This document shows positions 1 through 64,000 of a stretch of 64,000 nucleotides of DNA, piece after piece. The position numbers and the translations under genes were made by a program. Positions within the stretch are counted from its first letter, which is position 1; each line of letters starts with the position of its first letter. Location of the stretch: positions 36,598-100,597 of the forward strand of contig NZ_JANINP010000002.1 of assembly GCF_024508665.1 (NCBI RefSeq), in the 5' to 3' direction. The stretch is from Sphingomonas sp. GTDB lineage: Bacteria > Pseudomonadota > Alphaproteobacteria > Sphingomonadales > Sphingomonadaceae. The notes beneath the pieces are model-generated. The model saw nothing but the letters and a program-made list of their open reading frames with translations. It was not told the origin of the DNA and made no database searches.

Positions 1-2
1 CG

Positions 3-617
3 CCGCGGCTCAAGCCCTACATGGCACTGGCCGAAAAGCTGGGCTCGCTGGTCGGACAGCTGACGCACGGCGCCATCGGCCGCATCTCGATCCACGCCGA
101 AGGCGCGGCGGCAGAGCTCAACCAGAAGCCGATCGTCTCGGCGGTGCTGGCCGGGTTCCTCCGCACGCAGACCGACACGGTGAACATGGTCAACGCGCCG
201 TTGCTCGCCAAGGAGCGCGGGATCGAGGTGCGCGAAGTGCGCACCGAGCGCGAGGCCGATTACCACACGCTGATCCGCGTCTCGGTCAAGACCGAAACCG
301 GGGAGCGCTCGGTCGCCGGCACTCTGTTCGGCGATCAGGCTCCGCGCCTGGTCGAATTGTTCGGGATCAAGGTCGAGGCCGACCTGGCGGGTCACATGCT
401 CTACGTCGTCAACGAGGACGCGCCGGGGTTCATCGGCCGCCTCGGCACGTTGCTGGGCGAATCGGGCGTCAATATCGGCACCTTCCATCTCGGCCGCCGC
501 TCGGCCGGCGGCGAAGCGGTGCTGCTGTTGTCGGTCGACGAAGCGGTCGACGCCGATCTCATCGCCCGCGTACGCCAATTGGCGGGCGTGAAGACGGTGA
601 TGGGGCTGAGCTTCTAG
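3..617 (+). CDS. serA: D-3-phosphoglycerate dehydrogenase, C-terminal part (ASB + ACT domains); 5' end lies outside the window
   Basis: Frame is open from the window edge (PRLKPYMALAEKLG). VNMVNAP..A.ERGI.V and NEDAPGFIGRLGTLLGESGVNIGTFHLGR match the SerA regulatory domains. Confidence 0.93.
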   Translation, partial: PRLKPYMALAEKLGSLVGQLTHGAIGRISIHAEGAAAELNQKPIVSAVLAGFLRTQTDTVNMVNAPLLAKERGIEVREVRTEREADYHTLIRVSVKTETGERSVAGTLFGDQAPRLVELFGIKVEADLAGHMLYVVNEDAPGFIGRLGTLLGESGVNIGTFHLGRRSAGGEAVLLLSVDEAVDADLIARVRQLAGVKTVMGLSF

Positions 618-625
618 CCATCTAA

Positions 626-1049
626 CTCCCTCTCCCCTTCGGGGAGAGGGTTGGGGAGAGGGGCAGTGCCTAAAAAGGACAAACGCCAGCTAGAAAACGC
701 GAAAGCGATGCGCAGCGAGCCGACCGGCCCCGAAGCGCGCCTCTGGTACCATCTCCGCGCGAAGCGCCTGATCGGGATCAAGTTCTCGAACCAGGTGTTG
801 ATCGGCCCTTATACCGTCGATTTCGCCGCGCGATCGCGAAAGCTGGTCATCGAACTCGATGGGGATAGCCATGCGGCGCAGGAACGTTATGACGCGCGGC
901 GAACCGCATGGTTGGAAGAGCAAGGATATCGGGTGATCCGTTTCACGAATTCCGACGTGATGACGAATGAGGCGGCGGTGCTGCAGGCAATCATAGATTC
1001 GCTTGCGGCTGCCCCTCTCCCCGGCCCTCTCCCCGGAGGGGAGAGGGAG
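626..1049. mobile_element. DUF559-carrying inverted-repeat element A
   Basis: 39-bp arms at 626-664 and 1011-1049 are inverted repeats (36/39 by hand). Each arm has a perfect CCCTCTCCCC-N3-GGGGAGAGGG hairpin plus an inward GGGGAGAGGGGC tail. They enclose the DUF559 gene. Mobility is inferred. Confidence 0.7.
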
Positions 1050-1061
1050 AAAGATACATGA
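666..1061 (+). CDS. DUF559 / Vsr-like endonuclease domain protein
   Basis: Motifs T.PE.RLW..LR, KF..Q..IG.Y.VDF, KLVIELDG.SH, YD.RR..WLE.QGYRVIRF.N.DV. Probable GTG start at 666 after GGGGAGAGGGG (track start 651). TGA overlaps the hisZ ATG. Confidence 0.88.
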   Translation: MPKKDKRQLENAKAMRSEPTGPEARLWYHLRAKRLIGIKFSNQVLIGPYTVDFAARSRKLVIELDGDSHAAQERYDARRTAWLEEQGYRVIRFTNSDVMTNEAAVLQAIIDSLAAAPLPGPLPGGEREKDT

Positions 1062-2170
1062 CTCACGCGCTGCTCCCTTCCGGCTTTCACGATCGGCTGC
1101 CGCCCGACGCCGATGCGGCGGCGCGGTTGGAGCGGCGTGTGCTCGATGCGGCGCATGCCCATGGCTATGAGCGGGTCGATCCGCCGCTTGCCGAATTCGA
1201 GGATGCATTGGCGCATCGGCTGAAGGCGGCGCGCGCGCAGGACGCCGTGCGTTTCGTCGACCCGATCAGCCAGCGGACTTTGGCGATCCGGCCCGACATC
1301 ACCGCGCAAGTGGGGCGCATCGCGGCGACGCGGATGGGGCACCATCCGCGCCCGCTACGCCTCAGTTACGCCGGATCGGTGCTGCGGCTGCGCGCCTCGG
1401 AACTGTCACCCGAACGCGAGCGGCGCCAAGCCGGATGCGAGCTGATCGGGCTCGATACGATCGCCGCCGCGCAGGAAGTCGTCGCCGTCGCGGTCGAAGC
1501 GCTCGAAGCGGCCGGAGTGACCGGCATCTCGATCGACTTCACCCTGCCCGATTTGCTGAGCACGCTCGCCGCAGGCCCCCTGCCGCTCGACGGCGTGTCG
1601 CTCGATGAGCTCGCCGATCGGCTCGATGCCAAGGATGCCGGTGCGGTCGCGGCGCTGGCGCCGAGCTACCTGCCGATGATCGAGGCAGCCGGACCGTTCG
1701 AAGCAGCGCACGACCGTCTCTGCCGGTTCGATGTCGGTGGCGCGCTGCGCTCGCGGCTCGACGGATTGTGGAAGGTGGCCGAGGCGGTCAAAGGCCGTGT
1801 CGCGCTGACGCTCGATCCGACCGAGCGCCACGGCTTCGAATATCAGACCTGGCTCGGCTTCTCGCTATTCGCCGACGGCGCGCGCGGCGAGATCGGGCGT
1901 GGCGGCAGCTATATGATCGTCCATGAGGATGGCAGTGAGGAAACCGCGATCGGTTTCACGCTGTACATCGACGCGATCGTCGCGGCGGGGCTGACGCACG
2001 ACGAGCGGCGGCGATTGTTCGTGCCGTTGGGCAGCGATCCGGCGTTGGCGGCCAAGTTGCGCAGCGAAGGCTGGGTGACGGTTGCAGCCTTGGAGGCAGG
2101 TGACACGCCCGAGGCGCAGCTCTGTACGCATGTTTTATCAGGTGGTGAGGTTCGCACGATCACCACATAA
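1058..2170 (+). CDS. hisZ: ATP phosphoribosyltransferase regulatory subunit
   Basis: LLPSGFHDRLP, LAIRPDITAQVGRIA, RLSYAGSVLR, ERRQAGCELIG, GRGGSY; conserved position upstream of purA. Confidence 0.93.
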   Translation: MTHALLPSGFHDRLPPDADAAARLERRVLDAAHAHGYERVDPPLAEFEDALAHRLKAARAQDAVRFVDPISQRTLAIRPDITAQVGRIAATRMGHHPRPLRLSYAGSVLRLRASELSPERERRQAGCELIGLDTIAAAQEVVAVAVEALEAAGVTGISIDFTLPDLLSTLAAGPLPLDGVSLDELADRLDAKDAGAVAALAPSYLPMIEAAGPFEAAHDRLCRFDVGGALRSRLDGLWKVAEAVKGRVALTLDPTERHGFEYQTWLGFSLFADGARGEIGRGGSYMIVHEDGSEETAIGFTLYIDAIVAAGLTHDERRRLFVPLGSDPALAAKLRSEGWVTVAALEAGDTPEAQLCTHVLSGGEVRTITT

Positions 2171-2176
2171 CCCAAT

Positions 2177-2263
2177 CGTCACCCCGGACTTGTTCCGGGG
2201 TCCAACGAGCCTCAGGCAGTGCGCCCGCGGATGGTTGGATGCCGGAACAAGTCCGGCATGACG
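2177..2263. repeat. CGTC-tagged REP doublet (inverted pair)
   Basis: CGTCACCCCGGACTTGTTCCGGGGTCCA at 2177-2204 and TGGATGCCGGAACAAGTCCGGCATGACG at 2236-2263. Confidence 0.9.
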
Positions 2264-2285
2264 AACTGAAGCGAAGGAATAGCAA

Positions 2286-3587
2286 GTGGCCAACGTAGCC
2301 GTGATCGGCGCCCAATGGGGTGACGAAGGCAAGGGCAAGATCGTCGACTGGCTGTCGGAGCGCGCCGACGTCGTCGTCCGCTTCCAGGGCGGGCACAATG
2401 CCGGCCACACGCTCGTCATCGACGGCAAGACCTATAAGCTGGCCCTCCTGCCATCGGGCGTCGTGCGCGGCACGCTGAGCGTGATCGGCAACGGCGTGGT
2501 ATTCGACCCCTGGCATTTCCGCGACGAAGTCACGCGGATCGCCGAACAGGGGATCAAGGTCACGCCCGAACTTCTCCACGTTGCCGAGACCGCGCCGCTG
2601 ATCCTGCCGCTGCACCGCGATCTCGACGCGCTGCGCGAGGACGCGCTCGATGCGGGCAATTCCGGGCAGAAGATCGGCACCACGCGCCGCGGGATCGGCC
2701 CGGCCTATGAGGACAAGGTTGGTCGTCGCGCGATCCGCATCTGCGATCTTGCCCATCTCGATCAATTGGGACCGCAGATCGACCGCCTTTGTGCACATCA
2801 CGATGCGTTGCTTGCCGGCTTCGGCAAGCCGCCGGTCGATCGCGAGGCCTTGCTGGCCGAGCTGAGAGAAATCGCCGACTTCGTGCTGCCTTATGCCAAG
2901 CCGGTGTGGGTCACGCTCAACGCGGCGGGCGAGCGCGGCAAGCGCATCCTGTTCGAAGGCGCGCAGGGCGTGCTGCTCGATGTCGACCACGGAACTTATC
3001 CGTTCGTCACCTCGTCCAATACGGTAGCGGGCACTGCCTCCGCGGGATCCGGCCTGGGACCCTCGCGGGTCGGATTCGTGCTCGGGATCGTCAAGGCCTA
3101 TACGACGCGCGTCGGATCGGGCCCCTTCCCGACCGAGCAGGATAACGAGATCGGCGAATATCTCGGCACGCGCGGGCGCGAGTTCGGGGTCAACACCGGG
3201 CGCAAGCGGCGCTGCGGCTGGTTCGACGCCGTGCTCGTCCGGCAGTCGGCGGCGGTCAGCGGCATCACGGGGATCGCGCTCACCAAGCTCGACATCCTCG
3301 ACGGGCTCGACGAGATCAAGATATGCACCGGCTATCGCCTGGGCGACAAGACCTACGACTATCTGCCCCCGCACCCGCTCGATCAGGCGTCGGTGGAGCC
3401 GATCTACGAAACGGTGCCCGGCTGGTCTGAATCGACCGCCGGCGCGCGCAGCTGGGCGGAACTGCCTGCCGCCGCGATCAAATATATCCGCCGCATAGAG
3501 GAACTGATCCGTTGCCCGGTAGCATTGGTGTCGACCAGCCCGGAGCGCAACGACACGATCCTGGTGCGCGATCCGTTTGCGGACTGA
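2286..3587 (+). CDS. purA: adenylosuccinate synthase
   Basis: [57 protein letters not shown]. Confidence 0.98.
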
Positions 3588-3624
3588 TCCGGCTTCAGTA
3601 GACCCCGAGCAAATTGAAGAGATA

Positions 3625-3676
3625 GGGCCTGCCCCCGCAGCCAGTGCACGCCAGCACCGGCCACGAGGACAGGCCC
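3625..3676 (-). terminator. long minus-strand hairpin in the 3' region of the TPA-repeat gene (terminator or structured 3' UTR)
   Basis: The minus strand folds into about 23 bp with several G-U pairs that are A-C mismatches on the plus strand. The U-tract is weak. Confidence 0.5.
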
Positions 3677-3739
3677 ATTAGCCCCGACGGACCGCGCCTG
3701 GTCGGGCACGATCCGATTGCATGGGGTGGGCTGGGGCTA

Positions 3740-4048
3740 TCAGTGCTTCTTTTTCTTCTTCTTGCCGGTATCCGCCGACATGTCGGTCGACGCTGACGTA
3801 TCGGACGTCGCGGTCGTATCCGTCGTAGTCGACGGTGTCGTGGCGGAATCGGGGGTTGTGCTCGGCGCCGTCGCGTCGGGCACAGCAGGGGTGGCTGGGG
3901 TGGCCGGCGTCGCAGGGGTTGCCGGGGTACCCATCGAGCCAGGCGTTGCCGGCGTAGCCGGCGTTGCGGGAGTCGCCGGGGTGGTTTGCGCCACCGCAAC
4001 TCCCGAGACGCCGATGATCAAGGCGCCTGCAAGCATGACAAGCTTCAT
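3740..4048 (-). CDS. small secreted low-complexity protein (TPA repeats, poly-Lys tail)
   Basis: Signal peptide MKLVMLAGALIIGVSGVAVA, (TPA)n repeats, T/S/D-rich region, KKKKKKH end; GGAGAG RBS upstream. Confidence 0.8.
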   Translation of the reverse strand: MKLVMLAGALIIGVSGVAVAQTTPATPATPATPATPGSMGTPATPATPATPATPAVPDATAPSTTPDSATTPSTTTDTTATSDTSASTDMSADTGKKKKKKH

Positions 4049-4082
4049 TCGATACTCTCCTGTCCTGAATGGACCGAAGAGG

Positions 4083-4107
4083 AAAAGGCTCAGTAACTAA
4101 AAGGCTC
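4083..4107. promoter_or_regulatory. AAAAGGCTC direct repeat (16-bp period) upstream of the TPA-repeat gene
   Basis: Identical 9-mers at 4083-4091 and 4099-4107. A regulatory role is inferred only. Confidence 0.3.
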
Positions 4108-4187
4108 CGTCGCCGGGGGTCGTTACATCCACGGAATCGAACGGCTTGCCGGTGATTGAGCCTCTATCGGGACTAACCGACGGAAAC

Positions 4188-5264
4188 TCAGCCGTTTTGC
4201 GCGCGATGCAGCAGCTTCTGGTCGGCCAGAACCAATGCCACCATGGCTTCGACGACTGGCACGCCGCGAATGCCGACGCACGGATCGTGCCGCCCCTTGG
4301 TGCGGATGTCGGTCGCATCGCCGTCACGCGTGATCGTTTCGACCGGGGTCAGGATCGAACTGGTCGGTTTGAACGCGACGCGCACACGCACGGGCTGTCC
4401 AGTGGAAATGCCCCCGGCGATGCCACCGGCGTGATTGGACAGGAAATGCGGGCCGCCGGTCTGGTTGCTGCCCGGCCGCATGGCATCGGCATTCTCCTCG
4501 CCGGTCAGCGTCGCGGCGGCGAAGCCGTCCCCGATCTCGACGCCCTTGACCGCGTTGATCCCCATACAGGCATGCGCGAGTTCGGCATCGAGCTTGGCGT
4601 AAAGCGGCGCGCCCCAGCCGGGTGGCACCCCGGTCGCCTCGCAGGCAATCACCGCGCCGAGCGACGATCCTGCCTTACGCGCGTCGTCGACCAGCTTTTC
4701 CCAGCGCGCAGCTGCCTTGGCGTCGGGACAGAAGAACGGGTTATTGTCGATCTCGGCCGGATCGAACCGCGCATGGTCGATCGCATCGCCGCCGATCGCC
4801 TCAACCCAGGCAAGGATCGAGACTTCCGGAATGACCAGCCGCGCGACCGCACCCGCCGCGACCCGGCTCGCGGTCTCGCGCGCCGACGAGCGACCGCCGC
4901 CACGATAGTCGCGGAAGCCATATTTGGCGTCATAGGCGTAATCGGCATGGCCAGGACGATAAGCCTGCGCCACTTCCGAATAGTCCTTCGACCGCTGGTC
5001 GAGATTCTCGATCATCAGGCTGATCGGCGTGCCGGTGGTGCGGCCTTCGAACGTGCCCGACAGGATGCGTACGCGGTCCGGCTCCTGGCGCTGCGTGGTG
5101 AAGCGCGACTGGCCCGGACGGCGGCGGTCGAGGAACGGCTGGATATCGTCTTCGCTCAGGCTCAGCCCCGGCGGACAACCATCGACAACCGCGCCGATCG
5201 CGGGACCGTGACTCTCCCCCCAGGTGGAGAAGCGAAAGACGTGGCCGAAGGAGTTGTAGCTCAT
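4188..5264 (-). CDS. aroC: chorismate synthase
   Basis: [45 protein letters not shown]. True start at 5264; the track extension to 5339 is repeat-derived. Confidence 0.97.
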
Positions 5265-5662
5265 TGACCCCTCTCCCCTTGAGGGAGGCTCGGCGCAGCC
5301 GAGTGGGAGGGTGAGGGGTCGAGTGCTTCGCGAACGCACGCCACTACGCCGTCCGGATTCCGCACCACATCGTCGTTCGAAAACCGGATCACCCGAAACC
5401 CTTCGCTTTCGAGCCGCGCGGTACGCCGCTCATCATAATCCTGCTGATGCGCATGCGTGTCCCCGTCAACCTCGATAACGAGCTTCGCCGCGGCACAATA
5501 GAAGTCGACAAGATAACCGCAGAGCCACGTCTGCTTACGGATCTTGGCATCCGCGATCTGACGGTTACGCAACGCTGACCAGAGTTTCTTTTCCGGCTCG
5601 GTCGGCTCGTGCCTCACCCGGCGCTGGAATTCGAGCGGCTCTTCGCCAGGCGGTCGCTTCAT
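5261..5662 (-). CDS. DUF559 / Vsr-like endonuclease domain protein (second copy)
   Basis: [53 protein letters not shown]. About 47% identical to copy 1 over 101 aa by hand. TGA overlaps the aroC ATG. Confidence 0.88.
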
Positions 5663-5726
5663 CTCCCCCTCACCCTCCCACCGCCTTCGGCGGCGGGCCC
5701 CTCCCTCTCCCCTAAAGGGAGAGGGG
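5266..5726. mobile_element. DUF559-carrying inverted-repeat element B (long-arm subtype)
   Basis: Arms at 5266-5320 and 5666-5726 in inverted orientation: CCCCTCTCCC hairpin, an extra inner hairpin (CTCGGC-GCA-GCCGAG or CCGCC-GAA-GGCGG), and a TGGGAGGGTGAGGGG tail. Confidence 0.68.
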
Positions 5727-5733
5727 TTATCAA

Positions 5734-6537
5734 TCACACCAATGCGATATCCGGGGCGTCTTCCGCCTTCATGCCGATGACGTGATAGCCGGCGTCGACA
5801 TGATGGACTTCGCCGGTGACGCCCGAAGACAGGTCGCTCAGGAAATACAGCGCGGAGCCGCCGACATCTTCGATCGTGACATTGCGCTTGAGCGGCGAAT
5901 TGAGCTCGTTCCACTTCAGGATCAGGCGGAAATCGCCGATCCCGCTCGCCGCCAGGGTCTTGATCGGGCCCGCCGAGATCGCGTTGACGCGGATATTGTC
6001 GCGGCCGAGATCGACCGCGAGATATTGCACGCTGGTCTCCAGCGCCGACTTGGCGATACCCATCACATTGTAATGCGGCACGACCTTCTCGGCACCATAA
6101 TAGCTGAGCGTCAGCAGCGAGCCGCCATTCGGCATCATCGCCGCGGCGCGCTGCGCCACTGCGGTGAACGAATAGACGCTGATGTTCATCGTCATCAGGA
6201 AATTGTCGAGCGTCGTATCGGCATAACGGCCGCGCAGCTCGTTCTTGTCCGAAAAGCCGATCGCATGGACGACGAAATCGATCGTCGGCCAGCGCGCCTT
6301 GAGAGCATCAAAGGCGGTATCGAGCGCCGCCATATCGCTGACGTCGCAATCGATCAGGAAGTCCGAGCCGAGTTCGGCGGCGAGCGGCCGCACGCGCTTC
6401 TCGAGTGCCTCCCCCTGATAACTGAACGCCAATTCGGCGCCCGCCTCGGCCAGCTTCTTGGCGATACCCCAGGCCAGCGAGCGGTCGTTGGCCAGGCCCA
6501 TGATCAGCCCGCGCTTACCCTGCATCAGTCCGGTCAT
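5734..6537 (-). CDS. fabI: enoyl-ACP reductase FabI
   Basis: GLIMGLANDRSLAWGIA, YNVMGIAKSALE, RVNAISAGPIKTLAASGI. Confidence 0.97.
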   Translation of the reverse strand: MTGLMQGKRGLIMGLANDRSLAWGIAKKLAEAGAELAFSYQGEALEKRVRPLAAELGSDFLIDCDVSDMAALDTAFDALKARWPTIDFVVHAIGFSDKNELRGRYADTTLDNFLMTMNISVYSFTAVAQRAAAMMPNGGSLLTLSYYGAEKVVPHYNVMGIAKSALETSVQYLAVDLGRDNIRVNAISAGPIKTLAASGIGDFRLILKWNELNSPLKRNVTIEDVGGSALYFLSDLSSGVTGEVHHVDAGYHVIGMKAEDAPDIALV

Positions 6538-7478
6538 GCCGCTTCAATCTCCGTTTCCGTTGTTGGACCGTCCCTTACGTCCTTCAACGGCGTTTCGGCT
6601 AGTGCCGCGTTGAGGTGCGCGCCGATCGAAATACCGAGGCCGACGATCCAGAAGAACAACAAGGTAACGATCACCCCAGCCAGGCTGCCGTAGGTGAGGT
6701 CGTAATTGCTGAGGTTCGACAGGAACACCGGCAACAACAAGGTGGCGCTGATCCACCAGGCCGTGGTGAACGCCGCGCCCGGCCAGCGCGGACAGCCTTT
6801 CGCCCGATATTTGCCCGGCGTGACCGACAGAAACAGCATGTAGAGCGCGGCATACATGACGAGCGCGGGAATGATGCGGGACCAGCCGACCCATTGGCCG
6901 AACTCGGCCGCCCAGGGGAGCATCCGGTAAATGAATTGCTCCGCCGCGGTCAGCACGCCTTGGATCAGAAATGCCAGCAACGCCAGCACGACCGATCCGA
7001 TGATCACGGCCATCGATCCCAGCCGATAATGCCAGAACGGCTTTTCGAAGGTCACGCCATAGGCACGGCGGAAGATGTCGCGGATCGTCTCGACGAAACT
7101 GCCCACCGACCAGAGCGCCACCAAACCGCCAAGCACGAGCAGCGAGCCGGTCCGCGCAGCCAGGACGTCGGCGATCGGCTTGCGCAACAGGCCCGAGACG
7201 CTGGGCGGCAGGGTAAAGAGGAACGAATCGACCGCGCGCAGGGCGTCCGCGCTCTGCCCGAAGATCGACGCGATCGCCGCCGCCAGGATAAAGAACGGAA
7301 AGACCGTCAGCAGCGCCAGATAGGCGATGTTGCCGGCATACATGAAGCCATTGGCGAAAATGCCGACGAAGACGCGCTTGGTGACGATCCAGGCGCGCGT
7401 CGGCAGCGGCTTCCCGTCCCGTTCGCGATAACCGCGAAGCCCGCGCGCTTCAGGGGAAAGGGGCGAAAGATGCGACAT
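6534..7478 (-). CDS. YihY/virulence factor BrkB family membrane protein
   Basis: AGNIAYLALLTVFPF, YDLTYGSLAGVIVTLLFFWI; six hydrophobic segments. Confidence 0.88.
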   Translation of the reverse strand: MSHLSPLSPEARGLRGYRERDGKPLPTRAWIVTKRVFVGIFANGFMYAGNIAYLALLTVFPFFILAAAIASIFGQSADALRAVDSFLFTLPPSVSGLLRKPIADVLAARTGSLLVLGGLVALWSVGSFVETIRDIFRRAYGVTFEKPFWHYRLGSMAVIIGSVVLALLAFLIQGVLTAAEQFIYRMLPWAAEFGQWVGWSRIIPALVMYAALYMLFLSVTPGKYRAKGCPRWPGAAFTTAWWISATLLLPVFLSNLSNYDLTYGSLAGVIVTLLFFWIVGLGISIGAHLNAALAETPLKDVRDGPTTETEIEAA

Positions 7479-7496
7479 ACAGGACCGTAACCGACG

Positions 7497-8423
7497 TCAG
7501 ACGCCGAGGTTGCCGCGCGGATTCCTGTCCTTGTCCTTCCATCCCTGGACGAACTCGACCAGGGCGTCGTCGTCGACCGGCAGGTCGACCATCAGCGTGA
7601 CGAGTTGATCGCCCCGCCCGCCGCCTTTCTTGTGGAATCCCTTGCCCTTGAGCCGCAGCGTCTTGCCCGAGGTCGATCCCTTGGGAACGGTCAGCATCAC
7701 CGCGCCATCGGCGGTCGGCACGCGAACGCTCGCGCCCAGCACGGCTTCGGACAGGCTGATCGGCAAATCGATCCGGATATCGTCGCCGTCGCGGGTGAAG
7801 AAACGGTGCGGCTGGATCTCGATCGTGACGATCGCGTCGCCATTGCCGCCGGGACCGGCCTGACCCTTGCCGCTCAGGCGCATCTGCGTCCCCGATTCGA
7901 CTCCCGCCGGCAGCTTGAGATCGATCGTCTTGCCGTCGGCGAGCGTGATCCGCTGCGGCGCCAGGGTCGCGGCGTCGGTGAACGGAACGGTCAGACGATA
8001 GGCGACATTGGCACCCTTGGGCTGCGCACGACGTCCGAAGCCGCCAGCAAAGCCGCCAGCACCACCGGGTCGGCCACGGCCGCCGAACAGGCCTTCGAAC
8101 AGGTCGCTGAAGTCGCCCGCCTGCTCGCTGCCGAAATCGGCGCGGAAGCCGCCTTGCGGCCCGCCGCCGCCACCGCCGAACCCGAACGGCGCGGCTGGAT
8201 TGCCGTCGCCGTCGATCTCGCCGCGGTCGAAGCGCGCGCGCTTGTCCTTGTCGCTCAGCAGGTCATAGGCCGACGTCACCTGGCTGAACTTCTCCGCCGC
8301 CTTGGGATTGTCGGTGTTGCGGTCGGGATGCAATTCCTTCGCAAGCTTGCGATAGGCTTTCTTGATATCCGCTTCGGTCGCGGTGCGGGATACGCCCAGC
8401 AGGGTATAGGGATCAGCTGCCAT
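7497..8423 (-). CDS. DnaJ-class chaperone without zinc finger (CbpA-like)
   Basis: J domain with HPD, G/F-rich linker, C-terminal domain ([26 protein letters not shown]). Confidence 0.92.
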
Positions 8424-8473
8424 CTTGGGGCGCTATTTGGGGGATTGCGCGGCAGAGCGCAAATGAAGAGCGT

Positions 8474-8896
8474 TCAATCCGAGAGCATGTCGAGCGTTAA
8501 ATGATCGCCGAACGCCGATGACAGCCGCTGTCGCTGAGCGATGACGCGGAGATCGGCTGGCAGATCGGATGTGTGAATAGCGCATGCCGGTACGGCGACT
8601 AGCTGGTAGGCTCCGATACTTGCTCGGCGGGTGCGATGAACGTCCGTCCAGTCGAAAACGAACAACCCGCGCCTGGCCAGCTCGAGAAAGCTCGTCATAT
8701 CGCCATCCTCGACGAGGGCATTGGCCGTCCCGACAACCGGTAACTGACGAAGTCTATGCTCCAGATCGGATAGATCGACGGGGCCATCGAAAACGCTTTC
8801 CGGAAGCGGGCCGGCGCCGGCGGTCACGACCGCCGCTAAACAGTCCGCGATGTCGCTGACGAGCCAGACACAGTCGTATCCTGCTGCGTCGATCAT
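8474..8896 (-). CDS. hypothetical protein (140 aa)
   Basis: ATG at 8896, 5 nt after the transglutaminase stop. It fills the gap to dnaJ and has balanced composition; no family recognised. Confidence 0.6.
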   Translation of the reverse strand: MIDAAGYDCVWLVSDIADCLAAVVTAGAGPLPESVFDGPVDLSDLEHRLRQLPVVGTANALVEDGDMTSFLELARRGLFVFDWTDVHRTRRASIGAYQLVAVPACAIHTSDLPADLRVIAQRQRLSSAFGDHLTLDMLSD

Positions 8897-8901
8897 TGAT
8901 T

Positions 8902-9792
8902 TCAAGCCGATACGTCGTCCACCGGCGCAACGTCGACGGACACGTCCATCTTCTGCGCCCCCGATCCCAGCACGATGCCGTCGATCGGCGCGATCTCGGC
9001 ATAGTCGCGGCCCATGGCCATGATGATATGGTCGCCCGCCATCCAGATGCCGTTGGTTGGGTCCACCCCAACCCAACCGCGCGCCGGACCGCACCAAAGC
9101 ATCACCCAGGCATGCGTTGCATCAGCACCGATCAGCCGCTCCTGCCCGGGCGGCGGGATCGTGCGGATATAGCCGCTGACATAGGCAGCCGGCAGGCCGG
9201 CGGCGCGCAAGCCGGTGATCATGATCTGGGTCAGATCCTGGCACACGCCACGGCGTTTCAGGAACGCTTCGCGCGGCGGCGTGTCTACCAATGTCGCCGC
9301 CGGATCGAACGCGAACTCGCGCTGGATGCGCCGCGCCAAGGCGATGCCGGCTTCCAGCGCGTTGCGATCGGGATCGAGATCCTGCGCACACCACGCCGCG
9401 ATATCGGCGTCGAGCGGGATCAGCGGCGACGGATAGAGATAGGCCGACGGCCCGGCGGGCGAGAGGTCGCGATTGGCGCGCGCAAAAGCCGCGACCCCGG
9501 CCAGAGTCGGGTCGTCGGGCTGCGGCACCGGCACCGGGCGGTCGACCACGACGCGCGAGACGCTTTCGATCGTCAGGGTGCGGACGCGTTCGGTGACGAC
9601 CAGCCGCGTGAGGTTGGCGAGCCCCGCTTCGGCCAGCGCCGGCCGCGTCTCGCCGGCCGGCGTTATCGTCAGTTCGTAACGCTCGACCCTCTGCCCCGAC
9701 CACAGGATCGGCTTGAGCCGCAGGTTACAGCGCGCGAAAGCGACCGGCCGACCGTAATCGAACCGCGTGACGTGCCGGATATCGTAGATCAC
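8902..9792 (-). CDS. transglutaminase family protein (bacterial transglutaminase-like N domain + catalytic core)
   Basis: GTG start VIYDIRHVTRFDY; RGVCQD, AAYVSGY, DATHAWV..W, GWVGVDPTN, GRDY.EIAPIDG. Confidence 0.92.
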   Translation of the reverse strand: MIYDIRHVTRFDYGRPVAFARCNLRLKPILWSGQRVERYELTITPAGETRPALAEAGLANLTRLVVTERVRTLTIESVSRVVVDRPVPVPQPDDPTLAGVAAFARANRDLSPAGPSAYLYPSPLIPLDADIAAWCAQDLDPDRNALEAGIALARRIQREFAFDPAATLVDTPPREAFLKRRGVCQDLTQIMITGLRAAGLPAAYVSGYIRTIPPPGQERLIGADATHAWVMLWCGPARGWVGVDPTNGIWMAGDHIIMAMGRDYAEIAPIDGIVLGSGAQKMDVSVDVAPVDDVSA

Positions 9793-9802
9793 GCCCCAAA
9801 TC

Positions 9803-12322
9803 TCACGCCAGCGTAAGTCCGCCCGCGCGCAAGGGTTCCGCCCCTTGCAGAAAATACCGTCGTGCGATTGCGTCGGACAAATGCGCAAGCTGGCGTTCGG
9901 CCTGATCGAGCTGGCCGATATCAAGCCGCGCCGCGCTGGCGGTCGACAGCAAGGCGCACAAGGCTCGTGCTTCGGCCTGCTGCTCTTCAGGCAAGCCGTC
10001 GTCATTGAGCACGGGGAGCTCGTCGAGATGCTCGGCGATACGATCTGCCTGGTAAGCGAGGCTGCGCGGATTGCCCGGATCGAGCGCGACGAGATCGACG
10101 ACCGGCACCCGCGCGATCCCGGTGAGATAGCGCTGGCGATAACCGATCTGGCTATCGGCGAGATCCAGCAACGTGGTGAGATCATCGCTCGACGCGCCGG
10201 TCATGCCGAAAGTGCGGACCAGCCGCGCCACCGCCAGCCCGCGTTCAACGCGACGGCCAAGATCGTGGAAGCGCCATGCCGCGGTCCGGCCCATATGCTC
10301 CGCCGCCAGACCCGACAAAGCGGCATAGCGCCGTTGCAGCGACCCGCAGCGGTCGAGCATCGATCCCTTGGTCGGATGCGGCGCGTCGAGCAGGCGTACG
10401 ACGTCCGCCGACAGCCGGTCGCGCGACACCTGGGCAATGGTCCGCGCCATGCGATTGATCGCCGGGATGTTGTTCCAGCCGTCGAGCGCGTCGAGTGCGG
10501 TCCTTGCAAGCTGGACGAGATCGGGGCGTTTGAGATGCGCGGGGTGCGCCGCGGCGCCGGCGGCAACGACCAACCCGGCCATCCGCCCGACCGTATCATG
10601 GTCGAGCGCGGCGCCCGCATCGGCATCGATCGAATTGCCGAGCATTGCACGGATGATCGCCAGCAATGCCTCGCCGCGTTCGAGATAGCGGCCGAGCCAG
10701 TAGAAATTGTCTGCGACGCGGCTCGGCAGCGTACCGGGATTGCGGCGGATTTGCGTGCTGTCGGGCGCCGGCAGCAGCGAGGCCTGAGGGACCGGATCGG
10801 GGCTGTAGATCGCGACATCGGCCGACCAGATCCCCTTGCCCATCACCGCCGCACGAATATCGGGATGCTCGCCGATCCGGGCAAAGCCGCCGGGCATCAC
10901 CGTCCAGTCGCCGTCGACGCCGCGTGCCGCGAACACGCGCAAAGTGAAGGGCCGCGCGGCCAACTGATGATCGGCGACCACCGGCATGGTCGACAACCGG
11001 ACCAGTTCCTGCCCGACATAATCCTGCGGCCGCCGCGCCATGTCCTCGAGCAGCGTCCGGCGCGCCTCGGCCGACAATTCGGACCCTTGCACAGCGCCAT
11101 CGGGCAGACCGAGCGGGTTCACGCCGAACGCGGGCGCGATCATCAAACTGTCGAGCCGCGCCTCCACCGTGGCGCGCGCCGCATCGTCGCCGCACCACCA
11201 GGTGGCGATATTGGGCAGCTTCAATTTCTCGCCGATGATCCGTTCGGACAGTGCGGGCAGGAAGGCTTGCAGCGCCGGCGCTTCGAGGACCCCGGCGCCG
11301 GGCGCGTTGGAGATCAGCACATTGTGCGCGGCGAAGGCGTCGATCAGGCCGGCGACCCCGATCGTCGAATGCGAATCGAACGCGAGCGGATCGAGCATGC
11401 GCGGATCGGCGCGCTGCCACAGCGCATCGACGCGCTTCAGCCCGGCGATCGTGCGGACGTAAAGCCGATCCTCGGCGACCGCGAGATCGGCGCCTTCGAC
11501 CAGCAGAAAACCGAGATAGCGCGCGAGATGGGCCTGTTCGGCATAGCTGGCATTCCAGCGGCCGGGAGTGAGCAGACCGATTCGCGGCTCGGCCCGCTTG
11601 CACAATGCCGCGAGGCCGTCGCGGAACGCGGTGAAGAAGGGTGCGTGGCGGAAGATATTCAGGCGGCCCTGCAATCCGCCCAGGGTCCGCGATGTGGCGA
11701 GGCGGTTTTCGAGCGCATAGCCGGCACCCGCCGGCGCGCGCAGGTGATCGGCAAGCACGCGCCACTCGCCATCGGGGCCGCGCCCGAGATCGAATGCGGC
11801 GAACTGGAGCTGGTAGCCCCCGGGCAAGGTCAACCCGACCATCGGTCGCAGGAACAGCGGGCTGCCGTTGATCAGCGCCGCTGGGATTGCACCGTCGGCG
11901 ATCAGAGCGCCCTCACCATAGATATCGGCAAGCACGGCTTCGATCAGCCCGGCTCGCTGCGCCACGCCCTCGGCAATCACGCGCCACTCGCTTTCAGCGA
12001 TCAGCAGCGGGACCGGCGACACCGGCCAGGGGCGCTCGTCCGAATCGCCGGCGACGCGAAACCCGGTGCCGATATCCTCGGCGTGGCGCTGTACGCGTTC
12101 CTGGGCATGGGCGAGGTCGTCCCCTGCAGCGACCGCGAGTTCCTCGAACGCGGCGGTCCAGGCGTCAGGATCGCCGCTAGCTACGACGTCGCCATCGCGC
12201 TCGCCGACCCGTCCGCGATAGTCCGCCAGCCAGCGCGCGGCATTTGCCGTGGCATCGAACAAACCTTCGCTGAGCGCATGACTGGCCAACCGGGCCTCCC
12301 CTTGGGAAAGGCTAACCACCAC
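9803..12322 (-). CDS. circularly permuted type 2 ATP-grasp protein fused to alpha-E (DUF403) domain
   Basis: W..IAEGVAQRAGLIEAVLADIYG, APAGAGYALENR, GLKRVDALWQR, MPGGFARI; then PSRVADNFYWLGRYLERGE and LGRRVER. Start codon uncertain. Confidence 0.9.
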   Translation of the reverse strand: MVVSLSQGEARLASHALSEGLFDATANAARWLADYRGRVGERDGDVVASGDPDAWTAAFEELAVAAGDDLAHAQERVQRHAEDIGTGFRVAGDSDERPWPVSPVPLLIAESEWRVIAEGVAQRAGLIEAVLADIYGEGALIADGAIPAALINGSPLFLRPMVGLTLPGGYQLQFAAFDLGRGPDGEWRVLADHLRAPAGAGYALENRLATSRTLGGLQGRLNIFRHAPFFTAFRDGLAALCKRAEPRIGLLTPGRWNASYAEQAHLARYLGFLLVEGADLAVAEDRLYVRTIAGLKRVDALWQRADPRMLDPLAFDSHSTIGVAGLIDAFAAHNVLISNAPGAGVLEAPALQAFLPALSERIIGEKLKLPNIATWWCGDDAARATVEARLDSLMIAPAFGVNPLGLPDGAVQGSELSAEARRTLLEDMARRPQDYVGQELVRLSTMPVVADHQLAARPFTLRVFAARGVDGDWTVMPGGFARIGEHPDIRAAVMGKGIWSADVAIYSPDPVPQASLLPAPDSTQIRRNPGTLPSRVADNFYWLGRYLERGEALLAIIRAMLGNSIDADAGAALDHDTVGRMAGLVVAAGAAAHPAHLKRPDLVQLARTALDALDGWNNIPAINRMARTIAQVSRDRLSADVVRLLDAPHPTKGSMLDRCGSLQRRYAALSGLAAEHMGRTAAWRFHDLGRRVERGLAVARLVRTFGMTGASSDDLTTLLDLADSQIGYRQRYLTGIARVPVVDLVALDPGNPRSLAYQADRIAEHLDELPVLNDDGLPEEQQAEARALCALLSTASAARLDIGQLDQAERQLAHLSDAIARRYFLQGAEPLRAGGLTLA

Positions 12323-12371
12323 AAACCATGCTGCGTGGCAACATGGATTGAGATCGGGCCGACCTCAAATT

Positions 12372-12479
12372 CGTCATGCCGGGCTTGTCCCGGCATCCAA
12401 TGTGCAGGTTAGCGAGAAGCTCGGGCCTTCAGTCTTGCGCTTGCCGCCCGCTGGACTCCGGCACAAGGCCAGGGTGACG
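12372..12479. repeat. CGTC-tagged REP doublet
   Basis: CGTCATGCCGGGCTTGTCCCGGCATCCA at 12372-12399 (identical to 53942-53969) and TGGACTCCGGCACAAGGCCAGGGTGACG at 12452-12479. Confidence 0.9.
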
Positions 12480-12489
12480 ATGGTAGTGT

Positions 12490-14997
12490 TCAAAGATCCG
12501 GCAGCACCTGCCGCGCAATCCCCCATCCCGCCAGCTCCTTCGACGACGCGCGCTGCAGCAACTCGTCCTGATCCCCGACATGCCACTTGGCCGGCGTCTC
12601 GAGGTCGCCAAGTTCTGCCCAGGTCACCGGGACAGCAACCGGCGCCTTGGCGCGCGCGCGCGCGGTATAGGGCATCACCGCGGTCGCGCCGCGCTGGTTG
12701 CGCAACCAGTCGAGGAAGATCTTCCCCTTGCGCTTGGCCTTGGACATGGTGGCGGTGAAACGGTCGGGCTCGGCCTGGGCGAGCGCCACGCAGAAGCGGT
12801 CGGCGAAATCCTTGACCGCCGGCCATTCGGCCTCAGGCGTCAACGGCACGACGACATGGACGCCCTTGCCGCCCGACACCATCGCGAAGCTGACGAGGCC
12901 GATCTCGGCGAGATGGCCCTTGATCTCGACCGCGGCTTTCTTCACCTCGGCAAAACCAAGTCCCTCATCGGGGTCCAGGTCGAACACGAGGCGATCGGGC
13001 TTTTCGACGTCGGCGACCGACGATCCCCAGCCGTGGAACTCGATCGTCCCCATCTGGACGCATTGCAGCAGCCCGTCGGCATCATCGACGTAGAGATAGG
13101 GTTCGACCGACCCGTCCTTCTCCTCGATGTTCACATGCTTGACGTGCTCGCCGAACGAGCCGGCGTCATGCTTCTGAAAGAAGCAATGCTTCCCGCGTCC
13201 CTGGGGGCAGCGCACCAGGCTGATCGGGCGGTTGGCGATCCATTGCAGCGCTACGGGCGCCATCGCCTCGTAGAATGCGGCTAGGTCACCCTTGGTCACT
13301 GTCGAATCGGGAAAGATCAACCGGTCCGGGTGGGTGATCTTCACGCTCGACGCTTTCGGTTTGAGGGCAGGCTTGGCTTTTTCCACGACCACCTCTTCGG
13401 CCTCCTTGTCGCCGCGCAGCCCCAGGAAGCTTGGGTGCCGCAGGACCTTGTCGGGCGTCGTCTCGGTATAGGCAATCTCGGCGACCAGCTTTGGGGTTAC
13501 CCAATGCACGCGGCGGGTGGCGGCGCGCGGTGCCTCCACTGTCGGCGTCTTGCGGGCGAGCCTGTCCAATTTGGCACGTAGGTCGTTCATCGTCTCGACC
13601 GAAAAGCCGGTGCCGACCTTGCCGGCATAGCGCAGTTCGCCATCTTCATGGACGCCGAGGAGCAATGCGCGAAATCCGCGCGACTTGTCGCTCTCGGTCC
13701 AGCCGACGATGACGAATTCCTGGCGGAGCAGGCATTTGACCTTGAGCCAGGCCTGGGTGCGGCGGCCGGAATAAGGCGCGTCGGCCCGCTTGCAGACGAT
13801 TCCTTCATAACCTTCGCGACACATCGTCTCGAACAATTTCTCGCCTTCGCCGACGATATGCTCGGCATATTGCAGCCGCGCATCAGCGCCCTCGAGCAGC
13901 GGGCGCAGGCGCTCTTTGCGCTGGACCTGGGGCAGTTTGGCAAGGTCTTCGCCGTCGAGTTCGAGCAGGTCGAACGCGAACAAGGTCATGTCGCCGTCGT
14001 TGGAAATGGCGTCCTTCAATGTCGAGAAATCGGGGTGCCCGTCCTTGAACGCGACGATCTCCCCGTCGATCAGCGCCGATCCCACCGGCAGCTTGGCCGC
14101 CGCGTCGGCAATGGCGTGGAACTTGTCGGTCCAGTCGAGGCCATTGCGCGTATAGACCTTGGCCTTGCCGCCACCGATCGCGATCAGCGCGCGATAGCCG
14201 TCATATTTGACTTCGTGAATCCAGCCGGTGCCGGTCGGGACGGAGTCGACCAGGGTGCAGAGCTGGGGATCGCGGAATTTGGGCATCTTAGCGTCGCCCC
14301 GGCGGAGGCCGGGGCCGCTGCGTTTCACGGGGGAATCCGAGCCACTCGGCGGCCCCGGCCTTCGCCGGGGCGACGTATTGGAGGAACGCAGCTTCTTCCA
14401 GCTTGCCAGTTCCTTCGCTTTCCTCCCCTTGGCGATCTCCGCCATCGAACGGCCGGTCTTCACGCTGGTGACGGCATTCTCGACCAGATCGTCAGAACCG
14501 CCGGCATAATCGTCCTCCAGCTTCCTCAGCAGCCAGTTGGTATTCCGTTCCTTTCCCTGCGGCTTAAGCCGGATCAGCAGCCATTCGCCCTTCATCCTCT
14601 CCCCATGGAGGATGAAATGCAGATGCCCCTTCTCCAGATCTTTTGCGGACTTGCCGGGAATCGGCTCCCACCAGCCGTCATCCCATAACATCACGGTGCC
14701 GCCGCCATATTCGCCTTCGGGAATCGTGCCCTCGAAATCGGCATAGCTGATCGGGTGATCCTCGGTCTGCACCGCCAACCGCTTGTCGTCGGGATTGAGG
14801 CTGGGGCCCCGCGTCACGGCCCAGCTCTTCATCACGCCGTCAACTTCGAGCCGCAGATCCCAGTGCAGCCGCGTCGCGTCGTGCTTCTGGACCATGAACC
14901 GATGCCCGGCGGTGCCGCTACGCTCCCCCTTGGGTTCCGCGGTCTTCGAGAAGTCGCGCTTGGCGTTATATTTGGCGAGGGGGTCCCGGTCAGCCAT
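12490..14997 (-). CDS. ligD: NHEJ DNA ligase D (phosphoesterase-ligase-polymerase)
   Basis: PE domain FMVQKHDATRLHWDLRLE; ligase EVKYDGYR, EGIVCKR, WLKVKC; polymerase RCPQG..FFQKH, FDLDPD, SGGKGVH, RNQRGAT. Confidence 0.97.
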   Translation of the reverse strand: MADRDPLAKYNAKRDFSKTAEPKGERSGTAGHRFMVQKHDATRLHWDLRLEVDGVMKSWAVTRGPSLNPDDKRLAVQTEDHPISYADFEGTIPEGEYGGGTVMLWDDGWWEPIPGKSAKDLEKGHLHFILHGERMKGEWLLIRLKPQGKERNTNWLLRKLEDDYAGGSDDLVENAVTSVKTGRSMAEIAKGRKAKELASWKKLRSSNTSPRRRPGPPSGSDSPVKRSGPGLRRGDAKMPKFRDPQLCTLVDSVPTGTGWIHEVKYDGYRALIAIGGGKAKVYTRNGLDWTDKFHAIADAAAKLPVGSALIDGEIVAFKDGHPDFSTLKDAISNDGDMTLFAFDLLELDGEDLAKLPQVQRKERLRPLLEGADARLQYAEHIVGEGEKLFETMCREGYEGIVCKRADAPYSGRRTQAWLKVKCLLRQEFVIVGWTESDKSRGFRALLLGVHEDGELRYAGKVGTGFSVETMNDLRAKLDRLARKTPTVEAPRAATRRVHWVTPKLVAEIAYTETTPDKVLRHPSFLGLRGDKEAEEVVVEKAKPALKPKASSVKITHPDRLIFPDSTVTKGDLAAFYEAMAPVALQWIANRPISLVRCPQGRGKHCFFQKHDAGSFGEHVKHVNIEEKDGSVEPYLYVDDADGLLQCVQMGTIEFHGWGSSVADVEKPDRLVFDLDPDEGLGFAEVKKAAVEIKGHLAEIGLVSFAMVSGGKGVHVVVPLTPEAEWPAVKDFADRFCVALAQAEPDRFTATMSKAKRKGKIFLDWLRNQRGATAVMPYTARARAKAPVAVPVTWAELGDLETPAKWHVGDQDELLQRASSKELAGWGIARQVLPDL
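14292..14375. repeat. CGTC-tagged REP doublet inside the ligD reading frame (84 bp)
   Basis: CGTCGCCCCGGCGGAGGCCGGGGCCGC at 14292-14318 and GCGGCCCCGGCCTTCGCCGGGGCGACG at 14349-14375; nearly identical to the intergenic copy at 15008. Confidence 0.88.
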
Positions 14998-15007
14998 GGC
15001 AATATCC

Positions 15008-15090
15008 CGTCGCCCCGGCGCAGGCCGGGGCCGCTGGCGGCACCTTTCCGGCTAGAACCGCCGGCGATCCCGGCCTCCGCCGGGATGACG
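15008..15090. repeat. CGTC-tagged REP doublet between ku and ligD
   Basis: CGTCGCCCCGGCGCAGGCCGGGGCCGC at 15008-15034 and GCGATCCCGGCCTCCGCCGGGATGACG at 15064-15090. Confidence 0.9.
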
Positions 15091-15098
15091 AGTGAGGC

Positions 15099-15998
15099 TC
15101 AAGCACGCTTCTTCGCCGGAGCGGCCCGCGCCGGAGCCTTTTTGCGCGCGGTCTTCTTGGTGGTCGTGACGCTCTCCTTCTGCGCCGGCTTGGCGCTCGG
15201 CTTCTCGATCGATTTCTTGAGCGCGGCCATCAGGTCGATGACGTTGGACCCGGAGCGGCCGGTCCCTTCGTCGTCCTTGTCCTCGATGATCTTGCGGCGC
15301 GATTTCTGCTTGGCCTTGCGCGCGATCAGGTCCTTCAGCGCATCGACATAATGGTCGTGGAACTTGGCGGGATCGAACTTGGACGATTTCTTGTCGATCA
15401 ACGCGGTCGCGAGATCGAGCAGATCCTCGTCGGGCTCGTCATCGGGAATGTCGCGGAAATAACCCTGCGCGCGATTGACCTCGCCGGCATAGCGCAGCGT
15501 TTCCAACACCATGCCGCGGCCGCAAGGTTTCAGGCTGACGACATATTCGCGCCCGCGCATCGCGAGCTGGCCGATCCCGACCTTTTTCGACCGGCGCAGC
15601 GCCTCGCGCAGGACGATGAACGCCTCCTCGGCAAGATCGTCGGCGGGGACGACGAAATAGGGCCGCTCGTAATAGAGGACGTCGATCTCATCCATGTCGA
15701 CGAATTGGGTGAGCTCGAGCGTCTTTTTCGATTCGAGCTTCACCGCGTCGATCTCGTCCTGGTCGAGCAGGACATATTCGCCCTTCTCATATTCGAAGCC
15801 TTTGACGATCTCGTCGGGATCCACCTCGCCGATGCCGGGCACGGTCTTCTCATACTTGATCCGCTTGCCCGAAGGTTCGTGGATCTGGTGAAACGCCACC
15901 TGCGCGCCGGATTTGGTCGCGGTGTAGATCTCGACCGGGATCGAGACGAGCGCCAGCCTGATCTGTCCCTGCCAATAGGCCCGTGCGGCCATCGTCAC
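15099..15998 (-). CDS. ku: NHEJ Ku protein
   Basis: MAARAYWQGQIRLALVSIPV, KGFEYEKGEYV, YERPYF, VGIGQLAMRGRE, NVIDLMAALKKS, basic tail. Start may be 15992. Confidence 0.97.
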   Translation of the reverse strand: MTMAARAYWQGQIRLALVSIPVEIYTATKSGAQVAFHQIHEPSGKRIKYEKTVPGIGEVDPDEIVKGFEYEKGEYVLLDQDEIDAVKLESKKTLELTQFVDMDEIDVLYYERPYFVVPADDLAEEAFIVLREALRRSKKVGIGQLAMRGREYVVSLKPCGRGMVLETLRYAGEVNRAQGYFRDIPDDEPDEDLLDLATALIDKKSSKFDPAKFHDHYVDALKDLIARKAKQKSRRKIIEDKDDEGTGRSGSNVIDLMAALKKSIEKPSAKPAQKESVTTTKKTARKKAPARAAPAKKRA

Positions 15999-16042
15999 CT
16001 CCGTTGCGAAACCGATTCAATTCCCAGGATGGGGAGTCGTTC

Positions 16043-16069
16043 CGTCACCGGGAACAAGTCGGGGTGACG
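16043..16069. repeat. collapsed/partial CGTC REP
   Basis: CGTCACCGGGAACAAGTCGGGGTGACG; its right part resembles the right arm of the 2177 doublet. Confidence 0.7.
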
Positions 16070-16098
16070 AGGCAAGGAGGCGGCGGTAAAGCGCTGCC

Positions 16099-16680
16099 AT
16101 GAGCACCGATCCCTTCGCCCTGTTCGATAGCTGGTTCGCCGAAGCACGCGAAACCGAGCCCAACGATTCGAACGCGATGGCGCTCGCCACTGCCGACGCG
16201 CAGGGACGCCCGTCGGTGCGGATGGTGCTGCTAAAGGGCCATGGCCGCGACGGCTTCGTTTTCTACACCAACCGCGAAAGCCGCAAGGCGGGCGAGATGG
16301 CGGCCAATCCGCATGCTGCGTTGCTGTTCCACTGGAAGTCGCTGCGCCGACAGATCCGTATCGAAGGCAGCCTCGGCCTGGCCTCGGACGCCGAATCGGA
16401 CGCCTATTTCGCCAGCCGCGCGCGCGATTCGCAACTCGGTGCCTGGGCATCGGACCAGTCGCGTCCGCTCGACGCGCGCGCGACGTTCGAAGCGCGCTAC
16501 GAACAGGCGAAGGCGCGGTTCGAGGGCCAGGACGTGCCGCGCCCGCCGCATTGGGGTGGCTATCGCCTGACCCCAACCCATATCGAGTTCTGGCAGGACC
16601 GCGCGCACCGCCTGCACGAGCGCCGCGCGTTCGACCTTGCCGGCGATGGAACCTGGTCCGAAGGACTGCTCTACCCATGA
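16099..16680 (+). CDS. pdxH: pyridoxamine 5'-phosphate oxidase
   Basis: AMALAT, RMVLLK, FYTNRESRK, RQIRIEG, SQLGAWASDQS, PPHWGGY, IEFWQ..HRLHER. Confidence 0.97.
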   Translation: MSTDPFALFDSWFAEARETEPNDSNAMALATADAQGRPSVRMVLLKGHGRDGFVFYTNRESRKAGEMAANPHAALLFHWKSLRRQIRIEGSLGLASDAESDAYFASRARDSQLGAWASDQSRPLDARATFEARYEQAKARFEGQDVPRPPHWGGYRLTPTHIEFWQDRAHRLHERRAFDLAGDGTWSEGLLYP

Positions 16681-17627
16681 TGACCGAGAGCGAGCGCCGC
16701 CGCATCATTCCCTTCGCGATCCGCGCCGCGCTGGCCAGCGTGGCGATGGCGGTGTTTCTGCTCGGACTCAAGGGCTATGCCGCTTATTCGACCGGGTCGG
16801 TGGCGATGCTCGGCAGCCTGGCCGATACCGCGCTCGACCTACTCGCCAGCTTGGTCACGCTATACGGCGTCAAGGTCGCGGCCGAGCCCGCCGATCACGA
16901 CCATCGCTTCGGACACGGCAAGGCGGAGGCGCTCGCTGCCTTGTTCCAGGTCGCGCTGATCACCTTGTCGGCCGCCGGCATCGCCTGGCGTGCGATCATG
17001 AAGCTCGGCGACAAGACCCAGACGACCGAAGCGGAGTTCGGCATCGGCGTATCGATCATCGCAATTCTCGCGACCTTCGCATTGCTGGCCTATCAGCGAT
17101 CGATCATCCGCAAGACCGGGTCGGTCGCGATCATGGCCGACAAGGTCCATTACCAGTCCGACCTGTTCCTCAACCTGTCGGTGATCGTCGCGCTGCTGCT
17201 CGAACAATATGCCGGCCTGCGCGGTGCCGACCCCGTGTTCGGCATCATCATCGCCGCATGGCTTGCCTGGGGCGCGTTCCAAGCATCGTCGACCGCAATC
17301 GACCAGCTGATGGACAAGGAATGGCCCGAGAACCTGCGCAAGCAGTTCATCGAAGTCGCGGCGCGGCAGGAAGGCCTGAAAGGCATTCACGATTTCCGGA
17401 CGCGGCGATCGGGCAGCCACGAATTCGCGCAATTCCATATGGAGGTCGGGCGCGACCTGACCGTGGCACAGTCGCACGAGATCGTCGAACGCGTCGAGAC
17501 CGCGCTGCACAAAGCCTTCCCCAAGGTCGAGGTGCTGATCCATGTCGATCCCGAAGGGCATGTCGATACCGACAATCCGCTGGTCGAGGCGGATGTGACG
17601 CCGCACTGGTTCGGCAAGCGCATCTAA
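16677..17627 (+). CDS. cation diffusion facilitator (FieF-like) transporter
   Basis: GSVAMLGSLADTALD, HRFGHGKAE, ADKVHYQSD, HDFRTR, LIHVDP; ATGA overlap with pdxH. Confidence 0.93.
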   Translation: MMTESERRRIIPFAIRAALASVAMAVFLLGLKGYAAYSTGSVAMLGSLADTALDLLASLVTLYGVKVAAEPADHDHRFGHGKAEALAALFQVALITLSAAGIAWRAIMKLGDKTQTTEAEFGIGVSIIAILATFALLAYQRSIIRKTGSVAIMADKVHYQSDLFLNLSVIVALLLEQYAGLRGADPVFGIIIAAWLAWGAFQASSTAIDQLMDKEWPENLRKQFIEVAARQEGLKGIHDFRTRRSGSHEFAQFHMEVGRDLTVAQSHEIVERVETALHKAFPKVEVLIHVDPEGHVDTDNPLVEADVTPHWFGKRI

Positions 17628-17639
17628 AAGGAGACGACA

Positions 17640-18437
17640 ATGAGGCTACCGATCGCGCAGATCGACGCGTTCGCGCGTCACGCCTTCGAGGGCAACCCGG
17701 CGGCGGTGATGCCGCTGAACGACTGGCTCGACGACGACGTGCTGCAAAAGATCGCGGCCGAGAACAATCTGTCCGAGACCGCGTTCCTGGTCGCCGCCGA
17801 CGATGACGGCGTCGATTTCGACCTGCGCTGGTTCACGCCGGCGGTCGAAGTCGTGATGTGCGGTCACGCGACGCTCGCGAGCGGTCATTTCGTCCTGTCG
17901 TCGGACCCGGATCGCGAGCGCGTCCGCTTCCGCACGCGCAAGGCCGGAACGCTCGAGGTCGCGCGGGCCGGCGGCAGCTACGAACTGGCGCTGCCCGCCT
18001 GGGTGCCCTCGCCCAAACCGTTGCCCGATATTGTCGCAGCTTTGGGCATCGACGGCGCGGTCGAGACCTTGTGGCACGAGCATCGCTATGCGCTGATCGT
18101 GCTGGAAAGCGCGAATCAGGTGCGCGCGCTCACACCCGATTTCCGTGCGCTGGCGGCGGATGGCGACGTCCTCACCATCGCCACCGCTCCGGGCGACGAT
18201 ACTGACATCATCAGCCGCGCTTTCGCGCCCGGGGGCGGGATCGACGAGGATCCGGTGACCGGATCGGCGCATGCGGTCGCAGTACCCTATTGGGCGAAGC
18301 GGCTGGGACGCGACCGGTTCACGGCATTCCAGGCAAGCGCGCGGGGCGGCTATTTGGACTGCCGGCTGGAGGGCGATCGCGTGATCCTCGGCGGCAATTG
18401 CGTAACGGTGCTGGAAGGGACGTTTCTGTTGGGGTGA
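17640..18437 (+). CDS. PhzF family isomerase/epimerase
   Basis: QIDAF...FEGNPAAV, NNLSETAF, LRWFTP..EV.MCGHATLA, EDPVTGSAH. Confidence 0.93.
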   Translation: MRLPIAQIDAFARHAFEGNPAAVMPLNDWLDDDVLQKIAAENNLSETAFLVAADDDGVDFDLRWFTPAVEVVMCGHATLASGHFVLSSDPDRERVRFRTRKAGTLEVARAGGSYELALPAWVPSPKPLPDIVAALGIDGAVETLWHEHRYALIVLESANQVRALTPDFRALAADGDVLTIATAPGDDTDIISRAFAPGGGIDEDPVTGSAHAVAVPYWAKRLGRDRFTAFQASARGGYLDCRLEGDRVILGGNCVTVLEGTFLLG

Positions 18438-18443
18438 CCTAAA

Positions 18444-18590
18444 TCCTTCCCGGCACAGGGAGGGGGACCGCGCGCGATAGCGCGTGGTGGAGGGGACCTG
18501 CCGTTCGCTAGCCCCTGGTCTGTTGCTCGTTGTCGCGGGCCCCTCCACCATTCGCTACGCGAATGGTCCCCCTCCCCATTCCGGGGAGGA
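18444..18590. repeat. gene-less copy of the hairpin inverted-repeat element (long-arm subtype, like element B)
   Basis: Arms at 18444-18495 and 18540-18590: outer hairpin, GGGACC, inner hairpin, TGGTGGAGGGG tail; 6 nt after the phzF stop. Confidence 0.8.
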
Positions 18591-18664
18591 ATTCATGTCA
18601 TCCCAGCTTTCCGTAGCGTCCGCTTCACCGCCGTCAAAACTGGCTATTTTCCACTGTTTCCGCT

Positions 18665-19084
18665 ATGGTCCCGGCCGTGACCGACCATGCCCTCCCACAC
18701 GATTTTCCGATCGGCATCCAACCCGCCGACATCGACTTCATGGGGCACGTCAACAATGCTTCCTATCTGAAGTGGGTGCAGGATGCGGTGCTGAGCCATT
18801 GGCAGAAAATCGCGCCCGCCGACGCTGTCGCCAGCCTGCTCTGGGTCGCGCTCAAGCATGAGATCACCTATCGCAAGCCGACCTTCCTCGACGACGAGGT
18901 GATCGCCACGGTGCTGCTCGAGAAGGTCCAGGGCGCGCGCGCTTTCTACCAGACGGTGATCCACCGCGGCGAGGACGTGCTGGCCGAGGTCAAGTCGAGC
19001 TGGTGCTGCATCGACGCCCGAACGCTGCGCCCCGCGCGCCTGGCGTCGAGCGTGATCGAGCGCTTTTTTCCGAAGGGAGACTAA
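18665..19084 (+). CDS. acyl-CoA thioesterase (hotdog fold, 4HBT/YbgC family)
   Basis: DIDFMGHVNNASYLKW, HEITYRKP. Start may be the GTG at 18677. Confidence 0.9.
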   Translation: MVPAVTDHALPHDFPIGIQPADIDFMGHVNNASYLKWVQDAVLSHWQKIAPADAVASLLWVALKHEITYRKPTFLDDEVIATVLLEKVQGARAFYQTVIHRGEDVLAEVKSSWCCIDARTLRPARLASSVIERFFPKGD

Positions 19085-19093
19085 AGGTCGTCC

Positions 19094-19411
19094 ATGGATA
19101 TTGTCGTGAGTTTGTTGGCGCTCGCGCCGTTCATGGCAGCACAAGGCGCAGCCATCTTCGCCACGGCTTTTCTCTCTGCGCTCCTATTGCGTACAAACAC
19201 GGCTCCATCCAAGATCTTGCAGATGGGCCTATCGTGGCTGGGGTGGGTTGTCCTCACAATCGGTGGCTACATGCTGCTCGGCGGCGAAGGTGGCCTTATG
19301 GACGGGTTTGGGCTTATCCTGATGCTCTGCTCTATGTCGGTCATCCCGACAACAATCTGCACAGTCGTCTGGGTAATCTGGCCTAAGGTCCAGCTCAAAG
19401 CACAGAACTGA
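19094..19411 (+). CDS. hypothetical membrane protein (105 aa)
   Basis: Three to four hydrophobic segments; fills the gap between thioesterase and mnmA; codon usage looks more AT-rich than the neighbours. Confidence 0.6.
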   Translation: MDIVVSLLALAPFMAAQGAAIFATAFLSALLLRTNTAPSKILQMGLSWLGWVVLTIGGYMLLGGEGGLMDGFGLILMLCSMSVIPTTICTVVWVIWPKVQLKAQN

Positions 19412-19420
19412 ACGGCCCGC

Positions 19421-20533
19421 TTACGCGGCCAGCGTTGCTTCCGCCGCCTGCGTCTCTTCGATCCAGCCACCGCCAAGCACGCGATCGCCGGCATAAAGCA
19501 CCGCCGCCTGCCCCGGCGCCACTCCATATTCGAGGCTATCGAACAGCACTCTATCGCCGGAGATTCGCGCCGGCACCGGCTTGGCGAGGCTACGGACTTT
19601 GGCGCTGACCGGGCCGCTATAATCGCCGCCAAGCCAGTTGATGTCTGACAGCCGCGCCGAGGCGACGCCGAGCGCGGCACGCGGGCCGACGATCACTCGG
19701 CGCGTCGCTGGATCGAGCCTTACGACGTAGAGTGGTTCGGGGCTGCCACCGATCTCGAGCCCGCGGCGCTGGCCGATGGTGAAGTGGATCAGGCCCTTAT
19801 GCTCGCCGAGCTTGCGGCCGGCGAGGTCGACGATGTCGCCACCGGCTTCCGCCTCGGGCCGCAACTTCTTGACCAGGCTCGCATAATCGCCGTCGGGAAC
19901 GAAGCAGATGTCCTGACTGTCGGGCTTCGCGGCAACGCCTAACCCCAGTTCGGCGGCAAGTTCGCGCACGCGCGGCTTGGGCAGACCGCCCAACGGAAAG
20001 CGCAGGAAATCAAGCTGGTCCTGCGTGGTAGCGAACAGGAAATAGCTCTGATCGCGCGCCGGATCAGCCGCGCGGTGGAGTTCGGCTCCCTCGGCTCCCT
20101 CTACGCGGCGGACATAATGGCCGGTCGCGAGGCAGTCGGCGCCGAGGTCGCGCGCCAGTCGGAACAGGTCGGTGAACTTGGGACCCATATTGCAACGGAC
20201 GCAGGGAATCGGCGTGCGTCCCGCGACATATTCGTCGGCGAACTGATCGATCACCGCATCGCGAAACGCGCTTTCATGATCGTGCACGTAATGCGCGATG
20301 CCGAGCCGGTCGCATACCGCCCGCGCATCGCGGATGTCGCGTCCGGCACAGCAACTGCCGGCGCGCCCCACCGCCTCGCCATGGTCGTAGAGCTGGAGCG
20401 TGATGCCGATCGTTTCCGCCCCCGACCGCGCGGCGAGCGCGGCCACGACCGACGAATCGACTCCGCCGGACATGGCGACGACGATGCGCTTTCCCGACAG
20501 ATCGGGGCCCAGTTGGAAGTCGGCTTCGGTCAT
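19421..20533 (-). CDS. mnmA: tRNA 2-thiouridine(34) synthase MnmA
   Basis: [56 protein letters not shown]. Confidence 0.98.
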
Positions 20534-20684
20534 TGCTGTACGGCGCTCAATAGGGATGCCGGCGCCATTTGCCTAGGCGATCGCCCGGATTCGCGAAGTT
20601 AAACGGTCGCGAACACCGTCTTTACCGACCTTTAGGGCAAAATGGGTACACCCTCGATTCTGTTGAAACGCGGGTGGGTAAAGC

Positions 20685-20912
20685 GTGGACCTGAGCTATC
20701 TGAGATTCGATCACGACGCGTCAGTCGCGGTGCTGCCACCCGACCTGGCCGTCTTGATGGTCGGCATCTCGGCACGCCAGGCGGCGAGCCCGACCGCGCT
20801 CATTCAGACTCGGCAATTTACACGAGTGATTGAATCCTCGGCATTCTTCCCGGCCTCAGGCGCATTCGACGCGCAAGTCGCGGCACGGATCGCGGATTGG
20901 GGCCAAGAATGA
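20685..20912 (+). CDS. hypothetical protein (75 aa) upstream of sciP
   Basis: GTG start after GGGTAAAG; protein-like composition (MDLSYLRFDHDASVAVL). Not confirmed by homology. Confidence 0.45.
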   Translation: MDLSYLRFDHDASVAVLPPDLAVLMVGISARQAASPTALIQTRQFTRVIESSAFFPASGAFDAQVAARIADWGQE

Positions 20913-21015
20913 AGGACGTGTTTACCTAGACGCTTCAATGGATGTTCAAGTCCGGCCGCTAACGGTCGTTTTAGCCAAAGTGAGTGGGGGCCCCCCGCCC
21001 CAATCGAGGTAGTGA

Positions 21016-21315
21016 ATGATTGAGAACCAGAAAATACGCCCTGCCAAGGTGATCGGCCCCCTCGGGGAGCCGCTGACTCTCGAGACGCTGCCTCCAGCGG
21101 ATACGACGCGCTGGGTCGTGCGTCGCAAGGCAGAGGTCGTGGCTGCGGTCAATGGCGGCTTGCTGAGCGTCGATGAAGTGTGCGACCGCTACAATCTGAC
21201 CGTCGAGGAATTCGCTGGCTGGCAGCGCGCCATCGACCGTTCGGGCATGCCCGGGCTGCGCGTGACGCGCATCCAGCACTATAAGAGCCTCTACGAGCGC
21301 CAGCAGAAATACTGA
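21016..21315 (+). CDS. sciP: CtrA inhibitor SciP (DUF1153)
   Basis: VIGPLGEPLTLETLPP..T.RWVVRRKAEVVAAV.GGLLS..E.C.RY.LT.EEF..WQ..G..GLR.TRIQ.Y; conserved position next to mnmA. Confidence 0.93.
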   Translation: MIENQKIRPAKVIGPLGEPLTLETLPPADTTRWVVRRKAEVVAAVNGGLLSVDEVCDRYNLTVEEFAGWQRAIDRSGMPGLRVTRIQHYKSLYERQQKY

Positions 21316-21401
21316 GCACCGCGCGGAAATCGGCTGCCGTTTTTTTCGCAGAAAAAATGCGCCGACAAGAATCGAGTCGCCCGCGGCAACAAAACGGAAG
21401 C

Positions 21402-21427
21402 GGAACAAACCAGCTCATTGGAGCGTC
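21402..21427 (+). promoter_or_regulatory. possible EcfG (general stress sigma) promoter GGAAC-N17-CGTC
   Basis: GGAAC at 21402-21406 and CGTC at 21424-21427, one mismatch from GGAAC-N16/17-CGTT; lies upstream of a GlsB/YeaQ stress-membrane gene. Confidence 0.35.
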
Positions 21428-21452
21428 GTAACCCGGAAGGATCCGGCCGTTC

Positions 21453-21737
21453 GTGGCCGGGCAGGAACCGGAGGGTTGCATGCTTGAAGCCATCATCATC
21501 TGGCTCGTCGTCGGTGGTCTCGCGGGTTGGCTCGCCAGCCTCGTGGTCCGCGGCGGCGGGTCGGGCATTCTCGTCAATATCGTCGTCGGGATCGTCGGCG
21601 CCGTGATCGCCGGCTTGCTGTTCGGTGCCGGGATCAACGATGCCATCACCATCAATACGTTCATCTATTCGGTGTTGGGGGCGATCATCCTGCTCGCGAT
21701 CCTCCACCTGATCAATCGCGGCCGGCTGGCTCGCTGA
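21453..21737 (+). CDS. GlsB/YeaQ/YmgE family stress response membrane protein
   Basis: IIWLVVGGLAGWLAS, NIVVGIVGAVIAG, SVLGAIILL. Start may be the ATG at 21480. Confidence 0.88.
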   Translation: MAGQEPEGCMLEAIIIWLVVGGLAGWLASLVVRGGGSGILVNIVVGIVGAVIAGLLFGAGINDAITINTFIYSVLGAIILLAILHLINRGRLAR

Positions 21738-21751
21738 TCGACAGATAACGG

Positions 21752-21784
21752 AGGGCCGCTCCCGTCGCCGGGAGCGGCCCTTTT
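21752..21784 (+). terminator. intrinsic terminator
   Basis: AGGGCCGCTCCC-GTCGCC-GGGAGCGGCCCT followed by TTT, between convergent genes. Confidence 0.85.
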
Positions 21785-21787
21785 CGT

Positions 21788-22513
21788 TTATTTGAGCAGG
21801 AACCGCACCGTGATGGTTACGGTGACGTCGCTCTCGCCGGGCATGACCTGGGTGTCCGCCGCCTTGGCCGCGGCCATGCGATAGACCGGCATCGGAGGTG
21901 GCGGTCCGGCAATTTCTCCACCTTCGGCGATCGTCAGGATGCGCGATACCGACAGGCCCGCGGCTTTGGCATAAAGCAGCGCGCGCGCCTGGGCGCGCTT
22001 GACCGCGTCGACACGCGCTTCGTCGAGGGCGGCATCCGGCTGGTCGAGCGAGAGATTGGGTCCTTCGATCTGGTTGGCGCCCTGCGCTACCAACGCATCG
22101 AGAATTGCACCGGATTTGGCGATGTCGCGAAAGCGAATCGAGACGGTGTTGGTCGCCTGATAGCCGGTGATGACCGGCGGCTTGTTGTCCTCATAGCGAT
22201 ATTGCGGCTGCAGCGAGACATTGGCGGTCGCGATATCGCGCGGCTGGATACCCGCGCGCTTCAGCGCCGACAGGACCGCGCTCATGCGGTTGGCATTGTC
22301 CGAAAGTGCCGCCGCGGCAGTCGGCGCCTGGGTGACGACACCGGCGCGGATCGTCGCCAGATCGGGAACGCGCGTAGTCTTTCCGGTCGCGGTAATGTCG
22401 AGCAACGTCCCGTCCGGGATCATCGCCGGCGCGACGGGCATCGTCTGCGCGAGCGCGGGAGCAACCGCGATCGATGACAGGGTGATGACGACGGCAGTGG
22501 CAAGCAAACGCAT
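21788..22513 (-). CDS. SIMPL domain (DUF541) periplasmic protein
   Basis: Signal peptide; PDLATIRAGV, NANRMSAVLSALK, ITGYQATNTV, ANQIEGPNLSL, PGESDVTVTITVRF. Confidence 0.92.
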   Translation of the reverse strand: MRLLATAVVITLSSIAVAPALAQTMPVAPAMIPDGTLLDITATGKTTRVPDLATIRAGVVTQAPTAAAALSDNANRMSAVLSALKRAGIQPRDIATANVSLQPQYRYEDNKPPVITGYQATNTVSIRFRDIAKSGAILDALVAQGANQIEGPNLSLDQPDAALDEARVDAVKRAQARALLYAKAAGLSVSRILTIAEGGEIAGPPPPMPVYRMAAAKAADTQVMPGESDVTVTITVRFLLK

Positions 22514-22610
22514 ATGTCCTCCAGACATGACGGATCATTCCGTCCTTGGCGGCCGTGCCACAGGGCGGACTACACCAACCTGAACGAGGTCGCGACCTTA
22601 TGCGAATGCA

Positions 22611-22871
22611 CTATACGCGACGGTTGACCACCAGCCTGTACAAAGCGAGCAGCACGATCGCACCGGCCGTCGCCGCTGCGTAGTTCTGCCAGCCGCCGAC
22701 CAACGTCCAGTTCATCGTCTGCGCGACGAAGCCAGCCAGCAACGCGCCGGCGATGCCGATCAGGATCGTGACGATGAACCCGCCGGGATCCTTGCCCGGC
22801 ATCACGAACTTGCCGAGAACTCCGGCGACGAGGCCGATCAGCAACCAACCTAGAATCGATCTTTCGGGCAT
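22611..22871 (-). CDS. GlsB/YeaQ/YmgE family membrane protein (second paralog)
   Basis: GGAGGG RBS then MPERSILGWLLIGLVAGVLGKFVMPGKDPGGFIVTILIGIAGA. Confidence 0.9.
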   Translation of the reverse strand: MPERSILGWLLIGLVAGVLGKFVMPGKDPGGFIVTILIGIAGALLAGFVAQTMNWTLVGGWQNYAAATAGAIVLLALYRLVVNRRV

Positions 22872-22970
22872 CGAACTTCCCTCCTTACCGCCTCTTTGAC
22901 GGCGGTGCCGCATCGTCCGCCCAAAGCGGCGGCAAATGCAACCGTTTCCGACACGAAATAATGTTGCGGA

Positions 22971-22999
22971 TTGCGATTCGCGGCCGAAAAAGACATTAT
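22971..22999 (+). promoter_or_regulatory. sigma70-type promoter candidate TTGCGA-N17-CATTAT
   Basis: -35 at 22971-22976 and -10 at 22994-22999, in an AT-rich patch upstream of the RND operon. Confidence 0.45.
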
Positions 23000-23008
23000 A
23001 AAAGTAGC

Positions 23009-23040
23009 GCACCGAGCCTCTTGAGGTCGGTGCTTTATTT
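23009..23040 (+). terminator. terminator-like hairpin in the RND leader
   Basis: GCACCGA(G)CCTC-TT-GAGG-TCGGTGC followed by TTTATTT. Confidence 0.55.
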
Positions 23041-23079
23041 CTATAATACAGTTCCAACGGAGGCCCTGATGGTGCCTCA

Positions 23080-24288
23080 ATGACAGGGCACATGGGGATC
23101 GTGGCTGACATGAATTACGAGTCGAGCGGCATGTACGCGCTCACCGACGAAACCGCGGCGCCGCGCCGCCGTTGGCTGGTCCTGGCAGGGATCGGTGCGG
23201 TCATCGTCGTGCTGATCGTCGCTTTCTTCATGATGCGCCCCGCCGCCAAGCCCGCGGCCGGAACCGGCGGAACGACCGCAAGCGGCGCGCCCGCGGATCA
23301 GATGCCCACCGTATCGGTGGGGTCGCCCGGGCGTAACTCGGTCGATCGCATGGTGTCGGCAACGGGATCGCTCGCCGCGCGCGTCGATATGCCCGTCGGC
23401 GTCGCCGGCGAAGGCGGTCGAGTGACCGCGGTACTGGTGCAGCCGGGCCAATGGGTCGCCGCCGGCCAGGTGCTCGCGACCGTCGACCGCTCGGTCCAGG
23501 TGCAGACCGCGAGCAGCCTTGCCGCGTCGATCGCGGTAGCCAAGTCGGATGCCGCCATCGCCCAGAGCGAATATAATCGCGCCCAGGCGCTGGTCGACCG
23601 TGGCTTCATCTCCAAGGCCGATCTCGAACGCAAGGGAGCGACGCTCGCGGCAGCCAATGCCAGGGTGAAGGTCGCGCAGGCCCAGCTCGCCGAGACGCAG
23701 GCGCGCAACGGCCGGCTCGACATCCGTGCTCCGGCGGCTGGGCTCGTGCTGGCGCGCATGGTGGAGCCGGGCCAAATCGTCAGTTCGGGTTCGGGCACGC
23801 TTTTCCGCATGGCCAAGGGTGGCGAGATGGAACTCAAGGCCGAAGTGGCGGAGGGCGACATCAAGGGCATATCTGTCGGCTCGCGCGCCCAGGTCACGCC
23901 GGTCGGCGGCAGTCAGTCGTTCGCCGGCCAGGTGTGGCAGCTGCCCCCGGTCATCGATCCGCAGTCTCGCCGCGGGATCGTCCGCATCGCGATCCCGTTC
24001 GACGCCACGTTGCGCCCCGGCGGCTTCGCCTCGGCAACGATCTATGGCGGCGCGAACACGTCGCCGATCCTGCCCAATTCGGCGATCCAGACCGACGCCA
24101 GCGGCAATTTCGTCTATATCCTGGGTAAGGACGACAAGGTCGAGCGCCGCGCGATCAAGACCGGCGAAGTCACCGATCGCGGCGTCGCCATCGTCCAGGG
24201 CCTGACCGGCGACGAGCGCGTGGTATTGTCGGCGGGCGCGTTCCTGAGCCCCGGCCAGAAGGTCAAGCCCCAGCTGCGCAAGCTTTGA
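23080..24288 (+). CDS. RND efflux periplasmic adaptor subunit
   Basis: N-terminal TM anchor, lipoyl-like (GGRVTAVLVQPGQWVAAGQVLA) and hairpin segments, IRAPAAGLV, LRPGGFA. Start may be 23110. Confidence 0.93.
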   Translation: MTGHMGIVADMNYESSGMYALTDETAAPRRRWLVLAGIGAVIVVLIVAFFMMRPAAKPAAGTGGTTASGAPADQMPTVSVGSPGRNSVDRMVSATGSLAARVDMPVGVAGEGGRVTAVLVQPGQWVAAGQVLATVDRSVQVQTASSLAASIAVAKSDAAIAQSEYNRAQALVDRGFISKADLERKGATLAAANARVKVAQAQLAETQARNGRLDIRAPAAGLVLARMVEPGQIVSSGSGTLFRMAKGGEMELKAEVAEGDIKGISVGSRAQVTPVGGSQSFAGQVWQLPPVIDPQSRRGIVRIAIPFDATLRPGGFASATIYGGANTSPILPNSAIQTDASGNFVYILGKDDKVERRAIKTGEVTDRGVAIVQGLTGDERVVLSAGAFLSPGQKVKPQLRKL

Positions 24289-24301
24289 GAAGGATGTTCG
24301 C

Positions 24302-27300
24302 ATGAGCTTCCGCAACATATCCGCCTGGTCGATCCGCAACCCGGTCCCCAGCCTCGTCCTGTTCTTCATGCTGACCGTCGCCGGTCTGGTCAGCTTCGCG
24401 ACGATGCAGGTCAACAACGACCCGGATATCGATTTCCCGGTCGTGATCGTCTCGGTCAGCCAGCCCGGTGCCGCGCCGACCGAACTCGAAAACCAGGTGA
24501 CGCAGAAGGTCGAGGCCGCGGTCCGCAGCCTGTCGGGCATCGACGAGATCAACTCGAACGTGACCGAGGGCAATTCGGTCACCATCGTCCAGCTCGATAT
24601 CGGCACCCCGATCGATCGCGCGGTCGAGGACGTGCGCAGCGCACTGCAGCAGATTCGCGGCAACTTGCCCGACGGCATTCTCGAGCCGCAGGTTGAGCGC
24701 GCCAACACCACCGGTAACGATCTCGCCAATTACGCCGCGATCTCGACCGACATGACGATCGAGCAGCTGAGCTGGTACATCGACAATACCGTCACCAAGG
24801 AATTGCAGTCGGTGTCGGGCATGGCGACGGTCGAGCGTAATGGCGGCGTCAGCCGTGAGATTCGCGTCAAGCTCGATCCCGACAAGCTGCAGTCGCTCGG
24901 CCTGACCGCCAGCCAGGTCAACGCCCAGCTGCGCCAGGTCAATATGAACGCCGCGGGCGGCCGCGCCGAGATCGCCGGCTCCGAACAGACGGTGCGCGTG
25001 CTCGGCAATGCCAAGGACGCCTATGCGCTTGGTCAGACGCAGATTTCGGTCGGCGGCGGCCGCATGGTGCGCCTGACCGATATCGCGACCGTGGTCGACC
25101 AATTCGCCGAACAGCGCTCGGCCTCGCAGCTGAACGGTGCGCAGGTGATCTCGTTTGACTTCCAACGCGCCAAGGGCGCGTCGGACGTCACCGTGTTCCA
25201 TGGCGCCGAGAAGAAGCTCGCCGAGCTCGAAAAGAAGAACCCCAAGGTCAAGTTCAAGCTGATCTTCAACAACGTCCAATATGCCGAGATGCAATATCAC
25301 TCGGCGATGGAAGCGATGTACGAAGGCGCGGGTCTTGCCGTCCTGGTCGTGTTCCTGTTCCTGCGCGACTGGCGCGCGACCGCGATCTCGGCGCTGGCCA
25401 TCCCGTTGTCGGCCATCCCGACCTTCTTCGTGATGCAGCAGCTGGGCTTCACGCTCAACCAGATGACCTTGCTCGCGCTGAGCCTGGTCGCCGGCGTGCT
25501 GGTCGACGACGCGATCGTCGAGATCGAGAATATCGTCCGGCACATGCGCATGGGCAAGACCGCCTATCAGGCGGCGATCGACGCGGCCGACGAGATCGGT
25601 CTCGCGGTGCTCGCCACCACCATGTCGATCGTCGCGGTGTTCCTGCCGGTCGGCCTGATGCCGGGCGTTTCGGGTCAGTTCTTCAAGAATTTTGGCCTGA
25701 CCGTCGTCGCCTCGGTGCTGATGTCGCTGGCGGTGGCGCGTCTTCTGACGCCGATGATCGCGGCCTATTTCCTCAAGGCCAAGGGTCATGCCGCGCACGG
25801 CGAAGGCCGGCTGATGAATTGGTATATGGCGGCTTTGCGCTGGACGCTGCGCCATCGCTGGTCGTCGATCGTGGCGGGCGCGGTGGCATTGGCAATGACG
25901 GTGCTCTTTTTTGCCATCCTGCCGCAATCGTTCCAGCCCGACCAGGATCAGGACGCATCGACCGCAAGCATCGAAATGGTGCCGGGCACGACGCTCGCCC
26001 AGACTCAGGCGGTGGTCGACAAGGTCGCGGCCATCCTCAAGAAGCAGCCGCAGGTCGAGGACGTTTACTCGCGTGCCTTTGTCGGTAACGGCCGCGTGAC
26101 CGCGATCTTCAAGAAGGACAAGGATCTCAAGAGCGTCCAGTTCGAGCGCCAGCTGGCGCCGACCCTGGCCGCGATCCCCGACGCGCGCGTTTCATTCCGC
26201 TCGCAGCAGGGTTGGGGATCGAGCGGGCGCGACCTCACCATCGTGCTGGGTGGCGACGACCCCAAATTGTTGACCTCCACCGCGCAGACGATCGTGCAAC
26301 AGCTGTCGAAGCTGAAATCGGTCACCGCGCCGCGTATCCAGGGCGACTTGCAGCAGCCCGAATTGGTGGTCAGCCCGCGGTTCGACCTTGCCGCAAACCT
26401 GGGCGTGACGACGCAAGCGCTGTCGAGCGCGGTACGCCTCGCCACCTTGGGCGACATCGATCAGAACAAGGCGAAATTCTCGCTCAGCGATCGCCAGGTC
26501 CCGATCACCGTCGCGCTCGAGCAATCGGCACGCGCAAGGATGGCGACGATCGAGAACATCCCGGTAGCGACGATCAACGGCGGCTCGGTGCCGCTGTCGA
26601 CCGTCGCCGATATCGGCTTCGGCGCCAGCCCGTCGAAGATCGAACGCGTGCAGCTGCAGCGCCAGCTGACGATCGGCGCCGATCTGGGTCTCAACCCCAA
26701 GACCGGCAAGCCGTTGGTGTCGGGCCAGGCGTGGAAGGAAATCAACGCGCTGCCGATCATGCAGCACCTGCCCAATGGCGTACAGCAGCTGACGCTCGGC
26801 CAGGCCAAATGGCAGGCCGAGATGATCAACAACTTCCTGGTCGCGGTGGTCGCCGGCGTGTTCCTGGTCTTCGCCGTGCTGGTGCTGCTCTATCGCCGCG
26901 TCCTGCCGCCGTTCGTCAATATGGGCTCGCTGCTGCTGGCGCCGCTTGGCGGGTTGATCGCCTTGTGGATCGCCGGTCAGCCGATCTCGATGCCGGTCTA
27001 TATCGGCTTGCTGATGCTGATCGGCATCGTCGCCAAGAACTCGATCCTGCTGATCGACTTCGCGCTCGAAGAGATGGCCAAGGGCGTGCCCAGCCTGGCG
27101 GCGATCGAGGATGCCGGGCACAAGCGCGCGCAGCCGATCGTGATGACCACCGTCGCGATGGTCGCGGGCATGGTGCCGACCGCGGTGTCTCTGTCGGGCG
27201 ACGCCTCGTGGCGCGCGCCCATGGGCATCGTCGTGATCGGAGGTCTGATCCTGTCGACCGCGCTGACCTTGCTGATCGTGCCGGCAAGCTTCAGCCTGGC

Positions 27301-27454
27301 GATCGGAATCGAGGAATGGGCCGGACCGTGGCTGCGCCGCGTGTTGCTGACCTATCGTCCCGGCGACGACAGCCGGCCGGTGCTCGCGCATCCCGATGCG
27401 CCCAAGCCGATCGGCTACGACCATGGCGAGCAGGGGCCGCAACCGGCCGAATGA
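24302..27454 (+). CDS. RND efflux permease (AcrB/AcrD/AcrF family)
   Basis: 1050 aa; PDIDFP, GVLVDDAIVEIENI, GIVAKNSILLIDF, RAQPIVMTT. Confidence 0.97.
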   Translation: MSFRNISAWSIRNPVPSLVLFFMLTVAGLVSFATMQVNNDPDIDFPVVIVSVSQPGAAPTELENQVTQKVEAAVRSLSGIDEINSNVTEGNSVTIVQLDIGTPIDRAVEDVRSALQQIRGNLPDGILEPQVERANTTGNDLANYAAISTDMTIEQLSWYIDNTVTKELQSVSGMATVERNGGVSREIRVKLDPDKLQSLGLTASQVNAQLRQVNMNAAGGRAEIAGSEQTVRVLGNAKDAYALGQTQISVGGGRMVRLTDIATVVDQFAEQRSASQLNGAQVISFDFQRAKGASDVTVFHGAEKKLAELEKKNPKVKFKLIFNNVQYAEMQYHSAMEAMYEGAGLAVLVVFLFLRDWRATAISALAIPLSAIPTFFVMQQLGFTLNQMTLLALSLVAGVLVDDAIVEIENIVRHMRMGKTAYQAAIDAADEIGLAVLATTMSIVAVFLPVGLMPGVSGQFFKNFGLTVVASVLMSLAVARLLTPMIAAYFLKAKGHAAHGEGRLMNWYMAALRWTLRHRWSSIVAGAVALAMTVLFFAILPQSFQPDQDQDASTASIEMVPGTTLAQTQAVVDKVAAILKKQPQVEDVYSRAFVGNGRVTAIFKKDKDLKSVQFERQLAPTLAAIPDARVSFRSQQGWGSSGRDLTIVLGGDDPKLLTSTAQTIVQQLSKLKSVTAPRIQGDLQQPELVVSPRFDLAANLGVTTQALSSAVRLATLGDIDQNKAKFSLSDRQVPITVALEQSARARMATIENIPVATINGGSVPLSTVADIGFGASPSKIERVQLQRQLTIGADLGLNPKTGKPLVSGQAWKEINALPIMQHLPNGVQQLTLGQAKWQAEMINNFLVAVVAGVFLVFAVLVLLYRRVLPPFVNMGSLLLAPLGGLIALWIAGQPISMPVYIGLLMLIGIVAKNSILLIDFALEEMAKGVPSLAAIEDAGHKRAQPIVMTTVAMVAGMVPTAVSLSGDASWRAPMGIVVIGGLILSTALTLLIVPASFSLAIGIEEWAGPWLRRVLLTYRPGDDSRPVLAHPDAPKPIGYDHGEQGPQPAE

Positions 27455-27510
27455 TGGCCGGATGCAAAAGGGAGCTTGAACAATCCCGGCTTTGAGGGAT
27501 TGTTTCGGGT

Positions 27511-28779
27511 ATGAAGCTGGCGCGACTGTCCGTTACCGGCCCGGCGGCCGCGCCCCCTGCCCTCAGGCGAATGCGCCTGGTCGCCACCGCCTTATTGGTG
27601 GCGATGGCTGCTTTGTACCTGACCGCGCGCGAGTTGGGCGGTCATCACCCCGCCTGGGGTTTCGTCCGCGCCTTTGCCGAGGCGGCGATGGTCGGCGGGC
27701 TGGCCGATTGGTTCGCAGTGACCGCGTTGTTCCGCCACCCGCTCGGCCTGCCGATCCCGCACACCGCTATCGTGCCGAGGAACAAGGACCGGATCGGCGA
27801 CACGCTCGCGCAATTCCTGCGCGATAATTTCCTCGTCCCCCGCGTCGTCGCCCGGCGCATGCAGCGCGTGGACGTCGCCGGTACGGCGGGCCGCTGGCTG
27901 GCAAGTCCGAAGGGCGCGAGCGAGGGGCGGCTAAGGCGCGGGGCGTCACGGCTGGCCGCCGACATCCTCGAATCGCTCGACCAGGAACGGTTGGGCGGGA
28001 TGGTGCGGACGACCCTGGCGCAGCGCCTGCGCTCGCTCGAAATCTCGCCGCTCCTGGGCAATGCGTTGAGCGCCGCGATCGCCGACAATCGCCACGTACC
28101 TTTGCTCGACGGCATCATCAAATGGGCGGCCAAGGTGCTGTCGGCCAACGAACCGGTGATCCGCGCGATGGTGCACGAACGCGCCGGATCGCTGATGCGC
28201 TGGACCGGCCTGGACGAGACGCTGGCCAACAAGATCATCGCCGGGCTCGACGGCATGATCCAGGACATGGCGTCGCAACCCGACCATCCGTTGCGTGCCA
28301 AGGCGGAAGAAGGCCTGGCGCAACTCGCTTACGATTTGCAGCACGATGCGACGATGCGCGCGCGAGTCGAGGGGTTCAAGGCGGAGATGCTCGACAATCC
28401 TGCTTTGTCGGACTGGTGGCAGGGCATCTGGGAACAGATGCGCGGCGCGATGCTCAAGATCGCGCGCGATCCCGACGCGATGATGGCCGGCCGGTTCGGC
28501 GAGGCGCTGCACCAGCTTGGCACCACCTTGCAGGAAGATGCCGAGCTCGCCAACACGATCAACCGCTTCGCCCGCCGCGCCGCGGTCGGCACCGCCGCCG
28601 ATTATGGCGACGCGATCGTTCGATTGGTGTCGGAAACGGTGCGTGGATGGGACGCACAGACGATCACGCGGCGGCTGGAGAATGCGGTTGGCCGTGACCT
28701 GCAATATATCCGCATCAACGGCACTTTGGTCGGCGGCCTGGTCGGGCTCGTCATCCATACGGTGGATGTGTTGCTGTAG
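27511..28779 (+). CDS. DUF445 domain protein
   Basis: AEAAMVGGLADWFAVTALFRHPLGLPIPHTAI, GRDLQYIRINGTLVGGLVG. Confidence 0.95.
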   Translation: MKLARLSVTGPAAAPPALRRMRLVATALLVAMAALYLTARELGGHHPAWGFVRAFAEAAMVGGLADWFAVTALFRHPLGLPIPHTAIVPRNKDRIGDTLAQFLRDNFLVPRVVARRMQRVDVAGTAGRWLASPKGASEGRLRRGASRLAADILESLDQERLGGMVRTTLAQRLRSLEISPLLGNALSAAIADNRHVPLLDGIIKWAAKVLSANEPVIRAMVHERAGSLMRWTGLDETLANKIIAGLDGMIQDMASQPDHPLRAKAEEGLAQLAYDLQHDATMRARVEGFKAEMLDNPALSDWWQGIWEQMRGAMLKIARDPDAMMAGRFGEALHQLGTTLQEDAELANTINRFARRAAVGTAADYGDAIVRLVSETVRGWDAQTITRRLENAVGRDLQYIRINGTLVGGLVGLVIHTVDVLL

Positions 28780-28812
28780 GGCTTTGCCCCCTCCTGTGCA
28801 TGCGAACCGGCT

Positions 28813-29478
28813 CTATCGCCAGCGCAGCACTTCCCAGCCCTTCTCCTTCGCCAGCGCCAGCAACGGCGCATGCGGATTTACCGCGAAAGCCTCGTCTGCC
28901 CAAGCGAGCGTCGGCGCGTCCGATACGTGATCCGAATAGAAACGGATATGTGCGTCCGCGCGCGCGATCCCTTCCTGCGCCATCCAAGCCTCGATCATCC
29001 GCAGCTTGGCGTCGCCATAGCAATTCTCGCCGGCGATGCGCGGCAACAGACGGCCGTGTTCCAGCGTCGACGGCGTCGCGATGACGTCGGTGATGCCAAG
29101 CGCGGCGGCAATCGGACGGACGTAGAAATCGTAGGAGGCGGTCGCCATCACCACGCGATAGCCGGCCGCGCGATCGGCCGCGATGCGCGCGCGGGCATCG
29201 TCCCATACCTTCCCCATCACGACATTGGCGGCGAAACGCCCAGCGACGCGATCGACCGCGACGCTCGCCGCCCCCCGCCCCATCACCAGCCGCTGCGTCA
29301 TTTCCTTCAGTCGCGCGCGGTCGATGCGCTTACCGAGATAGAGCGCAGCCGGTGCGGCACTCGCCGCCAGCGCCGCGACCCGCCACGGTCGCCGTCTCGC
29401 CCAGGCGCGAAGGAACGCCATCCAGGTCGGCGACCGGGTGATCGTCTTGTCCATGTCATAGATGGCGAGCCGCTGCAT
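28813..29478 (-). CDS. HAD-IB family hydrolase
   Basis: LAIYDMDKTIT, VMATAS, NCYGDAK, FYSDHVSD, AVNP. Confidence 0.92.
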   Translation of the reverse strand: MQRLAIYDMDKTITRSPTWMAFLRAWARRRPWRVAALAASAAPAALYLGKRIDRARLKEMTQRLVMGRGAASVAVDRVAGRFAANVVMGKVWDDARARIAADRAAGYRVVMATASYDFYVRPIAAALGITDVIATPSTLEHGRLLPRIAGENCYGDAKLRMIEAWMAQEGIARADAHIRFYSDHVSDAPTLAWADEAFAVNPHAPLLALAKEKGWEVLRWR

Positions 29479-29570
29479 CGCGCCGCTCTAGCTGCGATTT
29501 CGGCAACCTGAAACGGTCCTGTGCTTCGCTCCGCTGCAGGCCGACAGCAACTGGGGGAAGCTCAAGAATC

Positions 29571-31133
29571 CTACCTGTTGCGATCGTTGCGCACCCCGTA
29601 GGTCAAGGTTTCCGTGCCGTTCGCGGGAACCCTGGTGGTCCAGAAAGACGCGCCGTCTTTCCTCCCCAGCCTGCTGCTCGATCGCACCATCTTCTCGTCA
29701 TCGTCGAGATAGATCTTCGCCTCATAGGTTACCGGCCAGGGCTGGTCGTTGGTGACGGTCAACGTGTACGCGGTGGTGCGGTCGTCCGGACGGTGGCGCG
29801 TCCCCACCACTTGCGTCGACACGCTTTGCGGCCGGCCCATGCGGAACTCGACGAGTTCGTCCACCGCCTTGTCGTCGATCGCCGATTCGCCGACCAGCAG
29901 CATCTGGCCCTCGACTTCGCTGAACACCGCCGCCTTGCCCGCCGGCATTGCCGCGCCGAGGCCATTGGCGACATTGTTCTTGCCGCGAAGCAACAACGTC
30001 GTCTCGGCACTCTCGCGTACGATATCGCTGACATAGACCGGCGCGAGCTTGACGCCGGGCTTGTTCATCAGCCCGACCTGTTTCTGCGATTGCGACGCGA
30101 CCGTGACGCGGGTCGGGAAACGATAGAGTTTGAGGTCGCCGAGCGCTTCGACCGTCGCCACCTTAGCCTCGGCCATCAACCCGGCGCGGTTCGCAGTAAC
30201 AACTAGGTCCATCGCCTCGGGTGCCGGCGGAGGAGGTGGCGGCGGCGGCGCGGGCATCGATGGCAATTGATACCCGTCATCCGCGTCTTCGAGATCATAT
30301 TCCGGCACTGGCCAGCATTGTAGCGGCAGGTAGCTCGCCGAGGCGAAATTGCGTGGACCGTAATTGCTGTTCGCGGTGCGGTTGATCTTACCGGCGACCA
30401 CTTGGGTATCGGCATCGACGAAGGTGGTGACATCGGTCGATGCCAGGGTGATCCACGCAAACAGATCGGCGCTTTGCCCATCCTTGCGCATCGCGATAAC
30501 ATAGTCTGCCTGCCAGTCGAACCCTCCCGATAGATAGGACAGGGTCAGCGTCACCTGGCGTTCGGCCTTCGCAGTCGTCTTTACAGACAACGTCGGCTTG
30601 GCCGACAAACCCTCGGGCACGCCGTCATAGACGATCGCCTCTGGCAGGCCCGAACATCTGAGGTCGCCATAGGCGCCGCCGAACTGAAGCACCGCGGCGC
30701 CGTCAGCGGACGAGCGCAACGTTGCCTGCAGCAACTGCGCCTTGCCCGTCGCCGGATTGGTGCGGCGAACCAGGACGCGACGGCCCAGCGCGCGGTCGAA
30801 CAGCGACCGCGGCGACAGCAGATTCGCGTCGAGATTCTTCTCTTCGACTCCATCGGGCAGTCCTGACACCAAAGCGCTTTCGGGCAGGATATTGCCCGCC
30901 ACGCCTTCGAACCGGATCACCGCCGGGCCGGCGGGAATGGTCACCGTGCGCGTCTCGGTGATCAGCGCGAAGCCTTGCGGGTAGGACCGATTGATCGCGC
31001 TATCCGCATCGCGATCGGGATCGCGATAGAGTGTCACCGAAACCTTGTCGGGGCCGGCGGACGTGACGATTGTCTGTGCGCGCGCCGGCATCGCGCCGGC
31101 CAGCACGAGCAGCAACAGCAAGGCGGCGCGCAT
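29571..31133 (-). CDS. DUF4139 domain exported protein
   Basis: Signal peptide; ALITETR, LSYLSGGFDWQADY, LGDLKLY, QSQKQV, GAAMPAG; poly-Pro linker. Confidence 0.85.
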   Translation of the reverse strand: MRAALLLLLVLAGAMPARAQTIVTSAGPDKVSVTLYRDPDRDADSAINRSYPQGFALITETRTVTIPAGPAVIRFEGVAGNILPESALVSGLPDGVEEKNLDANLLSPRSLFDRALGRRVLVRRTNPATGKAQLLQATLRSSADGAAVLQFGGAYGDLRCSGLPEAIVYDGVPEGLSAKPTLSVKTTAKAERQVTLTLSYLSGGFDWQADYVIAMRKDGQSADLFAWITLASTDVTTFVDADTQVVAGKINRTANSNYGPRNFASASYLPLQCWPVPEYDLEDADDGYQLPSMPAPPPPPPPPAPEAMDLVVTANRAGLMAEAKVATVEALGDLKLYRFPTRVTVASQSQKQVGLMNKPGVKLAPVYVSDIVRESAETTLLLRGKNNVANGLGAAMPAGKAAVFSEVEGQMLLVGESAIDDKAVDELVEFRMGRPQSVSTQVVGTRHRPDDRTTAYTLTVTNDQPWPVTYEAKIYLDDDEKMVRSSSRLGRKDGASFWTTRVPANGTETLTYGVRNDRNR

Positions 31134-31149
31134 CGCGCGGATCTCGCCG

Positions 31150-32616
31150 TCAGTACCGGGTATCGAACGCGACGGTCAGCACGGTCGATCCGTTGGCTGG
31201 CACCGTCACATGCCATAAGCGTTCGTCGAGCGAGCGCTGTTCGCCCTTGATCGATTCGCTCGAGACGCGGGTGTCGTGCCAATATGTGCGGTCGAGCCCG
31301 GCCTGGACCAGGTCGACGGTCACCGGTTCGGGCCGCGCGTTGGTCACCGTATAGCTCATCGTCGTGCGCCAATAGGTGACCTCGTCCTCGCGCTCGACCG
31401 TCGTCGGCTTGCCTCCGTCGATCGAAATGCGGAATTTCTCGGTCCGCTCCCATTCGCCACTGTTGATCTTCTCGCGCTTCTCGACCGCCGGCTTGACCTT
31501 GACGTCGAACGCCTCGCCGGTGCGGATCGCCAGCGTCGATCCCATCGGTGTGTGGTCGATGCGGTTCTCGCCGATGAATTGCGGCTGGCCCTTGGCGTCG
31601 CGGATGTAGACGCGGACCGTGCCCGCGGGCAGCGCATCGCCCAGCCCGCCATCCTTCGAGCTTGAGAAGCTCAGGACCGTGGCGGCACTGACCGGGTCGC
31701 TCGACGATCCGTACCAGTCATTGCGATATTGGTAGAGCTTCTTCGCCGGCACGCCGCCGACCGACAGGAAGCTGACCTGTTTCTGCTGATTGGGCGCGAT
31801 GGTGATGCGGTGCCCGACCGGATAGAGATAGAAATCGCCCAGTCGCACCCGCCTGGCGTTCTCTGTTCCCGGTAGCGTTCCCGGCGCCATGCCGGCATTG
31901 CCGCCGCGCCCCTGCCCGGGCGCGCCGGCGACCAGCACCGTATCGGCGTTGGTGAAAGCGACATTGTTGTCGTTGCGCAGCGTCACCCAGCCCTGGACGT
32001 CGATCATGCTCTTCGCTTCGTCGAACAAGGCGACATAATCGGCGTTCCAGCCAAGCCCGGTGGTCAGATAGCTGAGCGTCGCCGGCCGCGTGCCGCCTCC
32101 CGAAGCGTCGAGCGAGATCGACAAGGTCGGCCGCGCGCGCAGATTGGGCGGCAGCGAATCATAGACCACGCGGACCGGCAGGCCGTCGTCGCGCAGCACC
32201 TCGATATTATTGCCGATCTGGAGCACGACACCGCCATTGGTCGCCAGTACCTTGGCCCGCTCGCGCGTCTCGACACCCGTCGCCGGGTTGGTGCGGACGA
32301 GCGTGATGGTCTGGCCGACCGCTTTCTGGATCAGCGCGCTCGGCGACAGCAGATCATAATCGAAATTCTGCTCGACGATCGATGCGCCGTCGATCGACAG
32401 CCGCACCGTTTCGGGCCGGATACGATCGGAGACGTCGGGAAATTCCTGGCGATTGAGGCCGTTGGCCAAAGTCAGTCGGCGCGTATCCTGGATCAGCGCC
32501 TGGTTGTTGTTGTAGATCGTGACAGAGACATCGCCCTGCGCCGACGGCTGCGGCGCGGTCTGCGCCAGGGCGGCGCCTGGCGCCATCAACAGGACCGAAA
32601 CCGCCAGTGCGCGCAT
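31150..32616 (-). CDS. DUF4139 domain exported protein (paralog)
   Basis: Signal peptide; VSVTIYNNNQALIQDTR, NFDYDLL, LSYLTTGLGWNADY, LGDALPAGTVRVY. Confidence 0.88.
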   Translation of the reverse strand: MRALAVSVLLMAPGAALAQTAPQPSAQGDVSVTIYNNNQALIQDTRRLTLANGLNRQEFPDVSDRIRPETVRLSIDGASIVEQNFDYDLLSPSALIQKAVGQTITLVRTNPATGVETRERAKVLATNGGVVLQIGNNIEVLRDDGLPVRVVYDSLPPNLRARPTLSISLDASGGGTRPATLSYLTTGLGWNADYVALFDEAKSMIDVQGWVTLRNDNNVAFTNADTVLVAGAPGQGRGGNAGMAPGTLPGTENARRVRLGDFYLYPVGHRITIAPNQQKQVSFLSVGGVPAKKLYQYRNDWYGSSSDPVSAATVLSFSSSKDGGLGDALPAGTVRVYIRDAKGQPQFIGENRIDHTPMGSTLAIRTGEAFDVKVKPAVEKREKINSGEWERTEKFRISIDGGKPTTVEREDEVTYWRTTMSYTVTNARPEPVTVDLVQAGLDRTYWHDTRVSSESIKGEQRSLDERLWHVTVPANGSTVLTVAFDTRY

Positions 32617-32712
32617 CTTCTTCCCCCGTCTCGTTAAGCTGTCTTGTCTGCGACTAAGCTAGCGTCTTGGCGGGTGAACGGAAGCTGAAAGATGGTCTAA
32701 CCCGCAGCGCCA

Positions 32713-32853
32713 CATCCGTTTCGGTGCGATCCTCAATGGCTTGGACGAGAGCCGGGCGCCGGACTGCGTCTTTGGGGGCAAGCGGGCATTGATGAAGTGA
32801 CCCCCGGCCTTCGCGGCTGTAAGGTCACCGGGTCCCCGTGACCGAGTCGGATG
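32713..32853 (+). ncRNA. candidate structured RNA, unassigned (three-way junction)
   Basis: Nested helices CATCCG/CGGATG, TCGGT/ACCGA, GATCC/GGGTC, TCAATG/CATTGA, GCTTG/CAAGC, GACG/CGTC, CCGG/CCGG and GTGACC/GGTCAC. G-U pairs favour the plus strand. Expression unknown. Confidence 0.5.
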
Positions 32854-32956
32854 CGAGTTCGGCGAATAGCGTAGCCGGGCCCGTCGATGACGACTTCGCG
32901 AGACAGCAGCACCGGTCCTGCCGGCCGGCACGCCTCTTTATGAGAGGAATTCCCCC

Positions 32957-33832
32957 ATGCCTTTCATCACCACCGACGACGGCACCGAGATTTTCTACAA
33001 GGATTGGGGCGCGCGCGGCGCGCAGACGATCGTGTTCCATCACGGCTGGCCGCTCAGCGCCGACGATTGGGACAATCAGCTGCTGTTCTTCCGCGCCAAG
33101 GGCTTCCGCGTCGTCGCGCATGACCGCCGCGGCCATGGCCGTTCTGGGCAGCCCGACACCGGCAACGACATGGACACCTATGCGGCCGATGTGATCGCAC
33201 TCGCGCGGGCGCTGGATCTCAAGGACGCGATCCATGTCGGTCATTCGACCGGAGGCGGCGAGGTTGCCCGCTATGTCGCGCGCGCCGAGCCCGGCCGCGT
33301 ATCGAAGGCAGTACTCATTTCCGCCATCCCGCCGGTGATGGTGAAGAGTGACACGAACCCCGGCGGGACGCCGATCGAGGTGTTCGACGGCTTCCGCACC
33401 GCGCTCATGGCGAACCGGTCGCAATTCTACCTCGATGTCGCCTCGGGCCCGTTCTACAATTTCAACAAACCGGGCGTGGAACCTATCCAGGGCTTGATCG
33501 ACAATTGGTGGCGCCAGGGAATGATGGGTGGCGCCAATGCGGGATATGATTGCATCAAGGTCTTCTCGGAAACCGACCTCACCGAGGACCTGAAGCAGAT
33601 CGACGTGCCGGTGCTGGTCATTCACAGCGAGGACGATCAGGTCGTGCCCTATGCCGACGCCGGCCCGCTGGCCGTGAAGCTGCTCAGAAACGGCACGCTC
33701 AAGACCTATCAAGGCCTGCCGCACGGCTGCATGACGACGCACCCAGACCTGATCAATGCGGATATCCTCGCCTTTATCGGCAAAGAGGCAATTTCCCCGC
33801 AGGCCGAGAACGCCGAACCCGCTCTGGCATGA
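32957..33832 (+). CDS. non-heme chloroperoxidase-like alpha/beta hydrolase
   Basis: FYKDWG, FHHGWPLSADDW, HDRRGHGRS, GHSTGGGEV, DDQVVP, PHG. Confidence 0.93.
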   Translation: MPFITTDDGTEIFYKDWGARGAQTIVFHHGWPLSADDWDNQLLFFRAKGFRVVAHDRRGHGRSGQPDTGNDMDTYAADVIALARALDLKDAIHVGHSTGGGEVARYVARAEPGRVSKAVLISAIPPVMVKSDTNPGGTPIEVFDGFRTALMANRSQFYLDVASGPFYNFNKPGVEPIQGLIDNWWRQGMMGGANAGYDCIKVFSETDLTEDLKQIDVPVLVIHSEDDQVVPYADAGPLAVKLLRNGTLKTYQGLPHGCMTTHPDLINADILAFIGKEAISPQAENAEPALA

Positions 33833-33888
33833 CATGGCGAGGGGAGCCGGAACCATCGGCTCCCTTGGCCTTCTGGCCTCCGCAAAAC

Positions 33889-33924
33889 AAAACGCCCGGC
33901 GGATCGGATCCGGCCGGGCGTTTT
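33889..33924. terminator. bidirectional intrinsic terminator
   Basis: AAAACGCCCGGC...GCCGGGCGTTTT between convergent genes. Confidence 0.85.
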
Positions 33925-33928
33925 ATTC

Positions 33929-34002
33929 CGTCATTCCAGCGAAAGCTGGAATCTCAGGCAGTTGAGATACTGCACGAGATCCCAGCTTTCGCTGGGATGA
34001 CG
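33929..34002. repeat. CGTC-tagged REP doublet
   Basis: CGTCATTCCAGCGAAAGCTGGAATCTC at 33929-33955 and GAGATCCCAGCTTTCGCTGGGATGACG at 33976-34002. Confidence 0.9.
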
Positions 34003-34023
34003 GCTATTTTTCGAAGCCGTCGG

Positions 34024-34839
34024 TTATTCGGCAGCGTCGGCAGCCGGCTCCGCGGCGACCGCGCGCGGCGTGCGGCGACGGCGTGGCTTGGGAGCGGGTT
34101 CTTCCTCTCCCTCGGTGCCGGCCGAAATGCCGAGCGACGGCGGCAGTAGCGACGCGTCGAAGGTTTCGCCTTCGCTCGCCTCGACCGCACGCGGTTCGCG
34201 GCGCGGACGCAGGCCACGGCGGGGTGCGCGCTCCGGGCGTTCCTCGACTGGCGCAGCCGCCTCGGCGACCTCGACTCCATTCACGTCGTCGGTGTCGTTC
34301 TCGGCATAGCCGTTCACGTTGCCGTTGACGCCAGCATCGGCGTTGGCGCTGCCGTTATAGCGGTTGCCACGATCCTCGCGCGGCTCGCGATTGCCGCGAT
34401 CCTCACGGTTGCCGCGATTGCCACGATCATCACGGTTGCGGCTCTCGCGGCGCGGCTCGGCCTGGACCTCGCGGCGTGGCTCCTGGCCCTCGCCCTCGAC
34501 GCCTTCTTCCTCGTAACCCTCATCCTCATCGTCGAACGCGTCCTCGCGCCCACGGCGCTGCTGCGCCTGATTCGGGTTCTGCTCTTCGAATCGGCTGCGA
34601 TTCTCGGCGAGCACGCGGAAATAATGATCCGCGAACTGCAGATAATATTCGGTGTTGACGCGGTCGCCCTGGCGCTGCGCCTCGGCGGCGAGTGCCTTGT
34701 ACTTCTCGAAGAGCTGGTTCGCATTGCCCCGCGCGCGGTTGTCGATGCGGTTCCCGTTGTTTCCGTTGGGATTACCGCCGCCACCCTGGCGCTGGCCACC
34801 ACGGCCGCGACGGCGGCCGGCCTGACGATTTATGTTCAA
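34024..34839 (-). CDS. DUF4167 domain protein
   Basis: TTG start; RGNANQLFEKYKALA.EAQRQGDRV..EYYLQFADHYFRVL, followed by a disordered charged tail. Confidence 0.9.
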   Translation of the reverse strand: MNINRQAGRRRGRGGQRQGGGGNPNGNNGNRIDNRARGNANQLFEKYKALAAEAQRQGDRVNTEYYLQFADHYFRVLAENRSRFEEQNPNQAQQRRGREDAFDDEDEGYEEEGVEGEGQEPRREVQAEPRRESRNRDDRGNRGNREDRGNREPREDRGNRYNGSANADAGVNGNVNGYAENDTDDVNGVEVAEAAAPVEERPERAPRRGLRPRREPRAVEASEGETFDASLLPPSLGISAGTEGEEEPAPKPRRRRTPRAVAAEPAADAAE

Positions 34840-35103
34840 AGTCCTGTGGTCCTTGTGTTCAAAACAAACCCGGCCTTGCTCCAAGAGGATGCAAATCCCA
34901 CGCGCCACCCGCGCCGAACCCGAAACCAAGGGTGGAGGCGCGAAAGGCCTGTCATGGCCGCCGGACGAGCGGCCTAATGACGATGGATTGGGCAGGCCCG
35001 CGATTTCAACGACTTGTCGATTGAGATCGTCTGCCCCTCGGCGCTCAATAGCGGGTGCAGGGCGTTTGTCCAAGCAGAAATATGTAACCGAAGTGTGTCA
35101 CTT

Positions 35104-35961
35104 TCAAGGTGTGGCGATGACGCATCTGTCGCGCCCGGCAAGATCGCGGCGAACCGCGACCTTCAGACCTTGTGCGGTCAGCAAGGCCGAAACCGCTCCG
35201 GCCTGGGTCGCACCGATCTCGATCGCGGCCATGCCGCCCGGCGCGATCAGGCGCGGGAGCTGGGCGGCGATAATGCGATAGTCGTCCAGCCCGTCTACAC
35301 CGGCGAACAGTGCCGCGCCGGGCTCGTGCTCACGCACCTCGGCCGGGAGCGATTCGCCGATGGCGATATAGGGCGGGTTGCAGAGGATCAGGTCGAAATC
35401 TCCCGCTACCCCCTCGGCCCAGTTGCCGATGCGGAACGCGGCGCGATCGGCCAGATTGAGTAACTCGGCATTGCGCCGAGCATAATCGAGCGCCTCGGGC
35501 GAGGCGTCGATCCCCAGGCCATGCGCCTCGGACCATTGCGCAAGCGCGGCGAGAAGCAAGGTCCCCGGCCCGGTTCCCAGGTCCAATATCCTCAACGGCG
35601 CTTCGACATCCGGCCAGTGTTCCACCGCGACTTCGATCAAGGTTTCGCTATCGGGGCGCGGGATGAGGACGCCGGGACCAACCGCGAGGCTGATCGTCCA
35701 GAAATCACGCGTGCCGATGATGTAGGCGACGGGTTCGTGCGCGAGGCGGCGGTCGATCAGTGACGCGAAGGTGTTGGGCGCGGAGTCGTCCAGGTGCCGC
35801 AACAGCAATTGCTCGCGCGTCGTGCCCAGCGCGTGGGCCATCAGGAGTTCGGCATCGAGGCGGGGAGTGTCGGAGACGCCGGCGAGACGCGAGGCGGCAT
35901 CCGCAAGTGCCGCCCTAACTCCCCTCCCGCTTGCGGGAGGGGTCGGGGGAGGGCGTGTCAC
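35104..35961 (-). CDS. prmC: release factor glutamine methyltransferase PrmC/HemK
   Basis: RRLAHEPVAYIIG..DFW, VLIPRPDSETL, LDLGTGPG, CNPPYI, EP..ALFAG.DGL, DLAGRDR. The only visible N-terminal start (GTG 35961) lies inside the repeat. Confidence 0.95.
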   Translation of the reverse strand: MTRPPPTPPASGRGVRAALADAASRLAGVSDTPRLDAELLMAHALGTTREQLLLRHLDDSAPNTFASLIDRRLAHEPVAYIIGTRDFWTISLAVGPGVLIPRPDSETLIEVAVEHWPDVEAPLRILDLGTGPGTLLLAALAQWSEAHGLGIDASPEALDYARRNAELLNLADRAAFRIGNWAEGVAGDFDLILCNPPYIAIGESLPAEVREHEPGAALFAGVDGLDDYRIIAAQLPRLIAPGGMAAIEIGATQAGAVSALLTAQGLKVAVRRDLAGRDRCVIATP

Positions 35962-36016
35962 AACATGCGGGGAGGGAACATGCCCTCCCCTAGCCCCTCC
36001 CGCGAGCGGGAGGGGA
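35919..36016. repeat. gene-less hairpin inverted-repeat element (short-arm subtype) between prfA and prmC
   Basis: Arms at 35919-35958 (CTCCCCTCCCGCTTGCGGGAGGGGTCGGGGGAGGGCGTGT) and 35978-36016. Confidence 0.88.
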
Positions 36017-36018
36017 AC

Positions 36019-37097
<1,079 letters not shown>

Positions 37098-37101
<4 letters not shown>

Positions 37102-38426
37102 TTTGGGGCGCCGGCCAGCAAACCGCCGATCGAGCCATCGCCAGGTTTAACGGGATCCCCGGTGTCCATCGCCCATAGGAGCGACAGAGGCACTTTGCCG
37201 ATCGACTCCAACGATGCTCGCGCCTGCTTCCCCTCGTGCAGGTTGCGAACGACGATCCGACCGTCCTTGAGCTCGTCCTCGCCCAGGATCAGCGCATAGC
37301 TGGCGCCCGCATCGTTGGCCTTCGCCAAGCGCCGCTTCATATTACCGCGGAACGCCATATCGGCGGTCACGCCCGAACGACGGAGATCGGCGACAATACC
37401 GAGCCCGCGCGCTTCCGCGGCTTCGCCCATCGGGATGACGACCGCTTCGATCGGGGAAGGCACCTGCTCTTCAAGCAGCATCGCCAGCCGCTCGATACCC
37501 GCCGCCCAGCCGACACCCGGCGTGGCAGGCCCGCCCAGCGACTCGATCAGACCATCATAACGGCCGCCCGCAAGCACCGTGCCCTGCGCGCCAAGCCGAT
37601 CGGTGACGAACTCAAACGCCGTGTGACGGTAATAATCGAGCCCGCGCACCAAGCGACTGTTGCGCGTCCATTTCACGCCCGCCGCGCCGAGCCCCTTCGT
37701 CACCTTTTCAAAGAACGCCCCAGCCTCGCTGGTCAAATGCGCGTCGATGTCCGGCGCGGCATCGGCGATAGGCCGGTCGCGCGGGTCCTTGCTGTCGAGG
37801 ATGCGCATCGGGTTCTTGTCGAGCCGGACGAGGCTGTCTTCCGACAGCTCCCCGCGATACCGTTCGAAATGCGCGACCAATGCAGTGCGCCAGGCATCGC
37901 GCGTCTCGGCGTCGCCCAGGGTGTTGAGCTGCAACGTCACGCCGTCGGCGATGCCGAGTTCGTGCAGCAGCTGATCGGCGAAGGCGAGCAATTCGACGTC
38001 CGCCGCCGGCTCGGCCGCGCCGATCACTTCGGCGTCGATCTGGTGGAACTGGCGATAGCGCCCCTTTTGCGGGCGTTCGTAACGGAACAGTGGACCCGAC
38101 GTGACCAATTTCAACGGCGCATATTGCTGCCAACCATTAGTCAGATAGGCGCGGCACACGCCCGCGGTGAATTCGGGGCGCAAGGTCAGAGAGTCCCCGC
38201 CGCGATCCTCGAACGTGTACATTTCCTTGGAAACGACATCGGTCGTCTCGCCGATCGATCGCGCGAACACCTGGGTGTCCTCGAACACGGGCAAGTCGAC
38301 GCGCTGAAATGCGTACAATTTGCGGACATGATCGAACGCCTCGAGCACGCGCGCGAACCGCCGCTGCTCTTGGCCGAAAATGTCCTGGGTGCCCCTGATG
38401 GGCCGGGGAGTCTCGATACGTGCCAT
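37098..38426 (-). CDS. hisS: histidine--tRNA ligase
   Basis: [56 protein letters not shown]. Confidence 0.98.
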
Positions 38427-38475
38427 TGGGGGCGGGTATCTAGTAGAGGCGCGCCGCCTACGCTAGCGTTTCGTC

Positions 38476-39114
38476 ATGGCGAACATGCATCTCGGTCACC
38501 GGCTCGCGCCACCCCGCTTCATCGCCTTCGTCGCGATCTTCGTCGCCGGCCTGTTCGTGACGATCCCGGCCCAAGGCTATGGACGTGGTGCGATGATCGC
38601 CTTCGACATCGCCGCGACGATCTTCCTCATCTCGATCATGCCCTTGTTCGCACGCGGGACCGCCGAACAGATGCGCGCCGCGGCGCAGCGCAACGACGCC
38701 AATCGCGCCTTCCTGCTGCTGATCACGGTCGTGACCTCGATCATCATCATGGTCTCCGTGGTCACCGAAAAGCTCGACAAGGCAACGCCCTTCACCATCG
38801 GGCTCGTACTGGCGTCCCTGGTGCTCGCCTGGACCTTTTCGAACATGATCTATGCGCTCCATTACGCGCATCTCTATTATTTGCCGGCGGAGGATAACGA
38901 AGACAGCGGCGGGATCGATTTCCCCAATTGCGACGACCCGGACTATTGGGATTTCGTCTATTTTAGTTTCACCCTGGGCATGACGTTCCAGACCAGCGAC
39001 GTCGACATCAAGAGTCGTCGCGTCCGCCGGGTGGTGACGGGGCATTGCCTCGCCGCCTTCGTCTTCAATCTGGGCGTGCTGGCCTTCACGATCAACTCGA
39101 TCGGCGGCTCTTAA
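38476..39114 (+). CDS. DUF1345 family membrane protein
   Basis: YALHYAHLYY, GIDFP..DDPDYWDFVYFSFTLGMTFQTSDV, FVFNLGVLAFTIN. Confidence 0.92.
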   Translation: MANMHLGHRLAPPRFIAFVAIFVAGLFVTIPAQGYGRGAMIAFDIAATIFLISIMPLFARGTAEQMRAAAQRNDANRAFLLLITVVTSIIIMVSVVTEKLDKATPFTIGLVLASLVLAWTFSNMIYALHYAHLYYLPAEDNEDSGGIDFPNCDDPDYWDFVYFSFTLGMTFQTSDVDIKSRRVRRVVTGHCLAAFVFNLGVLAFTINSIGGS

Positions 39115-39203
39115 TTCCATAATTCCGTAACGTTAGGCACTGGACGCCGGGTGTATCGCCGTCCTAGGTCACGCCAGCACACCAAAAAAGGGGTCCCCTC
39201 TCC

Positions 39204-41120
39204 ATGCTCCGTCGCGCAGCCTTTGCCGTCCTCCTCGCCTCCTCCGTCGCCACCGTCGCGCTCGCCGAGAATTCGAAGCCGCAGCCGACGCCGATCGAGA
39301 ACACGATCCCAGTCGCGGTCGACAAACCCTATCCGGGGACGCTGACGCTCGACGTCGATGCGACCGACACGATGCGCGGCATCTACGTCGTCAAGGAGAC
39401 GATACCGGTCTCGGGCAGCGGCGAGATGGTGCTGCTCTATCCGAAATGGGTGCCGGGCGGACATACGCCGCGCAACGAGATCGACAAGGTGGTCGACCTG
39501 CACATCACCGCCGCCGGCAAGTCGGTCGCATGGAAGCGCGACCCGGTCGAGGTCTATGCCTTCCATCTCGACGTACCGAAGGGTGCCAAGTCGATCGAGG
39601 TTTCGTTCAAATACGTCACCTCGACCAAGGGCGACCAGGGCCGGATGATGGTCACGCGCAACCTGCTGAGCCTCGAGCCGATCGGCACCAGCTTCTATCC
39701 CGCCGGCTATTTCGTGCGGCAGATCCCGATCCGCATGACGGTGAAATATCCGGAAGGATGGACCGCGTCATCGGCGCTCAACGCCAAGGTGACCGGGTCG
39801 ACCTACACCTACGAACCGACCAATTACGAGATCCTGCTCGACAGTCCGATGCTGGCGGGGCGCTATTACAAGAAGTGGCCGCTCAGCGATCGGGTCAACC
39901 TCAACGTCTATGCCGATACGCAGAAGGAGCTCGATTCCGCCACCCCGGCGATGATCGACGCGCACAAGCGCTTGGTGGATCAGGCGGTGAAGACCTTCGG
40001 CGCGCAGCACTACGACCATTATGAATTCCTGCTGTCGATCTCCAACGAGCTGGGCGGGATCGGCCTCGAGCATCATCGCAGTTCCGAGGACGGCACCCGG
40101 ATGGGCTATTTCAGCGAATGGGAAGCCAATGCCGGGGCGCGCAACCTGCTGCCGCACGAATACACCCATAGCTGGGACGGCAAGTTCCGCCGCGGCGCCG
40201 ACCTGTGGACGCCGGATTACCTCTATCCGATGCGCAACAGCCTGCTCTGGGTCTATGAGGGGCAGACGCAATTCTGGGGCTATGTGCTCCAGGCGCGGTC
40301 GGGGCTGGTGTCCAAGCAGGATACGCTCGACGGCTATGCCGCGATCATGGCCAATCTCGACAACACACCGGGCCGCAACTGGCGCCCAATGATCGACACG
40401 ACCAACGACCCGATCATTTCCAACCGCCGGCCCAAGGGCTGGACCAGCAACCAGCGCTCGGAGGATTATTACAACGAAGGGCTGCTCATCTGGATGGAGG
40501 TCGATTCGATCCTTCGCCAGCAGTCGAAGGGCAGCAAGTCGATCGACGATTTCGCCCGCGCTTTCTTCGGCATCAACGATGGCGACTGGGGCGAGGTCAC
40601 CTATACGTTCGACGACGTGGTCGCCACGCTAGACAAGATCCAGCCCGGCTATGACTGGCGCGGGTTGCTGACTAAGCGGCTCTACGGCGTCGGCGAGCCT
40701 GCGCCGCTCGGCGGGTTCGAGCGCAACGGCTACAAGCTTGTCTATACCGATGTGCAGCCATCGATCGGCAAGCAGGCCGAGCGCGCGCGCAAATATAGCG
40801 ATTTCTATTATTCGCTCGGCGTCAACGTTGCTGCCGATGGCGGTCTGAGCTCGGTCCGCTGGCAGAGCCCGGCATTCGATGCCGGTCTTACGATCGGCGA
40901 CACGATCGTCGGCGTGAACGGCCTCGCTTATTCGGACGACCGGCTAAAGGCGGCGGTGACCGAAGCCAAGGGTACGAAGACGCCCATCATCCTTTTGGTC
41001 AAGGCAGGCGAAGAAGTTCGCAGCGTGAGCATCGACTATCATGATGGGCTGCGCTATCCGCACCTCGTGAAAACCGGGACCGGGGAGAGCGGTCTCGACC
41101 TGCTGCTCCAGCCCCGCTGA
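39204..41120 (+). CDS. M61 family metallopeptidase with PDZ domain (secreted)
   Basis: Signal peptide; GLEHHRS, LLPHEYTHSW (HEXXH), LWVYEG.TQFW, YYNEG, C-terminal PDZ. Confidence 0.93.
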   Translation: MLRRAAFAVLLASSVATVALAENSKPQPTPIENTIPVAVDKPYPGTLTLDVDATDTMRGIYVVKETIPVSGSGEMVLLYPKWVPGGHTPRNEIDKVVDLHITAAGKSVAWKRDPVEVYAFHLDVPKGAKSIEVSFKYVTSTKGDQGRMMVTRNLLSLEPIGTSFYPAGYFVRQIPIRMTVKYPEGWTASSALNAKVTGSTYTYEPTNYEILLDSPMLAGRYYKKWPLSDRVNLNVYADTQKELDSATPAMIDAHKRLVDQAVKTFGAQHYDHYEFLLSISNELGGIGLEHHRSSEDGTRMGYFSEWEANAGARNLLPHEYTHSWDGKFRRGADLWTPDYLYPMRNSLLWVYEGQTQFWGYVLQARSGLVSKQDTLDGYAAIMANLDNTPGRNWRPMIDTTNDPIISNRRPKGWTSNQRSEDYYNEGLLIWMEVDSILRQQSKGSKSIDDFARAFFGINDGDWGEVTYTFDDVVATLDKIQPGYDWRGLLTKRLYGVGEPAPLGGFERNGYKLVYTDVQPSIGKQAERARKYSDFYYSLGVNVAADGGLSSVRWQSPAFDAGLTIGDTIVGVNGLAYSDDRLKAAVTEAKGTKTPIILLVKAGEEVRSVSIDYHDGLRYPHLVKTGTGESGLDLLLQPR

Positions 41121-41154
41121 GACGAGGCGGCGCGCCACGCCATAAAGGAATGAC

Positions 41155-41694
41155 ATGCGGATCGATTTGATACCGGTCGGGGACAACCCGCCGGAAAGCC
41201 TGAACGTGATCATCGAAGTGCCGGTCGGCGGCGAACCGGTGAAGTACGAGTTCGACAAGAAGTCGGGCGCGCTCTTCGTCGACCGCATCCTGCACACGCC
41301 GATGCGCTATCCGGCCAATTACGGCTTCGTTCCGCACACATTGTCGCCCGATGGCGATCCGCTCGACGCGCTGGTGATCGCGCGCTCGCCGTTCGTCCCG
41401 GGCTGCGTCGTCCGCGCCCGGCCGATCGGCGTGCTCAACCTCGAGGACGAGCATGGCGGCGACGAGAAATTGATCTGCGTGCCGGTCGATTCGACCTTCC
41501 CTTATTATTCGGACGTCGGCGAGCGGCAGGACCTCCCCTCGATCGTGCTCGCGCAGATCGAGCATTTCTTCACCCACTATAAGGACCTCGAGGCCGAGAA
41601 GTGGGTGCGCGTCGGCAAATGGGGCGACGCGGCTGAAGCGCGGCAGATCGTGCTCGAAGCGATCGAGCGCGCGAAGGAAACCGAAAAGGCGTGA
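41155..41694 (+). CDS. ppa: inorganic diphosphatase
   Basis: [51 protein letters not shown]. Confidence 0.97.
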
Positions 41695-42404
41695 GGCCAC
41701 GGACCGCCTGGCGCCTGAGTGTGCTGGCGGGACTGGTGGCGTTTGCCTGTTCGTTTGCGTTCGGCAAGATCCCGGGGCTGGTCGCCTGCGGGACGTTTGC
41801 TGGCTCCGGGCAGCTCGGGCCAATCCTGGCCTTCGAACTGGCCCGGACGCCGGGCGACGTTGCGGCGTTGTTCGGTTCGGGCGCGTGTCGAGCGACGTTG
41901 GTCGGCGCACAGAATGCGGGATTGTGGCTGGACGCGCTCGGCTTCATCCCGTCGTACACCGCCTTCCTGGTGCTTGCATCGATCGCGGCCAGCCGCGGCC
42001 GCGTGCAGCGCGCGATCGTCGCGATACTGCTCGTCGCTGGTCTGAGCGATGAGATCGAGGGCGCGATCATGTGGCGGATAATAGGCAACCTGCCGGGAAC
42101 GCCCGGCCAACTCGACGCCTTGTGGTGGGCGGTACACATCAAGTTCGCCCTACTCGCCCTCGCCACCACCGCAGTCGGACTCGCGCTGCTCGGCAAATTC
42201 AGATTGTGGCCGATGCTGTTCGGCCTGATCATCACGGTCGGGGGCGCGGCGGCGATCTATGGCTTCTGGTCGCTACCCAATCCTATGATGATGGCAGGGT
42301 TCACCTACGCTTGGTTCGCGCTCCTGGTGACGGCGGTCGTGGCGTCGTTTGCGGCGGGGGTGTTTGGGCGGAGGGCGGCTCCCGCCAAAACGGGACATTC
42401 CTGA
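41691..42404 (+). CDS. hypothetical multi-pass membrane protein
   Basis: GTGA overlap with the ppa stop; about 6 hydrophobic segments. Confidence 0.75.
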
Positions 42405-42508
42405 TGCCGGTCGGCGGATGTGGAGACGCGATCGCCCCTATCGTCAGCAATTGACGGTGCTATATCTGACCAATACACCAAGCGCTTGATCGAACGGAGT
42501 CAGCATTA

Positions 42509-43222
42509 GTGAAAGCGATGGTCTTGCTGGTTGCGCTGCTTGGCTCCGGCGCGGCGACGAAGATGGAAGGTGCTCGGCTGCGACCAGGCTCGTCCTGCTA
42601 CTCGATCGTCGCCGGGGACAAGGTGGTCGGCACCACTTGGCAGACGATCACCGCGTCCACCGCACAAAACAAGCCGGTGTGGGACGTGGTGGTGCATCAA
42701 AAGCTCGGCGGCGGGAAGTTCGACATGCGCGATCACTTCGTGCTCGATCGCACCACGCTCCTGCCAATCCGCATGGATAGCAAGCGCGGCATTGAGCGCT
42801 CCGACCGTGGATGGCACCGCGTCGACCTTTCTTATGCTCAGGGTCGCATCACTGGGACTCAGGAGAACGCCAGTGGCTCCAAAGCCGTCGATGTGCCGCT
42901 GACCGGTCCCACCTGGGACGGTAACCTCTGGGGAGTGACATTCGCTGCGCTCCCTCTGCGTGACGGCGCGAGCTTTCAGCTACCCTTCTGGCAGTATGAT
43001 AAGGGTTTTGGGACATTCACTGTCAAGGTCGTCGGCCGCCAGGATGTCGATACGCCGGCGGGACGGGTTGACGCATGGCTGCTGGATGCAGGCCCCGATG
43101 CAGCACACCCCTATCGCTATTTGATCAGCCGACGCACGCGGCAGGAACTCGGCTACAGCGCGGAGGGAGGCAGTCAGCGCCTGACCGGTTCATGCCCCTC
43201 GGAAGGTGCGCTGCCTTCATAG
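42509..43222 (+). CDS. hypothetical exported protein (possibly DUF3108-like beta protein)
   Basis: Signal-like N-terminus; beta-strand-like patterns, V.TPAG..DAW motif; codon usage differs from neighbours. Family call tentative. Confidence 0.65.
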   Translation: MKAMVLLVALLGSGAATKMEGARLRPGSSCYSIVAGDKVVGTTWQTITASTAQNKPVWDVVVHQKLGGGKFDMRDHFVLDRTTLLPIRMDSKRGIERSDRGWHRVDLSYAQGRITGTQENASGSKAVDVPLTGPTWDGNLWGVTFAALPLRDGASFQLPFWQYDKGFGTFTVKVVGRQDVDTPAGRVDAWLLDAGPDAAHPYRYLISRRTRQELGYSAEGGSQRLTGSCPSEGALPS

Positions 43223-43357
43223 GCGAGCATGAGAACGCCCATCGGTTTATCGGCCCGTCAGCCGTGAACAGCTAAGAATTGTCAAAAGCAGTTATCATTG
43301 CCAGCCCTTCAAACCGGTTCGTCGGCTTGCTGTCATCGGTCGACATCATATCCACAG

Positions 43358-43750
43358 CTACTTGCGCGGCGCCCGCCCCCGTGACGCAACCCGCGCCGTC
43401 CGCCGCGGTGGCGCCTTCTTCGGCGCCCGCCGCCCCGCCTCTAGCGCCAGCGCGGCCCAGCGCCGGAGCTCGTCGGCATCGTCATAAACGTCGTCGGGCG
43501 CGCGGCGGTAGTTCATGCTGCCGGTCTTGCCATTCATTTCATAGGTGAAGCGCTCGCAGCCCGCTTCGTCCCACACCGCGTCGCTGTCGGCATCGGCCTT
43601 GAGCCACAGCCCGCCGCCGCTGGCGACGATCGCGAAGATGGTCCCGTCGCAATAGAGCGTGGCGCCGCCCATCATCGCGCGTTTGGTGACGCGGCCGATC
43701 GGTTCCATCGCCTCGCTCACCCAATCGATCAGGCCTTGATCGGCCGCCAT
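43358..43750 (-). CDS. TfoX/Sxy N-terminal domain protein
   Basis: RAMMGGATLYCDG.IFAIV, LWLKAD, MNYRRAP, WAALALEA; TGATG overlap with the SMR gene. Confidence 0.9.
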   Translation of the reverse strand: MAADQGLIDWVSEAMEPIGRVTKRAMMGGATLYCDGTIFAIVASGGGLWLKADADSDAVWDEAGCERFTYEMNGKTGSMNYRRAPDDVYDDADELRRWAALALEAGRRAPKKAPPRRTARVASRGRAPRK

Positions 43751-44070
43751 CAGCGCGCTCCCGTGATCTTCAGTCCGGCGATGCACGCGACGACACCGAG
43801 AATCAGCAGGAGTCGCGGCAGGCTCGCCGGCTCCTGATACCATGCAATGCCGACGATCACCGTGCCTAATGCGCCGATCCCGCCCCACACGGCATAGGCT
43901 GTCCCCATCGCGATCGACCGCGAGGCATATTCGAGCAGTGCCATCGACAGCGTGACCGAGGCGAGAAAGCCCAGTGTCCACCACAGGTTGCGAAACCCAT
44001 CGACGTGGCGGAGGCAAGTGGTGAATCCGACCTCGAAGCAGCCACCCAGGATCAGCCAGACCCAGGCCAT
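43750..44070 (-). CDS. SMR family transporter (SugE/Gdx-like)
   Basis: MAWVWLILGGCFEVGFT (conserved Glu13), MGTAYAVWGGIGALG, GLK. Confidence 0.92.
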   Translation of the reverse strand: MAWVWLILGGCFEVGFTTCLRHVDGFRNLWWTLGFLASVTLSMALLEYASRSIAMGTAYAVWGGIGALGTVIVGIAWYQEPASLPRLLLILGVVACIAGLKITGAR

Positions 44071-44549
44071 CAGCCGCGGCCGGCGAGCTTGACCAGTGCG
44101 TCGCCGCTGACGCGCCGGATTCGCCATTCGTCCATGCTCTCGGCGCCCATAGCAGTGTAGAAATCGATCGCTGGCGTGTTCCAGTCGAGCACCGCCCATT
44201 CGAAGCGGCCGCAATCGCGGTCGAGCGCGATGCCCGCGAGGTGCCGCAACAACGCCGTGCCGATGCCCGATCCCCGCGCCTCGGGAGTCACGTAGAGGTC
44301 TTCGAGATACAGGCCCTTGCGCCCCGTCCAGGTCGAGAAATTGTGGAAGAACAGCGCGAAGCCCATCGGCTCGCTATCCTGCTCGGCGATCACCGCCTCG
44401 GCCGACCGCTCACCGAACAGCGCATGTATCAAGCTCTCCTCGGTCGCCTTGACCGCATCGGGCTCACGCTCGAACTCGGCGAGCTCGCGGACGAAGCGCA
44501 GGATCAGCGCGGCATCCTGCGGCGTGGCGGGACGGATAGTCAGGGTCAA
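44070..44549 (-). CDS. GNAT family N-acetyltransferase (diamine/spermidine acetyltransferase-like)
   Basis: TTG start; IRELAEFE, ALFFHNFSTWTGRKGLYLEDLYV, RGSGIG, VLDWN.PAI.FY. Confidence 0.92.
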   Translation of the reverse strand: MTLTIRPATPQDAALILRFVRELAEFEREPDAVKATEESLIHALFGERSAEAVIAEQDSEPMGFALFFHNFSTWTGRKGLYLEDLYVTPEARGSGIGTALLRHLAGIALDRDCGRFEWAVLDWNTPAIDFYTAMGAESMDEWRIRRVSGDALVKLAGRG

Positions 44550-45436
44550 AAGGCAGCCTCCACAGTCTCGACCGACCGCCGTCGCGCGGCGATCAGGCAC
44601 CCGGTGATGATCAGCGCGGCGCCGGCGAGCGTATAGAGCGCGATTCGCTCGTTGAACACGACCCAGCCCCACAAGGATGCCCAGACGAAGGCGCTATATT
44701 CGGTTGGCGCGAGATAATTCGCCTCCCCGCGTGCATAGGCCCAGGCGAGCAGCAGCAGCGACACGGTGGCCAGCACCGCCGCCCCAACGATCGCGGGCGC
44801 GTGACGGAGATCGGGCACGTGCGCCATGAACGGCGACGCGGCGGCCAGGATCACGAGGACGATCACGCTCTGGAAGAAGGCGACTTCCTTGGGTCCGGCG
44901 ACCAGCGCCTGCTGCCGCATCAGCACGATATTATAGGCATAGCAGACCGCGGAGGTGAGTACCGCGATCGTCCCGCGGAAGCGGTCGGGCGATGGCGCCG
45001 AAGCGGCCTGGCCGAGCATGATCACCCCGACGCCGGCAAAGGCGACCAGCGAGGCGACGACCGCCCGGCGCGAAATGTGCTCCTTGAGCAGGAACGCCGC
45101 GCCGAACAGCGCCAGCAAGGGCGCGATGAAGGTTAGCGCGATCGCTTGCGCCATCGGTACGCGGGCGAGACCCCAGAAGAAGGTGACCGCCATCACCGCC
45201 GACACGGAGCCCCGGATCAGGTGGACTCGGATCGTCGCCCGCGACGGCCAAGCGGTCCGCTGCGGCAAATAGATCAGCCCGGTCAGGATCGCGCCGGCCA
45301 GGGTCCGCCACAGCAAGGTGTCGTAAGTGCCGATCTCCCGAACCAGGACCTTCATCACGGCATCCATCGACGAGAAGACGGCGATCCCCAGTACCGCGAC
45401 GGAAAACACGAAGGCGGGGCTGCGCGGCATATCCAT
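44546..45436 (-). CDS. DMT/EamA family transporter
   Basis: Ten TM segments; FFWGLARVPMAQA, FLLKE, LAPTEYSAFVWASLWG. Confidence 0.92.
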   Translation of the reverse strand: MDMPRSPAFVFSVAVLGIAVFSSMDAVMKVLVREIGTYDTLLWRTLAGAILTGLIYLPQRTAWPSRATIRVHLIRGSVSAVMAVTFFWGLARVPMAQAIALTFIAPLLALFGAAFLLKEHISRRAVVASLVAFAGVGVIMLGQAASAPSPDRFRGTIAVLTSAVCYAYNIVLMRQQALVAGPKEVAFFQSVIVLVILAAASPFMAHVPDLRHAPAIVGAAVLATVSLLLLAWAYARGEANYLAPTEYSAFVWASLWGWVVFNERIALYTLAGAALIITGCLIAARRRSVETVEAAF

Positions 45437-45507
45437 GCCGATAGCCGGAGGCGATCGTTACGTCACCGGCCTCTTCCCTCATGAGGTGAGAAGGTGGGCT
45501 TGTGAAT

Positions 45508-45600
45508 CTCCCCTCCCGCTTGCGGGAGGGGTTGGGGGAGGGCATGTCGAAACTGGGAAGAACACGCCCTCCCCCAACCCCTCCCATAAATGGGAGGGGA
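45508..45600. repeat. gene-less hairpin inverted-repeat element (short-arm subtype)
   Basis: Arms at 45508-45547 (38/40 identical to 35919-35958) and 45562-45600. Confidence 0.9.
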
Positions 45601-45611
45601 ATAGGAATGCC

Positions 45612-46094
45612 CTATTTCAGCGTCATCTTGTCGCCGCTGATCGCGACGCTGTCGAGCCGACGCAGATAATTCTGCCCGAGCAGCGAGATGGTCAGCCCGT
45701 CCAGCACCAGCGCATGAATGCCGCTGACGCGCTTGCCGTCGAGCACGACATCCTCGAGCTCGACTTCCTGCCCCCGAACCGCTCCCGACGCGCCGGTGCC
45801 GACCACATCGAACTGACCGGGATCGAACTTGATCCCCGCGCGTCGCGCATCGTCCTGGGTGAGGGCGACTTCGGTCGCGCCGGTATCGACGACGAACTTG
45901 ATCGGCTCGCCATTGACGTCGGCGACGGTGAAGAAGTGGCCGTTATCGGCGCGATCGAGCACCGTCGGCTGCGGCTGGTCGGCCGGCACCGCTGCAGCCG
46001 GCGGAGCGGCGGCGATCGGCGCGCGCTTCGCTCCCGGCAACGCCAAGCCGATCACGATTCCGATCACGGTCACCACGAGCAGCGCATATTTCAT
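45612..46094 (-). CDS. clan AA aspartic protease (TIGR02281-like)
   Basis: GHFFT...VNG, FVVDTGAT, SLLGQNYL; N-terminal membrane anchor. Confidence 0.92.
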   Translation of the reverse strand: MKYALLVVTVIGIVIGLALPGAKRAPIAAAPPAAAVPADQPQPTVLDRADNGHFFTVADVNGEPIKFVVDTGATEVALTQDDARRAGIKFDPGQFDVVGTGASGAVRGQEVELEDVVLDGKRVSGIHALVLDGLTISLLGQNYLRRLDSVAISGDKMTLK

Positions 46095-46152
46095 GGCCGC
46101 CTTTTACCGTGCGGCGATTGCAGCTCGGCTAATAGTGATGACTAAGAAGACC

Positions 46153-46548
46153 TTACTGCCGGGCCAGCCACCAGCCGAGCAACGCCAATGCCGGTGGTCC
46201 GAACACGCCGGGGAAATCGCGCCAGAAGATCGCGACGCCGCAAATACCGGTGATCATTTCGTACAGATGGACCAGGGCATGAAGGCTCAGCCATAGCGCC
46301 CCGGCCAGCACCGCCGGTCGCCGCGCCCGCAAGTTCACCGTCGCCCAACCGAATATTATCCCGCCGGCGAGATAGGCCGCGCCGATGTCGCGAATGAAAT
46401 GCTGGTTGAATGGCCCGGTGAACGGCACTGTCGGGATCGAACGATACCAGAGCTGCGGCTGGGCGAGCATGAAGACGCCGAACGCCACCGCGAAGATCGC
46501 GAGCAGGCCGACCAGCATCTGCGCCAAGCGAAAGCGTCCATCGGTCAT
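46153..46548 (-). CDS. hypothetical membrane protein (4 TM)
   Basis: AGGGGAGGGG RBS; P..WY, GPFN.HFIRDIGAAYL, WLSLHALVH. Confidence 0.8.
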   Translation of the reverse strand: MTDGRFRLAQMLVGLLAIFAVAFGVFMLAQPQLWYRSIPTVPFTGPFNQHFIRDIGAAYLAGGIIFGWATVNLRARRPAVLAGALWLSLHALVHLYEMITGICGVAIFWRDFPGVFGPPALALLGWWLARQ

Positions 46549-46568
46549 GGCCCCTCCCCTTCCCGCCC

Positions 46569-47051
46569 CTAGCGCGCGAAGTAATTGTAGATCTTGTCTT
46601 CCTTGCGCGTCGAGGCATCGTGCCAACGCGGTGCGTCTTTGAGGTTGAGCGGCTTGCCGGCGCTATCGAGCATCAGCACGGTCGGCGTTCCCTTGATCCC
46701 ATCGAGTCCGAAGCGGCGCGCGAGGTCGAGATTGCGGTCCTTCTGCCCGACATCGATCCAGACGATTTCGTAGCGGGGGCTGAGCATCGCGGCGAAGCGC
46801 GGGCTGGCGAACCAGCCGGCCAGTGCACGGCTGTCGTGGCACCAATTGGCGCCGAAGACGAGGATCACGCGATGGCCATTGGCCTTGGCGCGCGCCATCG
46901 CATCGGCGACGTCACGGCCGGCGCGATCGGGATCGCCGAACGGCCGCGCCTCGGGACGGACGGGCGCTGCGGTCGGCGCCGCGATGTCCGCCGCTGCGGG
47001 CTGCGCGGCGAGCGCGAGTGCCGCCGCGACGAGCCCGAGCGCGAGCTTCAT
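46569..47051 (-). CDS. thioredoxin-fold exported protein (WCxxS motif)
   Basis: Signal peptide; [22 protein letters not shown]; ATGA overlap with ispG. Confidence 0.88.
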
Positions 47052-48166
47052 GCCGCCGCCTTCGCCTCGTCCGCCGCCTCGATCTCGGCCGCCTTGGCCT
47101 CGACCAGCTTGACTATATGCTCGATCATGTCGGCGTCCTGGACATGGTGGTCGGTCACGCCCGACAGATAGACCATGTGCTTGCCGTTGCCGCCGCCGGT
47201 GATGCCGATATCGGTCTCGCGCGCTTCGCCCGGGCCATTCACGACGCAACCGAGCACCGACAGCGACATCGGCGTGCGGATATGCTGGAGTCGATCCTCC
47301 AGCGCCTGGACGGTGCGGATGACGTCGAAGCCCTGGCGCGCGCAGCTCGGGCACGACACGACGCGGACGCCGCGATTGCGGATGCCCAGCGCCTTCAGGA
47401 TCTCGAACCCGACGCGCACTTCGTCCTCGGGCTCGGCCGAGAGCGAGACACGGATCGTGTCGCCGATCCCGTACCAGAGCAGGCTGCCGATCCCGATCGC
47501 CGACTTGACCGTGCCGCCGACGAACCCGCCGGCTTCGGTGATACCCAGATGGAGCGGGCAATCGACCGCTTCGGCGAGCTGCTGATAGGCGGCGACCGCG
47601 AGGAACAGGTCGCTGGCCTTCACCGCCACCTTGAATTCGTGGAAGTCGCGGTCCTGGAGCAACTTGATGTGATCGAGCGCGCTTTCGACCAGCGCGTCGG
47701 GGCATGGTTCGCCATATTTCTCGAGCAGGTCCTTCTCGAGACTGCCGGCATTGACGCCGATGCGGATCGCGCAGCCATTGGCCTTGGCCGCGGCGACCAC
47801 TTCATTCACGCGCTCGGCCGAACCGATATTGCCCGGATTGATGCGCAAGCACGCGGCGCCGGCGTCGGCTGCCTCGAGCGCGCGCTTATAGTGGAAATGG
47901 ATGTCGGCGACGATCGGTACGCGCGCGGCGCGGACGATCTGCTTGAGCGCCGCGGTCGACTCGACGTCGGGGCACGACACGCGGATGATGTCGACGCCGG
48001 CATCCTCGCAGCGGCGGATCTGGTCGATCGTCGCCCGGGGATCGCTGGTCGGCGTGTTGGTCATCGTCTGGACGGTAACCGGCGCATCGCCCCCGACGGG
48101 GACGTTACCGACCATGATCTGACGGCTCTTGCGGCGCGTAATGTCGCGCCAGGGACGAACTGACAT
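47048..48166 (-). CDS. ispG: 4-hydroxy-3-methylbut-2-en-1-yl diphosphate synthase
   Basis: [55 protein letters not shown]. Start at 48166 (MSVRPWRDI). Confidence 0.98.
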
Positions 48167-48248
48167 TCGAAATCCTCTTGGGTCGCCCGCCATATAGCGG
48201 CGGGCGTCGGCGAAACCTAGTGCTCTGAGGCGGGTCGACGCGCCCGAT

Positions 48249-48401
48249 CTCCGCTCTCTGCGAGGGAGGGGTTGGGGGTGGGTTAAGTGACGGGCGAGGC
48301 TCGATGGCTCGCTCGTCGCTGTTTTGGCGGGAGGGATTGGCGATCTTTGAGCGCGCAGACGCGCGCACCCACCCCCAGCCCCTCCCTTGCAGGGAGGGGA
48401 G
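48249..48401. repeat. gene-less hairpin inverted-repeat element (short-arm subtype, left arm decayed)
   Basis: Arms at 48249-48284 and 48366-48401 (CACCCACCCCCAGCCCCTCCCTTGCAGGGAGGGGAG). Confidence 0.8.
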
Positions 48402-48523
48402 TTTGGAGACGCACAAATAAAGCGCGCAACACCCAATTTGAGCAACCGAGGTTTCGTGCGCGATAACCTTTTGGTCAGGGCCAGCCCGTTATGATCCGGA
48501 TCAACTCGGACACGAACGGCACG

Positions 48524-49687
48524 ATGACATCCCAGCGACATTATGGCCTGGACTGGCTCAGGATCGGCGCCTTCGGCCTGCTGATCGTGTACCATGTCGC
48601 CATGGTTTTCTCGACCTGGGACTGGGTGATCAAGTCGCCGGTCACCTATCATGAACTGACCGCACCGATGGCCCTGCTGACGCCGTGGCGCCTGCCTTTA
48701 TTGTTCGCGGTATCGGGCTATGCCAGCCGCAAGCTGTTCGACAAGACGCGCGACGTCCGCGCCTTCACCGATTCGCGCAATCGCCGGCTGTTGATTCCAT
48801 GGGGTTTCGCGATGGTCGCACTGATCCCGCCGGAAATGTGGGTCAGGGCACGCGAGCAGGGCTATCCGGGCAGCCTGCTCCATTTCTGGCTGACCGATTA
48901 TTGGAGCGTCACCCCGATCTATGGCCATGGCTTCCCGAGCTGGGAGCATCTGTGGTTCGTCGCTTATCTATGGGCTTATACGATGGTGCTCGCGGCGTTG
49001 TTGCTCGCGCCGGGTTGGAATGCCGCTCGGCTGACCCGCATCGTGGACCGCCTGGCGCCAGGCGCGCGCCTTCTTTGGGCGCCGATCACCGTGCTGGTCC
49101 TGCTAAAGTTTTCGGTCATGTTCATATTCTCCGAAAAGCAGGGACTGTTCACCGACTGGAACGCGCATTTCGCCTATCTGCCGATTTTCCTGTTCGGCTT
49201 CGCGCTGGCGGGCGAGAGCAAATTGTGGCCGACGATCGCGCGGCTGCAATGGCCGGCGGCGGCTGTCGCGCTGGTCGCCGGGGTGACCGTGGTTTGCATC
49301 GAGCTCGCCTATGAAGGGCATAACGTCCCGCCGCACCTCATCATGATGCTCGATCGCGCGGCGCGGCTGGCGATGGGCTGGAGCATGATCCTGGTGCTGT
49401 TCCAGCTCGCCAGCCGTTATCTCGATCACGATCACAAATGGCGCGCGACATTGGCCGAAGCGGTGTTCCCGCTCTATATCGCCCACCATCCGGCGATCAT
49501 CCTGATTGCTTGGTATACGCTGCCGCTGAACCTCAACCCGTTCGTCGAGTTCGCGCTGATCCTGACCGGCACGTTCGCGTTCGCGGTCGGCTTCTACCTG
49601 ATCGGCCGCGAAATCGACTGGCTGCGGCCGCTCATTGGCCTCAGCCCGAGATCAGTCCGCCGGACGGTAGCGCCGGCTTCCGCGTAG
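48524..49687 (+). CDS. acyltransferase-3 family protein (OpgC/MdoC-like), paralog 1
   Basis: [35 protein letters not shown]; about 10 TM. Track start is 48491. Confidence 0.9.
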
Positions 49688-50482
49688 GCTTGCGCCCGAC
49701 GCCAGTTCGACGGTGAAGTCACCCGATTTATCGGTCTCGATGCGCCGGATCGCCGCGCGCCGCACCAGCCGGCCGCGATGGATGCGCAGGAATGCGTCGC
49801 CCAGTTCCGCCTCGACCGCCGCCAGGGTCGCGCGATGCAACAACGTCCGCGAGCCCCAGGCAATTTCCACGTAATTGCCGGCAGACGCGATCGATTCGAT
49901 TTCTTCGATCGGGATGTGATGCGTGACCGCGCCGTCGCCGACCGCGAGTGTCTTCGGTGCCCGCGATTCGGCGGCCGAATCCGTCCCGGCACGCGCGATG
50001 AGCCATTGCGCCAGCGCGAACAGTCCGACGAACTGCAGATAGGAACCGACATCCTTGCGATATTCGTAGAGCGGCTTGTTCTCGATCCCGTCGAAGAATT
50101 GGTAGGTCCCGGCGCCGGTCGCGGAATAATAAAGGTGCCGCAGCTCCACCATCAGCAGCACGTGCCAGGCCGACGCAATCACGCTGCCCAGCACGAAAAC
50201 GATGCCGACCACGACCCAGGGGAAACGGGGTGGACGGATATGCTTAACCGCCAACCAGATCACCGGCCAGACCGTGAACCACGCCATCATGCTGGTCCAT
50301 TCCCACGACCAGATCAGGTCGGGGCGGAGGAAGTGACCGTTGGCACGAAGATCACTGAGCGAAGACTCGGCATTGGCGATCATGATCGCGGCGACGATGA
50401 CCAGGAAGCCGGCAGCCAGCACGAGCACCAGCCTGCGCTGCGTCCCGTTCATCCCGCGCCACCCGCCGTTCGTCCCAGCCAC
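49652..50482 (-). CDS. membrane-anchored LytTR-family DNA-binding protein
   Basis: Four TM segments, then IESIASAGNYVE, RATLAAVE..L..AFLRIHRGRLV, GDFTVELASG..L.GSRRY; no receiver domain. Confidence 0.9.
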   Translation of the reverse strand: MAGTNGGWRGMNGTQRRLVLVLAAGFLVIVAAIMIANAESSLSDLRANGHFLRPDLIWSWEWTSMMAWFTVWPVIWLAVKHIRPPRFPWVVVGIVFVLGSVIASAWHVLLMVELRHLYYSATGAGTYQFFDGIENKPLYEYRKDVGSYLQFVGLFALAQWLIARAGTDSAAESRAPKTLAVGDGAVTHHIPIEEIESIASAGNYVEIAWGSRTLLHRATLAAVEAELGDAFLRIHRGRLVRRAAIRRIETDKSGDFTVELASGASLRGSRRYRPAD

Positions 50483-50584
50483 TATTTCGATCGTCCCCGC
50501 AAAGCCGCTGTCCAGCCCTCTCCGATACCGGCCCCGGAAGGCCCCGACTAGCCGTCACCGCATCGCAAAGAACGGAGGCGAACG

Positions 50585-51775
50585 ATGGAACGGCATTATG
50601 GAATGGACTGGCTGAGGATCGGCGCGTTCGCGCTCCTGATCTTCTATCATATCGGCATGGTCTTCGTGCCCTGGGACTTCCACATCAAGACCGCGCAGCC
50701 GATGGATTGGGTTGAGATCCCGATGCTGCTGACCAATCCCTGGCGGCTGACTTTGCTGTTTGTGGTGTCGGGCTATGCCAGCCGCGCGTTGCTGTCCAAA
50801 TCGACCGGGATTGGCGGCTTCCTGAAGAACCGCACGTCGCGGCTGCTGATCCCGCTGATCTTCGGCATTGCGGTAATCGTCCCACCACAGACCTGGGTCG
50901 AGCTGGTCGGGAAGCACGGATATGGCCAATCCTATTTCTGGTTCCTGGCCCATGATTATTTCCGCTTCGGCAAGCTCGACGGCATCGTCATGCCGACCTG
51001 GAACCACCTGTGGTTCGTGACCTATCTGTGGGTCTATACGCTCGCCCTCGTGCTGATCACGCTTATGCCCGGCGCGGACCGGCTGCAGGCGACGTTCGAT
51101 CGCGTATTCGGTGGCGGCCGGGCGGTGGTGCTGCCGGTGATCTTCCTGCTGATCACCCAATTCTGGCTTTTCCCGCACCAGGAAGAGACGCACGATCTGT
51201 TCGGCGACGGGCCGGCGCATCTGCAATATTTCCCCGCTTTGCTGTTCGGCTTCGGCCTCGCCGGTTCGCGCGCTGTACGCGACGGCCTCGCGCGCTGGTG
51301 GGTGGCATCGGTCGCGACCGCCGTCGCCTGCTATGCGGTGATCGCCGGACTGCTGGTTGCCTATCCCGATTTCAGCTTTCCGAGCCACAACGTGACGATC
51401 GTCTTCCGTCTGGCGCGCGAGATCGACACCTGGATCGCGATCGCCGCGCTGATCGGCATCGCCGAGCGCTTCCTCAACCGCGACCATCGCTGGCGCTCGA
51501 CGCTCGCGGAAGCGACCTTCCCCTTCTACATCATCCACCAGACGGTGATCATCCTGGTCGAATTCTGCATCAAACCGCTCGGATTGGGGGCGGCAACCGA
51601 GTTCGCGATCCTGGTCCCGGCGACGATCGCGGGATGCTGGGCCTTCTATCTTGTTGGGCGCGAGATCGACCTGTTGCGCCCGCTGATCGGCCTGAGGGCG
51701 CGTGGGCAGGCCGCCAAGCCGTCGGTGTCGGCTGGCTGGATCGAGGACGTCCGGGCGCGGCCCGACGTCGCCTGA
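50585..51775 (+). CDS. acyltransferase-3 family protein (OpgC/MdoC-like), paralog 2
   Basis: MERHYGMDWLR, WRLTLLFVVSG, HLWFVTYL, FPFYIIHQT. Confidence 0.92.
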   Translation: MERHYGMDWLRIGAFALLIFYHIGMVFVPWDFHIKTAQPMDWVEIPMLLTNPWRLTLLFVVSGYASRALLSKSTGIGGFLKNRTSRLLIPLIFGIAVIVPPQTWVELVGKHGYGQSYFWFLAHDYFRFGKLDGIVMPTWNHLWFVTYLWVYTLALVLITLMPGADRLQATFDRVFGGGRAVVLPVIFLLITQFWLFPHQEETHDLFGDGPAHLQYFPALLFGFGLAGSRAVRDGLARWWVASVATAVACYAVIAGLLVAYPDFSFPSHNVTIVFRLAREIDTWIAIAALIGIAERFLNRDHRWRSTLAEATFPFYIIHQTVIILVEFCIKPLGLGAATEFAILVPATIAGCWAFYLVGREIDLLRPLIGLRARGQAAKPSVSAGWIEDVRARPDVA

Positions 51776-51804
51776 GCCCTTTCTACCCGCATCGGGGAAC
51801 TACG

Positions 51805-51834
51805 GAGGGCGCGATGGGTAGTCATCGCGCCCTC
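51805..51834 (+). promoter_or_regulatory. perfect 12-bp hairpin covering an RBS and ATG upstream of acyltransferase 3
   Basis: GAGGGCGCGATG-GGTAGT-CATCGCGCCCTC. Confidence 0.5.
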
Positions 51835-51853
51835 AATCGCTACATGGACTGGC

Positions 51854-53077
51854 ATGGCACGTCATTACGGCATGGATTGGCTGCGCGTCGGCGCCTTTGC
51901 CCTGCTGATTCTCTACCACACGGCGATGGTCTTCACGCCCTGGGGCTTTCACGTGAAGACCGCCCAGCCGGTCGAGTGGCTGTCGGTGTTGATGCTGGTA
52001 ACCAACCCCTGGCGCCTGACCCTGCTGTTCGTCGTATCGGGCTATGCCAGCCGGGCGCTGCTGGCCAAGTCCAGCGGCGTCGCGAAATTCCTGTCGAGCC
52101 GCAGCAGCCGCCTGCTGATCCCGCTGCTATTCGGCATGGTCGTGATGGTGCCGCCGCAAAGCTGGGTCGAGGTGACGACGCAGCATGGCTACACCCAGGG
52201 GTTCGGCCATTTCCTGACGCACGACTATTTCCGCTTCCGCGCGATCGACGGTGTGTTCCTGCCGACCTGGAACCATTTGTGGTTCGTGGCCTATCTGTGG
52301 ACCTATACCGCCGCGCTGTCGCTGCTTCTGCTGGTTCCCAGACCAGAGCGGCTGCAGGCATGGTTCGACGCGATCTTCAGCGGCTGGCGCGCGGTGATAC
52401 TGCCGATCGTCTATCTGGTGCTGAGCCAGGTCGTCATCTTCCACCGCTGGAGCGACAGCCAGGATCTGATCAACGACGGTGTCGCGCACCTCGCCTATTT
52501 CCCCGCTTTCCTGTTCGGCTTCGGGCTCGCGCGGTCGCCGCGCGTGCTCGCATCGTTCGTGCGCTGGTGGAAACCCGCGGCGGTGCTCGCGGTGCTGAGC
52601 TACGCGTTCGGCGCGGCCATAGAAATCGCTTATCCCGGCGACCTCTTCCCGCCACAATGGCTAGGCGATCTGATGCTGGTCGCGCACCAACTCCAATGCT
52701 GGGCCGCGGTCGCGGCGCTGATCGGCATCGCCGAGCGGTTCTGGAATCGTGACGGCGCATGGCGCCCGACGCTGACCGAGGCGGTGTTCCCCTTCTACCT
52801 GATCCATCAGACGATCATCGTCGTGGCCGAATACTGGCTCCGTCCCTTGGGAATCGGCGCGCTGGGCGAATTCCTGATCCTGGTTCCGACGACGGTCGCG
52901 GGCTGCTGGGCCTTTTACCTGATCGGACGTGAAGTGAATTGGCTGCGGCCGCTGATCGGATTGCGGCGGCGCAGCACCAAGGCTACCGCTCGGCGCGATG
53001 ACGACACCCCCAAGACCCTGGTCGCTGGTGATCCATGGCGGCGCCGGCGCGATAACGCGCAGCCAGACCCGGCCTGA
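51854..53077 (+). CDS. acyltransferase-3 family protein (OpgC/MdoC-like), paralog 3
   Basis: [39 protein letters not shown]; the tail overlaps the next gene by 80 nt. Confidence 0.92.
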   Translation: MARHYGMDWLRVGAFALLILYHTAMVFTPWGFHVKTAQPVEWLSVLMLVTNPWRLTLLFVVSGYASRALLAKSSGVAKFLSSRSSRLLIPLLFGMVVMVPPQSWVEVTTQHGYTQGFGHFLTHDYFRFRAIDGVFLPTWNHLWFVAYLWTYTAALSLLLLVPRPERLQAWFDAIFSGWRAVILPIVYLVLSQVVIFHRWSDSQDLINDGVAHLAYFPAFLFGFGLARSPRVLASFVRWWKPAAVLAVLSYAFGAAIEIAYPGDLFPPQWLGDLMLVAHQLQCWAAVAALIGIAERFWNRDGAWRPTLTEAVFPFYLIHQTIIVVAEYWLRPLGIGALGEFLILVPTTVAGCWAFYLIGREVNWLRPLIGLRRRSTKATARRDDDTPKTLVAGDPWRRRRDNAQPDPA

Positions 53078-53930
53078 GACCGATACGGGCGTTCGCGCCG
53101 CGCTGAATGCCGCGCTCGACGCGGGCGGCGCGATCCTAGCGGCGGGCGGTACCTCGCTCGACGCGGTCGAGGCGGCGGTCCGCGTGCTCGAGGACGATCC
53201 GCATTTCAATGCCGGCCGCGGCTCGGCCTTCACCTACGAAGGCAAGAACGAACTCGACGCGGCGATCATGGAAGGAGCGACGCTGCGCGCCGGATCGGTC
53301 GCCGGCGTCACCACGACGAAGAACCCCGTGACCCTGGCTCGCGTGGTGATGGAGCAGAGCGCGCACGTCCTGCTTGGCCGCGAAGGCGCCGATGCGTTCA
53401 GCCGCGAGCACGGGCTCGACCAGGCCGATGCCGATTGGTTCGCGACTCCCGAACGGCGGCGCCAGCTCGAGGAATTGCTGTCGAACGGCGGTAAGTTCGA
53501 CGTCGACATGAAATACGGCACGGTCGGCGCGGTAGCGGTCGACCAGGCCGGGCATATCGCCGCGGCGACCTCGACCGGCGGGGTAACCGGCAAGCGCTGG
53601 GGACGGATCGGCGATTCGCCGTTGATCGGTGCCGGCACCTATGCAGACGATCGCGGCGCCGCCGTCTCCTGCACCGGCGCGGGCGAGTTCTTCATCCGCG
53701 AAAGCGTCGCCTTCCAGATCAACGCCCGCGTCCGATTCCTGGGCGAAAGCCTGCAACAGGCCGCGGATACCGTGATTGCCGAGGTAAAGGCGCTGGGCGG
53801 CACCGGCGGCGTCATCGTGACCGCGGCCGACGGCGAAATGGCCTGGAGCTTCACCACCGCGAGCATGTATCGCGGTTGTGCGGCGTGGGATGGGAGGCGC
53901 AAGGTCGCATTGTATGAGGATGAGGGATAG
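52998..53930 (+). CDS. isoaspartyl peptidase / L-asparaginase (Ntn hydrolase)
   Basis: LVIHGGAG, FNAGRGS, ELDAAIMEG, GTVGAVA, ATSTGG, GRIGDSPLIGAGTYA. Confidence 0.95.
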   Translation: MTTPPRPWSLVIHGGAGAITRSQTRPETDTGVRAALNAALDAGGAILAAGGTSLDAVEAAVRVLEDDPHFNAGRGSAFTYEGKNELDAAIMEGATLRAGSVAGVTTTKNPVTLARVVMEQSAHVLLGREGADAFSREHGLDQADADWFATPERRRQLEELLSNGGKFDVDMKYGTVGAVAVDQAGHIAAATSTGGVTGKRWGRIGDSPLIGAGTYADDRGAAVSCTGAGEFFIRESVAFQINARVRFLGESLQQAADTVIAEVKALGGTGGVIVTAADGEMAWSFTTASMYRGCAAWDGRRKVALYEDEG

Positions 53931-53941
53931 ATTTCTTCAGT

Positions 53942-54032
53942 CGTCATGCCGGGCTTGTCCCGGCATCCACCGCGCATCCACGTCTCAGCTCGGTTGTGGA
54001 GGAGTGGACCCCGGCACAAGGCCGGGGTGACG
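53942..54032. repeat. CGTC-tagged REP doublet
   Basis: Left arm 53942-53969 is identical to 12372-12399; right arm TGGACCCCGGCACAAGGCCGGGGTGACG at 54005-54032. Confidence 0.9.
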
Positions 54033-54102
54033 CTCGTTAGAGGGCGCGCCATCCCCTCCATTTCAGTTGGAAGCGCCCGCCCTCCGGCCTAAGGCAACAT
54101 GC

Positions 54103-54963
54103 ATGAAGCGCCTCCTCCCCGTCGCCGCCGCACTCGCCGCGCTCGTCTTCGCCTCCCCCGCCAACGCCTATTGGGAATATGGCCATCAAACGGTCGCCGA
54201 GATCGCCTGGGCCAACATCACGCCCAAGGCACGGCGCGAGATCACGCGATTGCTACGCCAGCAGAAACTGCTCGGCACGCCCCAATGCAAGGCAGGCACG
54301 ATCGACGACGCGGCGATCTGGGCCGATTGCATCAAGGGGATCAAGGACGAGAACGGCAAGCAGAAGTTCGGCTATACCAGTGCCTGGCATTATCAGGATG
54401 TCGACATCTGCTCGCCGTTCGACGTCGACAGCGTCTGCAAGAACGGCGATTGCGTCTCGGCGCAGATCGTCCGCGACGTGAAGCTTCTGAAGGATCGCCG
54501 CACGCCGACCAAGCAGCGCCTCGAGGCGCTCGTCTTCCTGATCCACTTCGTCGGTGACCTTCACCAGCCGCTCCATGCCGGCGAGAAAGGCGACAAGGGC
54601 GGCAACGACGTGAAGGCCGAATACGGCACCTATGCCGCCAGCCGGCTCAACCTCCATTCGATCTGGGACGGCTATCTGGCCGAGCGCGCCATCTCGACCG
54701 GCCCCAGCCTGGTGCGTCGCTATTCGCTCGCCCAGCGCAAGCGGATCGCAGCGGGCAATGTCCTCGACTGGAGCCGGGAGAGCTGGGCGGTGGCGCGCGA
54801 CGTCACCTACAAGACCGCGATCGGCGGCGATCCCTGCGGCCCGACGCCGACCAAGGTGAGACTGGACAATGAGACGATCGCTTCGCTGGTCCCGACGGTG
54901 CGACTGGAAGTCGAACGAGGCGGGCTGCGGTTGGCGAAACTGCTGAATCAGGCCATCGGCTGA
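54103..54963 (+). CDS. S1/P1 nuclease (secreted)
   Basis: Signal peptide then YW..GH..VA.IA, WAD, WHY.D, FLIHFVGDLHQPLH, NLHSIWD. Confidence 0.94.
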   Translation: MKRLLPVAAALAALVFASPANAYWEYGHQTVAEIAWANITPKARREITRLLRQQKLLGTPQCKAGTIDDAAIWADCIKGIKDENGKQKFGYTSAWHYQDVDICSPFDVDSVCKNGDCVSAQIVRDVKLLKDRRTPTKQRLEALVFLIHFVGDLHQPLHAGEKGDKGGNDVKAEYGTYAASRLNLHSIWDGYLAERAISTGPSLVRRYSLAQRKRIAAGNVLDWSRESWAVARDVTYKTAIGGDPCGPTPTKVRLDNETIASLVPTVRLEVERGGLRLAKLLNQAIG

Positions 54964-54968
54964 CGGCG

Positions 54969-55907
54969 CTACTTCCGGACGAACGCGGCAATCGCTTCGG
55001 GCACGGCAGGCGAGATTGCCAGATCGGCATTGCCGTAGGTCGCGGCATTTGCCGCCCGGTCATCGCCATCCACCGGTTTGAGCACGTGATTCACCCCGGG
55101 CAGCAGCTTGAGCGTCGCGGCGGGCTGGCCGCGCTTGAGCAACTCGGCGTCGGTCACCGCCACCTGAAGGTCCTTGTCGCCCTGAAGGATCAACACCGGC
55201 AGCTTGATCGCACCGGCCAGCTTCGCCGGATCGTAGGAGAATGCCTCGATCAGGAAGCCTTGCACGTTGTCGCGAAACAAGGGCTGGAGAGGTGCCGGCA
55301 GGGTCGCGCCATCGACTCGCTTGCCCGCCTCAAGTTGGTCGAGCGCCGCCTCGCCCGCTGCCAGCAGCGGCGCGTTGGCGGGGTTGGCGCGGAGTTGGGC
55401 ACGGATCACCTCGCCATAAGGCCGCCCCGCGCCCGAGACGAGGATCACGCCGCAAATGCCCTTGGGATCCTGCGCCGCCTTGAGGGCAACAAGCGAGCCC
55501 TCGCTATGCCCGAGCAGCCAGACGCATTTGCGGCCGGTTTTCGCGCGCAGCATATCGACCCAGGCATGCGCGTCCGCGGCATAGGCCGCGATCGTAACAT
55601 CGTTCGCGTCAGCGATGGCGCCCTTGCTGCCGAACATGCCGCGCTTGTCGATGCGGAGCGTCGCGATGCCCTTGGCGGACAGGCCTTCGGCAAGCTGCCG
55701 ATACACGCCGCCCTTCACGCCGAGCGGATTGTTGCCGTCGCGATCGGTCGGGCCGGAGCCTGGGATGATCAATATAGCAGGAGCGGTCTTGCCTGGATCG
55801 ATCAGCGTACCGGCAAGCGGACCCTGCGGTCCTGGAACGGTGACTTCGACGCCGGCGGGCGTCGCCGCGGCGGCAAGCATTGCGGAGAGCAGCATCGACC
55901 GGATCAT
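54969..55907 (-). CDS. exported alpha/beta hydrolase
   Basis: IIPGSGPTDRDGN, LRIDKRG, LLGHSEG, LQGDKDLQV, GVNHVLK. Confidence 0.93.
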   Translation of the reverse strand: MIRSMLLSAMLAAAATPAGVEVTVPGPQGPLAGTLIDPGKTAPAILIIPGSGPTDRDGNNPLGVKGGVYRQLAEGLSAKGIATLRIDKRGMFGSKGAIADANDVTIAAYAADAHAWVDMLRAKTGRKCVWLLGHSEGSLVALKAAQDPKGICGVILVSGAGRPYGEVIRAQLRANPANAPLLAAGEAALDQLEAGKRVDGATLPAPLQPLFRDNVQGFLIEAFSYDPAKLAGAIKLPVLILQGDKDLQVAVTDAELLKRGQPAATLKLLPGVNHVLKPVDGDDRAANAATYGNADLAISPAVPEAIAAFVRK

Positions 55908-55908
55908 C

Positions 55909-56154
55909 CTATTCCTCCCCTTTCCAGCGCCATTTCCAGCCGCCTTGCGTATGCTGGGCGCAAATCACCATGAACGCAGCGGTCAACGGAATGATGACGC
56001 CGGCCGCGATTCCCGGGTGCCGCGGCACCAGGGTCATCGCCGCGACGATCACCGCCGCCGAATAGCCGATCGTAACCGCCCATCCCTGCCAGGTGATCGG
56101 CAAGCCGGTGCCCACACCGAGCTTCTTCGGCGCGAACCAATCGCCCTCGCTCAT
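55909..56154 (-). CDS. small 2-TM membrane protein (81 aa)
   Basis: WFAPKKLG.G.GLPITWQGW, two hydrophobic helices, W.WRW end; stop lies 1 nt before the hydrolase ATG. Confidence 0.85.
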   Translation of the reverse strand: MSEGDWFAPKKLGVGTGLPITWQGWAVTIGYSAAVIVAAMTLVPRHPGIAAGVIIPLTAAFMVICAQHTQGGWKWRWKGEE

Positions 56155-56246
56155 GCCAGCACCATCGCGATGCCGATGCCGAGGGCCAGAACCGACAGCG
56201 CCAGCAGGATCGGCAGCCGCTCGCGGCTCGTCATCAATCCGATCAT
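56151..56246 (-). CDS. 31-aa single-TM microprotein (not called as a separate ORF in the track)
   Basis: MIGLMTSRERLPILLALSVLALGIGIAMVLA; ATGA overlaps at both ends (with the RHH stop and the 81-aa start). Confidence 0.65.
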   Translation of the reverse strand: MIGLMTSRERLPILLALSVLALGIGIAMVLA

Positions 56247-56452
56247 TCCTGATCTCCTTGCTTGGGCGGACGGCCGCGCTTTGCCCGCACCGGATCCGCC
56301 AGCTTCACCCCGCGCCGCGCGAGCGCCTCGCGCAGCAGGCATTCGACCTGGGCGTTGACGCTCCTCAGGTCGCTCGCCGCGGCGCGCTCGATCGCCGCGT
56401 AAAGCGCGGGATCGAGGCGCAACGGAAACGCCTTTTTGGGAGGAGCGCCCAT
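56243..56452 (-). CDS. ribbon-helix-helix (Arc-like) DNA-binding protein
   Basis: KKAFPLRLDP.LYAAIER.AA.DLRSVNAQVE.LL.EAL. Confidence 0.92.
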   Translation of the reverse strand: MGAPPKKAFPLRLDPALYAAIERAAASDLRSVNAQVECLLREALARRGVKLADPVRAKRGRPPKQGDQE

Positions 56453-56460
56453 CGTATCGC

Positions 56461-57363
56461 CTATTGGTAGAGCGAACCTGCGTTGACGACCGGCTGGGTG
56501 TCACGCTCGCCGCACAATACGACCATCAGGTTCGAAACCATCGCCGCGCGACGCTCGTCGTCGAGTTCGACCACGCCTTTCTGGCTCAATTGGTCGAGCG
56601 CCATTTCGACCATGCCGACCGCACCCTCGACCAGGGTCTGGCGCGCGGCGACTACCGCTTGGGCCTGTTGCCGACGAAGCATCGCGCCTGCGATCTCCTG
56701 GGCATAGGCCAGATGGGTGAAGCCGCATTCGTCGACGGTGATCCCTGCCATGGCTAGCCGAGCGATCAGTTCCTGGCGGAGTTCGACACCCACCTGATCG
56801 TGGTTGCCGCGCAGCGTCACTTCCTGGTGCGCGAAATCGTCATAAGGGTAGCGCGATCCGATCGTGCGCACCGCCGCCTCGATCTGGACCATCACGAACG
56901 CCTTGTAATCGTCGACGTCGAACAAGGCCTGGGCGGTGTCGGTCACGCGCCATACCACCTGTGCCGCGATCTCGATCGGGTTGCCGCGCAGGTCGTTGAC
57001 CTTGATCTTGTCCGAAATGATGTTGTTGGCGCGGACCGAGATTTTCTTGCGGCCCAGCCAGGGCAGCAGCCAGCGCAGGCCGGTATTGCGATCGGTGCCC
57101 TGATAGCTGCCGAACAGGGTGACTGCGACCGCCTGATTGGGCTGGAGCATGTAGAAGCCGCACAGCACGAAGGCGAAGACGATCGTCCCGCCGACGATCA
57201 GCGATGCGCCGAGCGCGGGATCGGTATCGACCCTCGACCCGCCATAGATCGCCGCCGCCAAGGCGATCAGCAACACGAGCAGCATCAGGTAACCGCTCGA
57301 CGTTGTCGCCGGACGTTCGCGCGACAAAGTCAGGGCGGCACCATTTCCATTCGAATCCGACAT
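56461..57363 (-). CDS. SPFH/band 7 domain membrane protein
   Basis: Two TM; [49 protein letters not shown]. Confidence 0.94.
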
Positions 57364-57381
57364 CGGACCCTCCCGTTAATT

Positions 57382-57419
57382 ATGATATCATCATTATATC
57401 GTTGTCGAGCGAGTCGCAA
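57382..57419 (-). promoter_or_regulatory. promoter (TATAAT at 57398-57393) with ATGATATCAT palindrome, candidate RHH operator
   Basis: Perfect 10-bp palindrome at 57382-57391 right after a perfect -10; TTGCGA lies 15 nt upstream of the -10 (spacing suboptimal). Confidence 0.6.
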
Positions 57420-57499
57420 GCGCATTCGGCAGGCAGGCGCCAACGGTTGGCAGCCACACAGGGCACCAACGCGCCGGCTTTGCGTTGGCCATTGCGATC

Positions 57500-58018
57500 A
57501 TGCCGAAGCTCAAGGTCTATCGCACCCCGATCGGATTTCACGACGCCTATGTCGCGGCGCCAAGCATGAAAGCCGCGCTCAGGGCTTGGGGAACGACCAA
57601 GGACCTGTTCTCTCGCGGCGCGGCGGAAGTGGTCACCGACGCGAAACTGACGAAGGAACCGCTCGCTAGGCCCGGAGAGGTGATCAAGCGGGCCCGCGGG
57701 ACGGTGGCGGAGCATCGCAAGGCCGCCCAGTCAAAGGACGGAGCGGCCAGCAAAGACAAGACCGCGCCCGAACCCAAACCGGCCAAGCGCCCGCCCCGGC
57801 CCAACCGCAAGCCGCTGGAAAAAGCCGAGCAGGCGCTGAGCGCCGCGCAGCAGCGGCATGAACGAGCCCTCGCCGACATCGATCATCGGCTGGATGCGTT
57901 GCAGGCCAAGCGGCGCGATCTGGCTAGGAAGCAGAAAAGCGAGGTCGCCGATCTGGAAGAGGAACTGGCCGCGCGAGAATCCGCCTATCGGCGCGCGCTG
58001 GATAAATGGGAGACGTGA
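57500..58018 (+). CDS. conserved hypothetical protein (N-terminal domain, K/A/P linker, coiled coil)
   Basis: MPKLKVYRTPIGFHDAYVAAPSMKAALRAWG..DLF..G.A; heptad C-terminus. Track start is 57485. Confidence 0.8.
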   Translation: MPKLKVYRTPIGFHDAYVAAPSMKAALRAWGTTKDLFSRGAAEVVTDAKLTKEPLARPGEVIKRARGTVAEHRKAAQSKDGAASKDKTAPEPKPAKRPPRPNRKPLEKAEQALSAAQQRHERALADIDHRLDALQAKRRDLARKQKSEVADLEEELAARESAYRRALDKWET

Positions 58019-58077
58019 CCACGAAGAAGGCCGGAGATCGCTCCCCGGCCTCGTTCGCGTGCGTCTGATCGATCGCC

Positions 58078-58587
58078 CTATTGCAGGACGATCGTCACCG
58101 CGCGGCGGTTCTGGGCCCAGCTTGCCTCGTCCGAGCCGAGCGCGATCGGACGCTCCTTGCCATAACTGATCGTGTTGATCCGCGAGGCGTTGACGCCGCG
58201 CGCGGCAAGATAGTTCTTGGCGGCGTTGGCGCGGCGATCGCCGAGCGCGAGGTTGTATTCGCGGGTGCCGCGTTCGTCGGCATGGCCTTCGATCGTGATG
58301 CGGCGGTCGGGCCATTTCATCAGCCAGGCGGCCTGGCTGTCGAGGATCGAGCGCGATGTCGCGTCGATATCGTACTGGTCGAGCGCGAAGTGGATCGTGT
58401 CGCTCATCACCGAGCGTTTGAAATCCTCGGCCGAGCCCGGGACGATCGATCCGGCATCGCCATTGCCAGTGGACCCCGACGGCTGTTCGCCCGCGGCCGG
58501 CGGCAGGACCGGGGGGCGCTTGTGGGCACAGCCTGCGGCCGCGACGAGTGTCGCGAGCAGGATCAGCTTGGTAGTCATGCGTGCCAT
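58078..58587 (-). CDS. pal: peptidoglycan-associated lipoprotein Pal
   Basis: Lipobox AAGC; IHFALDQY, IEGHADERGTREYNLALGDRRA, ISYGKERP, NRRAV. Confidence 0.98.
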   Translation of the reverse strand: MARMTTKLILLATLVAAAGCAHKRPPVLPPAAGEQPSGSTGNGDAGSIVPGSAEDFKRSVMSDTIHFALDQYDIDATSRSILDSQAAWLMKWPDRRITIEGHADERGTREYNLALGDRRANAAKNYLAARGVNASRINTISYGKERPIALGSDEASWAQNRRAVTIVLQ

Positions 58588-58654
58588 TGTTGGTTCTCCC
58601 TAACTTTTGGCTGTTGAATGCCTGGGGGGGCGTGTTCGGTCCGGATACGAAACG

Positions 58655-60061
58655 TTAGTCCTTGCGAATGGGTCCCCAGCTCGGATCCGATCCGTCGAAT
58701 GGGGTGGGCAAGCGGCGCTCGTTCACGCCGGTCAGGTCGACCGACCACAAGTCCGCGACGCCGCTTCCGCCCTGGGTTGAGCGGAAGAACATGATCACAC
58801 GGCCATTGGGCGCCCAGCTGGGCGCCTCATCCTGCCAGCCATCGGTCAGCATCTTCTCGCCGCCGCCCGAGGGCGACATGATGCCGACATGGAAGCCGCC
58901 GCCGATCTTGGTGAAGGCGATCAGGTCGCCGCGCGGGCTCCAGGCGGGCGTGGCATATTTGCCCGAACCGAAGCTGATCCGTTGCTGATTGGATCCGTCG
59001 GCGTTCATCACATAGAGCTGCTGCGAGCCCGAACGGTCGCTTTCGAACACGATCTTGCTGCCGTCGGGCGACCAGCTGCCGCCGGTGTCGATGCCGGGCG
59101 CGGTGGTCAGGCGTTGCGCCGTGCCGCCATCGGCCGGAATCTTGTAGAGATCGGTATTGCCCGCCTGCGACATCGAATAAAGGATCCAGCGGCCGTCGGG
59201 TGAGAAACGCGGCGCCAGTGCCAGGCTGACATTGTCGACCAGCCGGCGCTGACGTCCGCTGGCGATGTCCATCACGTAGATGGTCGGCTTCTTGTCGAGA
59301 TAGGACAGGTACGCAACGCGGCGCTGATCGGGCGATAGCTGCGGGGTGAGCACGATCGTCTGCCCGTTGGTCAGGAAACGGCCGTTGAAGCCATCCTGGT
59401 CCATGATCGCCAGCCGCTTGATGCGCTTGCCCTTGGGTCCTGTCTCTGAGACATAGACCACTCGGCTGTCGAAATAGGGTCCTTCGCCGGTCAGGCGGGT
59501 ATAGACCATGTCGGCGCATTTATGCGCGGCGCGGCGCCATTCGTTGACCGTGAGCACATAGCCCTGGCGCGCGAGCTCGCGCTGTGCGGCAGTGTCGTAG
59601 AGATAGCAGCCGACCGTCACCGTGCCGTTGCCATTGGCACGAATATAGCCCTGGACGAGAGCGGTCGCGCCGCGCGACGTCCAGCCGGTGAAGTCGGGCG
59701 CGGTCGCCTGGGCGAACGGCACCGGCATCAACTGGCCGGCAGGAAGCGGCTTGAACAGCCCCGAATTCTTGAGGTCGGCCGTGATGACATCGGCCAATTG
59801 CCTGCCGAGCTGATCGGTCGATCCCGCTGCGGTCGAGGCCACCTCGGGCGTCGGCAGCGCCGGGATCGCGATTCCCATCGGCGCGGAGATGCCGCCCTCG
59901 ACATCGACCACCAGGCCGCCCGACTGGCCGGGCGCCGGCGTCGCCTGGGGGGCAGGAGCCGGAGCGGGCGCCGGGGTCGGTGCCGGTGGAGTCGTCTGGG
60001 CATTGGCAGCGGGCGCCAGCAGCATCGTCAGCGCGATCAGCGGAAGGGCTTTGGTCATCAT
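58655..60061 (-). CDS. tolB: Tol-Pal beta-propeller protein TolB
   Basis: Signal peptide; AHKCADMVY..LTGE.PYFDSRVVYV, PD40 repeats, SDPSWGP. Confidence 0.97.
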   Translation of the reverse strand: MMTKALPLIALTMLLAPAANAQTTPPAPTPAPAPAPAPQATPAPGQSGGLVVDVEGGISAPMGIAIPALPTPEVASTAAGSTDQLGRQLADVITADLKNSGLFKPLPAGQLMPVPFAQATAPDFTGWTSRGATALVQGYIRANGNGTVTVGCYLYDTAAQRELARQGYVLTVNEWRRAAHKCADMVYTRLTGEGPYFDSRVVYVSETGPKGKRIKRLAIMDQDGFNGRFLTNGQTIVLTPQLSPDQRRVAYLSYLDKKPTIYVMDIASGRQRRLVDNVSLALAPRFSPDGRWILYSMSQAGNTDLYKIPADGGTAQRLTTAPGIDTGGSWSPDGSKIVFESDRSGSQQLYVMNADGSNQQRISFGSGKYATPAWSPRGDLIAFTKIGGGFHVGIMSPSGGGEKMLTDGWQDEAPSWAPNGRVIMFFRSTQGGSGVADLWSVDLTGVNERRLPTPFDGSDPSWGPIRKD

Positions 60062-60068
60062 CTCTCTC

Positions 60069-60506
60069 TCAACCCGGAAGCTTGTATTTTATGGAGGTTT
60101 GCCGCCAGCCTTGGGGGCCATCATACCACTCAGGCGGTAATGCCCGGAACGGCTGGCATTCGGTAATGGTCGCGACAGCTGCGCGCTCCACATCGCCGAG
60201 ATATCGATCATTGACGCCATCCAAGCCGTCATGTCCGACGATTCGAGGCGGCGCAGCAAGCGATCCGTCGCGCTTGAGCTCAAGCTGCACGACGACGCGA
60301 ATGCGTTCGGCACCGTGTCCAGGACTGCTGTGTCGATTGGCGCAAGGCTGAAGCTGATCGCGCAAAGCCCGAGCGATAGCGAGCGCCGTGGACGGCGGCA
60401 TCACAGATACATCCTTGGCAGAGTCGATCAACGCTGCCGCGGGTAGCGGCGAGCCGAAGCAAGCGACAATAGTAATGGCAGCGATCGCGCTAAGGGTTCG
60501 GATCAT
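60069..60506 (-). CDS. stand-alone exported TolA domain III / TonB-C-like paralog (145 aa)
   Basis: Own signal peptide (IVAC fits a lipobox); 58/105 identity, ungapped, to the TolA C-terminus by hand, with both Cys kept. Confidence 0.85.
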   Translation of the reverse strand: MIRTLSAIAAITIVACFGSPLPAAALIDSAKDVSVMPPSTALAIARALRDQLQPCANRHSSPGHGAERIRVVVQLELKRDGSLAAPPRIVGHDGLDGVNDRYLGDVERAAVATITECQPFRALPPEWYDGPQGWRQTSIKYKLPG

Positions 60507-60513
60507 AGCCCTA

Positions 60514-61436
60514 TCAACCCGGAAGCTTGTAGCGGAGCGAGAAGTCGCTCCAGCCATTGGGGACGTCGTACAATTCGGGCGGCAGGCCGCGCAGCGGCTG
60601 GCAGCCCATGAAGGTCGCGATCGCGCGATCGTCGACCTGACGCTGATAGCGGCGATTGTCGTCGTCGACTCCATCATGCCCGACGATCACCGGACGCGAC
60701 GCCAGCGTGCCGTCGCGGTTGATCTTGAGTCGAATGGTCACGCGGATGCGCTCGGCGCCGGGGCCGGGATTGACCTGGCGGTTGGCACAGGGCTGCACCT
60801 GCTGCTTGATCTTTTGGCCGATATCCATCGCCGCTTGTTGGCTCATCGTCGCGGATTTGGGCGCGGTGCCGGTGGCGGGGCTCGGCTTGGTCGAGGCGCC
60901 TTTGAAATAATCAGATCCGAAATTCAGGCCACGCGCCTTGGGCTTGATCGCGTTTGCCGTGCTGCCAGTGCCCTTGCCTGGCTTCACTGCGGGTTTCGCC
61001 GGTGCAGCGACGGCCGGCTTGGGCTGTGCCTTCGGCGCAGGCTTGGGCGCGGGAGGCGCAGGCTTCTTGGGCTCGGGCTTGGCGACCGGTGCGGGCTTGG
61101 GCGGCGGCGCGGCTTCTGGCTGCGGCTTGGGCGGCGTGGGCTCGGCCTTTTCCTCGGCCGGCGCGGGCGGCGCCGAATCCTCGGGGTTGCCGATATCGGG
61201 CGCCTTGCTTTCGGCCGGATCGACGGTCGTGTTGGGCGCGCCGGCCTTCAGCCCGACATCGTCGGCGATCGTCACATCCATCGGCACGACCGGCGGCGGC
61301 GGGGGCGATGGCGGGAGCAGCGACAGGATCGTGAACAGGGCGATGTGCGCGAGCACCGACACGCCGATCGCGATCCACAGCCGGTCGTCGCGCTCCCGCG
61401 GGATCGGGCGCAGGATAGGAGAAACGGCGATGCCGC

Positions 61437-61440
<4 letters not shown>
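60514..61440 (-). CDS. tolA: TolA-like energy transducer
   Basis: N-terminal TM with S..AH motif (VSVLAHIALF), Pro/Ala/Lys-rich stalk, C-terminal TolA-III/TonB-C domain; lies between tolR and tolB. Confidence 0.88.
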
Positions 61441-61877
<437 letters not shown>

Positions 61878-61883
61878 GCTAAA

Positions 61884-62025
61884 GCCCCTCCCTTTCAAGG
61901 GAGGGGTTGGGGGTGGGTGAGCGGCGGCGGGGGCTCGATGACCCCGTCGTCGCTGGGGTCAGCCGCCGCACGCTCTCTGCGCTCGCGACCAACCCCTTGA
62001 TCCCCTCCCTTGAAAGGGAGGGGAG
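61884..62025. repeat. gene-less hairpin inverted-repeat element between tolQ and tolR
   Basis: Arms at 61884-61918 (GCCCCTCCC-TTTCAA-GGGAGGGG-TTGGGGGTGGG) and 61988-62025. Confidence 0.85.
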
Positions 62026-62042
62026 AAATGAGGCCACCTCCA

Positions 62043-62735
62043 TCACCGCTTCGCCTCCAGCTGGCGGCTCAGCGTCGTATGGAACCCATCCGCAAACCGC
62101 GTCAGCCGCGCTTCGATCCGGTTCACGCCATGGCTGAAGCGGTTATAGGCAATGACCGCGGGGATCGCCGCGAACAGGCCGATGGCGGTCGCGAACAGCG
62201 CCTCGGCGATACCGGGCGCGACCACCGCGAGGCTGGTATTCTGGGCGGCGGCAATGCCGGTGAAGCTCGACATGATACCCCACACCGTGCCGAACAGCCC
62301 GACGAACGGCGCCACCGATCCGACCGTCGCGAGGATATTGAGCCGGTCGGCGAGCTTGTCGGCTTCCCCCGCCACGGCTGACCCCATTGCGGTGGCCAGC
62401 CGCTCGCGAATGCCTTCGCGATCGACCACGCCGCCGGCGGTCGAGCGGCGCCATTCGGACACGCCGGCCGCGAACACCCGCGCCACCGGCAATTCGTCGT
62501 CGCCGTGCAGTTTGTAGAAGGCGTCGATGTCCTCCGCCTTCCAGAAATCCTTTTCGAACTTGTCTATCTTGCGCCGGGTCGCGCCGACCTTGGTCGAGAA
62601 GCCGATGATGATCGCCCAGGTCCAGATGCTGGCGATCAGCAGTCCGGCCATGACGATCTGGACGACGATGTCGGCATGCAGCAGCAGCGCAAGCGGTGAG
62701 GTCGATCCGGGGGAAAGGTCCAAGCTCCAATGCAT
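62043..62735 (-). CDS. tolQ: TolQ
   Basis: SIWTWAII, LATVGSVAPFVGLFGTVWGIM.SF, VVAPGIAEALFATAIGLFAAIPAV.AYN. Confidence 0.97.
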   Translation of the reverse strand: MHWSLDLSPGSTSPLALLLHADIVVQIVMAGLLIASIWTWAIIIGFSTKVGATRRKIDKFEKDFWKAEDIDAFYKLHGDDELPVARVFAAGVSEWRRSTAGGVVDREGIRERLATAMGSAVAGEADKLADRLNILATVGSVAPFVGLFGTVWGIMSSFTGIAAAQNTSLAVVAPGIAEALFATAIGLFAAIPAVIAYNRFSHGVNRIEARLTRFADGFHTTLSRQLEAKR

Positions 62736-62742
62736 TACGTCT

Positions 62743-63213
62743 TCAGTCCCCTTGTTCTTCGGGTGTCCAGATCAGCCCTGCATAGGCCGACGCCCAGTCT
62801 GCCGGCTGGCGTTTCGGGCGTCCGTCGGGCGCAACCAAAGCCGCGGTCACGTCCGCCTCTGCCAGTAATTCAGCGCCCCGCATGACTCTCTGATGAATAT
62901 GAACCGCCGCTGCGCGAATCCGTATCAGCCGCGAAACAACCACCAACGCGTCGTCGAGTTTCGCCGGACGACGAAATTTGATCGCCATCTCGGACACCGC
63001 ATAGGCGCCCTCCCCGGCTTCCATCGCCGCGCGCTGATCGACCCCGACCAGGCGCAGCATGTCCGACCGCGCCCGCTCCATGTAGCGCAGGTAATTGGCG
63101 TGATAGACCACGCCCGACAGATCGGTGTCCTCGAAATAGACACGCACCGGGAATCGGTGCTCGCGTCCGTCGAAGCGTCCTTCGACCGGCTGATCGATAC
63201 CGGTTGCCGTCAT
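62743..63213 (-). CDS. ybgC: Tol-Pal associated acyl-CoA thioesterase
   Basis: RVYFEDTDLSGVVYHANYLRYMERAR, PAKLDD; directly upstream of tolQ. Confidence 0.95.
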   Translation of the reverse strand: MTATGIDQPVEGRFDGREHRFPVRVYFEDTDLSGVVYHANYLRYMERARSDMLRLVGVDQRAAMEAGEGAYAVSEMAIKFRRPAKLDDALVVVSRLIRIRAAAVHIHQRVMRGAELLAEADVTAALVAPDGRPKRQPADWASAYAGLIWTPEEQGD

Positions 63214-63281
63214 GGTTAAGGTCCTAGCGGCCCGAAGCGGCGAGGCAAACCCATTCGTCTCTGATTTCGCCCCTTGTGTCG

Positions 63282-63319
63282 ATGTAACCCACAGGTTACA
63301 TGGGTAGTATAGGTTACAT
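63282..63319. promoter_or_regulatory. operator palindrome ATGTAACC-N4-GGTTACAT plus a third half-site, overlapping a TAGTAT -10
   Basis: Arms at 63282-63289 and 63294-63301; extra GGTTACAT at 63312-63319; TAGTAT at 63305-63310. Confidence 0.7.
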
Positions 63320-63335
63320 TTTTGGGGGTATTCAG

Positions 63336-63779
63336 ATGACCGATGCGGAAACCGCGGACCGACTGGTGCACCGCCGAGCGCGGATGATGCCAGCGATGGC
63401 AGTCATCTTTCTCGCTCAGCAGGCAAGCTATTTCAGCGGTCACCACCCCGGCGACGGGTCGCGGCTGGTCGATCATATCGCGATCAGTGCATGGCCGATT
63501 CTCTCGATCGTGTTGGTGATCGCCTTCGCGACCGGCGGCGGCTGGTTCCGCGGTGCCAAGGTCCGTGCGTTGATCAACGACGAAAGCGCCCGAGCGCATC
63601 GCGCCGAAGGATTCCGCTTCGGCTTCCTGGCGACGATGGCCGCGGCGATCGCGCTCTACGTCCTCTCCTTGTTCGAGCCGATGAGCGCACGCGACGCGAT
63701 CCACGTGTTGATGAGTGCCGGTATCGCCGCGGCGCTGATCCGTTTCGCCATGCTCGAGCGGCGCGCGCTCAACTCGTGA
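63336..63779 (+). CDS. hypothetical 4-TM membrane protein co-transcribed with an XRE regulator
   Basis: Four hydrophobic segments; L.NDE..RAHR motif. Confidence 0.82.
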   Translation: MTDAETADRLVHRRARMMPAMAVIFLAQQASYFSGHHPGDGSRLVDHIAISAWPILSIVLVIAFATGGGWFRGAKVRALINDESARAHRAEGFRFGFLATMAAAIALYVLSLFEPMSARDAIHVLMSAGIAAALIRFAMLERRALNS

Positions 63780-63985
63780 GCAGCGGGTTGATGAATTGTC
63801 TGCGCGACGAACGCACCCGGCTCGGCTGGACCCAGGCCGAGCTCGCCGAGCGCGTCGGGGTCAGCCGCAAGACCATCAATACGGTCGAGAACGGCATTTT
63901 CATCCCTTCGACCTTGCTCGCGCTCAAACTGGCCGCCGCGATCGGCAAGCCGGTCGAGGCGCTGTTCGCGCTGGACGAGACCTGA
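63776..63985 (+). CDS. XRE/Cro-C1 family helix-turn-helix regulator
   Basis: LRDER..LGWTQAELAERVGVSRKTINTVENG...PST.LALKLA; GTGA overlap with the upstream gene (alternative ATG at 63791). Confidence 0.93.
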   Translation: MSSGLMNCLRDERTRLGWTQAELAERVGVSRKTINTVENGIFIPSTLLALKLAAAIGKPVEALFALDET

Positions 63986-64000
63986 CGGCGCACTAAACCA

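Follow-up and report, generated by a model that had tools for sequence, protein, structure and literature searches.

Results

Two nuclease cassettes at operon junctions

The window, a 64,000-nucleotide stretch of a Sphingomonas sp. genome (GCF_024508665.1 NZ_JANINP010000002.1:36598-100597), holds two DUF559 nuclease genes, each flanked by inverted hairpin repeats (arms) and each lying between two co-directional genes. Cassette A, on the plus strand, follows the 3' part of serA (D-3-phosphoglycerate dehydrogenase; 3..617, Pfam PGDH_inter and ACT domains), whose stop codon, TAG 615-617, shares its reading frame with the nuclease ORF. Its left arm (620..666) and right arm (1009..1055), defined by inverted repeat I1 and RNA folding, constitute terminal inverted repeats of 47 nt that are 89% complementary. 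The left arm, with an RNA fold of -34 kcal/mol and a motif, GGGGCAGTG, that is kept in orthologues, contains the hairpin CCCTCTCCCC-TTCG-GGGGAGAGGG (628-650) and, 3' of it, the G-run GGGGAGAGGGG (653-663), the Shine-Dalgarno (SD) sequence for the nuclease start. This start is likely GTG 666, with TTG 651 as an alternative, giving a gene of 666..1061 (or from 651) that begins 33-48 nt past the serA stop, hence without a stop/start overlap at this end. The nuclease domain (PF04480, E 1e-36) spans approximately 684-1004; from about 1010 onwards the right arm, a C-run followed by the hairpin CCCTCTCCCC-GGA-GGGGAGAGGG (1025-1047), encodes the C-terminal tail of the protein (...AAAPLPGPLPGGEREKDT). 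The nuclease stop, TGA 1059-1061, falls inside the ATGA of hisZ (ATP phosphoribosyltransferase regulatory subunit; 1058..2170, plus strand, Pfam tRNA-synt_His), overlapping its ATG 1058-1060, and the 3' G-run of the right arm is the sole SD-like run before hisZ.

Cassette B lies on the minus strand between fabI (enoyl-ACP reductase; 5734..6537, Pfam adh_short_C2, E 3e-89) and aroC (chorismate synthase; 4188..5264, Pfam Chorismate_synt, E 4e-135), with terminal inverted repeats at 5267-5318/5666-5727, likewise identified from inverted repeats and RNA folds. Its 5' (left) arm (5666..5727) comprises two hairpins, with an inner G-run, GAGGGGGAG, immediately 5' of ATG 5662; the 3' (right) arm (5267..5318; repeats I14 and I24) is translated as the tail of the nuclease, and its hairpin (RNA fold z = -3.1) stops 3 nt 5' of the aroC ATG. 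Nuclease gene B (5261..5737; PF04480 E 6e-35, relay-ORF census and sequence check) could start at ATG 5662 or at GTG 5737-5735, which overlaps the fabI stop, TGA 5736-5734, and which the preliminary description of this DNA had overlooked. From this GTG the frame is open through the left arm, and its stop, TGA 5263-5261, overlaps the ATG of aroC (5264-5262) inside the ATGA; copy B is a single relay ORF that spans the whole interval between the fabI stop and the aroC start. At the filled site the sequence is GTGA-TTGA...TCAA-TGA, with a TGA flanking both sides.

The starts given here for hisZ and aroC are genuine, because the Pfam matches begin at profile position 1 with residue 9 and residue 10, respectively. 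In both copies, no SD-like run other than the G-run of the hairpin precedes the host start, and this G-run is paired in the RNA folds. These results bear out what the preliminary description had read from the two copies: ORFs translated through the right arm and ending on the ATGA of hisZ or aroC, the 3' G-run of the arm hairpin as nearest SD-like run of the host gene, and a nuclease SD supplied by the inward tail of the other arm, where G-runs precede GTG 666 (A) and ATG 5662 (B).

It had also pointed to a gene-less copy with an SD-like GGGAGGGG just before tolR, and here, too, the coordinates hold. This arm pair at tolQ|tolR (61879..62046, minus strand; hairpins 61885-61906 and 62002-62023) places GGGAGGGG 7 nt 5' of the GTG (61877) and 13 nt 5' of the ATG (61871) of tolR. 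It additionally contains a previously overlooked relay ORF of 55 codons, whose GTG 62046 or ATG 62043 overlaps the tolQ stop (62045-62043) and whose own stop, TAG 61881-61879, is separated by 1 nt from the tolR GTG. The genome as a whole harbours about 280 such hairpins, 45 of them within 7 nt before a coding start, and all of its 7 nuclease genes are flanked by arms. There are 20 hairpin-containing relay ORFs, most with NTGA at both ends; about 19 gene-less hairpin pairs have relay ORFs that lead from the stop of one gene to the start of the next, and the relay phase is found at 13/18 junctions (p = 0.0009). Full cassettes with the protein gene measure approximately 440-480 bp and gene-less inverted pairs 100-240 bp, and there are no tandem arrays. 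Gene-less arms lacking a relay ORF precede folC in this genome and aroC in a relative (locus L241 of genome G010), so the hairpin does not impose on the host gene a strict dependence on upstream translation.

The cassette protein

PF04480 (DUF559) recognizes copies A and B with 125.6 and 119.8 bits, above its gathering cut-off of 20.6, and Pfam matches are limited to this family and MTES_1575, both pointing to a PD-(D/E)xK nuclease; the protein is not a Y1 (IS200/IS605-like) transposase. Each of the residues D57, E68, D70, H74, D81 and R84 (numbered on the 136-aa copy A protein counted from TTG 651) is kept by at least 98% of 124 copies, with E68, D70 and R84 invariant. An AlphaFold model of copy A has a pLDDT of 85.6, falling to 53-60 in tail residues 116-131, and Foldseek matches it to 3hrl (1e-8), to 3r3p (6e-5; TM 0.56-0.72) and to the Vsr structures 1cw0 and 1vsr; hmmsearch likewise relates it to 3r3p, the catalytic domain of I-Bth0305I (E 3.9e-5). 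The protein thus has the conserved catalytic-type residue pattern, D...ExD..H, and its model shows a Vsr-like fold.

The domain evolves with a dN/dS of 0.06-0.17, as against 0.2-0.9, at low dS, for the tail. The domain is therefore under strong purifying selection of its own, beyond the need of a mere relay role, and the selected function is probably cassette movement or homing, separate from that role. With this dN/dS and the near-invariant catalytic residues, we rejected the idea that the ORFs are spurious frames in GC-rich DNA. A functional peptide encoded by the arm was discarded as well: the arm frame differs among orthologues, the tail has the dN/dS given above, and it has no modelled structure.

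Conservation of the stop/start overlap

Of 61 genomes searched, 36 from Sphingomonas had a match to hisZ; 17 of these carry the cassette at the hisZ site, and in the other 19 the site is empty or rearranged. It is empty in G021, whose hisZ is the most similar. Nuclease identities roughly parallel hisZ identities, a pattern that vertical descent with losses would also produce. The overlap, as NTGA or TAATG, is kept in 20/23 copies (15/17, and 5/6 further copies from Sphingomonas and related genomes). It is not a feature of the empty junction, where serA and hisZ are separated by an 18-23 nt spacer without overlap, although the NTGA start of hisZ itself (Met-Thr or Met-Ser) is present at all 19 empty sites. 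Across the filled sites, the interval between an anchor in the domain and the host start ranges from 83 to 194 nt, with 11 different lengths, 9 of which are in the same phase (p = 0.0014), so that the phase has been retained through at least 8 length changes. The spacer between hairpin and start measures 3, 4, 5, 7, 10 or 17 nt; the arm is therefore read in different frames, with the ORF still ending on the host start. Even copies that have lost the arm (L007, L020 and L013) retain the NTGA.

The fabI|aroC site offers 7 filled copies, 6 of which end in NTGA, and clean empty sites in several close relatives. Here the native junction is itself an NTGA overlap, and NTGA is present in all 20 empty aroC sites; the stops at the left end differ among orthologues (TAG, TAA, TGA). 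Host starts comprise 13 ATG, 6 GTG and 4 TTG where a cassette is present and 33 ATG, 6 GTG and 0 TTG where it is absent (p = 0.017).

A census of 42 genomes related to the Sphingomonas host extends the picture. In counts to which orthologous, and so non-independent, loci contribute, 47/130 DUF559 cassettes (36%) overlap the start of a housekeeping gene with their stop, by 4 nt or 1 nt, compared with at most 341/3269 (at most 10%) ordinary genes (p = 4e-14). At the level of sites, for which start codons were called by a GC3 heuristic and N-terminal homology, the overlap is found in 12 of 49 clusters against an expected 10% (p = 0.004), and 16 of 28 sites fall into the favoured frame class against an expectation of one third (p = 0.008). 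The preliminary description had staked its reading on such overlaps being enriched across homologous loci, and enriched they are, both in the census and at the hisZ and aroC sites, with the phase kept through indels. Further host genes are dnaG, the part of pntA encoding its C-terminus, ruvC, glyS, lpdA, sufC, trpA, nadB and folC, as well as livF in nine Bradyrhizobium. An in-frame start on the upstream stop was counted in 32 of 124 cassettes, and an ORF start overlapping the stop of the preceding gene in 24 of 124. Other frames and spacings (+3, +4, +6, -7) are seen at the dnaG, pntA and lpdA sites, and three near-identical recent copies in genome G030 are located away from gene starts; a target-site duplication was sought in these three copies and none was seen. 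A literature search did not find a DUF559 arrangement of this kind described.

Discussion

What can be gathered from these comparisons about how a nuclease gene persists inside an operon? The anatomy, recurrence, conservation and phase bias of the cassettes are directly visible at the junctions; from them we infer that ribosomes are actually handed on and that selection acts on this hand-on. In the scenario that we favour, and hold to be moderately probable, each of the two genes would belong, as its ORF, to an old DUF559 (Vsr-fold PD-(D/E)xK) cassette with hairpin arms that settled in the serA|hisZ or fabI|aroC junction. The cassette has no stop codon of its own, its frame remaining open through the stop-free arm as far as the TGA within the native NTGA of the host gene. 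Ribosomes translating it would open the hairpin in which the SD-like G-run is paired, finish at the host start codon and initiate anew on it, so that the insertion would be non-polar for hisZ and aroC. In copy B, the relay would be complete, the cassette linking the stop of fabI to the start of aroC. Comparative sequence evidence thus argues for translational coupling and non-polar insertion, and nuclease insertions of this kind probably hand ribosomes on without silencing the downstream gene. The earlier proposal of an operon-neutral element with portable ribosome-binding sites (RBSs) stands in part: the stop/start juxtaposition is preserved and the arm G-run appears to serve as an SD-like sequence, but the ATGA belongs natively to the host genes rather than arriving with the element.

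The most serious competitor to a selected hand-on is that the overlaps are a passive by-product: any ORF that enters a stop-free, GC-rich arm will run into the native NTGA in one of three frames, with neither selection nor coupling. Some overlaps must indeed arise in this way, because the arms are stop-free in every frame and the NTGA is native, in 19/19 empty hisZ and 20/20 empty aroC sites. Moreover, about 30% of the close co-directional gene pairs in this genome already overlap, and the deviating spacings at the dnaG, pntA and lpdA sites are what such a process would leave behind. We nevertheless consider it unlikely as a full account, since it predicts neither that one site keeps its phase through at least eight length changes while the frame of the arm varies, nor that a single frame class and the relay phase predominate among sites and junctions (16/28 and 13/18), nor that the overlap persists where the arm has decayed. 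Less likely still is an imprint of insertion, by which the element would target native NTGA overlaps and duplicate the TGA, the phase then reflecting element length rather than later selection. The fabI|aroC site would suit such an origin, with its native NTGA and its filled form bracketed by TGA, as would the relay ORFs of this genome, which mostly have NTGA at both ends; yet the native serA|hisZ junction has a spacer and no overlap, the left-end stops vary among aroC-site orthologues, the recent G030 copies show no evident duplication and lie away from starts, and the upkeep of the phase after insertion would be left unexplained.

A further rival is a translational addiction in which the hairpin hides the host RBS and the resulting dependence on nuclease translation holds the nuclease gene in place. 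Intact nuclease ORFs do persist at one junction in many species, and folding predicts that the SD-like run of the host gene is base-paired in the hairpin. Against this, some 19 gene-less arm pairs occupy equivalent junctions in this genome, sister species carry full cassettes at the same junctions, the sites are cleanly empty in the closest relatives (G021 at hisZ, several genomes at aroC), and the low dN/dS of the domain speaks of selection on the protein itself; we regard addiction as quite improbable. For the same reasons, the suggestion in the preliminary description that coupling favours retention of the element is not supported, nor is its extension to the nuclease: in this and sister genomes, gene-less arms with or without a relay ORF stand before essential genes, sites are empty in relatives, and the domain is under purifying selection of its own, needless for the relay alone.

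The relay that we favour has a precedent in the MIRUs of mycobacteria (Supply et al., 1997). In the passage on MIRUs in PMC12548453, these are described as units of 40-100 bp, often in tandem, that sit at start codons in operons, with an ORF that ends at -4 on the host start, to which it is proposed to be coupled, often begins on the upstream stop, and is thought to render the insertion harmless to expression. Copies A and B, 47/130 cassettes and the 20 relay ORFs of the host genome similarly end on a downstream start between co-directional genes, and copy B, through the GTGA on the fabI stop, also has the start on the upstream stop that is absent in copy A. By analogy, the arrangement could be seen as a protein-coding version of the relay ORF proposed for MIRUs. 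The cassettes may thus function like MIRUs, yet they fall outside that group: the full-length relay ORF is a conserved nuclease gene of 130-160 codons between hairpin inverted repeats, gene-less forms occur side by side with a candidate autonomous parent, the hosts are Alphaproteobacteria, and there are no tandem units and no sequence relation to MIRUs was seen.

Other systems share single aspects. The free-standing homing endonuclease genes of T4-like phages (mobE, seg) are also small nuclease genes between conserved genes on a host transcript, with stop/start overlaps and RBS-sequestering hairpins, but their overlap joins the nuclease start to the upstream gene and has been read as limiting nuclease synthesis (PMC2988022). 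In the cassettes, the conserved overlap joins the nuclease stop to the host gene downstream of it, inverted hairpin repeats form the termini, and gene-less copies are numerous. A homing relationship is further suggested by the predicted resemblance to the catalytic domain of the Vsr-like homing endonuclease I-Bth0305I (PDB 3r3p) and by the patchy presence at one conserved site among close relatives, at hisZ as at aroC. REP/REPIN elements and their RAYT genes likewise pair a small gene flanked by inverted hairpin repeats with hundreds of gene-less copies, and our cassettes match them in that their flanking repeats are also found gene-less in many copies. RAYTs, however, are Y1 (IS200/IS605-type) transposases, whereas the cassette protein has a PD-(D/E)xK Vsr fold, and cassette copies favour sites directly before starts and carry relay ORFs. 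In sequence pattern only, the arm, in which a pyrimidine run and a loop are followed by two purine runs (CCCTCTCCCC..GGGGAGAGGG..GGGGAGAGGGG), recalls the BoxC/TM_ECO triplex motif repeats of E. coli, which are also intergenic and abundant and for which no association with mobile elements, with operon position or with gene expression was found (PMC4666352); unlike these, the present repeats enclose a nuclease gene and lie directly against start codons. Finally, a hairpin combined with the -4 spacing gives coupling between genes VII and IX of phage f1, and trpB-trpA is another classical case (PMC12548453). The cassettes likewise have a hairpin just 5' of the downstream start and an NTGA overlap, and upstream translation would unfold the hairpin; what differs is the upstream partner, which is an inserted, apparently selfish gene and no functional partner of the downstream one.

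A more far-reaching idea, which we advance tentatively and think rather doubtful, is that DUF559 cassettes and their gene-less derivatives form one alphaproteobacterial mobile family specialised for operon stop/start junctions, the nuclease being the autonomous partner that MIRU-like repeats lacked, and that it persists via in-phase relay ORFs in every copy. The relay as such would give a testable reason for how nuclease cassettes of the large DUF559 family can live in essential operons without polar damage, and it would carry the relay-ORF concept beyond MIRUs, the short repeats of mycobacteria, to elements that encode a protein and reside in a different phylum. When such junctions are annotated, tails encoded by the arms and starts other than ATG would have to be treated as real features and not as errors. 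For the host, repeat arms appear to supply the SD and start context of many housekeeping genes in these genomes, among them hisZ, aroC, ruvC, trpA, glyS, folC, tolR and dnaG.

Results

The genome that contains the window (4.64 Mb, 65% G+C) belongs to Sphingomonas, since a copy with 91% identity to nuclease A occupies the corresponding site in S. mali NBRC 15500. Nuclease A (DUF559/PF04480; Pfam E 1e-36) is encoded on the forward strand from 651 or 666 to 1061, between the serA stop TAG (615-617) and the hisZ start ATG (1058), and is flanked by terminal inverted repeats at 620-666 and 1009-1055. Nuclease B (PF04480; Pfam E 6e-35) lies on the reverse strand from 5662 to 5261, between the fabI stop (5736-5734) and the aroC start ATG (5264), with repeats at 5267-5318 and 5666-5727. 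Across both cassettes the repeats measure about 47-60 nt each, and every one of them contains a hairpin in which a C-run and a G-run are joined by a loop. Both nuclease frames stay open through the right arm and terminate at a TGA overlapping the host ATG. As the Pfam alignments of HisZ and AroC begin at profile position 1 with residues 9-10, these ATGs are real starts, and the ATGA ends after arm read-through that the preliminary description had reported are borne out as stated, by the sequence and the Pfam starts alike. Two further features of this region are a second inverted repeat with 42-nt arms (TCGTCACCCCGGACTTGTTCCGGGG...), unrelated to the cassette arms, which fills the hisZ-purA spacer (2176-2264) and has a similar motif in relatives (L073, L078), and, at 3740-4048 on the reverse strand, an odd low-complexity ORF of 102 residues whose N-terminus is signal-like and which has PATPATPATPA repeats and ends in KKKKKKH, possibly a secreted protein.

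In 124 intact copies from 42 genomes, each of six catalytic-type residues (D57, E68, D70, H74, D81 and R84, counted from the protein start at 651) shows at least 98% conservation, and three of the six are invariant. The domain has a dN/dS of 0.06-0.17 among hisZ-site orthologues, and its AlphaFold model (pLDDT 85.6) matches 3hrl (a DUF559 protein), 3r3p (the I-Bth0305I homing endonuclease domain) and Vsr, the first two of which are also retrieved by a sequence profile search. Judged by its sequence, the nuclease is a genuine protein under its own purifying selection. The arm-encoded tail is modeled at a pLDDT of 53-60 and lacks secondary structure. With a dN/dS of 0.2-0.9 and a lower dS, it shows the pattern expected of a stretch constrained as nucleic acid rather than as peptide.

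Orthologues of nuclease A (51-71% identity) occupy the serA|hisZ junction in 17 genomes of the genus, 15 of which terminate in ATGA, GTGA, TTGA or TAATG, while in the remaining two the stop abuts the start or lies 10 nt upstream of it. Five of six further copies at this site from a public genome collection likewise overlap the hisZ start, and an NTGA end is found in six of the seven genomes occupied at fabI|aroC. At serA|hisZ, a conserved motif of the domain lies 83 to 194 nt from the host start, with 11 distinct distances, of which nine share one phase (p = 0.0014). Hairpin and start are separated by 3, 4, 5, 7, 10 or 17 nt, so the hairpin is read in differing frames between species, and the ORF nonetheless terminates at the start codon. 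In three orthologues the right arm has been lost and the NTGA persists.

The arrangement recurs at other DUF559 genes. Among 130 distinct loci, drawn from the 42 of 61 searched genomes in which DUF559 has a match, 47 (36%) have a stop that overlaps the start of a co-directional gene by 4 nt or 1 nt, compared with no more than 10.4% of the 3269 genes called with confidence in the window's genome (p = 4e-14); the excess over a null that the preliminary description had expected is thus present. Another 15 loci stop 3-12 nt from the host start, a class comprising 4.6% of the same 3269 genes. When loci are grouped into 49 site clusters, overlaps occur in 12-13 (p = 0.004), and the overlap frame class is found at 16 of 28 start-adjacent sites, against one third expected (p = 0.008). 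The host genes, confirmed by NCBIfam matches from their first residues, are dnaG, the C-terminal part of pntA, ruvC, glyS, lpdA, sufC, trpA, nadB and folC. Outside the genus, the ATGA of livF, which encodes the ATPase of a branched-chain amino acid ABC transporter, is the end of a DUF559 gene in nine genome records, most of them labelled Bradyrhizobium (L213, L216, L219, L221-L223, L225, L226, L233). A second, larger Bradyrhizobium lineage stops within the right arm, and a Rhodopseudomonas copy abuts glyS.

The ATGA does not come with the cassettes. In cassette-free genomes hisZ begins with an NTGA start (Met-Thr or Met-Ser) 18-23 nt downstream of serA, and fabI and aroC overlap natively by ATGA or GTGA (L246, L250, L251); the TGA is therefore a property of the host, and the aroC junction is, judging from these loci, a pre-existing coupled junction taken over by the cassette. 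The hisZ and aroC start codons comprise 13 ATG, 6 GTG and 4 TTG with a cassette versus 33 ATG, 6 GTG and no TTG without one (p = 0.017), a shift among mutually related loci that is only suggestive of weaker independent initiation where these genes are coupled. At two empty serA|hisZ junctions (L062, L065), the native 18-nt spacer forms a six-codon mini-ORF (ATG GCT AAG GGG CAG GCA TGA) that begins 1 nt past the stop of serA and terminates at the hisZ ATGA, a natural relay ORF free of repeats. At fabI|aroC of other Sphingomonas (L247, L253, L254), a different small ORF, putatively DUF2442-like, has the C-terminal sequence ...HWEDLDEDISI..GRGDMTR and an NTGA end on aroC.

Hairpins of the cassette-arm type number about 280 in the window's genome; 45 lie at most 7 nt upstream of a coding start, at four times the density found at 8-40 nt. 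At 20 junctions an ORF leads from the upstream stop via the hairpins to, or adjoining, the downstream start. Nineteen of these relays are gene-less, for instance at yebC|ruvC, trpB|trpA and, within the window, tolQ|tolR (62046-61879), and the twentieth is nuclease B itself, with a GTG (5737-5735) that overlaps the stop of fabI and from which the frame is open across the left arm. Where the host gene of a hairpin junction begins with NTGA, the upstream stop is in relay phase in 13 of 18 cases (p = 0.0009), and 32 of 124 intact cassettes in relatives have an in-frame start on or beside the upstream stop. At fabI|aroC of G010, a gene-less A-type arm pair (L241) resembles that of the hisZ site and ends in ...GGGGAGAGGGCTTTAG ATG; its bridging frame before aroC lacks a start codon. 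At glyQ|glyS of the window's own genome, outside the window (contig C3, around 343,615), a solo hairpin (CCTCCCCGCTCGCGGGGAGG) is in frame between the conserved N-terminus of GlyS and an ATG that overlaps the stop of glyQ (TGATG), for which reason GlyS may carry a repeat-encoded extension of 15 residues.

Nucleases of the hisZ lineage are also found upstream of trpA in two genomes, again with an ATGA end. One genome, G030, has three cassettes (L150, L152, L155) of 96-97% identity at three sites on one chromosome, none adjoining a gene start. An outer inverted repeat (GAAGCGG.CATTG... / ...CCAATGTCCGC) is part of their common sequence, which reaches about 50 nt past the hairpins; no target duplication was seen at the three copies. 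Their near-identity is evidence of recent mobility, and as they do not lie at gene starts, the association with start codons may arise via survival rather than targeting. Also in G030, the DUF559 frame of L099 (G030:C1:2676225-2676599) remains open for 366 nt beyond the domain, into lipoamide-dehydrogenase-like sequence, possibly an in-frame insertion within a gene.

Discussion

What would such a frame do for the host operon? The candidate SD G-run forms the 3' strand of a hairpin predicted to be stable, and the layout is compatible with both accepted models of coupling, RNA unfolding by the upstream ribosome and termination followed by re-initiation. An upstream ribosome would thus either unfold the hairpin that pairs the SD-like G-run, or terminate and re-initiate at the host start. 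Because the layout fits both models and places the G-run in the hairpin, we infer that the ORF of the cassette serves as a relay, which would keep the insertion non-polar. Genes VII/IX of phage f1, with a hairpin and a -4 spacing, provide a direct precedent (PMC12548453).

Several known systems bear comparison. MIRUs insert at start codons, with the repeat ORF coupled to the host gene at a -4 spacing (2025 review, PMC12548453), and the DUF559 arrangement works alike; the cassettes are not members of that family, however, as their size, structure and taxon are different and they contain a protein gene. They also resemble the free-standing homing endonuclease genes of T4-like phages, where an overlap is thought to limit nuclease synthesis (PMC2988022), but there it involves the start of the nuclease and here its stop. 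The layout is similar to that of REPIN/RAYT, with a different enzyme, and the arms are similar to the BoxC/triplex motifs, which in E. coli showed no link with operons or mobile elements (PMC4666352). Our literature search found no description of DUF559 cassettes at stop/start junctions.

The last step of the preliminary description, that coupling favors retention of the element and with it the nuclease, does not agree with these data. Gene-less arm pairs occupy junctions here that have a full cassette in sister species, the gene-less pair before aroC in G010 is without a relay start, and the hisZ site is empty in G021, the genome with the closest hisZ; the nuclease, moreover, is under purifying selection of its own. 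From the comparison of these junctions, the feature that is kept seems to be an open, in-phase frame across the arms, rather than the nuclease.

Follow-up and report, generated by a model that had tools for sequence, protein, structure and literature searches.

Previous work defined the CGTC REPs of alphaproteobacteria, repeats that form dimers and in some cases lie in frame within genes for repair and RNA functions (Di Nocera et al. 2013; PMC3733652). Units of the CGTC-1 class (Di Nocera, De Gregorio and Rocco 2013, BMC Genomics 14:522; PMC3733652) consist of a CGTC tag, an 8-bp G+C-rich stem with A-T "almost invariably" at its first and second positions, a 4-nt loop and a short tail, most commonly CCA. 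Hundreds of copies, chiefly inverted dimers, are dispersed in alphaproteobacterial hosts including sphingomonads, with no flanking or dedicated transposase. In-frame CGTC dimers contribute 20-30 aa to replication, repair and RNA-handling proteins, DnaE2, GlyS, TruB and others among them, and GlyS, DnaE2 and TruB were recorded as hosts in Erythrobacter, S. wittichii, Rhodopseudomonas, Stenotrophomonas and Rickettsia. The authors considered chance an improbable explanation for the over-represented repair genes among the hosts, and they reported that insertions within a given functional class occupy different positions, with recB of Xanthomonas as the exception (PMC3733652).

Here we describe such a dimer within ligD of a Sphingomonas sp. 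The window, meaning the whole 64,000-nt stretch analysed, contains the following features.

12490..14997, minus strand: ligD (phosphoesterase - ligase - primase/polymerase), 835 aa, one unbroken ORF (Pfam)
14292..14375, minus strand: CGTC-tagged REP dimer, in frame within ligD, 84 nt, encoding T208-D235
14292..14318, minus strand: mRNA-3' arm (inverted REP unit) of the ligD dimer, encoding GPGLRRGD
14319..14348, minus strand: 30-nt loop separating the arms, with motif AACGCAGCG beside the 3' arm
14349..14375, minus strand: mRNA-5' arm (REP unit CGTCGCCCCGGCGAAGGCCGGGGCCGC, mRNA sense), encoding SPRRRPGP
15008..15090, unstranded: second CGTC REP dimer, 83 nt, in the intergenic gap that separates the ku stop from the ligD start
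15099..15998, minus strand: ku, immediately upstream of ligD (NHEJ operon; Pfam Ku, E = 1.8e-49)

As is characteristic of the bacterial NHEJ ligase LigD of PE-Lig-Pol order, the phosphoesterase, ATP-dependent ligase (NTase + OB) and primase-polymerase domains lie in one polypeptide and ku adjoins the gene. Pfam placed LigD_N (phosphoesterase, E = 1.5e-44) at residues 37-143, the ligase domains at 256-531 (DNA_ligase_A_M, 1.8e-28; DNA_ligase_A_C, 3.9e-29) and Prim-Pol at 568-816 (LigD_Prim-Pol, 2.1e-87). An earlier note on this DNA had reported an 84-nt in-frame CGTC doublet between the phosphoesterase and ligase domains, and it was found exactly there, at 14292-14375. Two inverted 27-nt arms, CGTCGCCCCGGCG[G/A]AGGCCGGGGCCGC, flank the 30-nt loop; the CGTC tag opens both arms, each on its own strand, and each arm folds alone into an 8-bp/4-nt hairpin. 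The REP unit read off the sequence is GCCCCGGC-GNAG-GCCGGGGC, with the stem and loop lengths of CGTC-1. The 84 nt of the element begin with base 2 of codon 208, a length that leaves the ligD reading frame intact; the encoded peptide is TSPRRRPGPPSGSDSPVKRSGPGLRRGD (residues 208-235). A repeat search of the window returned the element as an inverted pair, and a 24-mer arm pattern matched three times in the window against none expected from 100 shuffles.

In its tag, stem, loop, pairing and encoded peptides, which correspond to SSRRRPGS, VAPAQAGA and DPGLRRDD of Sphingopyxis alaskensis, the element resembles CGTC-1 (PMC3733652). It differs in that the tail is CGC rather than CCA and the first two stem pairs are G-C and C-G rather than A-T. 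Since the S. alaskensis VAPAQAGA peptides imply the same GC subtype, the A-T stem start is not strictly defining. This kind of element has been described before, but LigD is absent from the published host table (PMC3733652) and is new to that list; with it the bacterial NHEJ pathway joins the repair proteins published as bearing CGTC REPs.

The earlier note had taken Rickettsia palindromic elements as the precedent. As summarised in PMC3733652, RPE-1 and its relatives (Ogata et al. 2000) are indeed in-frame palindromes in functional proteins, tolerated at surfaces or linkers, and R. conorii RPEs also have a CGTC terminus. By that summary's description, however, RPE-1 is longer (~100-150 bp), A+T-rich and confined to Rickettsia, whereas the ligD element is G+C-rich, is built from two short REP units and belongs to a free-living sphingomonad, and the CGTC REPs in sphingomonad repair genes are the nearer precedent (PMC3733652). 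REPINs and RAYT-mobilised GTAG REPs, as presented there (Bertels and Rainey 2011; Nunvar 2010; Ton-Hoang 2012), share the inverted hairpin pair with one long possible fold, the high copy number, and conserved arms around a free loop. The ligD family differs from them in its CGTC tag and in lacking the REP-RAYT association by which they are defined in that account: the lone Y1_Tnp gene in the window's genome (G000; C6:563274-563954) lies more than 3 kb from the nearest REP unit. A RAYT association of the ligD family was rejected on that ground. Bacterial MITEs (Correia/NEMIS, Nezha and others; PMC3184786, PMC10969869) likewise are small non-autonomous palindromes that join ORFs without breaking them; the ligD element is much shorter, has no IS terminal inverted repeats, and shows no target-site duplication at its junctions.

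The RNA of the element, in mRNA sense, is predicted to fold at -75.7 kcal/mol, compared with a shuffle mean of -48.3 (z = -7.5), and none of 200 shuffles folded as stably. So stable a hairpin might stop transcription or translation, so that the phosphoesterase and ligase-polymerase would be made apart, or might mark a decaying gene; in some bacteria LigD domains do exist as separate proteins (general knowledge; PMC8656161). We regard such disruption as highly improbable. The 835-aa ORF is unbroken, has all three domains far above Pfam cut-offs and lacks an internal start signal (M238, the next Met, comes right after the element), and the arrangement is kept in relatives at 78-92% identity, with purifying selection on both halves. 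No terminator-like site was found across 13900-15300, and no U-tract follows the hairpin; a search for promoter-like signals at the element found none, and Rfam gave only sub-threshold miRNA-precursor look-alikes there (35 bits against a 168-bit cut-off). The element was therefore rejected as a terminator, promoter or known structured RNA.

The element belongs to a genome-wide family. By nhmmer, G000 contains 331 units in 199 elements, 126 of which are inverted dimers, so that the high-copy dispersal and opposite-orientation pairing of CGTC-1 are both present; 277 to 331 units share GTC[AG] followed by a hairpin. The exact 27-mer arm occurs in 32 copies, and in 55 at two mismatches or fewer. 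The 23-mer at one mismatch or fewer, of which the mRNA-5' arm of the ligD dimer is an exact member, occurs in 53 copies in G000, 75 in G009 and 34 in G002. Sister subtypes within G000 have AT or AC at the first stem positions. Entry into a coding frame should be easy: 32% of G000 dimers have lengths divisible by 3, and on average 3.3 of the six frames are stop-free. On sequence grounds, the proposal that a REP was taken into the LigD coding frame was upheld, in that a family member supplies residues rich in Arg, Pro and Gly together with a hairpin that is predicted to be strong.

The intergenic dimer at 15008-15090 had been called nearly identical to the ligD copy. This holds only for the left arm, identical at 26/27; the right arm is of a different subtype (..CCCGGCCTCCGCCGGGATGACG), the loop is unrelated, and overall identity is 81%. 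In relatives the ku/ligD junction carries other subtypes or another family, or is empty, the ku stop abutting the ligD start. Of 13 relatives, 7 have this zero-width junction filled, with at least five different elements among them.

LigD orthologs were collected from 21 same-genus genomes and 80 named Sphingomonas records. The element occupies the same ligD site in L032 (92% aa identity), L002 (85%) and L004 (78%), all with the right junction GACG-CN-AAR-ATG-CC; the left flanks have no sequence in common. The clean gap of about 28 aa that had been expected in close relatives did not appear: the insert is common to relatives at 78-92% LigD identity, and the closest of them yielded no clean empty site. 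The element-free states nearest to the window's LigD are those of L033, L038 and L041, of which L033, 87-89% identical to the window's LigD, has an 8-aa solo hairpin remnant of another family at the place where L001 and L032 hold the CGTC dimer. The earlier note's contrary case, orthologs sharing the peptide without the repeat DNA, did not occur; L032, L002 and L004 keep palindromic DNA. Its suggestion of repeat-mediated domain shuffling gained no support, the identities of PE, Lig and Pol to 94 orthologs being congruent, and in neither L039 nor L046 did a 30-nt sliding comparison reveal a transferred patch near the element. Family-wide concerted replacement as an explanation for L003 versus L002 was also rejected, because both subtypes occur in G021, the genome from which L003 comes.

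Against these three orthologs the arms are 24-26/27 identical, the loops 13-21/30 and the flanks 72-89%; the arms are thus better conserved than the coding flanks, synonymous positions included. At the DNA level they are near the family consensus, while the loop has drifted to randomness. In L004 one compensated change (GGGGCC/GGCCCC to GGGACC/GGTCCC) preserves arm-arm pairing. Within LigD this subtype has six copies, five of 84 nt and one, in L004, of 87 nt; only 2 of 26 dimers of this family in G000 have a length of 84 nt. The conservation of the arms, silent sites included, could mean that the hairpin is under selection at the ligD locus, and the uniform length and common 5'-arm frame could come either from selection for the peptide or from a single ancient origin. 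We therefore considered whether the element is adaptive, either as an mRNA hairpin (pausing between domains, mRNA stability or processing) or as an Arg/Pro-rich peptide that makes an extra DNA contact or tunes, by linker length, the coordination of PE, Lig and Pol. The arms (24-27/27 conserved, flanks 72-89%), the L004 compensation, the basic frame used by all CGTC-type LigD copies, the uniform 84-87 nt and the argument of Di Nocera et al. about repair genes (PMC3733652) all point that way. We nevertheless think adaptation unlikely, given that 40 of 89 orthologs are element-free and 26 of 89 bear an unrelated element with a different peptide, that L033 lost the element within ~10% protein divergence, that such arm conservation is typical of every family copy, intergenic ones too, and that neither terminator- or promoter-like signals nor an Rfam family were found.

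Across Sphingomonas the linker proved highly variable in content. Among 89 distinct LigD linkers, 40 have no element, 23 have a CGTC-type element and 26 have an unrelated AAATCCTCCCCGGCACGGGGAGGGGGACC palindrome family. The 5' arm of all 23 CGTC-type copies is read in one frame (S-P/S-x-R-K/R..), and the AAATCCTCCCCGGCACGGGGAGGGGGACC family is translated in two (SSPARGGGP.. and KILPGTGRGT..), which indicates separate insertions of the latter. Parsimony on the LigD tree required at least 31 changes of linker state, or at least 21 once nodes with support below 95 were collapsed, and within the S. faeni clade the two palindrome families alternate between close relatives. The motif AACGCAGCG was considered as locus-specific loop homology proving a single origin, and rejected; it is a family-level motif common to many intergenic copies and so is as compatible with several origins as with a single one. 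We infer that this linker acts as a hot spot that has been filled repeatedly, by several CGTC subtypes as well as an unrelated palindrome family. Unlike the published CGTC inserts other than those in recB of Xanthomonas, the LigD inserts use one site genus-wide, unrelated families included.

The reading that we consider probable is that the 84-nt CGTC-1 REP dimer inserted into the flexible, basic linker between the PE and ligase domains, and is now translated as a tolerated selfish or neutral passenger. Its survival would follow from a length that is a multiple of 3 and a G+C-rich sequence free of stop codons in the frame used. The host linker would be disordered and already rich in Lys, Arg and Pro, so that 28 further Arg/Pro/Gly-rich residues should do no harm. 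Element-free orthologs have linkers of 24-40 aa, composed of Lys, Arg, Ala and Pro and very variable in sequence, and the inter-domain loops of LigD have been described as flexible (review, PMC8656161). Residues 162-235 were modelled as coil at pLDDT <50, weak evidence from a shallow alignment (25 sequences, mean pLDDT 62.9), which indicates a linker that is not confidently folded rather than proving disorder. The arms would be kept by whatever maintains every REP copy rather than by selection on LigD, candidates being structure-specific selection, a mobilising or binding protein, and conversion between copies. Translation of the 28-aa peptide and its presumed neutrality, hence the passenger status of the ligD element, are deduced from the DNA.

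Each genome has only ~8 in-frame palindromes, but across taxa their hosts are repeatedly drawn from the same small set of proteins, a pattern that fits poorly with purely random insertion plus tolerance. In GlyS and RNase R several palindrome families occupy one same site each, across species. A second reading, tentative and in our judgement the less probable, is accordingly that the LigD linker, GlyS, RNase R, DnaE2, TruB and RecF contain long-lived landing pads, at which unrelated families successively insert and replace each other. A resident palindrome or local DNA feature would draw later palindromes into or in place of the resident, and the content of a handful of in-frame positions (LigD linker, GlyS, RNase R, DnaE2, TruB) would be exchanged while the positions themselves last very long. 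Such turnover, which we rate as possible but doubtful, would account for the different families at one site by species in LigD, GlyS and RNase R, the L033 remnant at the very position of the CGTC dimer of L001 and L032, the many fillings of the ku/ligD junction, the alternation in the S. faeni clade, and the recurrence of GlyS, DnaE2 and TruB as hosts from Erythrobacter, S. wittichii and Rhodopseudomonas to Stenotrophomonas and Rickettsia. It is weakened by the lack of any transposase or target motif found and of shared sequence in the left flanks, and by ascertainment, the sites having been picked for being occupied in G000; the interleaving on the tree may also be due in part to allele exchange by homologous recombination or to gene-tree error.

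These results extend the earlier work (PMC3733652) by the sharing of one site among the nearest orthologs, the multi-family occupancy of the linker, the at least 21 state changes and the parallel in GlyS and RNase R. In Sphingomonas the same few in-frame positions hold at least three unrelated palindrome families that turn over between close relatives. The outcome is a natural allele series (no insert, family A, family B, remnants) in the non-essential LigD and the essential GlyS, usable for testing the neutrality of the inserts, the movement of CGTC REPs without a known transposase, and the excess of repair and RNA-handling hosts. If the sites are indeed landing pads, some machinery would direct insertion to hairpins, or hairpins or flexible peptides would be selected for in repair and RNA-handling proteins.

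Single-unit "in-frame" matches (Ddl SDFRWDDE and several transporters) were judged to be chance resemblance or native sequence and were not counted. In-frame palindromes also pose an annotation risk, as they cause false similarity between unrelated proteins; repeat-derived stretches gave spurious protein matches here, LigD residues 206-246 "matching" other loci.

The earlier note had placed an 84-nt CGTC-tagged doublet in frame between the phosphoesterase and ligase domains of LigD, and its coordinates, the 835-aa ORF and Pfam bear this out. As read from the window sequence, the element is CGTCGCCCCGGCGGAGGCCGGGGCCGC - 30 nt - GCGGCCCCGGCCTTCGCCGGGGCGACG, i.e., two inverted 27-nt copies of one unit, each arm folding on its own into a hairpin whose 8-bp stem (GCCCCGGC/GCCGGGGC) is capped by a 4-nt loop. 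The features of the window are:

12490-14997, minus strand: ligD ORF, 835 aa, enclosing the element
14292-14375: the element
LigD residues 37-143: LigD_N (phosphoesterase), Pfam
LigD residues 256-531: ligase, Pfam
LigD residues 568-816: Prim-Pol, Pfam
15008-15090: second CGTC dimer, filling the ku-ligD spacer
15099-15998: ku, the next gene upstream of ligD
2176-2264 and 33928-34003: further CGTC dimers, other subtypes
18441-18593: AATCCTTCCC..GGGGAGGAATT element
35920-36016, 45509-45600 and 61885-62023: third family (TCCCCTCCCGCTTGCGGGAGGGG..)

With its start at position two of codon 208 and a length of 84 nt, the element encodes residues T208-D235 (TSPRRRPGPPSGSDSPVKRSGPGLRRGD) and leaves the reading frame unchanged. 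A 24-mer pattern matched the window three times (both ligD arms and 15008) versus zero matches in 100 shuffles, and the arm pair was also recovered by a repeat search of the window (inverted pair I4). The 15008 copy, described earlier as nearly identical to the ligD copy, is so in its left arm (26/27), but the remainder diverges and overall identity is 81%. Folding of the 111-nt region as mRNA-sense RNA is predicted at -75.7 kcal/mol, whereas shuffled sequences average -48.3 (z = -7.5). That the element disrupts ligD is nonetheless very improbable, since the ORF is intact, no terminator-like site was found, and both LigD halves are conserved.

CGTC-tagged REPs were defined by Di Nocera, De Gregorio and Rocco in 2013 (PMC3733652). 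They are mostly alphaproteobacterial, including those of Sphingomonas wittichii, Sphingopyxis alaskensis and Erythrobacter litoralis; dimers are prevalent, a dedicated transposase was not found, and CGTC-1 denotes the type with a stem of 8 bp and a loop of 4 nt (PMC3733652). In the genome containing the window (G000; 4.64 Mb, 64.8% G+C), the 27-mer occurs in 32 exact copies and in 55 at two or fewer mismatches. A scan for GTC[AG] plus a perfect 7-bp hairpin gave 410 matches falling into a few stem subtypes, the commonest being GCCCCGGC (n = 48), and an nhmmer profile search found 331 units in 199 elements, among them 123 simple inverted dimers and 3 double dimers. At one or fewer mismatches, the 23-mer was found 53 times in G000 and 75, 34 and 8 times in the relatives G009, G002 and G021, with 0-4 copies in each of eight more distant congeners; a reversed control pattern gave zero matches in the same genome scan. 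A sister subtype with a CCCCGCG stem is likewise patchy across genomes. The sole Y1_Tnp (IS200/RAYT-like) gene of G000, a 226-aa open frame at C6:563274-563954 (+), lies directly downstream of a sigma-factor-like ORF, and no CGTC units were found within 3 kb of it.

The PE-Lig linker was then taken from 95 LigD orthologs, 89 of the linkers being distinct. The earlier note had expected a clean gap of about 28 aa in close relatives; instead, the nearest ones, L032 (92% aa identity), L002 (85%) and L004 (78%), all have this element at the corresponding site, with an identical right junction (GACG-CN-AAR-ATG-CC). Compared with the window copy, their arms match at 24-26 of 27 nt, their loops at 13-21 of 30, and their coding flanks at 72-89%. 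Given the shared site, with arms kept and loop drifted, the element is old in this clade, its arms being maintained as DNA sequence and its loop unconstrained. That the arms are better conserved than the coding flanks speaks against a strictly neutral, random picture; arm conservation is probably the outcome of forces acting on the whole REP family. Two members of a distant LigD clade, L039 and L046 (72-74% aa identity), have the same subtype, with arms matching at 24-27 of 27 nt. Their element is 84 nt long, as in L001 (the window's locus), L032 and L002, while just 2 of 26 family dimers in G000 have this length. This near-uniformity of the ligD-element subtype also speaks against strict neutrality. 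The sharing may stem from a single ancient origin, from the transfer of alleles or from selection on length; the loop motif AACGCAGCG is family-wide and thus uninformative on origin.

To describe occupancy, linker states were assigned to the 89 distinct linkers by DNA and peptide signatures:

40/89: no element; 24-40 aa, Lys/Arg/Ala/Pro-rich, very variable in sequence
23/89: CGTC-type element, several stem subtypes
26/89: unrelated palindrome AAATCCTCCCCGGCACGGGGAGGGGGACC...GGTCCCCCTCCCCGTGCCGGGGAGGATTT (second family)

All CGTC-type LigD copies use one reading frame, a further point against a strictly neutral, random picture. Two frames are used by the second family in LigD (KSSPARGGGP.. and KILPGTGRGT..), so it must have inserted there more than once. 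On a linker-free FastTree gene tree of LigD, parsimony with three states gave at least 31 changes, or 21 with nodes of support below 95 collapsed, against a mean of 40 for shuffled labels; on such a gene tree these counts are lower bounds under parsimony, and recombination could inflate them. The sisters L002 and L003 differ in CGTC subtype, and the genome of L003 (G021) contains both. In L033:1501-3936, from a MAG labelled Stakelama sp. whose LigD is 87-89% identical to the window's, the dimer position of L001 and L032 holds only a 23-nt solo hairpin, TTTCCTCCCCGTCCCGGGGAGGATTT (peptide SSPSRGGF). It matches the terminal hairpin of the second family, resembling the collapsed remains of a full element of that family. 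In the S. faeni / S. aerolata group (L056-L091), very close LigD relatives alternately have an 83-nt linker of CGTC type (SSQRKLGS..TPASAGAT) or a 155-nt linker of AATCCTCCCC type (SSPARGGGPAKLVEG..GGPPPRAGEEF), suggesting two alleles swapped by recombination or repeated replacement. At the ku/ligD junction (loci L001-L046), the ku stop touches the ligD start in 6 of 13 relatives, and in 7 the two are separated by palindromic dimers belonging to five or more kinds; turnover is faster there than at the in-frame linker site. The LigD linker is a hot spot in a descriptive sense, judged by its occupancy among orthologs rather than against a null rate.

The earlier note had also proposed a proteome scan for other in-frame REP peptides. 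We ran a frame-aware scan of G000, filtered by ORF length and codon-position G+C and followed by Pfam, leaving weak single-unit matches out of the count; CGTC dimers were indeed found in GlyS, RNase R and DnaE2. Two non-CGTC palindrome families lie in frame in four further proteins (the last four entries below), with Pfam domains flanking each of these inserts. The inserts are:

C3:342414-342499, minus: GlyS (glycyl-tRNA synthetase beta), ligD-element subtype, in the tRNA_synt_2f domain; VAPAKAGAAGLSVEGGSSNVTAPASAGAT; VAPAKAGAAG..TAPASAGAT
C3:341742-341764, minus: GlyS, an additional in-frame CGTC unit, solo, close to the C-terminal domain, exact 23-mer match; EEYVAPASAGATLSY
C3:308344-308422, minus: RNase R, CGTC dimer inside the RNB domain; SSPQRKLGSREESPAGEARDPSFRWDD; SSPQRKLGS..RDPSFRWDD
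C1:122609-122696, minus: DnaE2-like error-prone polymerase, N-terminal PHP region, ATGCCGG-subtype dimer; CHAGLVPASTEPQSPGRVVEWTPAQGRGDD; CHAGLVPAS..TPAQGRGDD
C6:365988-366124, plus: TruB, other palindrome family, SSPARGGGP..GPPPRAGEE
C6:95149-95276, minus: methylmalonyl-CoA mutase, barrel/B12 interdomain linker
C2:447213-447343, minus: E2 acyltransferase, lipoyl/E3-binding linker
C6:128627-128766, minus: RecF

Compared across 30 relatives, GlyS has 46-49 aa at the site following WLVEEGIV if this is empty and 74-100 aa if it is filled, by CGTC (two frames), the second family (AATCCTCCCC) or a third family (KPLPFRGGVGGG..). The RNase R site is empty in G009, G007 and G005, holds the third family in G014 and G003, and has a larger insert in G018. 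Published hosts (Additional file 3 of PMC3733652) include dnaE2 of S. wittichii, E. litoralis and R. palustris, glyS and truB of E. litoralis, and others; in E. litoralis GlyS the listed CGTC-1 dimer sits at roughly the position occupied in G000 (PMC3733652). The peptides SSRRRPGS, VAPAQAGA and DPGLRRDD listed there match those found here; LigD is absent from that host table. Inserts within a functional class were reported at differing sites, Xanthomonas recB excepted (PMC3733652). No later paper on in-frame CGTC REPs was found in the literature searched.

Among 119 measured dimers, 32% had a length divisible by three, and a dimer had on average 3.3 stop-free frames of six, so that about one-sixth of random coding insertions would leave the ORF open. 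The limiting step for exonisation is tolerance by the host protein. The LigD linker is plausibly tolerant: its length and sequence vary greatly among orthologs, inter-domain loops of LigD are regarded as flexible (PMC8656161), and an AlphaFold model has residues 162-235 as coil with pLDDT <50, in a shallow model (25 sequences, mean 62.9) in which other regions are also poor. The element is probably a REP dimer of the CGTC-1 type that inserted into a permissive linker and persists there as a passenger. One small set of host proteins and sites recurs across taxa and repeat families, which again speaks against a strictly neutral, random picture. This recurrence, together with the arm conservation and the single frame and length, keeps two alternatives alive. 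Targeted turnover, with such sites serving as landing pads, is less likely than the passenger reading, with which it is compatible; a selected role for the hairpin or the peptide is less likely still.

In tblastn searches, LigD residues 206-246 aligned with numerous unrelated loci of G000, G002 and G009, at 46-65% identity across 30-40 aa. These matches are other REP dimers in translation, i.e., spurious homology, and translated REP dimers can thereby introduce false similarity into annotation.

Follow-up and report, generated by a model that had tools for sequence, protein, structure and literature searches.

The 141-nt interval at positions 32713-32853, part of a 64,000-nt stretch of Sphingomonas DNA analysed here as the window, is not one RNA. 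It consists of about 85 nt of spacer, a sigma-70-type promoter and the first ~22 nt of the mRNA of a hydrolase gene. The functional element of this locus is probably a conserved cis-regulatory RNA leader, predicted at 32832-32956, which begins ~22 nt before the end of the interval and extends to the start codon. Judged from its homologues, the leader precedes a small group of genes for peroxide and epoxide handling in soil Sphingomonadaceae. It is best read as a new leader acting at the level of translation, and possibly as an orphan riboswitch. The features of the locus are listed in Table 1.

Table 1. Features of the hydrolase locus, with their positions in the window and, for elements of the leader, the consensus of the motif.
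Feature	Position	Strand	Sequence in the window	Consensus	Remarks
488-aa gene	31150-32616	minus			divergent from the hydrolase gene
Upstream (promoter/5' UTR) region of the 488-aa exported protein gene	32617-32693	minus			ancestral; outside the hydrolase cassette
Hydrolase cassette, 1.19 kb	32694-33879	plus			lineage-specific; made up of spacer, promoter, leader, hydrolase gene and a hairpin resembling a terminator; inserted between the genes for DUF4167 and the 488-aa protein
Spacer	32694-32796	none			unconserved; 5' edge of the cassette; holds, of the earlier fold, all of arm 1 and the 5' closing strands
Putative -35 box	32797-32802	plus	GTGACC		same as the 5' strand of arm 2; 4/6 consensus match
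Putative -10 box	32820-32825	plus	TAAGGT		17 nt after the -35 box; 3/6 match to TATAAT; overlapped by the GGTCAC strand of arm 2
Leader, predicted	32832-32956	plus			125 nt; conserved object of the locus
Domain 1, predicted	32832-32904	plus			P1 closing stem, hairpin Ha and variable Hb region
Block A	32832-32851	plus		GUCCCCGYGACCGAGUCGG	upstream of hydrolase orthologues
P1	32832-32841 / 32896-32904	plus	GUC..CGUGA / UCGCG.GAC	GUCU.CG.GA / UY.CGAGAC	
Hc				CCGA / UCGG	short closing helix
Ha	32846-32851 / 32858-32863	plus	GUCGGA / UUCGGC	GUCGAA / UUCGAC	
Hb				GGAC / GYCC	frequent A-C mismatch
Block B	32897-32928	plus		CGCGAGACAGCAGCACCGGYCCUGCCGGCCGG	upstream of hydrolase orthologues
Linker	32905-32911	plus	AGCAGCA	AGCAGCR	single-stranded; conserved as (A/G)(G/A)CAGC(A/G)
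P3 hairpin	32912-32928	plus	CCGGUC-CUGCC-GGCCGG	CCGRYC-CUGMC-GGYCGG	predicted independently by RNAalifold
Anti-SD hairpin	32933-32947	plus	CCUCU-UUAUG-AGAGG		pairs with the Shine-Dalgarno sequence
Shine-Dalgarno sequence	32942-32949	plus	GAGAGGAA		
Hydrolase gene	32957-33832	plus			291-aa alpha/beta hydrolase of the cofactor-free haloperoxidase / perhydrolase-esterase type; Pfam Abhydrolase_1, 7.8e-25

The intergenic region that contains the interval is 340 nt long (32617-32956), as an earlier note on this DNA had described it, and separates a 488-aa gene on the minus strand from the hydrolase gene on the plus strand. No Pfam family was found for the 488-aa protein. The hydrolase, which the note had called haloperoxidase-like, matched chloroperoxidase L (PDB 1a88) at E 7.9e-142, and the esterase 1zoi and the non-heme chloroperoxidase 4dgq at ~1e-120. 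In most congeners with a readable flank, the 488-aa gene is immediately preceded by a DUF4167 gene, often accompanied by prmC, and the hydrolase is absent from the locus; a 520-aa paralogue of the 488-aa protein is usually found on the other side. We compared the window with G170 (locus L037), which has the 488-aa gene (94.7% aa identity) and no hydrolase. Window positions 32640-32693 were 89% identical to the same position in G170, similarity ended after GAAAGAT at 32693 and resumed at ~33880 at the DUF4167 terminator, and G170 carried an unrelated ~470-nt filler between these points. The two junctions and the gene order of congeners indicate that 32694-33879 is a lineage-specific cassette and assign 32617-32693 to the 488-aa gene. 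Only the genome of the window (G000), G085 and G310 were found to carry the cassette, which was probably acquired horizontally. Its spacer could be aligned only within the clade of these three genomes and in two metagenome contigs (~83-86% identity), and hydrolase orthologues outside the clade had nothing in common with the window upstream of ~32788. A coding gene or pseudogene in the intergenic region was rejected, as there was no codon periodicity, GC was flat across the phases and no Pfam match was obtained, including for a 90-aa ORF of the region. Substitutions between G000 and G085 were distributed 17/17/14 by phase in the intergenic region and 99/15/8 and 32/8/7 in the flanking genes, and this absence of periodicity indicates that nothing coding lies there.

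Within this region, the earlier note had drawn the 141-nt interval as a single highly structured RNA, in which eight nested helices form a three-way junction. The complementary segments that it named are all in place, and 41 of 41 pairs are standard in the window. The predicted stability of the plus strand was -60.3 kcal/mol and that of its dinucleotide shuffles -57.5 +/- 4.5 (z -0.63), with 47 of the 200 shuffles as stable; the minus strand gave a z of -1.22. The minimum-energy fold of the 141 nt retained the closing stems and arm 2 and was without arm 1. The window was then aligned with its four nearest homologues, which are 83-86% identical to the interval. In this five-sequence alignment 81% of cells paired, a value equalled by 252 of 500 column shuffles. 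Eighteen pairs varied, 12 of them by breaking only; six pairs were present in the window alone, and three relatives were without 3 nt of the GACG strand. One terminal pair changed from C-G to G-C in G085, which speaks for the fold. The note had itself proposed to give up the fold if homologues revealed no covariation, and none was found in its helices. The interval differed between G000 and G085 by 23 substitutions and one indel (83% identity), compared to 92-93% identity and 11-20% of third codon positions changed in the flanking genes, so that its rate of evolution is close to that of silent sites. Its first ~85 nt precede the conserved promoter and show no conservation beyond one clade, and the strands of arm 2 (GTGACC/GGTCAC), proposed as an RNA arm, are the -35 box and a sequence overlapping the -10 box. 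The earlier fold is a chance fold across spacer, promoter and 5' bases of the mRNA, and we consider it very improbable that 32713-32853 is one structured novel RNA, be it an sRNA or a leader. The note's suggestion of a cis-regulatory leader for the haloperoxidase-like gene was right in kind, with the difference that the leader occupies 32832-32956 and has another structure.

Like REP, MITE and IS ends, the interval is GC-rich and intergenic, contains many inverted repeats and lies beside an insertion boundary, here the edge of the 1.19-kb lineage-specific insertion. This is the evidence in favour of a non-coding remnant of a mobile element, for which the note had named an IS110-type end. Unlike such elements, the interval is present in a single copy in the 4.64-Mb genome, belongs to no repeat family and has inverted repeats that are not conserved. 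The nearest genes encode the 488-aa and 520-aa exported proteins, the hydrolase and DUF4167, with no transposase among them, and no target-site duplication was seen at the cassette junctions in a by-eye comparison. The whole intergenic region had no match in 24 congeners. In a 400-genome sample of the genus, full-length matches to it were confined to G085 and G310 (85-86% identity), and two metagenome contigs were as close to the window as these genomes. The sequence of one close relative was identical to a contig of Sphingomonas mali NBRC 15500. The unit of promoter, leader and gene also occurs in many unrelated contexts with no terminal repeats. Together, these results make an IS110-type end or a MITE/REP remnant extremely unlikely.

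To place the promoter, 59 homologous loci were anchored on a conserved TA and compared. The sequence xTGACc was found at -22 to -18 from the -10 box in 39-45 of the 59 loci, with a 17-nt spacer, and was followed by TAnnnT at 0 to 5, in which the first two positions were T and A in 44 and 49 loci, respectively. The first conserved bases of the downstream motif, GUC, lay at a constant +12 to +14 from the TA anchor. Consensus scans of two of the loci identified CTGACA-17-TACAAT in L225 (10/12) and GTGACC-17-TATAGT in L177 (9/12), each as the only promoter-like site in 400 nt, with about zero such sites expected by chance. The boxes of the window were not called in a consensus scan and match at 7/12 positions; because these hexamers are weak, the promoter argument rests on positional conservation. 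In its xTGACc, 17-nt spacer and TAnnnT, position-conserved across the 59 loci, the arrangement resembles the sigma-70 housekeeping promoter (TTGACA-17-TATAAT), from which it differs in the 7/12 match of the window, uncalled by the scan, and in a start site that is here a predicted one. These comparisons suggest that the hydrolase gene has a sigma-70-type promoter that is positionally conserved among its homologues, and that transcription probably starts near 32832. With a start at this position, arm 2 would be the -35/-10 region and the conserved motif would form the 5' leader of the transcript. Block B was also considered by eye as a sigma-54 or EcfG-type promoter; both readings were rejected, as GG at -24 was not conserved and there was no GGAAC..CGTT.

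The motif was recognised from hydrolase orthologues in G193, G188, G252 and G060, which are located in different genomic places and have only blocks A and B upstream in common with the window. Weaker matches to block B led to further loci, in which both blocks precede a 430-aa epoxide hydrolase (Pfam EHN and Abhydrolase_1). A loose two-block pattern was searched against all species genomes. Almost all of the 120 matches listed were chance matches in GC-rich actinobacteria, and the only real ones among those listed were in Sphingomonas mali and Alteraurantiacibacter (A. aquimixticola); over 400 family genomes the same pattern gave one further true match. Metagenomes were searched with a tight block-B pattern, which yielded 60 contigs from soil and rhizosphere; in these, the invariance of block B is imposed by the pattern, with only three degenerate positions free in P3. 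Pooling of these searches yielded 60 unique instances, which make up alignment A1 and from which the covariance model R1 was built. R1 found 78 matches, 63 of them distinct, in the collected loci and scored the window at 70.5 bits (E about 5e-11). In fresh samples of 151 genomes each from Sphingomonas and from the family, R1 detected the motif in five and three, respectively, both counts including the window's own genome, and one match was in a third genus. The range of the motif covers Sphingomonas, two other genera of the family and soil metagenomes, and the window's own genome has one copy.

A search of the 64-kb window with the 4227 models of Rfam 15 gave no gathering-level match; the note had recognised no tRNA, SRP, tmRNA, RNase P or common riboswitch signature. 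With E up to 10, positions 32300-33300 gave only a 15-bit gntR-DTE match inside the 488-aa gene, and five other leader loci gave only a 25.6-bit chance match to mir-207. No paper on such a motif was found in full-text literature searches. Term searches of two large surveys of new bacterial noncoding RNAs (PMC8632094, PMC11109978) did not return epoxide hydrolase, chloroperoxidase or catalase, and the sole mention of Sphingomonas there concerns the unrelated odc1 motif. The leader motif is apparently undescribed, as it was in no database or paper that we found.

The motif lies directly behind the same promoter position and directly ahead of a gene. This gene encodes an epoxide hydrolase in about 30 instances, including two contigs with tandem paralogues that each have their own copy of the motif, and a CPO-L-like cofactor-free haloperoxidase/esterase in about 23. 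The others are two catalase-related proteins, two small exported proteins and one NmrA-like protein. The upstream neighbours are unrelated housekeeping genes, among them those for OmpA, thymidylate synthase, FGase, acyl-CoA dehydrogenase and arabinofuranosidase, and include no regulator genes.

The fold of domain 1 was evaluated in two alignments. In the MAFFT alignment A1, 84.0% of domain 1 cells were paired, compared to 21-49% when the partners were slid, and covariation was 0.132 compared to 0.124 for shuffled alignments, with 15 of 500 shuffles reaching the observed value. In A3, the alignment fitted to the model, 87.2% of cells were paired (14-50% slid), covariation was 0.133 compared to 0.114 (0/500), and 12 pairs had two-sided changes compared to 7.0 after shuffling. 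The covariation of domain 1 is modest and is partly inflated by the fitting of A3 to the model and by relatedness among the sequences, and the predicted fold of domain 1 (P1, Ha and Hb) is suggestive only. One-sided changes converted U-A to U-G 11 times, A-U to G-U 15 times, G-C to G-U 11 and 19 times and C-G to U-G 26 times, and the resulting G-U and U-G pairs hold on the plus strand only. Among the proposed pairs, the fourth pair of P1 and the A-C pair in Hb are mostly mismatched. The spacing between the arms of Ha is about 2 to 10 nt and that of Hb varies more, which suits RNA loops and not a dimeric DNA-binding protein.

In P3, the fourth pair is GC in 47 sequences, GU in 6, AU in 4 and other in 6, and the fifth is CG in 37 and UG in 26, a wobble that is possible on plus-strand RNA only. 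The linker before P3 is kept in nearly all instances found by BLAST or by the model, and its conservation is in this respect independent of the search pattern; the exceptions are G252, with CCCGCA, and L240, L241 and L243, with CGGC. RNAalifold applied to the raw MAFFT alignment returned only P3. The single-sequence fold of the window leader contained P1 and the anti-SD hairpin, with Ha and the full P3 absent, and leader folding energies were ordinary (z 0.03 for the window and -1.17 for L215). A first structure, drawn from nine sequences with GAGUCG/CGRCUY as helix 2, fitted part of the hydrolase class only and was replaced. By eye, no covariation supported a pseudoknot of the P3 loop with either the linker or the Hb loop.

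In the epoxide-hydrolase class, the strand right after P3 (CUCUUGCCGUCCG) pairs with CGGACGAGGAG across a variable insert of 30-40 nt to form helix P4. This partner strand contains the Shine-Dalgarno sequence, 7 nt before the AUG. The P4 region lay outside the search pattern. In P4, 94.8% of cells were paired, compared to 42-59% with the partners slid. Five of its 10 pairs change on both sides, and 11 compensated cells were counted compared to 3.6 in shuffled alignments (0/500). The variants GUCCG/CGGAC, GUUCG/CGAAC, GUCUG/CAGGC and GCCUG/CAGGC occur in leaders of different gene types, and RNAalifold recovered P3 and the core of P4 unaided. P4 also has an internal mismatch and many U-G pairs, which are possible on the plus strand only. 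P4 is the firmest evidence that the leader works as RNA and would occlude the ribosome-binding site, and with it the leaders of the epoxide-hydrolase class have a putative translational expression platform.

In the window's own class, that of the hydrolase, the spacer from motif to AUG is 22-30 nt and the platforms are short and heterogeneous. The anti-SD hairpin of the window is positionally homologous to P4 and was present in single-sequence folds. Among five close relatives, changes in this hairpin fell nearly all in the loop, L205 also altered one stem base, and no covariation was found. Because a 5-bp hairpin covering the Shine-Dalgarno sequence is all the platform that there is, control is less certain in this class. 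Complementarity to the Shine-Dalgarno region, at 12-13 of 15 positions, is also found in the 5' end of the leader, and this pairing wins in the single-sequence fold. It was not adopted as a conserved state, as it shows no compensation where P4 compensates.

The conserved blocks might instead be DNA operators, at which an unlinked transcription factor would bind GTCGAA..TTCGAC and GCCGGCC-N5-GGCCGGC and repress a stress regulon. The blocks are inverted repeats with very strong sequence conservation, including at positions that are unpaired in the RNA model; the gene set resembles a stress regulon, and as no regulator adjoins the motif, a distal one is possible. However, the two halves of the first repeat are ~2 to 10 nt apart and the second hairpin varies still more in spacing, which a dimeric binder would not tolerate. 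In 26 of 63 sites, one arm of the GC repeat has an asymmetric C-to-T change, which keeps a U-G pair in plus-strand RNA only. Furthermore, P4 covaries over a variable insert of ~35 nt and includes the Shine-Dalgarno sequence, and the ~100 conserved nt go far beyond what one operator needs. This evidence renders the operator explanation quite unlikely and argues for an RNA leader.

The predicted RNA leader might also act with no ligand sensing, as a constitutive 5' UTR that stabilises the mRNA or damps its translation, as a thermometer, or as a dock for an RNA-binding protein or sRNA. The Shine-Dalgarno sequence was paired in every fold that we built, with no clear mutually exclusive 'ON' structure among them, and P4, like thermometers, contains many U-G pairs and an internal mismatch. 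ROSE thermometers in particular are, like the leader, alpha-proteobacterial multi-hairpin 5' UTRs of ~100 nt, in which the last helix pairs with the Shine-Dalgarno sequence through wobbles and a mismatch. In contrast, ROSE elements precede small heat-shock genes, whereas the leader precedes genes for haloperoxidase-type hydrolases, epoxide hydrolases and catalase-related proteins, which are not heat-shock genes, and the ROSE covariance models of Rfam gave no match in the window or in five other leader loci. Sequence conservation in the upstream domain of the leader greatly exceeds what is usual for thermometer hairpins. High conservation of unpaired positions, namely the AGCAGC linker and the CUGMC loop of P3, is more typical of a binding pocket, and a protein partner is compatible with all of these points. 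A leader of this kind that senses no ligand appears rather unlikely.

Returning to the leader as a translational regulator, its folded form would hold the ribosome-binding site closed, and a signal would remodel the upstream domain (P1, Ha, Hb and P3) and open it. Candidate signals would be temperature, a protein, or a small molecule linked to peroxide, epoxide or electrophile stress. Such a mechanism would coordinate the translation of a few detoxifying enzymes. Orphan riboswitch candidates and structured 5' leaders form a class that is catalogued in Rfam and in the Breaker-laboratory surveys (PMC8632094, PMC11109978). Like orphan riboswitch candidates, the predicted leader sits between promoter and start codon, combines a conserved domain of several stems, in which unpaired nucleotides are invariant, with a downstream helix that would occlude the Shine-Dalgarno sequence, and travels with a small coherent gene set through unrelated contexts with no adjacent regulator. 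It differs from them in matching none of the 4227 Rfam 15 models and in having no definable alternative pairing for ligand-free and ligand-bound states. It is conceivable, though less likely than not, that this leader forms a new class of riboswitch together with its ~60 relatives, in which P1/Ha/Hb/P3 would bind a small molecule of peroxide, epoxide or electrophile stress and thereby open the Shine-Dalgarno helix. This molecule would be a product of that stress or a substrate in it.

Recognition of the spacer and promoter keeps a chance fold out of the record. In its place stands a compact and well-delimited leader motif with its own promoter and ~60 natural variants, tied to enzymes that destroy epoxides or peroxides or make peracids. 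Oxidative and electrophile stress are normally sensed by proteins, and we know of few RNA-level sensors linked to them. Even with no ligand, the motif would illustrate cleanly how one translational leader can be shared by unrelated genes, among which it moves together with its promoter as a module. A ligand, should there be one, would hint at which substrates bacterial 'non-heme haloperoxidases' and microsomal-type epoxide hydrolases act on in nature. Were the riboswitch assignment correct, a single RNA sensor would switch on haloperoxidases/perhydrolases, epoxide hydrolases, catalase-related proteins and NmrA-like proteins in soil Sphingomonadaceae.

The DNA that separates the DUF4167 terminator from the 488-aa gene's promoter is a replaceable slot. 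In the window's own genome and in the related Sphingomonas genomes G085 and G310, the slot contains the hydrolase cassette, in which a predicted promoter and a conserved, predicted RNA leader precede an alpha/beta hydrolase gene. The slot in G170 contains a ~470-nt segment of lower GC content that is unrelated to the cassette. Comparison by eye of the window with the G170 locus revealed no target duplication at the slot junctions. Of the GC hairpins located 3' of the hydrolase stop codon, GGGAGCCG..CGGCUCCC is part of the cassette, and GCCCGGCGG..CCGGCCGGGCG, together with a T-run, is common to the window and G170 and is probably the terminator of the convergent DUF4167 gene. The 488-aa gene lies in tandem with a 520-aa paralogue, the two proteins sharing ~36% identity across their first ~240 residues. 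No Pfam or NCBIfam family was found for either protein; sampling of 121 Sphingomonas genomes detected homologues in 64 of them, usually paired.

Features of the cassette, its slot and related loci
Feature	Location	Description
Replaceable slot	window 32694-33879; L037:1535-2003 (G170)	
Two GC hairpins	window 33841-33866 and 33893-33925	
520-aa and 488-aa genes	window 29571-32616	minus strand
G085 hydrolase orthologue	L003:310-1171	match split over two frames
Tandem epoxide-hydrolase paralogues	L201:1262-4336; L224:10928-13442	two per locus, ~1.6 kb apart
Hb hairpin of L225 leader	L225:8728-8754	perfect 7-bp stem, then UUUUU

The G085 locus is identical in sequence to a Sphingomonas mali NBRC 15500 contig (L068). 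Residues 1-33 and 38-291 of its hydrolase match in different frames, which places a frameshift near codon 34-37; the strain's gene is a pseudogene or its assembly is wrong at this point. The leader 5' of this gene is intact.

At both loci with tandem epoxide hydrolases, each paralogue has a separate promoter and leader copy. Hb, one of the inner hairpins of leader domain 1, has a perfect stem with UUUUU behind it in the L225 leader, where the scan called it terminator-like. Most other copies have an A-C mismatch in Hb and a shorter run of U. The L225 leader may be a transcription-attenuation variant of the motif.
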